Positions 1-64,000 of a stretch of 64,000 nucleotides of DNA are shown here, piece after piece; position 1 is the first letter of the stretch; every line of letters starts with the position of its first letter. Below the pieces are notes generated by a model. That model ran no database searches. It had not been told where the DNA came from and saw only the letters and a list, made by a program, of their open reading frames with translations. This stretch comes from Convolutriloba macropyga (taxonomy: Eukaryota), in NCBI RefSeq assembly GCF_964194025.1, contig NC_134478.1, positions 53,010,001 to 53,074,000 of the forward strand. Direction: 5' to 3'. The position numbers were made by a program, and so were the translations under genes.

Positions 1-922
1 TTTTCTTATAACTTTGTTTTTTATCAAAGTAGAATTGAAATGGGTATAACTTCAAAGCTCTACAAGTTCAACTGAAATGGGGGAAAATTTTAAGTTGACC
101 TCAATCTCAATAGTATCCTACCCATTGCTTCAATTTTATACTTTTGAACCATTTTTTGGGTTTTTCCCAATTAATCCTCTCAAGAAATTGTAGCCCCCCA
201 TTATTGGATAATTACCATGATGGGGGGGGGGGTTAGTGGAAAAGTTTCGCTTCCAATTGAAAATTATTCAGCATTCAAATGCATGTTGAAATAAAATGTT
301 GACTATCTAATAATTCATAAAAAGAATTTTAAAGTCGCGCATGAAATTTTGGCTCTGCATATAAAAGTTCTGAGTTTAGTAAAAGTCAAGCGTCACACCT
401 GCTATTGCGCTAAATTTTTGCGCCACCTGTTACGTCGAGAGAAAGTGTAATTTTGAAAAATGGTTAATCTTAAGTCTACATGATATTGTGAAAAAGTTGC
501 AACATAGGTTTTTGATGTAAAACTTGGTCTTTTAATTAGACAACACCTAAGCAAATCAATTGAAAAAAAAAACATTTTGGAATTTAAGATTTTACCGTTT
601 TTATTCATCTAAAGATTGATTTATTCTAGAACGTCTATTTTGGATGTTCCACACTCGGTGAACTACTTTCTTATATCTATTTTTTTCCTACCCACTTTAG
701 TGGGGGGCGGGGAACTATACACTCAAATGCGTTTTTTTGTCCAGTCAATATTGACCGAGCAACATCTTCACCGTGGGAGCTGAGGGTGGCATCATTAGAA
801 AGACCGTCCAGCGAATAATACGGAATTAAAGAGATTTTTTTGATTTTCGCTTTTTTCAGTGAGTTAATGAGGTTTAGAGTTTTGTGAATAATAGACGGAT
901 TTCCGTTGTCTTTAGTTACATT

Positions 923-1059
923 NNNNNNNNNNNNNNNNNNNNNNNNNNNNNNNNNNNNNNNNNNNNNNNNNNNNNNNNNNNNNNNNNNNNNNNNNNNNNN
1001 NNNNNNNNNNNNNNNNNNNNNNNNNNNNNNNNNNNNNNNNNNNNNNNNNNNNNNNNNNN
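923..1059. other. Assembly gap (run of N)
   Basis: Run of n characters. Confidence 0.99.
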
Positions 1060-1399
1060 ATGTTAAAGTTGTTAGAAAAAAGTGTTGTTGGTTCATTTTG
1101 TAAACATGAGTTGTTGAAACTTATTTGGCTCAAAGTTTGGTGCTGACACAAAATTTGGTGCTGACACAATTTGTTTCACCTCAAGAGAGGGCCAATTTCC
1201 GTCTCCGCCTTCTTGGAAATGTTTTTGGGTTGAAAACTTCGCCAGTTTTTAAATAAAATATCTCGACAGTTTTGCAAACATTATTTCTCTCTGATAGATG
1301 AAATTTTTGTCAAAACATCTATATCCAATACACTGGAAATCAATGCATATTCATAACTAATGAACATTAAAAGTAAGGCTAGTTTTGGTCTAATCATTG

Positions 1400-4290
1400 A
1401 ATTCTAAATTTCAAAAACAACCCGGAGTGTAATCAATGCTGTCTTTCTTCGAAAAAATTTACAGCCTTTTTTATGTTCATTACAGAGAAGAACCTTTTTC
1501 ATCAAGGCTCACAATTGAAGGTACCAATTTGGTTCATAAACATTTGTTAGGTAATGTTTCTACTATTTTAGACGAAATTTTATTGTCATTTTGAATTTGA
1601 AATCTGTTATTTTCAGAATAAAAAATGGGTTATATAAATTTGCCACTATATTGTCTTTAATTTGATCAACTTGTAGCTTAGTTTCAGCACAGGGAGAATG
1701 CATCCTCTAATTGGAAAAGTTTTATTGTTTTTATGGTTTTAAATTGTTTTCTGACTTCAATACTACGAGTTCCGCAAAATTTTTTTTTCTGACTTTTCTT
1801 TTCCTTTTTTGGTTTTGTCACATCAAATTGCTGATAGATCACTTATTATTTTATTGGTATTCCAAAATTAGGCACAATTGAACATATCAATTTTATTACA
1901 TGAGTGTATTATAGTTTTAAAGGCTTCGACAAAATTTTCTGAAAGAATCAAATGAGATTTTTATCAATTTGTCTTTAATTCTTTTTTTGTTCTAGCATGA
2001 AAATTTTTTCAAATATTGGGGATTTCAATGGCTTGTTTCACATGAGCCTATTTAGTGATTTAAGTTGTTAGCTGATGGTTTTCATGACTTCAAATATAAA
2101 TTTTTTCAATCAATGTGGAGGATTTTTTAAAAATTTTCTCCTGTTGTTTCTGTCGTCTTGTAGCCTAGTCTCGATAATCGCATTTCAAAACAATTGTTTA
2201 AGGGGCGCATTTGTAGATATAGTTTTTTAGTGAAATGATTATGCTTTTATTAGCTTCCACAGCCGTTTTTCGCGAAAACTAAGTTAAAATAACTTTGATT
2301 TTTCTCTAAATTTGAAGTTCTTTCTTTAAACGTATCACCAAATCTGCGTGATGGAAGATTTTCTTGGCTTCATTAGGGGCATAAACAAACATAATCAAAT
2401 AACTCATTTTAATGCTGTTAAAAAACCTATTTTTGCTCTGCACCTATTTTTGTTACCCAGTGTCTTGTCAATTAAAGGTCAGACATGACGTTTCTGAAAT
2501 CGAGGGCAGGCGAAAATTAGTGGATTTAAACCAAATTTATGTTTTTAACGGCTTGAAAGCCGGTTTTTTGCCAGAAAAACTGTATTAAGTTTTGATTTTT
2601 GCCTGTGTTTGAGGTTCTTTTGTAAATGTATGACATATATTGAATAATGACAGGTCTCAATGGCTACAGAAGGAGGAATGATAAGATCAGATCTGATGAT
2701 TTGAATTAATAGCAGACTCATGACTGATAGTTTTCATTACAGATGGTTTTCATGACTTTGATTTTTTTTCAAATAACTTAAGTGTTTCTTGACTCTGCAT
2801 TTTTTGTACTCTTTATCTTTTTTCGTTTATTACACATTCTTGCTCATTACAGGTCACTTATTAGCTTATTGTTGTAGAGCGCAGTTAATCATATCTAGAT
2901 ATCTAAAGTTTCCAAGATATTGATTATGGTGATAATGGGTACGGTATGACAACGGTTTTTCGAGTTTTTTTTCTTTTTGGAACATTGTCTGTTTTTGACG
3001 TTATTTTAATTAACGTGTTAAAGTCTGATTAATGACAGGTCTCAAGGGCTTCCTATTGAGGAAAAAAAGGAACTGATTAATATTTTTAATTATTGCTGAT
3101 TGCTTTAATGACTTTGGAATAACTGTCTTAAGAGAAATTTTTTATCACTCTGCATCTTCTTTTCTTTTTTGTCTATTTGTTACCTAGTCTCAATATTCAC
3201 AGGTCACATATCACTTTTTGGGTCATCAAGAAGCGTTTTTAGAGATATCTATTGTTTTAGTGAAGTGATTATGGAATTAATGGCTTCGACAACCATTTTT
3301 CGCAAGAAATTTACTTTGTTTTTGAAATTGTCTGTATTTGAAGCTCTTTCTTTAAGCGTTTGACAAAATCTGTTTGACGGCTGACTTTGGTGGCTTTTTT
3401 TGTGGGCAGAAACAAAAATATTCAAATGTATTCATTTTTACAGCTGACACCTAATTTTTGATTTCATTTTCAGCTAAGTTTTTTCATGATACTTAATTAG
3501 TTGTTCTCGAAAATATAAATGTTGTTCTTAACTTTGCTATTTCGTTGTCTGCAAGTAAGTCTCTTTAACGAGTGGTAACATATCCTTTTATTGGTGTTCA
3601 AACAACGCTCAACCAATCATTTCGTTTTCTTGGCGCAAATTTATGGTCATAAAGGCTTCGTCACCTTTTTCTCGCAATTTTTTTTGAGTTTTTGTTTCTT
3701 TTTGTATTTGGGATTGTTTGTAGTGGTATGAGAAAGTCTTAAAATTGACAGTTCCAATGTCTTATCTAATGTAGTTATAAATGGTCGTATTACAAATTTA
3801 TTCAATCATTTCAAATCATATCTAGCAGTTTTCATTACTTTGGAACCAATTGTTTTCAAAATTTATGAGGGTATTTTTCAAGTTAACCGCTTTTGTTGTT
3901 TTTCGTCTTTTTGTTGCCAAGTCTCATTGAGGACTGGTTTCATATCTTTTCTAGTGATGAAAACTGAACTATTTTTTTAAGTTTAAGTTTTATCTGGCTT
4001 TTATCTGGCGCTATTTGGTCTTTGATATTGAGTTTTTCTACAAATAGAAATCGAATTTTTGATGTTGTTAATGTTTGTTGTTGTTGTTTGTTTCTGCTGT
4101 TTGTCTTGTCTCGTGTTCTTAATAATGGCAAATCTCCACGGCCCTCTAAAGCGGTGTTTTCCAAAAAAATTCTACTGAGTGATTTGAGTTGGAAGCATTT
4201 TTTTTATTCATACACAAATTAGTTTCAAAAATATTTGAAGTTTTTGAAAGTTTTCCATTCCTTTGGATCTTGGTAGACAATTAAGTTGTT
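1400..4290 (+). repeat. Long AT-rich dispersed repeat with degenerate internal subrepeats (boundaries approximate)
   Basis: Recurring motifs ggcttcgac, gacaggtctcaa and gatggttttcatgacttt. The segment near 4060-4290 resembles 34020-34210, 38200-38390 and, reversed, 56590-56780. Related copies at about 32800-34330 (+), 49100-49650 (-) and 56520-58000 (-). Confidence 0.6.
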
Positions 4291-5026
4291 TTCATATAGA
4301 ATGAATTTTGTAAATGTAAACTATTTCTAGGTAATATCAGCTCAACAGCATTGAGCATATCAAATTGCAGTGCATTAACACAACGCTTTTTTTTTAACTT
4401 TCCTCATTTATTCTCTATTTTTCACTGTTACTCGAGCATGTTTGTTTTTGTTTCTGATGATTATGGACACATTTTACCCTCTGAAGTTTTCACCTGGTTT
4501 ATCAGTCCAGCAAAGATTGGTGAGATTTTGTTTTACTAAAAGCTGCAAGTGAAAACTAATCTTAACAGAAACAGTTTCAGTAAAACATTTTAGGAAGAAA
4601 CAGTTTGGGAACTAATTTTGTCTAACGTTGCCGGTCAAATCGCACATTTATGTCTTGGTATCACTCTGTAAAGGGAAAAATTCGCCGCGTAGGGATCAAG
4701 TACTATGTTGATGTTCCAGAACAAATAAGAACAAAGAAAAAATTTGGTCAGACCATATCCTGACTGTTTTCCGGACTTTTGCTCATAATTTTCTTTAAAC
4801 CGCTTTTGTGTAATATTTGCCAAATGTAACGCAGAATAAAAAAATTGCACTGAATGTGAAATTGTCGCGTCTTTCAAGAATAATCATGTATTTCGAAAGG
4901 ATAGAAACTCAATACGAACTTTCTTCTTGAGCCATCTTTTCTTAAATAATTTTTAAAAACCTGGCCAGAAGGTGCGGTCAAAATTCTGTTTGTTTTGGTA
5001 CCCTTGCCTAGCCTGGTGTAACTAAC

Positions 5027-5330
5027 TTTTTGCTCCATAAACACAGTGTGCTGCAGTGACCACCCACTGCGATGACACAATAGTACCTCCACAAGCTTCT
5101 GTATATGTACGACTTCGCCAAGTATACACCTGGACATAGAACCTCCGCCTCGGACTCAAGTGACCTCCTAAGATGTTAAAGGTCAAGGCAGATCTAAGTC
5201 GTGACTTCTGTTCAGTCCTCCTCTCATCGAGATTAAATGTTTGATCATTTTCTTTTCTGATGAATTGGAATCCCCGACAAAATACTAAAATTGCAGTGAT
5301 CAATAAAGAGAATAATGTTAGATTGGTCAT
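5027..5330 (-). CDS. Trypsin-like (S1A) serine protease, first coding exon: signal peptide, propeptide and catalytic His region
   Basis: MTNLTLFSLLITAILVFCRG signal peptide; ILGG mature N-terminus; CGGTIVSSQWVVTAAHC motif. Ends at a phase-1 GTTAGT donor (5026). No intact Asp or GDSGG exon was found downstream. Confidence 0.8.
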
Positions 5331-6354
5331 TGTTTCAAACTACTATTATCATCAATAATAAACTATTTTCTTTCTATTTGTTCAGGAAAGTTCACGTTAA
5401 TATCATGCTATGATATCTCGCATAGTTTAATACGCACTTGTTGAATTATTTAATCCCGGGTCAAGCTTTGCTGAAAAATAAAGTATGACTTAAGGTGAAT
5501 AAGCGTTGACGGTGAAAAAAAAACACAACACTGCGCCCCCACTGTTTTATGGTTGTCCATGAAAGTTCATTTGAACAATAGGGTATGAGATCTCGGGCAG
5601 TTTAGTAGAAACTTGAGGATTTGAGCTTAGAGGAATTTCGGGGTGAAATTTTGCAAGACCAGTCAAAAGTCGGTTTCTTTTCTCCCATACCAACTAAGTG
5701 AATTGCAGGCCAAACCGTGGAAGAGAACGAGAAGGAAAACACTTTCGAGCATTTTATTAATTGAAAGTGTCTACGCTAATTTCAGCACCAGGCTGTATAA
5801 TACGCAGGCAAAATCATAATTTCTGTCAAATGTATGATCAAAATTTATTCACAGATCTTGTCTCAAATTGCGTTTAACAAATGAACTTCAACGTTTTTAA
5901 AAATTGTATGCATACTAATTTAAAAAATTCTAATTCAAATCAATCCAAATGGTCTATAGATTAATGTTTCACTCATCAAATTTTTCTCATTTTTTATTGC
6001 AAAAAAGAGCTAAAAACACCTGAGCAGCAGCCCCAACATATGAAAAAGGTCCTGACACATATTGCCATTAAAAAAGTATTTGACTCGACTTTGACGCTAA
6101 TTTTCTACTTTGTTTTGAACTACCATTACAGTCCTGCATGTCGATCTAAACTTAATGGATAAAGATTTCGATCAAAACGCGCCAACAACATTGATCCGTA
6201 GGCGACGCAACATTTATTGCTACTCTATCAAACCTTAAATTGGCAGAGTCTACGAAACAAAGGGTTTAAAACATAAATCAGACCAACTTTTATAGCAACG
6301 GTAGTTCCTAGAATGTTGTATCGTTGAAGCATGTTGATGAAAAATGATTAAGAT

Positions 6355-6640
6355 TTCGTAGATCAAATTTAGTCATAGAAACCATTAAAAAATTGGAAAA
6401 CTGGCTCCAACCCAATTTTTTGGAACCAAAGGCTTTGGGATGAAAAAAAATCAAGTAATCCAGTTCGAAACTATGAATGTATTTAAACATGATTCTAAAT
6501 CCCGGGCCCCTCCCCTGCCTCCGTGAAAGAGAACTATCGTCGATTGACATGTACACACCCTTATACCTCACAAAAATCAAGCTATGAAAAACGTTATAAA
6601 AGTCCGAGGCGCATTTGCGTGTTCCCCTGAGACGAATTTA
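6355..6640 (+). repeat. Dispersed repeat, second diverged copy at about 7955-8465
   Basis: Shared blocks tagatcaaa...aaccattaaaaa...gaaaactggct, aaacatgattct.aat.cc and caccctt.tacct...aagtccga in both places. Confidence 0.65.
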
Positions 6641-8469
6641 AGGAAACCTAGAAGTGTTTAAGAACCCTCTAAATAATGAGGAGGTAAGAATCTGTGTCGT
6701 GGTCTCAAGCACGAGTAACAAGAGTTTTATTATTCATTTTCATAATTGAATTCAAAATGGTCTAAAAGTACAAAAATTCACAGGTATTTATAGTCGCTAT
6801 CAGTTCTCGATCAGTGCTATAGTCGATATCACAATCTGCATGCTCAGCAAGCATTTAAGATGATTTGCAGGTAACATTTAACGGCATAAATTGACTCAAA
6901 ATTGACCGGCAAAGTTACTCTTATTTTTGAATGAGTAAACATGAAATTGATTAAATGTTTATCACAAAAATTTAGAGAATTTTCAAGAAAGGAAATCAAT
7001 CCAAAAGGCTGAAAAAGGTGGTGGTAAGAGTCTCGTGTCCTCTTTCTTCATATTGAATAGTTAGCAATTTTGTCATGTCTGCTCCTCAGTGGGCGAAATT
7101 TCACATTCTCAGAGAAAATGATTTAATGGAAACCACCTTTATTTTTTTTCATTAAATTAATTAAAACTACGAAATTTATGCGTTTTTTCTTGATACTGTT
7201 TCCAATCTGTGCACTCCGGCTAATTTAATTAAAGCTTCAAGGTCTAGTTCTTCAGTTGTTGAAAATAAAAGAAGTCCTCCGGCTAAAACTGGCTTTAACT
7301 TACCTAAAATAGCTAAAAAGAGAAAAAGCCAAAATTGTCTGCTTTTGGTTAAACTAAAAGGAAAAATGTTTACTAAATTGGATTTAAAAACCCAGCTATG
7401 GTTGATGATCAATAGCTTTGTTCTGAAACAATGTGAAGAAAGAACAGAACTCAACTTGTCTTATACGTTTAATTGAAATGGTGTAAATAGGGCAAGTTGA
7501 CGCCCAACAAGATAGGAAAAACCTGAATTTTTGGAGGCACACTTTTAGGCTAAATGTTCACATTTTTGTGACTTTAGAAAATTCAAACTCTAGAAAAAAA
7601 ATCAGTTTATTGGTTGAAAATTGAGAACACCGACACTTTTTTGTACCTGAGCCTCTGAAAATGTCAAAATATTGTGCAAAATTAGAAACCCTAAAAAACA
7701 CTGGCAGCTCCTCTACTTTCATGAGCAGTGGTTTTTAAAACAGCTGCTGTGTTAATTTCGTTGCTCGCCAATCTTTTTCTCATTGGGAAAACAATCAATT
7801 TAATTCAACAGCAAGTATCTGTGACGAAAAAACAAGTAAAATAGATCACAGCAGTAATTCTGCTCTTTGGCCAGTTCGATAAAAAATAAAATTGAGAATG
7901 GAACAGCTTTTTTCCTGGCTTGTTGAACCACTGAAACTGGAAGAAAATTTTTTTATAGATCAAAATTACTAATCGAAACCATTAAAAATTAGAAAACTGG
8001 CTTGAATACCATGAGAATGATTTTTTGAAAATTTTTCCTAGAGCCTCGGATCAAAGAAATCGAGTAATCTCATTTTGAGGCAGATTTTGACTCTCAACTA
8101 AAGCTCATATGGACTTTTCTGGAGCCATTCTGTCAAAATTGACATGAATGGACTGACATCCAGAATTGAAAGAGGTTCTGGACCTAATCGAGCTGTGATC
8201 TGCTAAAAGGGTTAATGCCGGATAACGTTTATATTAAGAATCTATTTATATCTGACTCAAAACGTAATACAATTTTGCCAAACAATGATTATTTTCAATT
8301 TGGAACTGCGTGCGTGTATTCAAACATGATTCTGAATTCCGGAACCCCACTCACTGCCTCGGTGGAATGCATATATCTTAGATTGACATATACTCACCCT
8401 TGTACCTTACAATGATTAAGCTGTGCAAAACGTCATACAAGTCCGAAGTGTTCACACGAGACAAAGTTG

Positions 8470-9540
8470 CCCAGGTTGAGGTGCCCTCTGGAAGTGGCCT
8501 CTGATCAGACCGTGCCAGACGAAAGCAACCTCTGATCAGACCATTCTAGACCAAAGTGTCCACTGATCAAGCTGACGTGCGTTTGAAACACCGTGATTGC
8601 TCGGAGTGCGCTCGAAGTTGTCTTATATCAGACCTTGCCAGACGGAAATGGCCTCTGATCAGACCGAAATCAGATCATTGTCCAGGTGATTGTGCGACCA
8701 CCATTGCGCAGACGATTATGCGCTCAAAATTACATCTGATCAGACTATTTTGCGCTCGAAAATCACTCCTGATCCTACTATTGTGCGCTCGAAATCGCCT
8801 CTTATCAGACTCAATTGCGTCCAAAATTGTCTTATGAGTGAATAGTTTTCACTATGAACGAATCTCTTTAATTTTTCTGTAAAACATTTAATTAATAGAA
8901 ATAATGTTTGCAGTACGAAATTCGTCTGAGGAAAAACCAATTGTAAAAGTATTGCTAATGGAAATGGAACCTATCTGTTGAGGAAACAAATTACTTGTTT
9001 CCATTAGAGCATATTTCTGACTCAATGGATGAACTTATACAGCTTTCAAATAGAAACATCGTGGGCTTCAGTTAATCAAAATTGCCTCTTAATATGACAG
9101 GAGTTTGGTATCAGCTGGAACCCTTTGGTTCTGATCAGAGGCAGAAGACTCTAGATGTGCCTCTGATCGGAAAAATGATTTTTGTTGCCTCTCGGCAGAG
9201 CCAATCTCTTATTAAAAAATACAAAAATTGAAAGAAAAAAATGCGCTCGAAATGGCCTCTGGTCAGACCCAATTGCGCTCAAAATCTTCTCTGATCAGAC
9301 TAATGCGCGCTTGAACCCGCCTCTGATCAGACCAACCGAGACGGAAATGACCTCTGATCAGACCATTACCATTCGGAAGTGACGTCTGATCAGACCATCC
9401 CCAGACCGAAGTGACTTCTGATAATACTGAAGCGCGCTCGAACCAAATCCCAGACCCTGTAATTTTGGTCTAGAAACACACAGTGTGCGTTGGAATTGGG
9501 TCTGATCAGAGGTCACTTCCGTCTCGCGCCTCAACCTGGG
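8470..9540. mobile_element. Non-autonomous EnSpm/CACTA(CMC)-like DNA transposon, copy 1
   Basis: Terminal inverted repeats CCCAGGTTGAGG...CCTCAACCTGGG and many subterminal CTCTGATCAGAC repeats; collinear with 41892-42849. Confidence 0.8.
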
Positions 9541-9584
9541 TATAGAAACTGAAAGAGAAAACTGTTTAATTACACTTTAAATAA

Positions 9585-9590
9585 TTTATT
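9585..9590 (-). promoter_or_regulatory. Candidate polyadenylation signal (AATAAA) of the progranulin-like gene
   Basis: tttatt on the plus strand, about 365 nt downstream of the TAG stop at 9955. Confidence 0.55.
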
Positions 9591-9954
9591 TGTAAATCTG
9601 CACGCTCAGTGTGCATGTAATATGTTGTGCAGCTAAAATTTAATTGCATAACTTTCCTCAAAATGACCCACAAAAATATTTTCATTTCTGAATGGATAAG
9701 TTTGAAACAAAAATATGCGTGCTAAGAAATGTGCACAAAAATATCTTGATAAGAATTTCATGTTATCTTTTACGCAGGAAAATGATTTTATAAAGCTTCT
9801 GTATGATTAACGCCGAAGGGGCAGAGTTCCCTTAACCGTTTTGTTTTGTGTAACAGTTCCTTTAACCAATTTTTTTTTGTGAAATAATTGTTCATTGGTC
9901 CGTTTGTTGAGTGCTGCATTGTCATGTTGTCTATTGTTGTTGTGTTGTGTTGTG

Positions 9955-10070
9955 CTATTTTGTGCAAATATGATTGGTAGTGTCACAAGAAGTGTCTTTG
10001 GGACAACATGTCTTCTTATCAGCACAACAGACTGCACCCTCCAATGGACAACACATCTCACCACTTCGAC
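9955..10070 (-). CDS. GRN: Progranulin-like exon 6 (C-part of granulin 3, stop)
   Basis: gttgtag|(G)RSGEMCCPLEGAVCCADKKTCCPKDTSCDTTNHICTK*. Not present in the ORF track. Confidence 0.95.
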
Positions 10071-13000
10071 CTACAACACATTAAACCATGCAGTTCATCT
10101 ACCTTAATTTACACCTCGAATTTCAACAAAATCACTCACATTTCATCAATAAGAATTTGCGAGATTCGTGCAACATTTTTACGACATCTTGCAAGATTAG
10201 CATACGAACCCGACTCGGGTATTAATGACTAAAGTTGCATACCTTCCGCGTCCTATCAAAATTTCTTACCAAGTATTTCGTAATTTACCAAGTCACGTAT
10301 TAATACTTTCATCAATGATATTTGACATTTTGTTTGGTACAAAACCAAAGGCATCTTTTCCATTTGTGACCCCCCCCTCAAGCTTAATGGGTGCATATTT
10401 ATTGCACCCTCAGACGCACGTGCCATATTTTTACATGATGATTTACTATGTAATGCCGCGTGCTCTGTAACTGGAAACACCAAGATCCTTCATATTTCAT
10501 TATTCCAACACTATCAATTTGCAGATCTATTCTGCTCCCCCCCCGCCAGCTTAGTGGGCATACATTTTTTACGATACCCAGGCGCACATGTTCATTTTTA
10601 AAATTTTTAGTAACGTGCTATATAACAAATATATAAATGGCAATTTGACTTGGCAAGCAAGATTTAAATGTAAGACCGCGAACAGTAATCACAAGCATTA
10701 CCCACATTTGTTGAAAAATTTTGACAATTACGAATTCTTACTTTTCGAAATGTTCCAAAGCACCAATATACAAGAGAAATGAAACTCTCCTCCGAACGAC
10801 GCTTTTTTACATTGCCCCGCTAAAATGAAAAAATGGGACTAATTTATTTTCAAAGCAGTCCAATTGAGTAAGAAAAAACTTATGGAGGCCTCCTCTAGAT
10901 CAACTGATTGAGCATTTTGAACCAAACCCTTTCCTTGAACCTAATTGAGACTTATTAAACTACAATCATCAAATAAAATCGTCAAAAAGAAGACCTATTA
11001 CATGCTATTATTAAGTATGAACAGGCTCGGGTGAGCAAAATTGGACTAGCAAGACTAATAAAAAATTAATGCCTATTTTTTAAGAGAAGTTAGTGAAAAT
11101 AGAGTTTAGGAATAATAACTTCAAGAATGATTTTCCGATAAACTTTGAACAAGATGTCAATAAAGATCAATTTTTTGATGAAATAAAGAAGCAGCTCCCA
11201 CATTTAAAAATTGAAAATAATCCACATTAAAATAAATATATCCCATTTACTCAACAAATCCAAATATGGACATTAGCTTATCTCCAGATTTCAAAACAGG
11301 TAATTGGGGGTGCTAGGACAATAGATCGAAAGACAACAGATCGAAAGCAAAAATTGGGACATTAGATCGAAAATTAAATTATTCAGGTTGCATCTTGGTC
11401 AATCAGATTTGAGCGCTCATTTATTAACAGCGGCGCTAGTGACAATGGCAGACGTACCAAAATATAGAAAGTTTATTGCTGGCCAATCACAGCCCAGAAA
11501 ATGGCAATATTGTTTTCTGATTGGCTGATTGCTCAACAAGTTCTCAATGTTTTAAAATAGGATATGAGCGTTAACGTAAAACTGCTCAGAAATTGCGAAA
11601 CGACGAAAAGGCCAAATTATACGTATTTTGTGGGAAACTGGTCTCACGTTCGTTTGCGATAGATTCATCTCCGTTGCCATTGATACTCTAATTTGGGAAT
11701 TTCAGAAAAATAAAAACATTCAAAATAATTTGACTTCGCAAGCAAGGTTTAAATGTAAGACCGCAAACAGGGCTCACAAGCAGCACCCACAATTGTTGAC
11801 AAATTTTGAAAATTACGATTTCTTTTTTTTCAAATTGTTCCAAAGCACCAATATACAGATGAAATAAAGCTCTTCTCCAAAAGACGATTTTTTACATTGC
11901 CCCGTTCAAATGAAAAATTGGGACTACTTTGACTTCAAAGCAGTTCAGTTGAGTAAGAAAAAACTTATGGTGGCCTCCTCTGGACCATCTAATTAGGCAA
12001 TTTAAATCAAACTCTTTACTTGAACCTAATTGATACTTATTAATCTACAATAATCAAATAAATTTATCAAAAAGAAGAACTATTACAAGCTATTATCAAT
12101 TATGATCTGGCTCGGGTGAGCAAATTTGGACTAGCAAGACTAATAAAAAATTAATGCCTTTTTCTTAAGAGAAGTTAGTGAAAATAAAGTTTGAGAATAA
12201 AAATTTAAAGCATGATTTTCTGACAAATTTTGAACAGAATGTCAAAAATGATAAATTGTTTGAGGAAAAAAAGATACGTCTCCCACATTTACAATTTGAA
12301 ACCAATCCAAATTAAAATAAGTAAATCCCATTTACTCAACAAAAACCAAATATGGACACTAGCTCATCTCCAGATTTGAAAAAAGGTATTTGGGTGAACT
12401 AGGACAATAGATCGAAAGACAACAGATCGAACGCGAAAATTGGGACATTGGATCGAAAATTAAATTATTCAAGTTGCATCTTGGCCGATCAGATTTGAGC
12501 GCTCATTTGTTAACAGCGGCACTAGTGAAAATGGCAGACGTACCAAAATATAGAAATCTTATTGCTGGCCAGTCACAATTGAGAAAATGAGAACATTGTT
12601 TTCTGATTGGCTGATTGCTCAACAAATTCTCAATGTTTTAAAATAGGATATTAGCGTTAACGTAAAACTGCTCAGAAATTGCGATAAGCCGAAAAAACAA
12701 AATTATAATTTTTTGGGGGAAAACTGATCTCACGTTTGGTTGTGATAGATTCCTATCAAGTCCCACGGGCCGCTGAGGCATGACCATGGCCCGCGAGGCA
12801 TGGCCAGATGCGGTAAAATATATAATCTAGCCTTAGGCTATGTCCAATTTGGGCTAATTGAACACTTAAAAGTACAGTGTTTTAAATTTCTCAACAATCG
12901 CATTCGTTGAAATTTCTACATATTATAGCATATAATACAGCATATATTCCAGCATATAACATGTTCTGTTGTGATATTTTGTTCGGTTGTGATAGATTAA

Positions 13001-16000
13001 TACACAAGTCCCACGGGCCGCTAAGGCATGGCCATGGCTCCCGAGGCATTGCCATAATTTCGTAAATATATTGCAGCTCGCAAATAATGCTTAATTTCAA
13101 CTAGTAAGAACAGAGAATAATTTTCGATCTATTGTCCCAATTTTTCTGTTTTTGATCTGTAGTTCTTTCGGTCTATTGTCCAGTCACCGTATTTGGGAGC
13201 TTTCAGTATAATCCGAGGTTAAAAAATCTAAATCGGAGCAAACAGCAGATCAAACTGAGTCTTAATATCAAATGAGTATAAAACTATAAAAACTATTAAT
13301 TTTTATTACCCTTTTACCTATTGCTCTCCATTTTTATTTTCTTTTATATGGAAGTAACTTTTTTAAAGTGCATCATTTAAAATTTTTGTGGCTCTTCGAA
13401 GAGCTGAGGGATGGCTTGTTTCAATTTAATGTTTCACTCACCAATGAGGATATGTCAAAAAAGAAAGTATTGCACATGTTTGGAAAAAGACAGTAATCAA
13501 ACTGGAAATGTTTTATAAAAGTAACGGGAGAGATTTCTCTTTAAAGGTCTCTACATTTTTTGTCCAACATTAATGGAGTTTCCTGTATTAAGGCAGTGAG
13601 TTTAGAATAAGAGAACTTTTAAATTGAAGCTAAACGGTATTTTCTAGAAAGACGCCACAACAATATCATATTTAAAAGATGAGATGAGTAATAGTTTGAC
13701 CAAAATTTAAGTTCCGCTAGAGACAGGTGATAACCAATAAAATGGAATATAAAAATAGTAAGTTATTTATAAATATCAGATAACAAATGCATCGGATATA
13801 CATTTGGAAACCTTTCCTAGCGCGTGTATATGACTAATATGACCGTCTTCCTACTCAAGCAATCCATTTCAAAATGAGCATTACAAATAATTAAATGAAA
13901 TTCGAATGCTATGAAGCTCCAGAATTTTTTCCTTTGTGTCCCCAGAACGTTTTGCACCTCCAGTTACCCAGTCCGGGTCAAAATAGAGCAAATCATTCTA
14001 GCAAATGTAAAAATCTGGCACGTGGGGGGGGGGGGGGTTGGAAATAATAGGCGGCAATAGCTTGGGTGCACAAGCGGAACACTGAAACTACAATTTTAAC
14101 TATCAGCTGAGCGAAACCCGCAAACATTCTAAACATGAAGCTTTTTGCGCCCTCAAAATATCAAACTGATGGACGTGAACTTAGCACTTAAGCGGTGATG
14201 AAAGCCCGTGGCTTCCACACTAATCAAGAATTTAGGAACACTTTGAATCACAGTTCAAAAATTTTGTATAAAAAGACAAAATTTGGAAGCTAGATTTAAA
14301 ATTGTGTGTATAAACATAATCCGAGATTTAAAAATCATACTCCTTTAGCCATTTTTGTAACGGCAACGGCTCTTGTAATGTGGTTATTGACAGCAATGTT
14401 CCAAAATATCTGTTATAATTGGACTAATAGTTAGTTATGCTCGTACTCGGGCTAAAGATGACGTGCTTGACAATGTATTGACAACAGTTGAGGAGATAAA
14501 CAACCTGATAATGGATGTTTGACCTGTTCTGAACAGGAGAAAAAAGAACACAAGTTATCATTGCAGAGGAAACATTGACTGAAAGGAATAACGGAAAAGA
14601 TTCAAAAAATTTTTTGGTCTTGGAAGAGAAAATAATCTGCAAACATCCATTTGAAAAATCTTCAAAACCTTAAAATGATTTTTTCCACAGAATCACGTCG
14701 CTTATACTTTTAAATAATTAATGTAAGAAATTCCATAAATTGGTAAGAATTGCACCATTGGCTAATTATACCTGGGCAGCAAGTGTACCCATCATGACAA
14801 TAAACAACAGGGTTACTGTGACATGCCACAGCGCTAGCTTTCGCCTCCCCACTCATTCCAAGACTCCCTCCGTACCCATACTCTGTGAACCCCCCACTTC
14901 CACCACTCTTCGGGCTGGCTCTTTTTCCAGACATGGAATTGGCTAGTTGGTAGGGTTTGTACGCGTATTTGCCCGATGGTGTCTCAACATGGCGGTGGAG
15001 ATTGTCGTTGTCGTGAGGGTTCCTAGCAACCTCGGCTTGTTCGGCTGAAATATTCTCTCAATCAATTCTCTATAACTTAATCATGCTTCGTAATTTTTAG
15101 CAGGAATGCTAAATTTGTTCTGATTAAATAGATATTTTCAGAAAAAAGGAAGGCTCTTTGAAATAAATGAAATAGATAAAATGTAGATGATTAAAGATTG
15201 AACAGCTCAACAAAATGGAAGTTATGTATAGTCAATAAAGGTTTTATTATTGATATTATTTCCAAATACACAAGCGAAGGCAAAATAACAGCCTTCTTAG
15301 GGAAGACAGGACGAACATAATTTTGTAATTAAACCCAAAACAGCTAAAAACAAGTTTATTGTGTCCTTTCTACGCACAGAACTCTGTGTTGTGTAAAAGA
15401 GGAGAGAACAATGTGAAGCTGCCTGTGAGGACGAGCTCTCACTTAATTTAAAATGCCCATCGACTTAATGAACAATAAAGAGGTGACAGTCAAACAAAAA
15501 GAGCAATTCTGCTTCTGAAAAGAGCAGTCTGGATGACATTTGGGAGATAATAATTGGGAAAAGACGACAGCTGATATCCGGCTGCTGTTCCACTACGATT
15601 AAGCATTAGTATAAACTCTTGTTTTTACCCAGTGCATCCCCCGCTGTTAACCCAAAGCTAATCCCCCGAAACGGCCGATTCTACAGAAGGAAAATCACTT
15701 TGACATGACAAACAAATTTTTTAACAATTAGAATGAATCAGTGAAAAGTCACCCAGAGTACGGGAGTTCTATCAACTAATCAGGATTAGTGACCTTAGTC
15801 AGTCCTCGGGTGACGCTGCCAGCGCAGTCTAGAGAAATACAAACCCAGTAACAATAGAGACGATTTGGAAAATTTTTGAACCAACTAACAGACACACACA
15901 ATGCAAAACTAGGAAGCATTGGGATAATCTAAGGAAAAAAAGAGAAAAAGTGCAAATTTCAAATGATCACCTCAAAATTGATTCTGCGTGAAACGCCAAA

Positions 16001-19000
16001 CGGAGCAGATAAAAGTACTGAATAAATAACGCCTGTGGAAAACCCGAAAGTGTGGTGCTGTAAAACAGGGGTATTGATTGTAATACCAGCCTGGAAAAAA
16101 ATCAAAACGATTGGTTACAAAAAGCCGACAAAATTAGTGGAAGCGTTTCTCTCCTTGGAGCCATGGGCTGAATAAAACAAGGGATAAAAAATTAAACTTA
16201 GAACTGGAAAAAATATGAAGCTTAGGATAAAATATTAACTAGAATCAAGGGATAGAATGGATACCCGATAACGAGAAGAGTAATCATAACTTTCGTATGT
16301 TCTACCAACTAGAAGATAAACCAATTGTACTTTTTGTTCTCTGAAAAAAAAACGGAATGGCATTCGGACTGTTTTTGTCTGCTTTCACAAAACGAACAGC
16401 TGTCAACTGCTTGATCTGTCCGAGCAATTTTCAAAAGCTATTCATAACTCACCAGCTTTATCATTTTTTGCTGTCTCAACAGTTTTATAACAGCCTGATT
16501 CTAGATTGGGTACCGCATATTTGACCTCTAAAAAAGAGAAATTAGTCAAATAATTTGATGTTGACGCAGTCTTTTATTGATACGTTTTGATTTTGTTTTT
16601 GAAGCAGAATTTCTGAAGTTTTTTGGACATCATCAATGAGCATGGTTTTGCCTGAACAGTACTTGTCCAAGTTAGATATTTATTGCCTGCTACAATAATG
16701 TGTTGTGCGAAAGTAACAGAATTACTCTTTGTTTCAATTCGAAGTGTTCACATATACTAAATTGATTGGACCACTTTTTATACTCATTTCATAGATAGAG
16801 AATAGTTGCGATCATGTTTTCTAACATTTAAAGAGGTTGTTATCAATGGTGGACATTATAGTGAAATTACTAATAAAACTCATATTTTCACACAAGAAAT
16901 GATGTAAGTGTTTCGAATTATAACTAAAAGAGCTATTTATAAAAACTTACGTTTTTTATACCAAGCACAATTAAACATCAATTATACTTCACCTGCGGTT
17001 AATTAATAGATTTTGTTTTCATACGAAACATATGGCAACACCTACCGAACAACTATATTCGATCTGCCTTTTAGATTCAACTTCTCGAATTTACAGCTCT
17101 AGATAAAACATCTTCCATATAAGGTATAGCAGAACTGCAATTAAACTGAAAACTTCACCAATATGTTAGTTGATGATTTAAACAGCAAATACGCTGAAAT
17201 TGCCCAGAATTATCCTTCAAACTCAACCAGGAAAAACTACTTCTTAGCAGCAAGTATGGTCTTAATCCAGCGCAATTCTCCAAATATTGGGAGCTCAGAA
17301 CTTTGGGCAAAAGTGGCAGAAATGGACAGTGGATCACCCCACGGAGGAATCATTGGAATGGGCAACTCAAAGTGGGAAAAGCGTCTGAACAAATTCAAAA
17401 TTATCAGGTTTAAGAGACTTACACCTATTATATCTAGAAGATTGTACACCTGCACAATTTTGAAATTTCATAACAATTTTAACTTTGAATTAGGACAAAC
17501 TTTTCATCTGATACCCATTGAGGCAACGAATCCATGTGCCTACATTGTGGAAATCTGCTACGAAAAAAATTGCGCATTTGGTAAACAAAATCCACATAGG
17601 ATTGTTCAAATTTGAAACACAATTTTCACATTTAAAAGTGAACTGAAATTAGCAAAGTGATTTCTATTATCTACAGCCAAATTGTCCTCGAATAATTTCA
17701 CATTTTGCCTTCTCAACTATTCTAATTACAAAGGCATCATTACTGTCTATTTGACAGTATTGGGGCGGAGTGATCTATATTACGAGCGTTTATCCGTACC
17801 GAAAAAATCTACCTCCAAAAAACGTCGCCTGCCTTCAGTTCAATGCGTAAGGCGCTTAAAGTTAGCGATAGTGGTTCAAACGAAGCAATTAACAGCCTTA
17901 AAATTCAAAGTAAGATCAATAAAATGCGAAAAGTAGTTACCTTCGACTGCAAGGCCATTTAACAAAATTTGAATCCATTTTGATAGGAAGCGATTATAAG
18001 ATAATTAAATAATTAAATAAGCGTTCAAAAAATTTATTGATAGTATTTTTCGCAAAAGGTGAATATTATACAAGATTTCACATTCTAGTACACGTTATTA
18101 GAGCAGAAAGGGAAGTGTTTTCCACATTTCATGTTATCAATTTACGTAAAAATGGCTGTTTTCATGCTCTGTTTCTATGCTCTGATTTCAGTTTTCTAAA
18201 CAGACGGCAGGTATAGCTAAAACACTTTCATTAACATTAAATAAAATGGGGGACTATTGTGCAATTATTCTTCCGCTTAATTTATATTCCATTGTTTGTT
18301 CCCGTCTTTCGTATATTAGGTCAAAATATTTTATTCCAAATTTGCTTGTTTCAGGCTCTTTCTTATCTCAACCTCTTTGCGGAATATGCTTCCCATGTTT
18401 GGTTAAATATTGGTGCTGCTTTGCGAATTTTAGTAATATTTGGGGTAATTTAGGCTTATTCACTTAAAATGAATACTTCTTCTTTTGAAGTATTTATGGC
18501 TTCCAATCCGTAAAAAAACGAAAAGCAGTTCTAAACTATGTGGAATCTAATTCCCGAAATTTTGTGGAAAGCGTTTCAGTCAAACTTAGTTTGCGATGAA
18601 AAGCAATTTTTACTTTTTAACTTCCAGGATTTTCCGTTAAAATCAAAATACTTTAAACTTAGTTTACTCGTCTATTTATAACTAAAACGCTCAAAAAAGC
18701 AAAATTGGAGAGTCTCTTCAAAAAGGGATTGGCTTCCAGCTTTTAAATGTGTAACATTATATAAAATTGATTAAATCAGCTCTGAATCAGTCTAAAAGCC
18801 TTTTGTTTTTTTCTTGGTCCTCAGTACTCAGATCACGTCCCAACATACATTGTCTAGTCTTGATTTCAGAGTTAAATTTACAGCATTAAAAAGGAAATAT
18901 TCACATTAACTCCCGCTCTCAATGTTTGCGTTATCTGATATTTGAAATTCCACGTGCGTACTCGTATGATCATTTAGCTTTTTGAGCCGTATCCACTTAG

Positions 19001-22000
19001 ATAATGGTCTTTGTGGTAATTATCTACAAACTAGCCTCAGTATAAAGAGCGTGCATACTAATATAGAAATTAGCAACTGTAAGCAACAAAAATTGTGAAA
19101 ATACGCTGTTACAAAATAGTAAACAAAAAAAGGATCCTTAAAACATGAATACCAATGAATATTGCTGTAATTATTGCTCGCGAGAAAAATACAACATTTC
19201 ACAATACCACCAAGAACTATTAGAAAAAACTGATTATAGAAGAAATTGGAACTTCTTTATAAGGACAACTTCTTTTCAAATAAACGTATTTTAGCCAACC
19301 TTTTTTCAGATTCTCTGTTCACATAGCCCCTTCAGTTGGTATCAAACCAAAAATGTCAAAGATCTGGGAACTCTATGCAGAGCCAATATCAATTTGTTTC
19401 ACAATACCAGAACATATCAGCAAAGATGATATTCTTTTTTTTCGGCTCAAGTTGTTGCCATTTTGTTCCAAAACCAATTAAAACGCTTTAAAAATGCTGA
19501 AAACTTTATTTTTTGTCTCTCTGCAAGGTTGGAAAAAATTTCTGATTTTAATTTTGATTCACAGGCAAATGCATTTTGAATTTTCCTCTGATTCAGAGGG
19601 AATTTAGAGAAATTTGATTCTGAATTTTGCTCTGATTCAGAAAGGTTTCAAAATCGATGCAGAAACGATTCTGAAATCGTTCTAAATCAGTACTGAAAAT
19701 CAAAATTTCTCTGAAATCGTTCTGAATCAGTACTGATATTCTCTGAGCGTGACGTACGTGGCTCAAAAACAACACAATTTAAAAAACAGGCACTATTTTA
19801 TGACATAATTGGAAAAAGATCCGGAAATATTTGAAGATAGCGTGCAAATAAAGGCTTTCAGACTTCACGCAGTTCTCCATGACGCTGGCGGTCATCTAAA
19901 GAGAAGGCACAATATAGCTCCAGGTTACATTTATTCTTCACCCTGCTGCTCGTGTTTTAACAATCCCTACCTTGGACATGTTTCTAGTCTCTTATACTAA
20001 TTAAAAGCAAAATTATTCTGCAAATGATATCGCAAACTCCAGTTGTGATTTATTTCCTGTTTCTTTATATTCTTGAAATTTTGTCTCAACTCAACTCTGC
20101 TACAAAAATTTCGTTTATAGAAAATTTGATGTTTTAATAGGAATAATTTAAATAATGCCAATTATTAACTGTCTGGCCAAATAAATACAAAAATATAATG
20201 ATCTAACAAGAATATAATGATCTAACAGACAAATTAATTATTGAGTGTCAATATAAAAAAATATTGACACTCAATAATTAATTTGTCTGTTATGAAGTAC
20301 TTTGTAATAATGCTCAAAGATTCAATTAAGGCTTGACCTAATATATAAAACTAAAAAAATATTGACACTCAAAAATTAATTTTTCTGTTATGAAGTACTT
20401 TGTAAAAATGCTCAAAGATTCAATTAAGGCTTGACCTATTATATAAAACTAAAAAAATATTGACACTCAATAATTAATTTGTCCGTTATGAAGTACTTTG
20501 TAATAATGCTCAAAAATTCAATCAAGGCTTGACAAAATCTATGCTTAGAGCTCAAAATTCCCATTACGCAGCTGAGTAATTTAATAGTTTGTTGATTAAT
20601 CTAGCTGTTTCTTTTTCCTTTTATTGTGAGCTGTATTTTTCCGAGAATCGTCCATGAAATTATATCTTGAGCTCAATGAAATGAATTGTTCAGCCGGCAA
20701 TGCACATTTTTCAAATAGCAAATTATTTGGACAAGTATTTGACGTAAAATGCAAACTTAAGTTCCCCATTAAATTTACCATTAAGTTTTTTTGTGCAAAA
20801 AAATCGTACAGAATTCGCAAAACTAACCATGTTATCCTTAAAATATGAATACTCAAAAATAATGCAGCAAAAATTGTTCGCTGGCTCATAAATAACACAA
20901 TTTTGAAAAAAAACAAGTACTATTTTGACATTATTGGAAAAATATCCGGGAATATTTGAAGATAGCGTGAAAATAAATGTTTTCAGATTTCACGCAGTTC
21001 TCCACGACGCTGGTGGTCATCTAAAGAGAAGGCACAATATTGGTCCAGGGTACATCTATGCTTCATCCTGCTGCTCGTGTTGTAACAATCCCTACCTTGG
21101 ACATGTTTCTGGTCTCATATACTGCTTAAGTGCAAAATTATTCTGTAAATCATATCGCAAACTTCAGTTGTGATTAATTTCGTTTTTTCTTCATATTTTT
21201 GATATACTTTGTTGTATCGATTCTGATAGAAAAATTTATTGGAAAATTTCCACTTATTGAAGACTTTATATTTTCATAGCAGCAGACAATAAAACTATGA
21301 TGCATAACTGTGAGGACAAACAATTACAGGCTCAAGAATATCAAAAGACAAATTATACGGAATTTTTATTGTTAGCTACAAATAATGATCGAACAGAGGC
21401 TCTCCGTACAGGCTCTCATATGTTAAAAAGATTTTTATGATCAATTTGTCAGTTATGAAATACTTTATGGTATTGGTAAAAAAACTCAATTACTGTTTTA
21501 CTGAACTTGATTAAGGCATGACTATACTGAGTGTTCAAAACTCTAATTGGGCAGCAGAATAAATTACTCCACTTCTAAACACTTTTAGATATTAGTAATT
21601 TGTTTTTCCTACCAGCTAACTTTTTTCGTTCATAGGAAAAAAGGTGTATTGTTCTTAGGTTCCACTTAACATTTAGGCGGTTAGCACAACTCTTGAAGCT
21701 TTTGGAAGTTATCAAATAACTCACACCTTTTTTTAGTTTCATTTAACTCTTTCAGATGAACTGTGCAGCCTGCAAGACGGAATTATTTAGCAGCAAATTT
21801 TTGGACATAAATCTCTCATATACAGGAAACTCTTATTCTATTCCCCGTTTATTTTCACTATCTAATCGTTAAATATTTTTTAAGAGACTGTGAAAAAAGT
21901 AGCAAAAATGAACTCCCTAGGCTGCGATGCTTATGCACTGAATTATTTGTTCATGACCAAGGGTCTATATTATTTTGAAAAAATAAAACTTAAAGTTGCT

Positions 22001-25000
22001 TCAGAAAACCTCTCAATGGCAAGAAAGGAAAAATGAAATGAACAAAAACTTTTGTTCATTTCTTTAAAAGATAATAGGACTCTTGGACCCGTGATTGATC
22101 CTTGGTCCTTTCATTTTGAAAGTTTTTTAAAGGCTTTGTAAATAGAACTCATTTCCACTTCTACTCAGGATCCGTTCTACTCGATCTCAGTAATGGTTCT
22201 TCTTTCTACCAACTGTTTCACAGAATGTCGTTCCATCTTTGCTTTTAGGTTTCAGACTTTTTTTGTCAAATTTGTTGTTTTACAGCTCTTATTTTGCTAT
22301 TCTAAAACTGACCGACTGAAAACCATACCTTTGAAAAATAAGACTGAATGATTATTTTGTGTCACTTCTAAACCATTAAAAAACGACGTTCTTTATAAAT
22401 CAATTTTGTTGTGTTCCTTTTGGAATCACATTTTTTTTTGAAATTTTCCGGCAAAACAATAAACCAGTTTCATCTCGCAAAGCCGGATTCAATGTATATT
22501 ACGTAGACGTTGTTCTTAAGCTGTTTTTCTTGCTAAGTAGGGTAATATGGAATTTACCAAACGAAAAATGATGTGTTCGAATAATAATAACTGGTTTTAA
22601 AAAATTGAAATTCTCTGTTGAGCAAAACCGAAGTTTGATTTTTTTTTCAAATGACTTATTGATTTCTAACTAGAGAATGGCAAATCTCGGAAGTCTTTCC
22701 TGTCTTTAAATTTCAAATTTTTTAGCCCATTTTCCTTCTACCTAAAATTCTCTTTTGCCCGATTTTAGTGATTAATCTTTTGTTTAAACATATAGTTTAC
22801 ACTAGGAACGTCTTCATAATTTTTATTTCCACTGATCCATTTTTTGGATACTATAACAAATTAGAACAGCTGTCTGGAAATTGAACTTCTGAAGTTATTT
22901 TGAAACAAACTGATTATTGTTTTGTTTACTAAAGGGGAACTAAACAAGAAAAAAGCGCGGGCCATTTTACGAGTTCCTGAGCTCATCTTATAATAGTAGC
23001 AGTTTTGTGTTGTTGAAAAATCCTCAATTCTTTTTAACATCGCCGCAATGTAATTTCAAACAAAACATTTTGCAGAAAGTTATTTCTGACTGGGGTGACA
23101 GACCAGCGAATGCTTAGCTGTTTTATTATGTTTAAAAATCACCACCTCAAAAATTGCAAATGATAACCATGCCGCCTGAATAAGTATTCAAGCCACAAAG
23201 AATTTTCACGAGCCAGTTTTTGTTATAGTGGTGAGCGCGCTGTTACGTAGTAACTGGAAGAATTATTAGCCAATCAGAATCGAGTATTTCTAAACTTTAA
23301 AATAAGATTTAAATACGTTCTAATATACGTAGAAAGTTCCGAAAAAGTTCATTTAACCTAATTTTAAGTAAATATAACCACTATATGTATCGATTAAGCT
23401 GGTTTTCGGCTTAAAATTTTTAGGTTTTCTAGAAAATTGTCGATTTAACACGAACTGATTTTGACGTCAATGACATCAGACGAAAAAACCTGTTAAATGA
23501 ACAACAAAAAATCTTGCCGTCTAAGTCCCACTTGTTGCTATGAGCATCGTTAATGCTTGTACGTTTTACAGCTAATACGTTACTAGATCCATGTTGCTTT
23601 ATACTTACACACGTTGAATTGAATCTTCGAAAGAGTGTGGTTTTACACCTTTAATATTGGTGCCGCTCTCATTCTACGAACCATATAACTATTTAACCAA
23701 AAAAGTTGTGATAATCTTACTAAGTACATGCGCCTGAAACTGAAGCTAAACTGCTTCTGAAGAATACCACATCTTCAGAACTCCATTTGAACCAACCGAA
23801 CAGTGGATTGCATTACCTTACCCAACCGATCAGTTCCCCTGCCGTGGTCTACTCAGCATCAGATTTGGAAGAAATATCAACGCTTCCTGACACCTACGCG
23901 GTGGTTAGATTACAGCAGAGAGTCAAGAAGCAAGAGTCCTGGATTTCCTCGACCGCAATCATCGTGGGCTAACGAAAACTGGAATTTGGAAAACTTGTCT
24001 CAAGGAAAAATTACCCTGAGGAGTCAGTTTCTACTATAGAAGCAAGCACAAAAAGAGTGAAAACAATGTCAATGAAATGTGTTTGTGAACCATGTTGACG
24101 AGAGTGTGTGTTCAAATTTAAAGAGTTGAAATCAAGATGAAACAGACTTTGTGGATCAACTCATTGATCAAGGCGCAGACCTTTACAAAGCTGAGGAGCT
24201 TTTTGGACTGAGAAAAAAACTTTAAGACAGAAAAAACAAAACTTTGGTTGTAGATTTTTTTGGCAAAATTTAGACGGCAAACCCAACCCCTGATTTTTGA
24301 TCATTAAAGGGAAATTAAGACGCATCATTCTAGAATGCCGAATATCACCTAGGTTTAATTAGCTGTACTAAGAGTTTAATAGAGAATATTGGTCACCATA
24401 ACCCCCCACAAGCATAATTTTGGAAAGAAAAAACATCAATATTTGAAACCTCTCAATGGCAAGAAAGGAAAAATGAAATGAACAAAAATTTTTAAGTTAA
24501 TAGGAATCTTGGACCCTTGATTGATCCTTGATCCTTTCATTTTGAAAGTTTTTTAAAGGTTTTATAAATAGAACTTTCCACTTCTACTCAGGATCCGTTC
24601 TACTCGATCTCAGTAATGGTTCTTCTTTCTTCCAACTGTTTCACGAAAGTCGTTCCATCGTTGCTTTTAGGTTTCCAAACTTGTTGTCAAATTTGTTTTA
24701 CAGCTCTAATTTTGCTATTCTAAAACTGACCGACTGAAAACCATACCTTTGAAAAATAAGACTGACTGATTATTTTGTGTCACTTCTAAACCATTAAAAA
24801 ACGACGTTCTTTATAAATCAATTTTGTTGTGTTCCTTTTGGAATCACATTTTTTTTGAAATTTTCCGGTAAAACAATAAACCAGTTTCATCTCGCAAAGC
24901 CGGATTCAATGTATATTACGTAGACGTTGTTCTTAAGCTGTTTTTCTTGCTAAGTAGGGTAATATGGAATTTACCAAACGAAAAATGATGTGTTCGAATA

Positions 25001-28000
25001 ATAATAACTGGTTTTAAAAAATTGAAATTCTCTGTTGAGCAAAACCGAAGTTTGATTTTTTTTTCAAATGACTTATTGATTTCTAACTAGAGAATGGCAA
25101 ATCTCGGAAGTCTTTCCTGTCTTTAAATTTCAAATTTTTTAGCCCATTTTCCTTCTACCTAAAATTCTCTTTTGCCCGATTTTAGTGATTAATCTTTTGT
25201 TTAAACATATAGTTTACACTAGGAACGTCTTCATAATTTTTATTTCCACTGATCGATTTTTTGGATACTATAACAAATTAGAACAGCTGTCTGGAAATTG
25301 AACTTCTGAAGTTATTTTGAAACAAACTGATTATTGTTTTGTTTACTAAAGGGGAACTAAACAAGAAAAAAGCTCGGGCCATTTTACGAGTTCCTGAGCT
25401 CATCTTATAATAGTAGCAGTTTTGTGTTGTTGAAAAATCCTCAATTCTTTTTAACATCGCCGCAATGTAATTTCAAACAAAACATTTTGCAGAAAGTTAT
25501 TTCTGACTGGGGTGACAGACCAGCGAATGCTTAGCTGTTTTATTATGTTTAAAAATCACCACCTCAAAAATTGCAAATGATAACCATGCCGTCTAAATAA
25601 GTATTCAAGCTACAAAGTATTTTCACGAGCCAGTGTTTGTTATAGTGGTGAGCGCGCGAAGGAAAGCGAGTTCAAGTTTTATTCGAATTTGGAAATATTC
25701 GTCAACATTGTTCACAAAAGCTGCGTTGTAATTTACTTTCAAAAAAGACGGCAAGTATCCTATGGTTTAATTTGCGGCCGTATAGATTAGTTAGCTTGAA
25801 TCTGTTATTTAAGGCTATTTTTAAAAGTCCTCGCAAATTTTCCCCGTTTGATATTCGTGTCTCAGAAATTGTTGCAAAATATCCAAAAAACAGAGCGTAT
25901 TAGAAAACTGCGAGGAAAGAATGGAAAAATATACTTTGAAACCTGTGATGCGTCTTAAATAATTTGTATTCTTCAGCAGTAAACCAAGTTAAAGTCCCAG
26001 ACGGGATCAAGTATTACAAAACTGAAGATCAACTCGCGAGGCGAGTCATATGTTCAAAAGTACATACTCTGGAAACAATGAAAAACGCATGAAAATCTGG
26101 ACATCAACTTAGACACTGTTTCCTCGAGGCACGGTAGAAAGAGAGAATTAACTGGCTCTTTCAGTCCAGACCCTAGATCCTGGACACCAGACCTCTGCAG
26201 ACACAATATTATAATCCTCATCGCTGTACTTTTGCGGAAATAAGTTGGGACTAAACGCTCTATCCCCACTTCAAGTAATTGAAGGAGGGTATATAGTTTT
26301 TTGCTTTTCGCAGAAGATTAGCTGACCAGAATGTCTTATTAGCGAAGGAAGAAGTTGATTGAAAAGTTTTGATCACAGATTGGGAGGATATTAGACTTAC
26401 GAAGTGGATTGTTTGGTGTGGTGCCTTTAGAACATACAGTGGCACCTGAGGGTGATTGGGCACAAGAGTATCCTGAAGGGCAGCAACTCTTCTCATCAGA
26501 ACAACAGACAGCATTTGACACACCACAGTACCCATAGTACTCCCCATTTGCATTGTGGCAACACCTACACATTTATATTTCTTTAAATCGAAATGTCGAT
26601 ATTTCTATTTTCATGACTCCAGTGGAAGCACAATCAACCGAAATTTTTCAAAATAATTCTACCCAGAAAGTTCTACCACACTTGAGTACAAAATATTTTA
26701 AAACGTTTTGGTACGGGTCTGGTTCCACTGGAGTCATAAAACTGATGGACAAAACTCATAATTAGGGTTGAAATATCCTATGCAATTTAGTCAAAGTACC
26801 ACTTCAAAAAATCCAGAACCAGGGACCAAAGCGACAAATCTTGAGAAGGAAATAAACAAACTTTCGGTAATAAAATATAATAAAAGTAGATTACTGATTT
26901 TAATCAACCATAGATACGTACAAAGCCATACACTGAACAGTCAGATCTGTTCGGAAAAAAATTCTCTACACGAAGGTTGAACGACTTTTATTCAGACATT
27001 TTTAACATCAATTAAGGCAAGTAGTTTCTCTTCTTACAAAAGCTGTCGTTCTTAAAATAGCTTTCCGTAATATGCAACGTTAAGGAAAGTGATTAAAAAT
27101 TTCAATTAGCTAATTGGCTCACAATAGGTTTATTTGGAGGCACCTCGACCGCAGTTGGCAAAATTTATATAAAGTATATAGTAAATCTATTTTTATTTTT
27201 CAATTTTTTAGTAGCAAAACATGATGAGAAACAGTATGATCAGAATTGAGTTGTTGAGTTATGCAAGTCGTAGTTTTTTTTACGCATTAAAGCGTTTCAT
27301 TTACTAATGGAACATTGAAACAATAAAGCCAGCAGCAGAAACGAAAAAAAAAATAAAAAGTGTTTAAGTGAGTCTGCACTTAATATTCCAGCCCATCAAA
27401 CAAACAATTTGAAAAGACAAACTAATTTATCCCCGATGTGAATCTTGAGTAATGCATTGAACTTGGTTATAATTGTCCCCAATGAGGCATCTGAAAGTTA
27501 AATATAAATTTAAAATAGTTGGTCATAGTAGTACAAAAACTATGGAACTAGAGTGTCTAAGCGGTCTAAAGTAACATTGAATCATTCAACAGAAAGCTTG
27601 TGGAAATATTTGCTCAACAAAAAAGATTGAGGTTCTTAGGTAGTCAAAGATAAGTTTTTCGATTAAGTAAAGACTAATGAGATTCAGATTTGGAAGAAAA
27701 ATTTGTAGTCTCAGACGCGTAGAGAAACGAAATGGAACTTTGATTAAAAAATGGTCCATTACCTGGAAGGTTATAAAAAACTAAGCAATTTTATCGGTTA
27801 GATTGACAAACAAGCCCAAACAAAAGATTGCTATGGGTTTTTTAAGGGGTCGCAGAAAATATATGGCATTAATACACAAAAGCGTTAAATCACAAAATCC
27901 ACAAGAATTGAGCAGGAGCTTTCTCTGCTGAGTGACGTAACTTATAATAACCAAAAAAGCGGGTGATCCCCCAACAGTAAGGAGATGTGCCTGGATGAGG

Positions 28001-31000
28001 AGTTTCACCTTGGTCTTTTGGTTTTCCCCTGTTGGAACTGGTCGCCACCGCTCTGGTACTGCTCTCAACGATATTACACTATTTGCGTGAACAAGGCCTG
28101 AGTGCAACGGCAAGGAGACATGAGGACGGCTACACTGCAAGTGACAAGTTAGTAAACATTGATTTGACTCAACAATGCGTTATTTTGCGGTGACTGTTCT
28201 AGCGTAAGCACCCTAAAAGGGTCAAATTTGCATAAGAACACATCTTGTTTTGGTCACAGTCCGTTTTCCCAAGAGAAAATTTAGGAACTGTTGTAAACTC
28301 TTCCTATCTGAATTCAGCAAAAAATTGGAGGCTGAGACTCCAAACTAACTGTTTTACTCTTAGACGACAGATGCACACACTCGGCCGCAATCTCTTGACT
28401 TGCTTGACTCATTCGTCAGAGTAATAATCCAGTTCATGTACCTACGCTGCGTGGTTGGTTAAACAGCGCATTGAAGGAGCTGTTTTAACGCGTTTTAAAC
28501 CGCCTGCTTAGAGTTCATAATATGGACACGCACGTTTGAAAAAAATGCATTTGAATTAAGAGTTGAAACGATATTTAACAGTGCATGCGCCTCATCATTA
28601 ACGGGTGCATGCGACTGTTTTGCGTTAACGTTGTCTCTTTCTATTTCGCCCTGGCGTGAAATGATATGACAATCTGCCCAGTGGGAGGTGGATGATTAAA
28701 GCGCATTGCACCAACTTTCACAACTTGAGAAAACAAAAAGTTAGTTGGTGCAAATTTAAAAAAAGACAAATTTAAAAAAAGTTTTTTTTCTAAACTGGGA
28801 GAAGCGGTCTTTAATCCATTTCGTCTAATATAAACCAAGTTTCAGCCGCAATCGAATAGACCCACTCAATTTGCCAAATTTCTTTGTCAGTTTAGAGAAA
28901 TTTCAATTTTTCCAACATTAATGACGTTTTTTCAAGGAAAAACCCAAAAACCATAAAAGGATTATATCAAGCCTTTCGAGTCATAAGGATTAGCTGCCCT
29001 AATTTGTTTCTCATTCGGACCCCAGTGCAAAGTTCGTACGAGTGCATTCCGAAAAAAGGCACCCAGTAAAGTTTCAGGTAAGAATTATATCGTAAAGCTA
29101 AGCGGCAGGGCGCCTATCCCGCTGACACTTTGTGATTAATCATCACTTGCGCGCGCCATCACCAGGCATTGCACTATTTCGCAAAGTTTTCACCTCTGCC
29201 ATTGTATGTATGAGCTTCTGGCTCCGCAACAATTGGCGCAGATCAATTTCAGCATTTTGAAATCAGCGCTCAATTATTTCAAGTATATGTCGCATGAATC
29301 TGCTCGATGTCTCTGAGAAATTGGGCGCGCCGAAAATTTTGTTTTACACATAAAAAACTTGGAGATGGACTCTGGGGTGGTCTCCTAGCAGCCTTTTATT
29401 TAACATTACCACTCGCAGGTTCAGGTCAGAAAACCGTCATGGTTTATTCTCATTCTGACTTGTTGGTCTCTAAGTGAGAATTTCGAAGTGGTTTCAGCTG
29501 AGAGCCACGTGACCCTGCTTGTAAAACACGCAACTTTTCAGTATGGAGACGATGATAGTTAATTAGCTCGTGCTATTGTTTTAATTAGGGTTTTTGTCAG
29601 CAATCTAAAAGATTCTTCGAAGACCAGACAAAGTTTTTTTCTTCAGTTTGATTTAAAAAGTTGTCTCGAAAAGCTTTGAGTTTCAATTTTCGGATCTATT
29701 CTTGGTCCCAACCCCCCAAGTTTAGTAGGCATATAACTTTTATGGGTCTAGGAAGTAAACCCCCACGGAAAATAACCCCCACGGAAAATAACCCCCACGG
29801 AAATAAACCCCCCACGGAAATAAACCCCCATTTTAAAATTGAATTTTGGTCGTGATAATTTGTTCGGTTGTGATAGTTTCATATCAAGTCCCACGGGCCG
29901 CTGAGGCAATGCCATGGCTCACGAGGCATGGCCAAACGCGCTAAATGCGCAGCTCTTTAATAGTAAAGTGGGGGTTTGTTCCCGTGGGGTTTATTTCCTA
30001 TCTAAAATGAAGTGGGTTTTTTCCGTGGGTTTTTTTCCGCAACCGAACTTTTACACCCATAGGCGCACGTGCTATTTTTATACATAATAACGTGTTGTAT
30101 AACAACAACACATATTTTCCAACTGGCCGTCATAAAAAACACAGAAGCGGGCGGGGAGAAGGGTGGGGACAGAACAAATCCCAATGTTTTTGTAGTGAAC
30201 AACTTGGCCTCTCAACTAACGTAGCAGTCTCGGGGCAACATCCCGCAAAGGTATCTGTTCCGTTAGAAGAGCCAGAGCCAGTGTCGTAGCAGCACTTCTC
30301 TCCAGACTCACAGGTCCCAGACTTGTCCAGTTCACACGTCACAGAGTCATTGCCCGCCTTGTACGGGTTCAGTTTCGAGATTTGGGGGTTTCTCGGGTGC
30401 AGTTTTTGGGCCAGTACAATTTTCAATGGGGTCAAATCTGTAAACAGAACCCGGGTCGAGGTGTCACCGCTAAAAATCGCTAAAAATGTAAGATTTGCGG
30501 TCAATTTGAGTGAAAGTGTAAGATTTGCGTTCAATGCGATGAATGCGGTGAAGAAAAACATATAAGCGGTGAAAAATTTTTTCTCACCGCTTAAGCGGTG
30601 AAAGAAAATTTTTCACCGCTACCAGCAGAATGCGGTGAAAAAAAATTTTCAGCGCTACCAGCAGAATGCGGTGAAAAAAAAATTTCACCGCTATCAGCAG
30701 AAGGCGTTAAAAAAAATTTTCACCGCGCTAATTTCAACGCTTATCATAAATTCAAAGGAAATATAATTGAAGTCAGCGACAGATGGCGCAGTGGTATAAG
30801 AAGTGGTTGACATGCACGAGGTGAGAAGCTCGAACTAGCGTACGTCAGTTTCTTCTTTGTAAGAAACCCGGTTAATGCGGTGAAAAAAAAAATTTCGCGC
30901 TAAAAACCGCAAAAATTCACCGCATTCAACGCTAAAAGATGCGGGCGCTTTGCGATGAATTTTTTTCACCGCTATCGCCACTAATCTTATATTATTTTTT

Positions 31001-34000
31001 GACCAAACCTCGAGTCGGGAAAAAAAAGGTATCACAGTTTGAAAATTGCACCATCAACAAAACTTCTTAATATTGCGAAATTCCCCAAAAATAAGTCTAA
31101 TCAGATTTTCTAACTCCACTCCTCATAAGTAGAAGACCACGTCTTGGCCACCTAGACAAAGAATTATAGCAAATTTTTTATAAGAATGAGAAAAAAATTT
31201 AATGAAGACTTCTTCAATTCATACTATTGGACTCTACCACCTCAAATTATTTTAAATATTTCCTATTCGATTAGTTTTTTAAAATAACGTAAATAGCTGA
31301 GAGGCAATAGGTAAAAATGAGCATTCGGAAATGGAACTTTTATTAGGCTACGTTACAAGCATCTATCGGTACCAAATTTAACCTACTTTCTAATGAAGTG
31401 CATACATACCAAAAGACTACTCGATATCTCCGATATGAAATGCTAGATTTTTTGTAGCTATTTTGTGTCTTTTAATCAAGGGAATATATTCTTATAACAA
31501 CAGTAATTTAGCTTAAAAATGTTTGCATTTCGTCTGCAAATATTATCATCTGGGGCTGAAATTTCGGGAGAATTTGTTTGGGACTGTTTTGTTTGTTCAC
31601 CGAGTTTGTTCAGTTCCTATGTTAAAGTTTGCCTAAAGTCAGAGCAATTTTTGACTCTGGGCATTTTGTGGGTCTCATTGTCTTACCGTATTTCTTTCCA
31701 TTTGGCTTTTTTTCAATAAAACCTGTAATTGTTCCGACCCCTCTTTAGGGCGGGAGGAACTAATTACTCAACTGGGTTATTTTGTTCAGACAATTTTGAC
31801 TGATCGATATATTCATCGTAGAGAGTTGTGAGTGGTATCATTAAAAAGCCAGTCCAGCCTAGAACGTGGAAGTAAAACGATTTGTCTGAATTTCGTTTTC
31901 TAGAGCGAGTTATCGTGATTTAAATTTTTGTGAATATTGCACCGATTTGCGTTATTTTTATTCACATATTCCGGAATTTTTGCCTAAAGTTTTGTCAATT
32001 TTGCTAAAATATGTAAAAATTGTTAACAATAGTACTCTTGGTTTTATTTTTAAAGACAATAGATATTGTTGATTATTTTGATTTATTGTTTTGGCTAAAA
32101 TTTCGGCTAAACATTTCAAAATTCAATCTTTTTCATCAAAAAATGCCAAAAATAAGCTTCTGTAGTCAACTTTGATTAAATTTGTCGATGTATACATCCA
32201 AAAAAACTAAAACAAACTACAAAGGGCGCTAATCCAACCCCCACTTCCATTGAGAGTATTCTGGAATTAAACTTTAGGCGTTTTTGTTAACTTTACTCTT
32301 TGATTATCAAAAAACGCAGCATTCATTTTTGATCCTTTATCTAACAATTTATCTAGATCTATAACACTCGAAACAATCGAGTGTTCTTAATGGACAAACA
32401 GCAACAGAAAGGCTGGTTTTGGTCCAATCTTGGACTGTTACAATCCAAAAATAATTCGGACTGTAATCAGTTGATAATTTTTTAATGTTAATTAAAGAAC
32501 AGAACAATTAGAATAGAAGCTCAGTGTTGAGAGGTCGAATTGGCATCATAAGCAGCTCTAAATTAATTTATCTATTTTCTTTGCTCAAGTTTTTGGTCGT
32601 TTTGACTTTTAAAAATGATAGTAAATTTTAAAAATCTTAGTGCCGGCAAAAAAAAGAAAGCTTCGTCTTCCTCCTCATTCTACTGAATTAAAATGTAGTC
32701 TTTTTTGCTCGTTAAGTTGTAGTTCTCTAGTTTTGATACTAATAGATTTCACAAATTTTCGAATTTTTGGTAGTGGCCCATTTTTCACTATATTTTTTCT
32801 CGTTTTGTCATAGTATCACATTATTGAAAGTTCTCATATTTCATTATTGGCGATAAAAGACTAAAGAAAAATGGAACATTTTAAAATCTTTAAAGGCATG
32901 GATTTTGCTTTCAACGGCTTAGACACCCCTTTCCCGAAAAATTTATTTGGTTTTTTTACATTTGTCTTTAACTGTCGTTTTTAACTTTGTCTTTTAGGAA
33001 GTAAAAAATTTCCTGGATTTGGACAGGTCGCTTTGGATTTTTATGGAGTAATGAATGAGCTGATATTCTGATTTGAGTAGATGGCTGATGGCTTTCAGGT
33101 CTTTGAAAACAATTGTTTTCAAAAAGTTAAAAAATATCTATTTTTTAACTTTTGTTCTTTTCTGTCTATTTGATACCTAGTCTCGTTTATCACAGTTCAA
33201 ATATGACATTATTGTTTTCTATGGAAGGTGCAAGTGTAAACAAAAATCAAGGTTTTTAATAGATTTCGTTATGAATTTACTGGCTTCGACACAGGTTTTT
33301 CGCAAAAGAATAAGTTATTTTTTTTGATTGTCGTCTAAATTTGACGCTCTTTTTGTAGACCTAAGACATATTCTGAATATCTATACGTCCCAAGTGCTTG
33401 TTTTGGATGAATAAACAAACGTATTTATTTATTTCTTCGTGTAGATAATGGCTTTGTTGGCTTTGAATTTAATTGTTTGCTAAAAATACAAAATTATTAC
33501 TTAAATTTGATATTTTTCCCCTTTTTTTTTACTTATAACCTATTCTCATTAAAGAAAGCTCACAAATCACAGTAGTTAAGTTCGAAGAAGACTCAATTGA
33601 AAAAAATTTGGGTGTCAAATATGCCTTTACGGCTTCGACAGCGCTTTCTCGCAATTTTTATTTGAATTTTTGTGTGTTGTCTCTATTGTTGTTGTTTTTG
33701 TTACCGCAAAAAAATTAACGAAGACAGGTCTTAATGCCCTCTAAGAGGCGTATGTGATCGTAAACATGGCGGATGTTTTCGATTGCTATCTAATGGTTTT
33801 CATCACTTTGAAACTAATTGTTTCTAAAATATTCGACCAATTTTTTAATTTTGCTGTTGTTTGTTCTTTTTTGTCTAATTGTTACAAAGCCTTATTATGG
33901 AGTATTTCCATACCTTTTTTAGTGAAATGCAAGTTGTTTTGTTTAGTTTCAGTTTTAGCTGACATTATTTTGACCTTGCTAAAAAGATTTTTTAAAAAAT

Positions 34001-37000
34001 GGGCAACGTTTTTTTTATGAAATTGATGTTTGTTGTTATTTTTGTTTGATTTTGTTGTTCGTCTTGACTTGCTTTCTTAATAATGGCTGCTCTCATCAGT
34101 CGGATGCGGCATTTTTACTCGGCTGAGCTATCTGCGTTGGAGGCGATCTTTTTGTTCACACATTTAAAAAAATACTTTTGGGGGCTCTCTATCTATTCTT
34201 CATTTGGTAGACATTTATGCCGAAGACGTGGATGAGTGGGGTCAGAACTTTATGTGCAAACGCACAGTACCGAGCCTCCTTGATAAAGTTAAAGATAAGC
34301 ATTATCCCTTGGACCGTAATACAAGCAGCTACTAGCAGTGTTAAAACACTATTTCTATCTTACTCCTAGAAAAAAATGCTTATAATACTTTCACAAGGGT
34401 CAAAGATAAGTTTGAAGATGAAAAACTTCAAAATGACGCAGGAAAATTTCAAACCACAGCAACAATAGCGTCATTGCTTTTTAACAGTCAGGAGAAAATA
34501 TCTCCAAAAATATTTGCAAAAAAATCTTTTTATTATTCCATAAGCTTTTCATCAGAGTCGACGAAGGCTTTGCTGTTCTGAGGTATACAAAATTCGCGTT
34601 TTTGACAAAACGATGTACTCGAAATTTACAAATTTGCAGCTTGAGACAAAGGCAAGAAGCCCCAAAAATCCAGTTGAGGGCTCACAAACGGCCTAGCATT
34701 AATAATAAAGAAACTAGACTAAAAAACAATTTTTAAAAAAAGAATTCATTGTGTTTTACCATCCCCGTAGCGGGCACTGTTCTTTAAAGCAGAATGACTT
34801 AAATAAACATTCAGAATCTTTTTAACAGGCCAAATGAAGACATTTTTTCCGAACGGCAAAGCATTTTTATCAGCCTACGCAGCGTCTTCCGTGGAGTTTT
34901 CATAGTGGAAACATCCGTTCAGAAATCACAATGAATAAAATTGTTCCCGGCGTTCCAAATCAATTCGCTCGGTGAATTGATTAGGAACGGGAATGGTAAC
35001 TTTCCAGGTTTTCTCAACCGGAATTAGCGCAATTCTATTCACTGGGAAAGCTTGTGCCAAGTTTTCGGAAATGTTAGATGAGTTAAAAGATTAAGTTTTG
35101 AGAAATATGCATGTTTAGTCTTGAATTAGGTAATAACGAGCAAATATTGAAATTCGAACATGCAACTTGAGACTGATCATGGTTGGGTCATGGATGGGCT
35201 ATCGTAGAGAGGTCTTATTATGACAACAATTTGTAGCACAAAACAAAAAATTATGTTAGAGGTCACGGGGCGTCTCTAAAAGTTCCCCCAATTACATTTT
35301 CAAATTTTGGGTAAGCACGATAGTAAGGAAAGATTTTGCATTAATTTGCAGGATTTTGCCTTCTTCAAAATTAAAGTCAAGTCATCACAAGAGTTACATA
35401 ATTTTCTTGAAACATATAAATTACTCAGAATATAAACCTAGGGTTAGATATCTACAGGCTTTAGAATGTTAAATAAATTAACCAGTTTTGTTAATAATAT
35501 AACAATATTCAAATTGTGGCTGTTCGTTCATAGGTGAAAATAGGATTTGAAGGCTCCTATTTGTCTATTAACGGGTACTTTCTTGCGTCGATCGAGCAAA
35601 ACCTCGGTTAAAACATTTTTAAAGCAAGTTTTACTATTATAAAATCTTATTGAAGTGGGCAATTTGTTCCATTTTTGAACGCTTTTCAAGGTTAAAGTTT
35701 TGTTACTCCATTTCGTTTTCGTTTTCTTTTTTTAATAATTTGATTCGTTCTCCTGTTTTGTCTAGCTTTGTGGCGACTAGTAAACATTTTAAAATTTTCG
35801 GATGTTTCCCAGTGTCTTATATCTGTTTGTAGCTTCGTTAGGCGAACTTTCGAGATGAACAATTCGCCTGGCAGGATACGATCCTTCATGAGAAGATCAA
35901 TGGAGTGGTCAAACTTTTGTCGAATATAACAAACTTTTATTCCCCAGTTAATTTGCCTGTTTATGCGGTTTATGTTTTTTGCTGTAAGAGTTTGAAGGAA
36001 TACTCAACTGAAGGAAAGATGAGAGAGTACAACTGACTTGAAAGCATCAATTCTGACTTTCAAAGGAATTCGATTTCTTACAAGAGACAAAGAACGAAAT
36101 GCATTAGCCATATAGCTTGAAACTGAGTTCACTTAATTTTCTAAGGCTAGGTTTGAATCAATTTGAACTCCCAGATAACGACAAGCATGAGCTGGTTGGC
36201 TAACTTCGCCTTTAAAAGAAAACTCTGGATCCGAGTTAGTATGATTTGTAAAGAATAAAATCTCTATATTATAGGCATTTAAAGTAAGTTTTTTCTCTGT
36301 AAGATAGTTGTCTGTTTGTTCTAATATTTTTTCAATTTTTTGTGGAATGTTCTCATTACGTTCAAATTTGCATATTATACTAGCGTCATCCGCAAATTGT
36401 ACAACTTCTTTTTCAACTTCCAGTTTTTCAGAAAAATTGTTGACACATAACAGAAAAATAAGAGGTCCTAAAAAAGTTCCTTGTGGAACACCATGATTAA
36501 TAGTTATTTTATCTGATAAGTCAATACCCAGTTTTACGCATTGTGTTCGATTTGCGCGAAAAGATTTGAAAAGTAAAATTGTTGAATGAGAGAGATTGGA
36601 ACTTTCAGCTGTCTTGAGAAAGATCGCAAGTGAAATTGAATTGAAAGCTTTTGCAAGATCTAAGAGCACAGCACCTGTGTCGTTGTTATCTTCCATATTT
36701 CCTATTAAGTTTTCAATAAAGTAAAGCACAGCATCAGTAAACGACTTTCTGGATTGGAAACCGAATTGTTTTTTGTTCAATAGCGCAAACGTTTCAAGAT
36801 ATTCTACTAACTGATTAAGTAAAAGTCTCTCAAAAACTTCTGCGAAACTTGTGTTACGGAAACTGGACGATAATTAGTTAAAGCAGAAGCATCTCCTTTT
36901 TTGAAAATCGTTTTGATGTGTGCATCCTTAAGAATTGTTGGAAAAACTTTCTCTTGAATACAATCGTTAAAAATAATCCGAAGATGTGTCCCAATAGCAT

Positions 37001-40000
37001 ATTTTCCGGATTTCGATGCCCAAGCATTGATGTATCCCGGCCCTGGTGCTCTGCTGTTGTCTAGATGTGTCAATAACTTTATAGATTTCCCTCAAAGTAA
37101 AAGGTCTAAAGTAAAACTCTTGAAATTTCCGCTCTATTTTTTTGACGTTCAAGGGAACAATCTGCCCTCTGTAGATGCCCATTTCAATGAAAACTCGTTA
37201 AAAGTTGTTGCATATTGATTTTTTGTCTTTCGTTTTTCTTACCATTTTCAACAATTTCAGCGATGTCTGGACTGTTGTTATTCATTCCAATTTTTTTAAT
37301 GAAATTCCATTTCTCTTTTGACAGATTCAAAGAAACTCTCTCCTCTGGTCATTTGATCCGCACGCAAAACCATAGAATAGCTTCTAGCAGCCACCAACTC
37401 CATACAGTAACCATTAATAAAGTGTCGCTCAACGCTTTCGACGATAAACGATACATTCTTGACAATGGGATCGACACGCTGCCGTTTGGTCATAAATATT
37501 GTCCACGATCGTTTCTTCGACTGAGACGACAATTTCGACAATGAATCGCTTAGTTTCTGGTCGTCTGTGGAGTTGCACGAAATTGAAAACCAGAGGGAAA
37601 TTGAAACCACAGTCGAAGCGAATACTGACAACGCTGAAATTCCTGACCCCGGCTTTGTAAGAACCGCCGCAATCAGAGAGTTTGATATTCATTCTGATGA
37701 AATTGCCGACAAAAATGAGATAGAAGAAGAACATCCAGTGTATAACCCATTTATTGATTATGAAGCGATAGAATCAGACTCTTAATTAACAAAAGAAAGC
37801 GATATTTTCTATTCAATTGGACGCTTTTGTACATGTTTAATTCTCTTATCTATAACAGTTTCTATAACAATTCTATTCTATATGTTAAAACGTAAAAATT
37901 CAGCTTTAATTCAAATCTGATTTGCTAGGTTTTGCCACAAATAAGCAAGACAAGTTAAAACTGGAATGGCTTTCCAAAAGCGCAATACCAACAATAAGCC
38001 GCCAGACAAATACATGTAGCGCAATTACCACTTTCTTAACAAAAAAGATCCCCCCTAGGGGATCAGGGATCCCCCTCTGCCGAACGGAACTCGAAAGGTG
38101 CTCCCCCCGATCTTCCTGTATATATACGATACTACTGCTGACGCTATTTTTACCTTGCTAATAAAATTTTTTAAAAATTGAACAAAATTTTTTTTGTAAT
38201 TGATGTTTGTTGTTATTTTTGTTTGATTTTGTTGTTCGTCTTGACTTGCTTTCTTAAAAATGACTGCTCTCATCAGTCTTATGGCATTTTTACTAGGCTG
38301 AGCTATCTGCGTTGGAGGCGATCTTTTTGTTCACACATTTAAAAAAAATACTTTTGGGGCTCTCTATCTATTCCTCATTTGGTAGACATTTATGCCGAAG
38401 ACGTGGATGAGTGGGGTGAGAACTTCATGTGCGAACGCACAGTACCGAGCATCCTTGATAAAGTTAAAGATAAGCATCATCCCTTGAACCGTAATACAAA
38501 CAGCTACTAGCAGTGTTAAAACACCATTTCTATCTTGCTCCGAGAAAAGTTGCTTATAATACTTTCACAAGGGTCAAATATAAGTTTGAAGATGAAAAAC
38601 TTCAAAATGACGCAGGAAAATTTGAAACCACAGAAATTATAGCGTCGTTGCTTTTTAACAGTCAGGAGAAAATATCTCTAAAAATAATTGCAAAAAAATC
38701 TTTTTATTATTTTATAAGCTTTTCATCAGAGTCCACGAAGTGGGATACAAATCAGAGTCGACGAAGAGGGATACAAATTACGCGTTTTTGACAAACGATG
38801 TACTCGAAATTTATAAATTTGCAGCTTGAGACAAAGGCAAGAATCCCCAAAAATCCAGTTGATGGCTCACAAACGGCCTAGCATTAATAATAAAGAAACT
38901 AGACTAAAAAACAATTTTTTAAAAAAGAATTCATTGTGTTTTACCATCCCCGTAGCGGTCACTGTTTTTTAAGCAGAATGACTTGGATAAACATTCAGAA
39001 TCTTTTTAAAAGGCCAGATGCAGACATTTTTTCCGAATGGCAAAGCGTTTTTATCAGCCTAAGCAGCGTCTTCTGTGGAGTTTTCATAGTGGAAACATCC
39101 CGTCAGAAATCACAATGGATAAAATTGTTCCAGGCGTTCCTAATCAATTCGCTCGGTGAATTGATTAGGAACGGGAATGGTAACTTTCCAGGTTTTCTCA
39201 ACCGGAATTAGCGCAATTCTATTCACTGGGAAAGCTTGTGCCAAGTTTTCGGAAATGTTCGATGAGTTAAAAGAACAAGTTTTGTGAAATATGCATGTTT
39301 AGTCCTAAATTAGGTAATAACGAGCAAATATTGAAATGCGAACATGCAACTTGAGTCTGATCATGGTTGGGTCATGGATGGGCTATCGTGGAGAGGTCTT
39401 ATTATGACTACAATTTGTCGCCCAAAAAATTATGTAAGAGGTCACGGGGCGTCTCTAAAACTACCCCCATTTACATTTTTAATTTTGAGTCAGCACGCTA
39501 GTAAGGAAAGATTTTACATTCTTTTGCAGGATTTTGCCTTCTTCAAAACTAAAGTCATGTCATCACAAGAGTTACAAGAGTTAGAATCGATGAAAATAGT
39601 AGAAAAAGGCGGACGAATTTCTCCTCTTTTCAACCATAGAACCAGCGGCAGAAAATAAAAATTCGGAGAAGATGAAGGTGAAATAACAAAGGAAGAAAAA
39701 TGAATTAAAATGTATTTAAAATTGAATTTCACCTCCAGAATATCAAGTGTGGTATTCTTACCCTCTTGCTCGATCTCTCTCTTCCTTCTTGTCTGCTTCT
39801 CAGAGCTATCCTTTTGGCAGAATGGAGCTTTGTCCACACACTTGTGACCCTGAGGACAACAGTAGGCCTGTACAATTGGGGAGTCAGAACAGCACACTGC
39901 ATTGGGGTGTGCACAACATCCGTAACTGCCTTTGAATTGTGGAATGGGACAACAGGTGCTCGTGTTTTGACAGTAATTCTAACCAGCAAAACTTTTCTTT

Positions 40001-43000
40001 TTATTGAGTTAGATCGACAACAGAAAAAAAATTATTATAAACTTTCCCAAATCTATATTACCAAGATTAGTTGCACCTAGGTCCCACCTAGGTGCATTTT
40101 ATGCATAGCAGCGTGCTATATAACAGAACCTAAATTGCAAGAGGTGGGGTTATAAAAGACAATACCAGGTGCCGAAACATAATTGGTCGACATTCTCAGT
40201 GAAACTTGATAGATCTTGACAACACAAGAACCTATTAGTTGATAAGTTGCACGCTAAGAAACAAAAAGAAAAAACTTTCTTTCACTGAGTTAAGTTATCG
40301 AAAAATCACACTAAAAGTTGTTACTCTCTAAGATCGAATCCTTCCACGCGACCCCACAAAAAGCGTGGTAGTCTGATTTGAGAGGCAGGTTTCAACACTG
40401 AGCCCAGAAAAAGATCCCTATCGTGAGATAGTCTTCGAATCAGAGGTCTGAGGGGGCGGGGGTCATAAGTCATTTCAATCATTCGATCAACCAATCGGAC
40501 CTACCTCAGATTTCGATTTGAACCTCTGGTCCCAAACCAACCGTCAGCAAAACAAAATCTTAAGGTAACATTTTCATCAGTACCCGCTTCAGTATAGCAA
40601 AAAGTTCATTTCAATGAAGCTTGTAAATCTTAAGATTGTAAATCTTACTTTCATTGATGCTACAATTAATGACAAAATCTTCAGAAAGAAAGCCGGAATA
40701 ATTTTTAATTCAGAACACTTACTTTTTCTCCTAAGCAGGGTAGTGGAAAAAGTTTTCAATATTTTGTTTCCGGAAATATTTTTACATAAGGACTTTGACC
40801 TTTTCTAGAAACGGATCGAAAAAATTGGATAAAACTGAAATTAGTTTATAGTTTGGAACCGCTTTCTCATTTTCAAAAGATTTGGAAGAATTGAAAATTT
40901 ATTGGCGCTTCCAAAAAATGAAAATTGACAAAGATTCTATTAAGCACATTGACAACAGGAGGTACAAAATGCACGCAAAACAAGTCACACGATAAATGGC
41001 TATTGCAAGAAAATATCAGCTGAACGTTCTCTAGAAAAAAATATGCGTCAATTCTATAAGCTGATCTTGCAACTCATTTTGAATATAATGCTTCTGGAAT
41101 TTCGTTTTGCAATGTTTTTCATTTGTTTAAAGAAGGGCCCCCAAGAGGTCTCGCTGGTTCGAACATTTTGGAACATCGTCGTCGTTTAAAAACAGATAAA
41201 TCAAGTCGCTTTCAATTGCTTAACTTCGAGTGGTTCAGAAAAAGACAATTGCGCTCCTCTCAGATTCTCGACAAAACACTAAACCTCTACGTACACGCAT
41301 ACAAATACAGACCTTTTAAAACCTATAATTGCTTGAAACTGAAAAATTCAAAAAATATTATTTGTCACTTTCGTGGGAGTACACATTTGCTAATACTTTT
41401 TTTCTTCAGGAAATATACCAGTGAAGTTTTTAACCGTTTCGTCAATCGATGCTCATTTTTTCCTTAAGTTTAAGCGTTGGCATGACTTACTGATGAAATC
41501 ATTGAATAGAATGACCAGAATTTATTTAAAATGACAGGATAAGGAGAAATAAGACCACCTATTAGAAAATAAAAGATTAAAAAAACATACTTCAAAATAG
41601 TATTATCTTAATTCATAAGAGATCGAGGAAGATGTGTGTTTAAGGAATTATTTCCTCTCTCAAAATGTCTAAAAGCAACCAACCTGTAAAAACTCGATTG
41701 AAAGAAAATTGAATAAAGCAGAAAAATAAGTAAGATATATAATTGAAGAAACGCAATAATCAATAGGCAATTATAAAAAAAAATCATACACAAGATAAGC
41801 GTCGTAAATTCTAACACAAAAATAATTTTCACATGACTTCCCTTTGTATCACAATCTTTAGACCAAAAACTCATGAAACTTTATTAAGCTTCCGAGGTTG
41901 AGGTGCTATCCGGAACTGACCTCTGACCAGACCGTGCCAGACGAAAGTAACCTCTGACCAGACGATCCCAGACCAAAGAATTCTCTGATCAGACTAAAGT
42001 GCGCTCAAAACACCGTGTGCGCTCGAAATTATCTCTGATCAGACTTTTCCAGACGGAAATGACCTCTGATCAGACCGAAATTAGACCATTGTCCAGACGA
42101 TTGTGCGACCATGGCCCAGACCGAACCTAGACCATCGTCCAGACTATTGTGCGCTCAAAATCACTTCTGATCAGACTACTGTGCGCTCAAAAGTCACTCC
42201 TGATCAGACTAGTAAGCGCTCGAAATCACCTTTGATCAGACTCATTTGCGCTCAAAATAGTCTGGTCATTGAATGGTTTTCACTATGAACGAATTTCTTT
42301 AATTTTGTTATAATATATTTATTTCATAAAAATTGATGTTTGCGTTATTAAATTCATCTAAAGAAAAGGACATTCTAAAAGTATTGCTGAAGAAAAGAAA
42401 TCCCAACTGCTGAGAAAAAATTTATTTAGTATACCATTAGTGCATATTTCGATTAACTCAATGGATGAATTAAGACTGCTTTCCATATAAAACGTCGTTC
42501 TCTACCCTTAAACAAAATTTCTTTTTAAGGGGACCGGCATTTTCTATCAGCTGGACGCAAACCATTAGACTCTAGATGAGTCTGTGATCATAATGATGCT
42601 TTTTGTTGCCTCTTGGAAGAGCTAACATCTCTCCAATGAGACCCGATTCCGCTGAAAATCTTCCCTGATCAGACTAATGTGCGCTTGAATCCGCCTCTGA
42701 TCATACCATCCCCAGACCAAAGTGACCTCTGATCATACTATTGTGCTCTCGAACCAAATCCAGACCCTGTAATTCTGGTCTGGAAACACACCGTGTGCGT
42801 TGGACTTGGTCTGATCAGAGGTCACTTCCAGATGGCGCCGCAACCTGGGTTATAAAAATCGAATATTAGGAACAAAACAAGGAAAAGATTAAAAGAAAAG
42901 TTTGCCTGGTCAGGACACAAAATGACGTTGGGTTGTCTGAACACCTCAATAGCTGTCCCTTTTGATATGTAACACACATAAACTGTAAGTAGTAGATTTA

Positions 43001-43016
43001 TAATCTTCAAATACAT
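9955..43016 (-). CDS. GRN: Progranulin-like secreted protein, 6 exons, 365 aa; complement(join(9955..10070,14772..15044,26401..26564,30221..30437,39762..39978,42906..43016))
   Basis: Exon lengths 111+217+217+164+273+116 = 1098 nt; intron phases 0,1,2,1,1 all match. Spliced product has a signal peptide and three granulin modules (CC-doublet pattern, AVCC.D...CCP motifs) and ends at TAG. Confidence 0.92.
10643..12752 (+). repeat. Local tandem duplication, unit about 1.09 kb (about 10643-11665 and 11729-12752)
   Basis: Collinear from atttgactt.gcaagcaag.tttaaatgtaagaccgc to ctcacgtt.g.t.g.gatagattc. The ORF track shows parallel QARFKCKTAN spurious ORFs. Confidence 0.9.
12395..13188. mobile_element. 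MULE-like MITE with GACAATAGATCGAAA subterminal repeats
   Basis: Inverted ends (gg)tgaactaggacaatagatcg / ctattgtccagtcacc; 9-bp TSD GTATTTGGG at 12386-12394 and 13189-13197. A truncated duplicate starts at 11309. Confidence 0.75.
14772..15044 (-). CDS. GRN: Progranulin-like exon 5 (long linker with GKR and N-part of granulin 3)
   Basis: tttcag|(P)EQAEVARNPH...NSMSGKRASPK...AVACHSNPVVYCHDGYTCCP, then G|GTATAA donor. Confidence 0.9.
19755..20050 (+). pseudogene. Decayed copy of uncharacterised HDAGG...(A/G)PGY protein (copy 1)
   Basis: FRLHAVLHDAGGHLKRRHNIAPGYIYSSPCCSCFNNPYLGHVSSLLY*; premature stops relative to copy 2. Confidence 0.65.
20223..20535. repeat. Perfect 32-bp-arm hairpin followed by about three 98-bp tandem repeats
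   Basis: Arms 20223-20254 and 20261-20292 are exact reverse complements around an A6 loop; atattgacac recurs at 20261, 20359 and 20457. Confidence 0.95.
20681..21173 (+). pseudogene. Frameshifted copy of uncharacterised HDAGG...GPGY protein (copy 2)
   Basis: MNCSAG...KFP N-part, broken by frameshifts and stops in A-runs, then an open C-part FRFHAVLHDAGGHLKRRHNIGPGYIYASSCCSCCNNPYLGHVSGLIYCLSAKLFCKSYRKLQL*. A third N-terminal remnant (MNCAACKTELFSSKFL) starts near 21756. Confidence 0.65.
22006..23240 (+). repeat. Direct repeat B (about 1.2 kb), second copy 24446-25657
   Basis: Both start aaacctctcaatggcaagaaagg and end gtggtgagcgcgc; nearly identical over most of their length. Confidence 0.95.
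23241..24100 (+). mobile_element. 5' fragment of Gypsy-like LTR retrotransposon (LTR about 23241-23656, PBS about 23658, decayed gag)
   Basis: Begins TGTTACG; ends ...ttaata followed by TGGTGCCG (PBS-like). Downstream frames give PFEPTEQW..., AIIVG and LSQGKITL pieces resembling a Gypsy gag N-terminus. Confidence 0.55.
24446..25657 (+). repeat. Direct repeat B' (copy of 22006-23240)
   Basis: As for 22006-23240. Confidence 0.95.
26401..26564 (-). CDS. GRN: Progranulin-like exon 4 (C-part of extended granulin 2)
   Basis: gtgtag|G then CCHNANGEYYGYCGVSNAVCCSDEKSCCPSGYSCAQSPSGATVCSKGTTPNNPL, then C|GTAAGT donor. Confidence 0.95.
29744..30045. mobile_element. MULE-like MITE with GGAAATAAACCCCCAC subterminal repeats
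   Basis: Inverted tandem-repeat arms; near-perfect 9-bp TSD AACTTTTAT/AACTTTTAC; inserted into another short repeat. Confidence 0.75.
30221..30437 (-). CDS. GRN: Progranulin-like exon 3 (linker and N-part of extended granulin 2)
   Basis: tttacag|(D)LTPLKIVLAQKL...VTCELDKSGTCESGEKCCYDTGSGSSNGTDTFAGCCPETA, then AC|GTTAGT donor. Confidence 0.9.
30450..31019. mobile_element. EnSpm/CACTA-like MITE with CACCGC/GCGGTG repeats
   Basis: Termini CCCGGGTCGAGG...CCTCGAGTCGGG flanked by aa on both sides; dense inverted tcaccgc/gcggtga motifs. Confidence 0.65.
30776..30850 (+). mobile_element. Degenerate tRNA-derived (Pol III A/B box) segment inside the MITE
   Basis: TGGCGCAGTGGT A-box and GCTCGAACT B-box-like motif at tRNA-like spacing; no intact cloverleaf seen. 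Confidence 0.4.
33958..35398 (+). repeat. Direct repeat A (about 1.44 kb), second copy 38137-39576
   Basis: Collinear from gctgac..tattt to catcacaagagttaca, with scattered substitutions. Confidence 0.93.
35400..37320 (-). mobile_element. 5'-truncated, frameshifted LINE (CR1/L2-like) ORF2 reverse transcriptase remnant
   Basis: RAPGPG, NYRPVS, QFGF, LDLAKAF, GVPQG..LGP, FADD and YLGVQID motifs across ORFs 36133-37182. Confidence 0.92.
37317..38136 (+). mobile_element. Right-hand end of a Polinton/Maverick: decayed protein-primed DNA polymerase B C-terminus and terminal ACTACT
   Basis: NKVSLNAFDDKRYILDNGIDTLPFGH is the characteristic Polinton polB C-terminal motif. After a frameshift and stop an acidic tail (PDPGF...NPFIDYEA) follows. 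The element ends tatatacgatACTACT (AGTAGT on the other strand) at 38136. Confidence 0.85.
38137..39576 (+). repeat. Direct repeat A' (copy of 33958-35398)
   Basis: As for 33958-35398; begins exactly after the Polinton ACTACT terminus. Confidence 0.93.
39762..39978 (-). CDS. GRN: Progranulin-like exon 2 (granulin 1 and RRKR)
   Basis: ggttag|NYCQNTSTCCPIPQFKGSYGCCAHPNAVCCSDSPIVQAYCCPQGHKCVDKAPFCQKDSSEKQTRRKREIEQE, then G|GTAAGA donor. Confidence 0.95.
41892..42849. mobile_element. Non-autonomous EnSpm/CACTA(CMC)-like DNA transposon, copy 2
   Basis: CCGAGGTTGAGG...CAACCTGGG flanked by TT on both sides; CTCTGATCAGAC repeats; homologous to 8470-9540. Confidence 0.8.
42906..43016 (-). CDS. GRN: Progranulin-like exon 1 (signal peptide and Cys1 of granulin 1)
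   Basis: MYLKIINLLLTVYVCYISKGTAIEVFRQPNVILCPDQ; donor CAG|GCAAAC (GC), phase 0. Confidence 0.8.
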
Positions 43017-44029
43017 TTTGCCCAAAATGCGCAGTTTGAATTGCAGTGAAATTGAAATTATAATTTGAGCTAAGGTGACATTTAAAGAGCAAATAGAAAG
43101 TAGGATGAGTTTGTTTCTCTTGATCACAGATATAGTTTCATCATTGACCACAAATTCATATAACACTACTTAGCAACTTGGGCAAACTTAACATTGCCAA
43201 TGTGGACACAGAATGTATGCGAATTTAATTACAAAGCGAAAAATGACGCTTACATTTCGGTCGAAATTCCAATATCAATGTCTAATTTCAATATGATTTG
43301 TTCAATCGAACTTTACGAATGAATTTAAAAAATCCAATTAAAAAAATGCATGAGACCATTATGATAGCCTGAACTTTTATTTTTGGCATTATGAACCAGC
43401 TCTCCTACAAACTAAAATGGACCATTTGTTTCACTGTACATAAACCTAAAAAATAAATAATAAATAAACATGTAATAAATTAAACAAAAAATAAATAAAT
43501 AACCTAACAGTTTAAACCTAACAGTTCATTATAGTGAAATAAGGGTGCTTTTTCACAGAATAATTTTCTGCTAAATTAAAAATCGAGCAGTTGAAAATTA
43601 TAAATTAAGACGACTGTATCAGCGAGCTTTGATCATCTATCAGAGGTCTTGCAAGGGAAATTATCATAGTTCAACATTCGGTCGCACAAGAATGCATCCC
43701 TTCAATACAAACACTTTTTATCGTGAAACGAACTTTCTGCCAAAATGATAACTTTAAACAAAGTAACTTACAAAATACGTATGTAAGATGCCTTTATTAA
43801 GAGATCATTAATTTTTGCGATAGCAATATCGCTCAAATTGAAGAAATTTTAACAGTCAACAGTGTCCAATTAAAAAATCTAACCGACTGACGTCGGGCGA
43901 ATTGCTCTCAAACAACCCGCGAGCGGTTGGCTTCGTCAGTAGCTAGCCACGGTTTAGTGAGGCTAGATTTAGCTTAATTGAAGGGGGCATGAGGTGAGGG
44001 TAATAGATGATGACATCACGTTACATACC

Positions 44030-44067
44030 AGCAGCTGAAGAACTGCATCATCAAAAGAGTTAAGGAA

Positions 44068-44123
<56 letters not shown>

Positions 44124-44362
44124 CGAGAGAGAGAGTGAAGGAGTTAGATAGATAGAGTGTGCGATAGAGAAAACGTGAACGAGAAAGAAAAGGAAAGAGA
44201 TCCGATCCATCAGAGAGAGACAGAGGGAGGGAGAAACAGAAATGTGGCTGAAGTGCGGCATCATCAAAAGAGTTAAGGAAAAAGAGAGAGAGAGTGCGAT
44301 AGGAAAAACGTGAACGAGAAATAAAAGGAAAGAGACCCGAACCACCAGAGAGAGAGAGAGAG

Positions 44363-44415
<53 letters not shown>
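44030..44415. repeat. (GA)n microsatellites within a two-copy local duplication
   Basis: Long agagag runs; gcatcatcaaaagagttaaggaaa and gaaaaacgtgaacgagaaa each occur twice. Confidence 0.95.
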
Positions 44416-44418
<3 letters not shown>

Positions 44419-44699
44419 GAGAGCCAGGAATGTTCTCCATGATGAGATTTGACTCTGCAACAGTTGATTTGACTCCTCTAGTTTTCTAGCCTAAATAGTA
44501 ATTCAATCATATAGAAAAATAAAACTGAAAGTGTAAAATTCAAAAGAAAAGTTTCCACTTGTCGCAGTGAAAAAAAAACAGTTTGAAACCATTTTTTGTC
44601 TCTGAAGCTTTGTCGTGTAACCCAACGGCAATACTTAAAAAGTTTCCGTTGGCCAGTAATGGTCGTTAAACTCAGAAAAGAACAAATATTCAAAAATGT

Positions 44700-45800
44700 T
44701 TAAAACAATTGCAAAACTTAACATACAGCAAATCTTGATAAAATTCGTGATATCATTATATTAGGAAACATTTATTTTAGGAACCATCTTTGACTAGTTT
44801 CACTGGTTCAAGATCCAAAATTTTGGAAAAATGATATTAATTTTCCGAAAACAAAAAAAAATAAATTCTATCAAAAAATTGCTGAAACTCGAGTCACTAT
44901 AATACTGATAGCCATTCCATTAACTCTGAAAATTATACAGAATCTTATTAGCAAACCTCGGAGGAGGCCCCTGGTGCAAGATAAAAAATCAAAAGATCTT
45001 CAAAAATTTTTTGAAAAATTGCTCAAATTTGTGATATTAAAATCATGAAAAACAATAAATTACACATAGAATCTATGCAGTAACTTATTATCAAACCCTA
45101 GAGGACGTTCATTGGTTCTTGAGGCTGGGGAAACCTAAAAATGACAACCAATTTCAAAAATATTTTGAAAAAAATTGCAAGTGTTTTCTTCCAATAATCT
45201 TGAAAAATATTCTATTACATCTAAAAACTATACAGTAATCTATTATCAAACCCTAGAGGAGGTTCATTGGTTGTTGAGGCTAAAGAAAACTAAAAAGAGA
45301 AACAATTTAGATAAACTTGAAAAAAATTGCAATAACTTTTGGAAAAAATTGAAAAAAGTTCGTAATAACAAAAACATTGCATTACATCTAGAAACTATAA
45401 AGCAACCTATTATGAAGCCCTCTAGAGGAGATTCCTTGAAAAAATGCAAGTTTTATCAAAAAAAGGCTATACTTTTGATATTAAAAAATTGAAAACTAGT
45501 CCATGGTCAGTAAAAAGTTTCAGTAACTTATAGTGAAACCCTTAAGGAGGTTTTCTGGCCCATGGGTCTAGAAAAACTTGAAGAATGATAAAAATATCAA
45601 AAAAAATGAAAAAAAAGTTTTGTTTTTAAAAAATGCTAAAAATCGTGATGTTATTATATTGAAAACCGTTCCATTACCACTAGAGACTGTCCAGTATTCC
45701 CCTAGAGGAAATTTCATTACACCTAGGTTGAAAAACTATATAAACAAAAATTTCGAAAAAGCTTGAATAAATTTTGAAAATTAGTATAAATTTGCGTGTT
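44700..45800 (+). repeat. Degenerate AT-rich minisatellite, unit about 120-170 bp
   Basis: An aaaccctagagga-like motif recurs near 44954, 45094, 45249, 45418, 45538 and 45700. Confidence 0.65.
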
Positions 45801-48800
45801 ATAGTTTGCGTTACCAAAACATATAGCCCTTAAAAAGGTCATAAAAAGTACTGATGTCTGGCAAAAGCCATTTAACCATTTTGACTGGTTCAAAAAAAAT
45901 CGAAAAATGACCCAAAACACGGAAACTTGTAACACATTTGGGCTCAAAAACTCCTAAAAATGACCTCTTAACCTTAAACTACGGCCTTCCCGGTAGCTTC
46001 ATCACATTGAGCACTTGGAAAACTACCCAACGCGACTAAGGGCCACCTAATAAAACTTAATACCCGCTGGTAGCTACCTGTTTATCACGTTTTCAAGGAC
46101 GAAAGTCAAATGGGTCAGACGAAAAATCGGTCACGCGAAAAATCGCATAAAAAAGTCAGGACTAATTTGTTTGACAGCAATTAAAAATATTCAACTTATT
46201 CGTAATCTGAATCATATAAAACTTAAGCAAACCTCTAGGTTGTGATTGTGCAGATAAATTCTATCTAACTTAACCCAGTTAAGTTGAAAGTATCATTTTT
46301 TAGGTAATCTAAAACTTTCACCAACCTGCACTCAGGATTACCCGGGGTGAGAGAAGTCAAAACCCATGGATCCAGAAACAAAATATCCATTGCTATTCAC
46401 TCCAGACAGTAATTGAAGTATGAATCGAATTTTCGCGATCATGTGCGAAATAGCGCAAACATGCTCGATGAAGCAAATTGAGTGATAGCGCGAAATTTGA
46501 CACTTCAGTTAATTTGCCTAAACCAGACGGTGCGAAATTGTGCACCGTGAGTCTATAGACCAGACAATGGAAAGTCATACTACGCCCTAGTAAACGACCT
46601 AGACGAGGCATAGAATTTTTGAAACACCGTCCTTGACAGGTAATGGGTACGAAAAGAACATGGCGAGCTTTCATTATGAATTGTTGTTTCGAAATTTAAG
46701 GCCCATTGTTTGAAATAATGCGAATAGGAGAGGGAAATAATCAGACTATGATTCAATTTTTACCGGTTTTATGCACCGAATTAGGTCGATTTAGCGAGAT
46801 TTTGGTTGAGTTGAGTCCGGTTGTGATTCGAAATTAGCGGAGCATATCAGTTGCGCGACTATGATTCGCTGATGCCAGATCATGATTCGAAATAGTGCGA
46901 CCCTAAAATTTGTCCGACTGTGTATTTAGTGGTACCTATTAATGTCGAACCATATTCTACCTCAACCAGGGTACTTGAAAAGGTTGCAGCCAGCTGTGTG
47001 CTCAACTTTCAGTGAACATACCTTAATTTTATATTTTTACTTCTCAGAAAAGTTCCCTTATTCGTCTCATCATTGTAAAACAATTTCGAATTGCTCCGAG
47101 TCAGTAACGAAATTGGTCATTTCCTTGCACGTTCAACACAATAATTTGAGCTAATTCGAGACAGTTTTGTCTGGAGTGGTTGATCAGAATAAATTTGCGT
47201 CCTAATCACATCTTATATTCGCAGAGCGATACCAAAGCGCGATAGTAATATCTGGTAATGGTTCATTCAAGTAATGATGTTTGGCACCACTTTGCGGAGT
47301 AGCGAGCAAAGTATACATGGGTCACACCAATTCCAGCAGCGGAAATCTTGATCGTGCTCAAGTCTTTTCATGGTCAATTTGGGTTGAGCACGGTCTTTTC
47401 ATAAGTCTGGACTCCTTGGATCCAAGCCCATGCCACCTTTGATCAACTCATTCGGGTCACATACTGGATTATAGCGCGGCCCAAATTACAGTTCTTAACA
47501 CGAGTAATAGAACAGTTACGGCAACGGTGGCTCAAGTCGGATGAGAGACCTCAGCCTGGATATGGCCTGCACATAAGAGCGAAAAGTGGGGAGGATGCTC
47601 TGAGGCATAGAAGACTTCAATATCGTCACTAATGCAAACCAAATAAAGTAAACAAACAGATTGCATTTTTTGGTAGCGCAGAAGCAGAGACGCGAGAATT
47701 TTGCAACGCTGTTTTTTTAAAAAATTTTTTGAATAATCTTTTAACAGGAGTATATATTGTGAAAAAAGTTTAGTTTGATTCCCCAAACTTAACCTCTACC
47801 AGCTAATTTAAAACTTTATTCAATCTTTTTTCTGTTTTCTCCCGTGAACACTAGGAACAAAACTAATACAACTTCAATATTTTACCTGTTACATCTTAAA
47901 TTGGGTAACCTATTCAATCGGTGGATTTAAAGCTTTCAACAATTGAGGCCACTATACTTTAATATCAATATATGAAAAACCACTAAACACATATCTGGAT
48001 ATTAGCGTGACTTAAGCTTATTTTCATAGTCCTTGAGCTTTTTTTAAAAACGAGAAAAGGACTTTACTTTGATGTTCGTTTAAATTCGAGAAATTAGAAA
48101 TCTGTGACCTGAAAAGATCACTCAATGATCACTTACGCAAACTGAAGACAATTACCGCCAATTGAAGGACAGAGTCAAAACTCTTCGGAGATTCTTGTAA
48201 TCATTTGATGCAGTGAAATTAAAAGCAAATACTACTAGCAAAATACAAAATAATGGCAAGCAAACTCAACGGTCTATAGGGGAGAAACATTTTTAAAAAA
48301 ACGAACATAACCAACTAACTTCAAGCGAATTGCTCTAACACAATGGGGGGTCAAAAAGTCGATCGTCAAAAAGTCACTTGAAAAGTCGAATGATCATGCA
48401 AATAATCCGTCAAAAAAACCATTGCATTAACAGACAACAGGACCCAAATAATTGCTACAAACTTTGAATGAGAACAATTTAAAAACTTAACTTAGCAACC
48501 GACTTTAAAACATAGCTAGCAGATAGCCACAAAATAGCCACAATAGCTTCTAGATCTGCAATCTCAAAAAAAACAGTAAAAAAGACAGACCAAAAAACTT
48601 TTCATCAAAGGATGACATATTACATTTTGATTAAAACATGTCTAAGTTATTGCGGTCTCTATTAGCTACTCCCAAATAAACTTCAATTAGACTGACACAC
48701 ATTCACTGTACCTTACCTCTTTTAGCTAAGGCAAAGAAAAAAAGTCAATTTCAAAGTGAGGAAGTCATTTTTGAGAGTGAGGAAAGTCACTTGAGACCAA

Positions 48801-50249
48801 AAACTTACGCAAATGAAAAAAACTCGCTCCACTAACAGTGAGAAACGACGTCACGAAAACACTTCATTTGTAATTGCATTAACGAATGAACATAAAGCAG
48901 ATTTGAAGTGGTCATGACGTCAAATGGTCCTAACAAAAATCTGGACCGAAATAAAAAGACATAGCAGGACAAGTCCAGAATTAAAATCCAGAAAATTGAT
49001 TTAGCTTTGACGTCCAATGAGAACAATTATTTCGACTGAGATTAAGCAATTTGACCACATGAACAAAAAAAACAAGCAAGACTAAATAATCAGATCTAAT
49101 TTTCAAAGACAAGGTCAATATCAAAAAATGACTTCAATGAACTCACGCCACTAAATAAATTCCCTTGTTTCTCATTATTAACCGATGAAACCTGTCATTA
49201 ATGAGGTTAAATAATAAGAGAGCAACAAGTTCAATAAATAATTGCAAAACTCAGAACTTTACTAACAGTTTTTAAAGCCGGGCAGCCTATAAGTCAAAGA
49301 TAGCAATAACCTTGAATTAAGAAAACTTAAAACAAAAAACAAGCAATTTTAGAAACCAGTGAAAACGGTCTAAGATTTAAGATAGACTTAAGTATAAGAT
49401 AATTAAGTCAACAAAAACTCGCAAAACTCAAAGTTCTATATTTCCTGAAAACAATTGATGTCAAAGTCATAGAATCCATCAACAACAACTTAATCGAATA
49501 AAACAGCCCCTACTAGCAACCTAAGAGGCCTGTTATTAGTAGGAATAAACGACAAGAAAACGAAAATTACAAAAGTACAACAAAACCTAAAAAAATAACT
49601 CATAAATTTCGAAGTTGCGTCAGAGTCATGAAAACTAGTAAGCTCATAACTCCGACCATTAACTAGGTTCGTTTGCGCCTCATTATCAACTAGTCCGATC
49701 GATCGTTGATGATAAAAAGAGAAGACAGAATTGTTGTTTTGAAGGTGGGTAAAATCAATATTTCTTGAACATTTTTTGACAAAAAGAGGACAGGTCGCAA
49801 AAAGAATCAGCTTTCACTTGATGAATTCTAGCAAATGCGACTAGGCGTATTAGAACGAACATGCATCATACTAAAAGCACTGAAGGAAAAGAAACTCTGA
49901 AAACAGAAGTTAAACTGACGCATGTGAAAAAAAAACCTCTCAAAACCCGAAAATTTGTTTGAAACACCAATTTCTGACTCCACTTTAGAGGTAGTTTGAA
50001 AACATCAAGCCTCAAATTTAATCTAATTTTTGCTCCCTTTACTACTTCAGCGTGAGTAAAGTTGCAACTCTAATTTCACTTGAATCTCTAATCTGACCTG
50101 AAAAAGTCAAAAAAAGCGTGAAAAGATCTTAAAGACAGCACACCAATACAACCCAAATCCTTTGGATAAAAAACCAAGAGAAGGCCAATAATAGCTCCAG
50201 CTATCGCTGTGCGGCTATTAACAATAAAAGAACAAGAATAAACATAAAC

Positions 50250-50420
50250 CGTCTAATGTCGAAAGAATTGCTCTCGAACGACAGGCGATGCAATTTATTC
50301 AGGGGCTGTAACCTAGATAAATTTTTCTTTATGGTTGCAGAAAGATTTGCCCACGCCGGGATTCGAACCACGGACCTCCCGACCCCTCACCAGAATCACT
50401 GCCCACTCGGCTAAAAGGTT
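50250..50420 (-). mobile_element. tRNA-derived SINE-like element
   Basis: Minus strand TAGCCGAGTGG A-box and GGTTCGAATCCC B-box; the acceptor stem does not pair. Confidence 0.6.
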
Positions 50421-52625
50421 TTTCTTTTTTCTATGCTGCAAACAATTTTATTTTAGCAACAAGCTTTACTTTGGAGTGAGAACAATAGAGATCACTCAAA
50501 AATAGAGAACGAAAGCGTAAAAATTCACTTGAGAAGTCAAAATGTTCAAGAAAAGCACAAAAAACGTTAAGCGAAAAATTTGCATAAAAAAGACTAAAAC
50601 GTTTTGATAATTGCTAAAAAATTCGTTCGAGAGCAATTAATTAAATTTACAGCAGAACTCTAAAAATAATTGAAGCCCGTACTACTAAAAGGACGTTAAC
50701 AAGCCACTAGAAAAAACAACAGTCCAAAACACTACCAAACTTTACGTGCAAACAAAAATTTTAAATTTTCAAAACTGTCATTAGCAAATTCTGTGCTAGT
50801 TTTGTCGTCCTGAAATTGCTGAAAAGAAATCTGAACACATTATGAAAAAGTTCAAGAAACTAAAACAACGACGACAGTTCTGCGAAATTTAAACTACAAT
50901 TTAATTAACTCAACTGAAATTTGAGCGCAGTATCCATAATAAAACAGATTGTTCTAATTTGGCGTGCAGTTTCAGTTGGATTCTAAAACTCTGCTTAATT
51001 CAGCTTTTGAACTGAACACTAATCAGCTTAATACCAATGTCAGCTAGCAAAACTCTAATGAACTTTCATAACCTGATTCTCAATGACTTAATGACCGGGT
51101 TTTATCGATTTATCCCGTCTCTTTTGATCTTTTGACTTGGACTGTATGTATTCGCCACATTGCGTTATTGAATGCGTGAAAGAATTTAAAATTCATTCAG
51201 TTGAAACAGTGAGAAAAGTAAGTCAGAAGTCAAACGTGAAAATTGTGACTTATTTAAAACGAAAAACGTGATCAAAAGGTAAAGCAAATTTTAAAAAAAG
51301 AGAGCGCCTAAATAATAGCCGTCGAGAGACTGACGGCGGATATTAAACAAAGCTACAAAATCCTAACGAAATAGACAAATGCGTTAGCTACAAAAATTTT
51401 TCTGACTCAATGCTAAGTTGACACACAAGATTTGCTAAGGTAGAAATAAGAAATCTACGAAAACCTGGTAATGACAAAAAATAAGACTAAACTATTATGA
51501 GAAGTTTAGCAACCTAATGTCATCTTTAAAAAATCTAACGCAAAGCATAAATTAACTGAACTATAAAATTTACCCAAGTGAAAAATTGGGAAGAACTGGA
51601 AATTCGACTAAATTAGACTAGATTTAAAATAACTGGTGCTTGGAACGAAAAGCTGATCGCTTTTCAAATTCGTACCAGGAAACGAGGTCATCATATCGTA
51701 CTTTTTGTAAAATTTTTGTTTTGCTCTTTTGCAGCTTCGCTAAACTGAAAACAGTAAAAAATTTGAATGCTGCGGTTCTTGTGGAGCTTTTTTTAAAATC
51801 TGAAAGTCATCAAAAACCACAAATGTAAACAGATAAGAATTAACGGCCAAAGACCAAAGCCGCGATAATCATTTCCCGACATAGTAATCTTTTGACAGGT
51901 TAAAAAATTACCCTTTCAGTTATATCAGGGCAAGTTACCACTTACATTATTGCACATACGGAAAAGCAGGCGTCTAAGCAAAGCGAATACTAAATATATA
52001 TAAAAAAAATCTATTTGAAACTGAAACTCACTGCTTTTTTGTCCGTCATGTCATTGTGACCACAGACGCATTTATGTAATTGCACGACGAGCAAAGCCCA
52101 ACGATTTATATGAGATAATTGATGGGAGAAATGAACATGAAATGGAAGACCAGAAAACTATGAATCCAGTCCATCCATTTAAGTAAATTGTCAGAAACAC
52201 TCTTTCACGTTATCAAGTGATCACTTTCCTTTCTGTTCTAATTTTAGATTGAGAGCACCAAATGATATCATCAATGTAGAATTAGATACCCAAGATTCAT
52301 ATTCTCAGACTTCGCTCAGCTTACTCAAAAGAGATTTCTAACAAAAAAACTTAAAATAGGAAACAGTTTATAACTTCCCTGATGTAAATATGCACCAGGT
52401 TATTCCGAACAACATTTATAATACTTGAATGACTTTCATTGACTAATGCTCTGATTGTTTGAAGGCTAATTCAGTCTGCTTTTGAAAATAAAATAGGCCA
52501 AGTATTTGAATTAAAGTATCGCGTTTAATAAATTGTGTACCAACTCTCGTCCAGTTTTTGTGTTTGTTACAATTCTCAAGTTAGTTCTACATTTCACTTC
52601 CAGTATAATCAATGCTTGTCTCCAA

Positions 52626-52907
52626 TCACTTCTTCACGGCTATCAAAATATTTTGGAAAGTGGCAATTGTCATTGCCCCTAGTGCAATAGTCATAACTAG
52701 GACTGTCGTCTTCTGACCCGCTGTCCTGTACCAGATCTTGCCAGGGGTTTGGAAATGACGTCTCTGTTGCTCCTTCAACCTTTTGAACTGCCGAAACGCA
52801 AACGTGTTTGGCTCCTTGACTACCTCGCTTCCTGCGCTTTTGGACACGCCTGAGGCAGCACGTAACACCACACGGGAATTTAATTTGAGAGCTTGACAAA
52901 GACTCAT
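52626..52907 (-). CDS. COX7A: Cytochrome c oxidase subunit 7A / Cox7-like small mitochondrial membrane protein (93 aa)
   Basis: ATG lies 3 nt after a tttcag acceptor. Acid-free R/S/A/L-rich N-terminus (presequence-like), then Q...FQ...KIWYR, one C-terminal hydrophobic helix and a KK tail. ATTAAA signal at 52524-52529. Confidence 0.6.
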   Translation of the reverse strand: MSLCQALKLNSRVVLRAASGVSKSAGSEVVKEPNTFAFRQFKRLKEQQRRHFQTPGKIWYRTAGQKTTVLVMTIALGAMTIATFQNILIAVKK

Positions 52908-53513
52908 TATCTGAAACCGACAGAACGAGTGATTATTTGCCATTATACCCCCCCCCCCCCCCCCGCTTACTGGTCATATGATTTACAGCGCCATCGTTGT
53001 AATTATACTATAATGGGGGCCATAATTTTTTTATTATAACGGGAAAGACATTATTTGATTAATACACAGTCTAAAATACCGGTACTCTAAAGTTCAATTA
53101 TTCTAATGCTATTAATTGTAGCCTTTTTAATTAATGCCAATTATTAACCAAAACCCAGGAAAGGCAAATGGTCAATTAAAAAGACTCTCCACTCTATAGG
53201 AAGCCGGTCAGCTCCGAGCGGAAATTCGACTTCTATTCACATACTCAGTCTTGTCAATTATCAAAATTATCAGAAGATGTTTAACGGCGGACAAAATATC
53301 TGCCAATTGCACAGAACTTCTCTATAGCCAAAAAACAGTCTATCCTTCGCAATATTCAACTCAACAGAGGATATATACTATCGATAATTTAACGACTCGG
53401 TCTCTAATTCAGGCAATTCGCAAGTTGCCTTCTAGAGTATTTAAATTGAACAATGAAACCGCTCCCAGCTAAAAGGGTAGGCGGTCAACTCTGGGGTAAC
53501 AAGCCAACTAGGT

Positions 53514-53835
53514 GGTGTCCGGAAAACTAGCCGACGTGAATATTAGCCGAAAAAGTCAAAATGTGGCATAGTAGCAGAAATAATTGCATGAGATAATTGC
53601 TGTAAGCAAACATAAGTGGAACGAGCAATTATCAAACTCGTTTACACATGAAAATAACGCATTTGGCCATGCCTCGCGGGCCATGGCCATGCCTCAGCGG
53701 CATATGGGACTTGATATGAATCTATCACAACCGAACAAAATATCACGGCCGTTCTCAAATCTGGTTGGTTAAAATCTCCTTTTCGACTAATATTCCATTC
53801 GGCTAATTTTCCTTTCGGCTCAATTTCCTAGCACC
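53514..53835. mobile_element. MULE-like MITE with TAGCCGA subterminal repeats
   Basis: Ends GGTGTCCGGAAAACTAGCCGA / TCGGCTCAATTTCCTAGCACC; perfect 9-bp TSD CAACTAGGT (53505-53513 and 53836-53844). Confidence 0.85.
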
Positions 53836-55276
53836 CAACTAGGTATAGCTACAAACATTGACACTTAAAATAGTACGAGAATCCAGTTCAGAAAAACGGA
53901 CCACGTTTAACAGATTAAAGATGTTACTCGATAAAATAATAGAATATAATGAAACATAGGTAAAAACGGATCTTTTCCAATTGCACCACCCCCCCCCCCC
54001 CCCCTATACGTTTGTCCAATTGCACCACCCCCCCCCCCCCCCCCCAGTACGTTATGATCTCCCCAGTTACAGAGCACGTGTGATTACATGGTATGTCATT
54101 ATGTAAAAATATGTCACATGCGTCTGCGGATGCAAATAATGAGCACCCACTAAGCTGGGGGCACAAACGGAAAAGATCCGTAAAAACTTACAAACGTATA
54201 GATTATGAATTCTTCTTCAGTATGATTACAAACACAAAATGGACGTCTATCTCTAATAGGATGGCCTGACACAATTTATCTACCAGGGACTGGTTTTAGG
54301 GGATTTGCATCCACTCACACAGGTTGCACCTCCGCAAACTGATATCGGTTTGTATATAGTTAATGGTGTCTATGTAGCTCTCATGTTGTTTTTCAGTGTT
54401 TAGAGGCGGGTTGTTTCATTAAACGCGACAACTACGGTGCTGCTTCTCCTGTGTATGCGGAAAAAGCCGCGAGAAACCGCTGCGTTCGGCCTTTACTGCT
54501 CTGAACATATTTAAGCATCTCAAATTTCCCATGACAGCTGCAAGTTTCACTGACACCCCTTGGGCATGACTTTTCAAAGTGATAGAAGAAAGTGCCGTCG
54601 AAGAATGTCCTTCTAAATCTCTTCTCTCACAATCCATTTGCATTATTATGCAGTCTGGTCTCATTACCAGTAAAGGTTGCGTTACTCAAAGGTTTCCACT
54701 TGTAGCGTATCAGGATGCCGATCAATTTGAAAATAAACTATCGTTTAAGAGTATCCCTTATTGCATTGTGACGGTATTTAGTAAACCCACCTTTTGGGCA
54801 TTGAAGTGCATGTGCCAATGAATTTTCGACTCCTCGGGGATAAGTCGGTGGTAAATTTTTTGGTCACGACCCAAAACGAGCGCATAGACCATTCCTGAAC
54901 TCTGATTCGGACAGATCACAACCGTATTTTCGGAGAGGTAGGGCAGTTAACCATTTGAAGCACCTTATTTTACTCGAAAGCTTCAATATTATTATTATGG
55001 CTTTGTGGATACGCCAGTGCGGTATAAGCCCCGCATTTAGATCCTTGTGTTAGCACAATAGTTTTCGCAAATACAAATAAAAATCCATGAGCATGAGTTC
55101 TGTTCATTCAATAGATACTCCTTACCGTTTTTGGAAATGGGACTGACGATCTCTTGTCTCTTTGAACTCAAAGGCCTAATCAAATTGTCGATTTTCGAGG
55201 TTTTCAGGGAGCGGATGGTTCAACGAAGCGGATAAACTCTTTGAATAATGATAGTTATGAAATTGATCACCCTGTA

Positions 55277-55905
55277 TAGAGATATTTATGTTGTTGTTGT
55301 GGCTTCCTGGGGTTTGACACCAGAGGGATTTCTCCCATAACTTCTGATTAGAACGATGTCCAAATGTTGCAACAACACAGCAGTCGCAACATAGTTGCCA
55401 TGTGTAAGGATTGGAATCAGAGAATCTGTTGTCCAACTTCCACATCAGGTTGACTATTCGCGATTTTAGACCGACAGGGTTGGCAAACTGAATTTTCGTT
55501 TATTCTGTTAATGACTCTTCATGTCCGGTAGAGTCTAATTCTCCACGAGTCTTTTCTTTCTTGCACTTGTTTAGCTTGAAAAACATCGTGGAACTACCAG
55601 ATTCAGGGTTGCAAGTGGGAATGTTGATGTTATGCTCTTCAACATGTAGTTTGGACATGAGCAGAATGCCGTTGCACTGCATGAAGAGCGGAAGAGGTAG
55701 TACGTTGAGGAGACGTAGCTGTTGGAGGTAGCTTCGACTGGAGTCATAGCAGGCCCAATTCAAGGCACGTTTTTGAAAGCTCTCTATGTCTCTGGTTGAA
55801 CCACGGCTCAACCGTACGCATTCCGTAGAGCACTATTGGCAGAAGAATGCATTTATATAGTCCGAGTTTGACAGATTCATTGACTTTCGGCGAAACGTTT
55901 TTCCC
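55277..55905 (-). mobile_element. LINE 3' end fragment (ORF2 C-terminus and (CAA)n tail), copy 1
   Basis: LYKCILLPIVLYG and ESFQKRALNW...SYLQQLRLLNVLPL motifs typical of a CR1/L2-group ORF2 C-terminus. Confidence 0.8.
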
Positions 55906-58049
55906 ATTAAAGCAAAAGGGACATTATGCCACCAAATCTCAGCGGAAGGGACATCAGATTACGTTGTCTTTCATTTACATTATCAATAATTCTGTACCAT
56001 CATCCGAAGATATTCCTGGCACCTACTTTAGATGCTTCCGACTGAACGCAGTTATTGTTAACCTAAGTTATAATCTCCGAGTATTTAAATAGACCTGTTC
56101 AGGTTCTTTTTTCAAACCAAACCAGATCAGATGATTCAACTTTTTTCAAAACTGGTATGACCCTATTGTTCATCCTGCACCAATACTGGCAAACATGACT
56201 AGGATCAAAAATGATCCAGCCGAGATGGCGATCCACTCGTGGAACATTCATTTCTTTATATTCCATGATTTTTTGACGAGTTTAATGGGAAAAACCCAGA
56301 TCTATTTACAGATTAAAATGATAGGCAATCATGCCAATAAGTTCTACTCTCAGTTAACAAAAAATTTGACATTCCGAATTTCGTTCAAATTGATATCAAG
56401 TTTAATCGTCTTTTGTTGCAGTTGTTGTTTTTTTTAATGTACTTCTATAGAGTCAACCGCTATTCATGATTGTCGAAACACATGGCAGCTACAGCAGAGA
56501 TACTGCAATCAAAACTTGAACGTACGTAAAACTAAGATAGACAAGGAGGCTCAGCAATGTGCGTTCGCACAAAGTTCCGATCCCGCTCATCCATAATTTA
56601 GCATAAATGTCTTCCAAATGAGGGACAGTATTTTTCAAAAAAAGTCTGTACAAACAAAAAGCTCACCTGCAACGCAAATAACTCAGTGGAGTAAAAAATG
56701 CCGCATTAGATTGATGAGATCAGCCATTATTAAGAACGCAATTCAAGACAAACAACAAAATCAAACAAAAAACAATAATTATATCCAAAATTTTATGTCC
56801 TTTTTTTAGAAAAACTTATTAACCAGCCAAAATAGCTTCAGATGAAACTGAAACTAAACAGAAAAAGTTGTATTTCACAGAGAAGATATGGGACCACTCC
56901 ATAATGAGGCTCGGTAGCAATCAGACAAAGAAGACCAAAAAAAGCAATGAAAAAGTGGTTAACATTTTAATAAACAATTAATATCAGAGAAAATCATTAT
57001 TTAAAGTAATTGCACCTGCGTCTGGTGTGTGCAAATAATATGCGCCCACTAAGCTGAGTGGGCACAAACGGAAAAGATCCAAAAATTCAATTAAAACTTG
57101 CGAGAAAACACTGTCAAAGCCATGACCAATTGAGTCTTCTTCGCCAACAATGTGGTATGCAACTTTTCAATAATCAGAATAGGAAACAAGTAGAAAATAA
57201 CAAAGAAAAAACGGCAAAATTAGGTTATACTTTTGTACGTTTAGGAAACAATTTTTTTAAAATCCATGAAAGCCATTAGCTACAAAAAGAAATAATTAAA
57301 TAGATTCGCGTGTTAGTCCAAAAGAAGCACATGAGACCTGCAGAATTCGTTTTACGACTAGAAAAAGATCCTCAAATAGAGACAAAAGTCAAAAATTAGT
57401 TTACTTCTTGGTGAAAAAAATGTGTGGAAGACAGTAAATTCAATTCATTACGAGTTCTGTAAAAAGACGAGATTTTGAACACTTCCAACTTTTCTCGAGG
57501 ACAAAAATGTCAAATTTGACCTCAAATTAACAAGACTAAGTAACAATATGACAAAAATAAACAAAAAAGCAAAATGAAATAGTGAAACAGTTTTATCTTT
57601 TGAAAAAGACTTGAAAACCATCAGCTATTTACTCAAGTCAGATTTATGGCTGAATTAATCCTCCATTAAAAACCAACGATACGTCTCCCTATCCAGGAAA
57701 TTTCATATGAATAAAAAGACAAAATAAACATAACAGTAAAATTCAAATGAGAAAAATTCAAATAGGTAGTTTAAGAAGGGATTGTCGAAGCCATTTAAAC
57801 TATAACAATGTCTTTAAAGACTTTTATATGTTCAATTGTTCCTTATTTTGAACGTCCATATAGCAATATGTCAATTTTCAATATTGTGATAACATGACAA
57901 AACCAGAAAAAAGCGTAAAAAAGGGCCAACTCATAAAAATCAAAAACAAATCTGAAATTTAGTTGTATCGACGCCAAAAAACCATAACTTGACAGTTAAA
58001 AACGCAACGTTTTACCTGCTAATCTATTGCAACTCCTTAAGACTCATTT

Positions 58050-58950
58050 ATATTGAGTTTTGGGCAAGCCAGTGGAAGACTTGAGAGTTTTTTGGTTCTT
58101 TGTGCTCCTTTCCCCTCCCTCGGAGGATCGGTTACAACAGAGCCCTATGATCTTGAACTCATTTCTTTCAGATCAACAGTTCAATCTTCATCGCAAATCC
58201 TCATCTGTCATTGCTTTTTTCGTTCTTTTTTGAGTTCCTATTTTTGTTGTCGCCGACGTAGTTCTGAATGCAAAATTTCTGTTTTTGTGAAATGTCTATT
58301 ATCAAAATCTTAAGTTTCAATTCGTTGACTTCATGGCGTTTTCACGAGCGCGATTTTGCAATACTGACTTTTTTCTACGTTTGATTGTAGCAGACATCAG
58401 GAAAGAAGAATTTCTAATATTTCCTTCTGAATATAATTTCCTTCTATCAATGCTAGTAACCGCATCGTTCGGATCTTTTTTGCTATTTATTTTAGAGTCA
58501 CAAGCGAAGAGACCTTTACTTTGCACAACCCGTGATGTGCTCGTACTGCTAATTCAAGTTTTCGATAGTAACTCCTTTCACCATCTAGGTCTAGGCCGGA
58601 AACTCCTTGGTTGAAAGCTTCTGGCTCCACAATCTGAAATACCTCTGCGCACTTGGCATCTATTTGTCTTAACAGCCATTCCAACTTATTACACAATCAC
58701 AGATTTGAGAGTCGCTTTGATTTTCTGCAATCAACGTTTTTTTACTAGTAACAATAAATTTCTTTTTGATCCAAAGGTATTTTATAAGCAGTAGAACCAC
58801 AGTGGGTCTTTCCGACGGTTGAAAACTACTGCTCGACATTGTTCAATACCTCGCAGAAGAGTGTGGCGATTTTCAGCTACCCATTTCAAAACTTCATATT
58901 TTCTTCTAAACACACGCTGGTGTCAATTTTGCTGGTGTCTATTCCGGATT
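58050..58950 (-). pseudogene. Possible decayed LINE ORF1 (PHD-like N-terminus, coiled C-terminus)
   Basis: Broken frames with C..C, LWFYC and NRHFTKTEILHSELRRR fragments; many stops. Confidence 0.35.
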
Positions 58951-59184
58951 TAACTTAGGCTTTGGCTGCTTCCTGTTTTGTTCGGAAACGTCATAATTAT
59001 GGAAGAAACCTCGATAAGCACTTTCGTCTATAAAACCATTGCTACCAATTTCTGATTGGTTAACCGAGTGAGTGATTTATGTTAAATTTAACCTAACAAA
59101 TGACGAGTTGCTGCGATAATTGCTTTCGTACTAATAAGCAAGAATGATGCAAATGAAACGCCAAATAACTCAATTGTACTGTAG

Positions 59185-60690
59185 TTTACAATAGAAAACA
59201 AACAAGAGTTGAATTACATAATAGGAGTTTAACAATTACATATTCAAATAATTAGAAATAATTAGAAATTACTAGGAAGTTGGTTTTTTGCTGCTCATAG
59301 GTGTTAATAGCCACATCTTTGGGTATGATGCAACAATGATTTTAGTGATCATGGTTGGCAGAGAGGTCGACAAAAAAACTGTCATTAGTGTAAACAACAT
59401 ATGATAGCAGACCATTCTATAGAACTGGGCTAGAAGCAATACAAGCTCTGCTGTATCATGCGCTTGGTTGATTTGGTGCAGTTATTTAGAATAGAACTTA
59501 TGATTTTAAAGGGTTATCAAAAATAAACTTCATCGATGATAAGCAGGCGTTGAGCTTAATTTTTGAGTTGGTCAATGCACTATAATTTATTTTTTGCAGC
59601 TTTCCTTTTAACCAAATGATTATTATTATTATAGTACGAAATGGTGGATATCTCCTTCTGGTTTAGTTTAATTTCACATTCTGTTTTTGCAATTTTTAGA
59701 GTCTTTTTTAATTTTTTCGAATTGCTTGAAGTACTTTACCTGCCTACCTATTTTTTTGGTTAATGATTTTCCCGCTATATGCTTGTGTTGTTTTTCAGAG
59801 TATCTTCAACATTTCGCCTGCTGTTTTATAATCCAACCAAACAGAACACGGAAAATTCAATATTCAAAAGTTAGTTGTCGGGCCTCGCCACTCGATCAAA
59901 TGGAAATCTAACGGAATGCAAAAGTTAAGCTAAACACTCAATACCTCACTTGTACTGCAATTGACAATAGAAAACAAATACTAGTGGAAAACAATTACAT
60001 ATTAAGAGAACTAGCAATAATTAGAAATTATATGAAAATTTCGTTTTTGCAGCTCATAGGTGTTAACAGCCACATTTTTGGGTATGATGCAACAATGATC
60101 GTAGTGATCATGAATGGCAGAGAGGTCAACAAAAAACTGTCATTAATGCAAACAACATGTAAAAGCAGACCATTCTCTGGAACTGGGCTAGAAGCAATCC
60201 AAGCTCTGCTCTATCATGCGCTCGGTGGATTTGGTGCATCACATTCTGTTTTTGCAATTTTTTGGAGTCTTTTTAATTTTTTCGAATTGCCTGAGGTTCT
60301 TTACCTGCCTACCTTTTTTTTGGTTAATGATTTTCCCGCTATACGCTTGTGTTGCTTTTCAGAGTATCTTCAACATTTCGCCAGTTGTTTTATAATCCAC
60401 CAAAACAGGAGACGGAAAATTCAATATTCAAAAGTTAGTTGTCGGGCCTCGCAAATTGGTCAAATGGAAAACTAACGAATTGCAAAGTTAAGCTAAACTC
60501 TCAAAACCTCAATTGTACTGCAATTGAAAATAGAAAACAAATAAGAGTTGAAAACAATTACTTATTAAGAGAATTGGCAATAAGTAGAAATTCTACGAAA
60601 AATTCGTTTTTGCAGCTCATAAGTGTTATTAGCCACACTTTTGGGTATGATGCCATAATGTTCGTAGTGTTCATGGATAGCAAAGAGGTT
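59185..60690 (+). repeat. Three-copy tandem repeat (unit about 565 bp; about 200 bp of unrelated sequence between copies 1 and 2)
   Basis: aatagaaaacaaa and gctcata.gtgtta..agccaca.tttgggtatgatgc recur near 59190/59293, 59967/60052 and 60529/60615. Confidence 0.85.
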
Positions 60691-60749
60691 ATCCTAATCA
60701 AATGGTAAACACATTTGGTTCTTCAGTGTTTCCCTTCCCAAACTGAAAA

Positions 60750-61070
60750 TTTCCCTTTTTTGTGTTTTGACAAACCATATACAGCTCGGTTTTCATATCT
60801 TTTGATCCAATGTCTCATGCTTCTGTTCAATGGAAAATGAACGAAATGCAAAAGTTAAGATAAGCGAGAAGTTAATAGCCACTCTTTTTCGTACAAAAAA
60901 GAAGCCAATCAACAATTAGATCAACAGGAAAGCTAAAAAAATGTTTCATACAACGATCTACACAACAAGGGAACTTAAAACCTGCTTACATTCTAAAAGT
61001 CTAACTTATATCAGCTTCTAAAATCGGGCTTGTTCTTTGAAAAAACATGTAGTGGTTGCATTTTCATCTA
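60750..61070 (+). repeat. Local repeat, second copy about 62938-63250; adjacent segment about 61270-61620 repeated at about 62580-62900
   Basis: tttcccttttttgtgttttgacaaaccatatacagctc...catacaacgatctacacaacaagggaac is shared between the copies. Confidence 0.85.
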
Positions 61071-63250
61071 CTCCGTGCAGATTTCCGGACAAGCAAAACA
61101 TCAGAAAATTGTCGCCGGGTAAGCGTTTGTGCGACTGATAGGGAACCTCACGAGCGGCTAATCAGTATTTAATTTATCTGCGCAAAATGCCAAAGAATCT
61201 TAAAACTCTAGAAGCAATACATATAGCACCAACAAATCAACTGCTGAAAAAATGCAATCAGTGCGAAGCCGGCAGCTGACAATAATTAGCAGTCTACATT
61301 AAGCATTCTGTTTTGTTTTAATTTTACATATTATCATTTCGAACAAAGAAATCATACAAATTGTTAAGAAAAAAGGCAGAAAATAATAGAAAATTGTTTG
61401 AAAGCCAAAATCCAAGATCAGCGAAAATTTATTGATAGATAACAAAAGATAAAATTTAAGAAATTGTCTTACTTTTTTTTACAAAAAACAGTATTCCAAA
61501 ATCTCTTATTTTATTGCTTTTGTTTAATGTTTGTAATGAAATCACTTTATTTTAATAATTAATTTTATTTGTAATGAGAAAAACTTTAAATTGCATTTAA
61601 ACTGATGATCCTAGGTATACATTTGAAAAAAAATTCATAATTGACTTAGTTGATTATCAACTGAATGATTTCATGAAAGCTTTCAATTTCCGTCTGTAAA
61701 TTCCAATTCCTCGGTGTTGTCCGCCTGTTTCGCAGCAGATTAAAGATTGTCAGGTCGACATCTGCCTTGTTTAGAAAAAAAAATTAGAGGCAATCTTGCT
61801 GCGTTCTCTTGATAATTCTATTAGCAATTTTTTGTGTGTTGATTGAAGTTTATCTGAAGCATCTGATAACAACTTTGGCCCTCAATTTTCATTAGTACTG
61901 ATTAGCTAACGAATTGTGTTCATTGTTAATTGAAATACTTGCAAGCCTTTCTCTCTATAGCTTTTTTAGAGAATGGCAATATAGAAGGCGTCAATAGGAT
62001 TGCTCCTGCTAAATTTAGTAAAATGATTTTGCTTAGAGCTTTATTGCAAAAAATTGGGTTGTTAAATCGTTAAATATAGGACCAAAACTTTGCAACAAAA
62101 ATTACTATATTTTAGAAAAATGGGATTTGTTCATTGAAATATCGTTCAAATGATCTAGAACACTGACGTTATTGCCATAAATTACAATGAAATTGTGTTA
62201 ATTAATGAAAACAAAACTAAAAATTGAACACAGGAAATTTTTTTTTGAAATTGAGTTTCACAATTAGGTCATCTTGTTTGAGCTTCTATAAAACTTGAAA
62301 ATACAATGTCACCAATGTCAACAGCTTCTAATGAGCTGAAACAGCAATCTATTTTATTTCAGTCTTGACATCATGTGATATATGGATTCCTGCTACTGAT
62401 AAAGATGCTTTTTGTCCTTGGAATTGAAACTTGAACACAATCGATTTGTCAAATCTGAATTATACCTTGCTAGTACGTTTAAGGTTTAATCTCTGTTCGT
62501 CAGTTTCACTAACAACAATTGGAGTCCTTCTTGGTTTCACCAAAGGAACTGCTGGAAAATTGCAATCAGTGCTAAAGCCGGGAGCTGACGATAATTAGCG
62601 GTCAAATTTAGGCTTTCTGGTGTTTTATGTTTACATTTTATCAATTCGAACAGAAAAATCACAAAAATTGTTATCGAAATGGTAGAAAATCATAGAAGTT
62701 TTTTAAAAGCCAAACACCAAGATCAGCGAAAGTTAATTATTACGTAAAAAAAAAGTAAAATTTAAAAAATTGTGTTTTTACAAAAAAAACAGTATTCCAA
62801 ATTCTCTTTTTTATTGCTTTTGTTTAATGTTTGTAATGAAATTATTTTATTTGTTAAAAGAACACTTTTTAACTGCGTTTCTCCTAATCATCCCAGAGAT
62901 AGCGTAAACAATTGTAAATAAAAAAACAATTAAAAATTTCCCTTTTTTTGTGTTTTGACAAACCATATACAGCTCTTTTTTCATATCTTTTGATCCAATG
63001 TCTCATGCTTGTGTTCAATGGAAAATGAACAAAATTCAAAAGTTAAGCTGAACGAGAAGTTTATAGCCACTCTTTTTCGTACAAAAACGAAGCCAATTAT
63101 GAATTAGACCAACAGGAAAGCTAAAAAAATTGTTTCATACAACGATCTACACAACAAGGGAACATAAAACCTGCTAACATTCTAAATGTCTAACTTATAT
63201 CAGCTTCTAAAATCAGGCTTTTTCTTTGAAAAAGCATGTAGTCGTTGCAT

Positions 63251-64000
63251 TAGAGATATTTATGTTGTTGTTGTGGCTTCCTGGGGTTTGACACCAGAGG
63301 GATTTCTCCGATAACTTCTGTTTAGAACGATGTCCAAATGTTGCAACAACACAGCAGTCGCAACATAGTTGCCATGTGTAAAGATTTGAATCAGAGAATC
63401 TGTTGTCGACAAACTTCCACATCAGGTTGACTATTCGCAATTTTAGACCGACAGGGTTGGCAAACTGAATTCTTCGTTTATTCTGCTAATGACTCTTCAT
63501 GTCCGGTAGACAAATTCTCCACGAGTCTTTTCTTTCTTGCACTTGTTTAGCTTAAAAAACATCGTGGAACTACCAGATTCAGGGTTGCAATTGAGAATGT
63601 TGATGTTATGTTCTTCAACAAGTAGTTTGGACATGAGCAGAATGCCGTTGCACTGCATGAAGAGCGGAAGAGGTAGTACGTTGAGGAGACGTAGCTGTTG
63701 GAGGTAGCTTCGATTGGAGTCATAGCAGGCCCAGTTCAAGGCACGTTTTTGAAAGCTCTCTAAGTCTCTGGTTGAACCACGGCTCAACCGTACGCATTCC
63801 GTAGAGCACTATTGGCAGAAGAATGCATTTATATTCTCCGAGTTTGACAGATTCATTGACTTTCGGCGAAACGTTTTACCCATTAAAGCAGAAGGGACAT
63901 TATGCCACCAAATCTCAGCGGAAGGGACATCAGATTACGTTGTCTTTCATTTACATTATCAATAATTCTGTACCATCATCCGAAGATATTCCTGGCACCT
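63251..64000 (-). mobile_element. LINE 3' end fragment, copy 2 (with shared flank; runs off the window)
   Basis: Highly similar to 55277-56023, including the non-CR1 sequence beyond 55905. Confidence 0.85.

Follow-up and report, generated by a model that had tools for sequence, protein, structure and literature searches.

Granulin modules are usually treated as fixed units of 12 cysteines, with a few reduced forms, and to our knowledge progranulin has so far not been described in acoels. A progranulin-like gene on the minus strand of the acoel Convolutriloba macropyga (contig NC_134478.1, positions 53,010,001 to 53,074,000, a window of 64,000 nucleotides whose numbering is used throughout) raises the question of how its second module, which would hold 15 Cys after splicing of exons 3 and 4, came about: by lengthening of one granulin module with an additional hairpin unit, as the original prediction had it, by joining of parts of two modules, or only in the gene model.

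The gene model consists of six exons, which were joined by script at five phase-preserving junctions into a single open frame of 311 codons with three granulin modules (Table 1). Modules 1 and 3 are canonical, as had been claimed; both have the ordinary 12 Cys in the order C,C,CC,CC,CC,CC,C,C. The 311-residue model has the features of a progranulin (a hydrophobic N-terminus, three modules and an RRKR motif in linker 1), and signal cleavage and precursor processing of the protein are probable. The GC donor of exon 1 was chosen because only this donor yields C-x5-C-x5-CC for module 1; with either of the GT alternatives (GAG/GTGTTC and AAC/GTCATT) module 1 would be left without Cys I and the Cys total would be 38. 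The whole secreted protein would contain 39 Cys, an odd number, on the condition that the first intron is of the GC-AG type.

Table 1. Features of the progranulin-like gene of C. macropyga, listed in the order of transcription.
Feature	Position	Strand	Description	Evidence
Exon 1	42906..43016	-	ATG, signal-like peptide, Cys I of module 1 (..ILCPDQ)	Sequence; joined frame open
Exon 1 donor		-	CAG/GCAAAC; putative GC-AG intron 1
Exon 2	39762..39978	-	Cys II-XII of module 1, linker with RRKR; donor G/GTAAGA, phase 1	Pfam Granulin, 33.5 bits
Exon 3	30221..30437	-	Linker, then C-x7-C-x5-CC-x16-CC-PETA(T); acceptor phase 1, donor TAC/GTTAGT, phase 2
Cys-rich part of exon 3	30336-30221	-
Alternative phase-2 donor	30294..30298	-	GAA/GTGCTG, weak; last exon base 30296; would give an 11-Cys module of ordinary spacing	4/9 consensus positions
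N-G-T sequon	30256..30264	-	In the Gly/Ser-rich loop (16 residues) that separates doublet 1 from doublet 2 in exon 3
Intron 3	26565..30220	-	3656 bases, no N run
Exon 4	26401..26564	-	CC-x9-YC-x6-CC-x5-CC-x5-C-x9-C, start of linker; acceptor phase 2, donor C/GTAAGT, phase 1
TAC (Tyr) codon	26528..26530	-	Cys V column in the three other granulin modules of the genome and in solved granulins
Exon 5	14772..14882	-	Linker, Cys I-IV of module 3; acceptor ttcacag, phase 1, donor G/GTATAA, phase 1
Exon 6	9955..10070	-	Cys V-XII of module 3, stop TAG 9957-9955	Pfam Granulin, 42.8 bits

The canonical granulin is a stack of hairpins pinned by the disulfides I-III, II-V, IV-VII, VI-IX, VIII-XI and X-XII. 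When exons 3 and 4 of the gene are joined in phase 2, a unit of 83 residues with 15 Cys is obtained, and the predicted pattern C-x7-C-x5-CC-x16-CC-x5-CC-x9-YC-x6-CC-x5-CC-x5-C-x9-C was reproduced from the letters (Cys spacings 7,5,0,16,0,5,0,10,6,0,5,0,5,9, determined by script). The unit starts at the Cys codon TGT 30336-30334 and its last Cys codon is at 26434-26432; exon 3 ends with ...GCT AC at 30221, followed by GTTAGT, and exon 4 begins with the G at 26564 after tgtgtag. Tyr-Cys is encoded by TAC TGT at 26530-26525. Set against the 12-Cys scheme, the unit reads C,C,CC,CC,CC,(Y)C,CC,CC,C,C and departs from it in number. It has six doublet positions, two beyond the canonical four, and the description of the unit as a five-hairpin ladder with one extra hairpin is not supported. 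The long Gly/Ser loop with its NGT sequon is present (30264-30256), and the count of 15 Cys bears out that at least one Cys is unpaired within the module. Judging from the Pfam score of exon 4 and the Cys density of exon 3 in a fixed frame, the pattern of the unit is not a chance one.

Comparison with a granulin HMM, proposed as a check of the spliced protein, gave a match for one half of the unit: the exon 4 peptide scored 37.3 bits against Pfam Granulin, and exon 3 had no Pfam match. Residues 1-36 of exon 4 fell on positions 2-36 of the 42 in the PF00396 model, above the gathering cut-off of 20.9 bits, and a whole-genome profile scan gave 36.3 bits at the same site. Against residues 17-51 of human granulin C, the YC of exon 4 stood opposite a CC (E 3.7e-5). 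Aligned to the Pfam model, to human granulins C and A and to zebrafish AaE, exon 4 took the place of Cys III-XII in a single ordinary module; the three other granulin modules of the genome aligned to it likewise, with Tyr in the column of Cys V. By these alignments, exon 4 represents Cys III-XII of an ordinary granulin module in which Cys V is replaced by Tyr. The AF2 model of exon 4 had a pLDDT of 75, and its five best PDB matches were 6CKU, 1G26, 1QGM, 1I8Y and 2JYE (E 0.5-3.7, non-significant).

An N-type exon carries the first six Cys of the granulin motif on one exon (PMC4527844), and exon 3 has this arrangement, with C,C,CC,CC on a single exon that ends five residues further on at the donor. 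The six Cys lie within 38 residues, in a frame set by the phase-1 donor of exon 2 and a strong acceptor (ttctgtttacag, 30449-30438), and the second doublet reads G-CC-P. Six-Cys halves fold alone with the pairs I-III, II-V and IV-VI, whereas full modules use IV-VII and VI-IX (PMC7463432). A match of exon 3 to granulins was found neither in Pfam nor among PDB sequences or Atlas features. Its AF2 model (pLDDT 66.5) forms one long hairpin and had only two PDB matches, both of them granulins (6CKU and 1G26; E 4-6, non-significant). The Cys spacing, together with this weak fold match, suggests that exon 3 is an N-type (paragranulin-like) half-module. A two-chain prediction with the peptides of exons 3 and 4 (ipSAE 0.02) gave no answer either way.

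The genome contains exon 3 once. A search of 1.84 billion cluster representatives found no orthologue of it and no spliced protein containing it, only a raw genomic open reading frame, P0001. A word-index search in which the open frame of 160 residues surrounding exon 3 served as the query, with scoring limited to exon 3, also yielded P0001 alone, as did a repeat of this search with a two-row alignment, again treated as 160 residues; the word-index search with exon 4 yielded no candidate. These word-index searches cover proteins of up to 280 residues, and a protein of about 311 residues is outside their range. An exhaustive HMMER search with exon 3 returned P0001 and two further hits: P0002, judged spurious as a repeat protein without granulin character, and P0003 (4511 residues, E 5e-4), presumed to be spurious.

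The junction 30221/26564, on which the unit depends, was the best among the sites present in the sequence, in agreement with the original prediction. The donor at 30221 matches 6 of 9 consensus positions, as against at most 5 for the other phase-2 donors, and ranks first among 11 phase-2 GT sites, although the strength of GTTAGT is only moderate. Ahead of the first CC, the in-frame TAA at 26575-26573 leaves the acceptor at 26564 as the sole option. Exons 3 and 4 are probably joined at these sites. Use of the donor at 30296 instead of, or besides, the one at 30221 would give C-x7-C-x5-CC-x9-YC-..., a module of ordinary length with 11 Cys, and would make the intervening 75 bases an intron or an alternative extension. 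This donor is in phase 2 and produces exactly the canonical spacing, and the choice between the two donors is made from sequence; it matches, however, only 4 of 9 consensus positions as against 6 of 9, and the 75 bases past it keep an open frame and encode CC-x16-CC-x5 with G-CC-P, a content very unlikely for an intron. In the alternate haplotype, moreover, these 75 bases contain no indel, whereas the adjacent downstream intron contains three. Use of 30296 is regarded as distinctly improbable.

Intron 3 was searched for an exon that would restore two ordinary modules, the finding that would have done away with the unit. Neither a Cys-pattern regular expression nor tblastn with all five exon peptides revealed such an exon between 26565 and 30220, nor any granulin-like coding remnant on either strand; two ordinary modules are therefore not restorable from there. 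A very high-copy repeat lies inside intron 3, at about 29644-30187 according to the depth table. A search for an upstream exon of the form C-x-C-x5 gave a single candidate (34791-34754), which fits only as a micro-exon of 22 bases (about 34776-34755) and was rejected, its pattern being at chance frequency.

It is unlikely, in our estimate, that exon 3, or even the gene in its entirety, makes no contribution to a functional protein, either because the gene is decaying or unexpressed or because the mRNA contains an unfound exon before exon 4. Such a reading would accord with the lack of any exon 3 homologue in the searches above, and the 22-base candidate could supply C-x5 in phase. Searches for sequencing runs containing the stretch from exon 3 through the intron to exon 4, or the last exon with its 3' flank, likewise returned DNA runs of one study only; a lack of RNA rows in such a search does not show that the gene is silent. 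Public RNA-seq exists for C. macropyga (PMC13650328, PMC12849515), with PRJEB75559 (a poly(A) library of specimen txConMacr14), PRJNA1332086 and SRX1343815 among the accessions. Against a decaying gene, each of the six exons has an open frame and the phases agree, 39 of the 40 Cys occupy granulin positions, and exon 3 is needed to maintain the frame from exon 2 to exon 4, its 217 nt being such that skipping breaks it. The micro-exon pattern, for its part, occurs 12-14 times per strand in the window by chance.

With somewhat better than even confidence, module 2 is taken to be an exon-level composite, an N-type half-module joined to a truncated module within a three-module, secreted, progranulin-like protein. 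The half-module on exon 3 would comprise Cys I, II, III-IV and V-VI as well as a glycosylatable loop of unusual length, and would be spliced in frame, five residues further on, to exon 4, representing Cys III-XII of a second module for which a separate Cys I/II exon is lacking and in which Cys V has turned into Tyr. The most economical origin would be the loss of the coding sequence between exons 3 and 4, i.e. the C-half of the first module, a linker, and the Cys I/II part of the second module; since both splice sites are in phase 2, a loss of intervening exons keeps the frame.

The original prediction had instead derived the unit from an ordinary 12-Cys module in which one C-x5-CC-loop hairpin unit was tandemly duplicated, a different history with the same ladder as its product. 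C-ESGEK-CC and C-PETAT-CC do share the C-x5-CC spacing, and the loop after each of them has Gly or Tyr as its last residue ahead of a Cys; periodic ladders are also able to grow by duplication of units. Residual similarity between the two proposed units was not detected, however, with a score of 21 as compared with 24 +/- 7 for shuffles that kept the Cys fixed, and the units are dissimilar at the DNA level. The duplicated unit would also span an intron. Since exon 4 aligns throughout as a normal Cys III-XII and exon 3 alone has the full pattern of an N-half, an internal insertion is unnecessary, and duplication is considered rather improbable.

Under the preferred composite origin, the two parts could stack as one long hairpin ladder, because the granulin disulfide ladder is periodic; alternatively, they may form two folds in succession, a mini-granulin and then a truncated granulin. 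In both cases seven disulfides and one spare Cys would result. The spare Cys might be one of those adjoining the PETAT spacer, or else the second one in the first doublet, and could be free or engaged in an intermolecular or inter-module bond. We think it improbable that the unit forms one genuine domain, an elongated granulin ladder with six doublet positions in which one rung (of the VI-IX type) is opened by the change from Cys to Tyr, leaving a reactive thiol beside the PETAT turn. Such a single domain would mean that the stack of granulin hairpins allows modular extension, as repeat proteins do, and that the thiol makes the acoel progranulin a covalent dimer or tethers a partner.

Among known systems, the canonical granulin/epithelin module (PF00396; human granulin C 2JYT, granulin A 2JYE, zebrafish AaE 6CKU) shares with exon 4 the spacing x9-10/x6/x5/x5 between doublets, the motifs AVCC and CCP-G-x-x-C and the two terminal single Cys. 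It differs in having 12 Cys and four doublets, as compared with 15 Cys, six doublet positions and Tyr at Cys V in the C. macropyga unit, and in having its own Cys I and II where the latter has a whole extra N-half. The paragranulins, or N-type half-modules, of mammals and of zebrafish Grn1 resemble exon 3 in their six Cys, C,C,CC,CC, on one exon (PMC4527844, PMC7463432); known paragranulins are connected to the next module by a Cys-free linker, whereas only five residues lie between the exon 3 half and the following doublet. The loop between the doublets of exon 3 has 16 residues, as against 7-10 in the other modules of the gene. The lamprey short form p-g" and the fish Grn1/2 form g-p, with one and a half modules (Table 2 of PMC4527844), likewise place a half-module beside a full or N-terminally reduced module, but as separate units with short intermodule sequence between them, whereas the C. 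macropyga unit would be fused. The lamprey g" module is without the usual first double Cys (PMC4527844), whereas the C. macropyga module is without Cys I, II and V.

Tetrapod granulin G with 10 Cys, half-modules with 5 Cys and the plant protease granulin (PMC4527844, PMC7463432) likewise show that the Cys count of granulins is not fixed in evolution; these variants are reductions or plant-specific, whereas the C. macropyga unit would be an extension. A ladder of 15 or 16 positions is not described in either of these two papers, and a literature search, which was not exhaustive, gave nothing relevant on odd-Cys or extended granulins. The 15-Cys unit is itself a prediction of the gene model, and variation in Cys number is already known in the family, which limits the surprise.

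If a half-module is indeed joined to a truncated module, the periodic disulfide ladder would tolerate in-register extension through exon loss, which is of relevance for the evolution of granulin modules (shuffling of N-, C- and CN-type exons) and for designing stable peptides based on granulin. If the secreted protein carried one spare Cys, covalent dimers or thiol-dependent retention would be expected. The Tyr codon is not an assembly slip: as in the assembly, TAC and not TGC was found at 26528-26530 in contigs from four DNA runs of three samples, which cover 26380-26613 without a difference at this codon. The sole variant within exon 4 in these runs was 26447 T>G, which is synonymous (TCA>TCC, Ser).

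A six-frame scan of the whole genome (1,175,981,408-base assembly) with the Pfam Granulin profile gave matches at only four places, three in the window and one on another chromosome. Reading of the DNA and scripted joining of the pieces gave a probable gene model, progranulin-like and with six exons, in which phase is kept at all five junctions (0, 1, 2, 1, 1). The predicted product, a single 311-codon open frame, is hydrophobic at its N-terminus, comprises three Cys-rich modules and has RRKR in the first linker. From their sequence, modules 1 (C-x5-C-x5-CC-x10-CC-x6-CC-x9-CC-x5-C-x6-C) and 3 (C-x7-C-x5-CC-x7-CC-x6-CC-x5-CC-x5-C-x6-C) are ordinary 12-Cys granulins. Intron 1 probably starts with GC (a GC-AG intron): the candidate donor CAG|GCAAAC (42904-42906, minus strand) is favoured because the module 1 motif C-PDQNY-C-QNTST-CC results, and module 1 is complete only with this intron, Cys I being supplied by the GC donor alone. 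Exon 1 also has two possible GT donors farther upstream, and with either of them module 1 would contain 11 Cys. The mature protein would contain 39 Cys (12+15+12) under the GC-AG intron and 38 with a GT donor; with the latter, the spare Cys of module 1 could pair with that of module 2. The tetrabasic RRKR (39775-39786, minus strand) belongs to the linker that follows module 1, and a dibasic site is absent from the linker that follows module 2; if a furin-like enzyme cuts the precursor, the 15-Cys unit would remain joined to module 3.

Granulin profile matches in the window and exons of the probable progranulin-like gene
Feature	Position	Strand	Source
Granulin match 1	39817-39957	minus	six-frame Pfam scan
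Granulin match 2	26456-26563	minus	six-frame Pfam scan
Granulin match 3	9961-10080	minus	six-frame Pfam scan
Exon 1	43016-42906	minus	DNA reading and scripted joining
Exon 2	39978-39762	minus	DNA reading and scripted joining
Exon 3	30437-30221	minus	DNA reading and scripted joining
Exon 4	26564-26401	minus	DNA reading and scripted joining
Exon 5	14882-14772	minus	DNA reading and scripted joining
Exon 6	10070-9955	minus	DNA reading and scripted joining

Module 2, in which exon 3 (ending ...GCT AC|GTTAGT at 30221) is joined to exon 4 (starting tgtgtag|G TGT TGC at 26564) through a split ACG (Thr) codon, has its first Cys codon (TGT) at 30336 and its last (TGT) at 26434-26432. Scripted joining gave 15 Cys in 83 residues (spacings 7,5,0,16,0,5,0,10,6,0,5,0,5,9), so that the Cys formula of the original prediction is exact to the base; the NGT sequon (30264-30256) and the Tyr-Cys in place of a doublet (26530-26525), both described earlier, are likewise present. 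The unit reaches the Pfam Granulin score and lies outside the 12-Cys definition. Contigs from four DNA runs covered exons 3 and 4 (three samples of a single study, probably including the assembly's own source, and not independent biology). The TAC at 26528-26530 showed no difference in the four runs. The only two exon differences were 26447 T>G, synonymous (Ser TCA>TCC), and 30375 T>C, a Lys>Glu change within the Cys-free linker; one alternate haplotype carried three indels in the intron sequence immediately 3' of exon 3 and none in exon 3 itself. An assembly slip at these exons is ruled out by the contigs.

The 30221^26564 junction is likely to be correct. Because of an in-frame TAA (26575-26573) just upstream of the first CC of exon 4, the AG at 26566-26565 is the sole acceptor able to include that doublet. 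The 5' frame of exon 3 is set by the exon 2 donor G|GTAAGA (phase 1) and the sole phase-1 acceptor of the open frame; this acceptor (ttctgtttacag, 30449-30438) is strong. Exon 3 is 217 bases long, so its skipping would shift the frame. Its donor, TAC|GTTAGT, agrees with 6 of 9 consensus positions and is the best of the 11 phase-2 GT sites between the acceptor and a point past the next stop. The one serious alternative is use of the phase-2 donor GAA|GTGCTG at 30296, which would yield an ordinary-length 11-Cys module (C-x7-C-x5-CC-x9-YC...); this donor, however, agrees with only 4 of 9 positions, and the 75 bases that it would remove remain open and encode CC-x16-CC-x5 with the family-typical G-CC-P at the second doublet, unlike chance intron sequence. 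As to the junction at 30221, the main case raised against it in the original prediction, an extra exon in 26565-30220 restoring two ordinary modules, fails: a Cys-pattern scan and tblastn with all five exon peptides found no granulin-like piece on either strand of this intron, which has no N run and no further notable long ORF. A candidate C-x4-C-x5 piece at 34791-34754 was rejected; only a 22-base micro-exon would satisfy the phases there, and the pattern has 12-14 chance occurrences per strand within the window.

Exon 4 residues 1-36 map to positions 2-36 of the 42 in the Pfam Granulin model, in which the first CC of exon 2 falls at positions 2-3 and that of exon 6 at positions 12-13; by these placements the first CC of exon 4 stands for Cys III-IV, the first doublet of a canonical module, and YC for the second doublet. 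In a phmmer search against solved structures the same residues aligned with human granulin C residues 17-51 (E 3.7e-5), GYC standing opposite GCC, and equivalent alignments were obtained with granulin A and zebrafish AaE. When exon 4 was aligned with the remaining three granulin modules of the genome, its Tyr was the sole non-Cys residue in that column. Judged from these alignments, exon 4 represents Cys III-XII of an ordinary module that has lost Cys V. Exon 3 (C-x7-C-x5-CC-x16-CC) matches the six-Cys content of the N-type exon defined by Palfree et al. (PMC4527844), its only oddity being the 16-residue loop. Sequence methods did not recognize exon 3 as granulin. Its AF2 model (pLDDT 66.5) has a long hairpin between the two doublets and gave only two PDB matches, with non-significant E-values, zebrafish granulin AaE and the human granulin A N-terminal subdomain. 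No exon 3-containing orthologue or spliced protein was found among 1.84 billion cluster representatives; separate word-index searches covered proteins shorter than the predicted ~311-residue product.

The unit had been ascribed to tandem duplication of a hairpin unit, which predicts likeness between the C-ESGEK-CC-loop and the C-PETAT-CC-loop; none was found (score 21 vs 24 +/- 7 for Cys-fixed shuffles). In our reading, the unit consists of an N-half fused to a module that lacks Cys I, II and V of its own. Because the two splice sites are both phase 2, exactly such an in-frame unit would result if a phase-2/phase-2 coding block between them had been lost. Such a block would have contained the first module's C-half, a linker and the second module's Cys I/II; Cys III and V of the second module would then have been without native partners, one having since been replaced (by Tyr).

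Two of the bonds of a full granulin module are VIII-XI and X-XII. Bonds I-III, II-V, IV-VII and VI-IX of the full module, and IV-VI as the third bond of six-Cys halves, are described in PMC7463432. The pairing rule is periodic, each doublet k bonding through its second Cys to the first Cys of doublet k+2, so the fused unit can be numbered L1-L16, with Tyr as L9. A continuous ladder would have the bonds L1-L3, L2-L5, L4-L7, L8-L11, L10-L13, L12-L15 and L14-L16 and would leave L6 (the second Cys before the five-residue PETAT spacer) alone, since Tyr occupies L9, its partner position. Alternatively, a mini-granulin followed by a truncated module would have L4-L6 in place of L4-L7, leaving alone L7, the Cys that directly follows PETAT. 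Both predicted topologies would comprise seven disulfides and one spare Cys adjoining the spacer, a putative free thiol; the exon 3 and exon 4 peptides folded as separate chains gave no answer between them.

Known granulin variants include half-modules (paragranulin), 10-Cys modules, a plant variant, one-and-a-half-module proteins (fish Grn1/2, lamprey short forms) and modules without one doublet (lamprey g") (PMC4527844, PMC7463432). Known half and full modules are described with intermodule sequence between them (PMC4527844, PMC7463432), whereas in the C. macropyga unit a half and a truncated module abut within five residues, in ladder register. No description of an abutting 15-Cys granulin unit was found in these two papers, a literature coverage that is not exhaustive.

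Outside this gene the genome has a single granulin exon (40.7 bits), in the region G000:C7:62652195-62658625 (loci L001, L010 and L011, minus strand). It shares its strand with saposin exons and follows the closest of them by a few hundred bases. The exons run SapA-like + SapB_1, SapB_2, SapB_1, SapB_2, then granulin Cys V-XII; the SapB_1 after the first SapB_2 is the whole genome's only significant SapB_1 match, and an N run lies just downstream of the locus. With this order the locus resembles a natural fusion gene of prosaposin and granulin, which is of note since in mammals progranulin and prosaposin bind one another for ER exit and lysosomal delivery (PMC8689666). In the window, a short, stop-interrupted frame (..NTVCCSDHP.., 5028-5123, plus strand), ~5 kb beyond the 3' end of the gene and on the opposite strand, is weakly like the granulin AVCCSD core (tblastn E 0.04-0.08) and could be either a chance likeness or a decayed remnant of granulin. 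Within intron 3 lies an element of very high copy number (29644-30187; summed contig depth up to ~500,000 vs ~50 in the flanks), in which GGAAAATAACCCCCAC-like units of 16 bases stand in tandem at 29751-29831 and have an inverted partner at 29965-29998. About 50 bases (cccaggttg.gcgc....ggaagtgacctctgatcagacc) are nearly identical at 9490-9541, just past the 3' end of the gene, and at 42800-42850 (minus strand), in intron 1; the 3' flank (~9100-9540) is rich in ggtctgatcagag repeats, and together these probably represent a small mobile-element family. Tandem palindromic repeats of 28-36 bases (AAGCGGTGAAA..TTTTCACCGCT) occupy 30563-30673 in intron 2, just upstream of exon 3.
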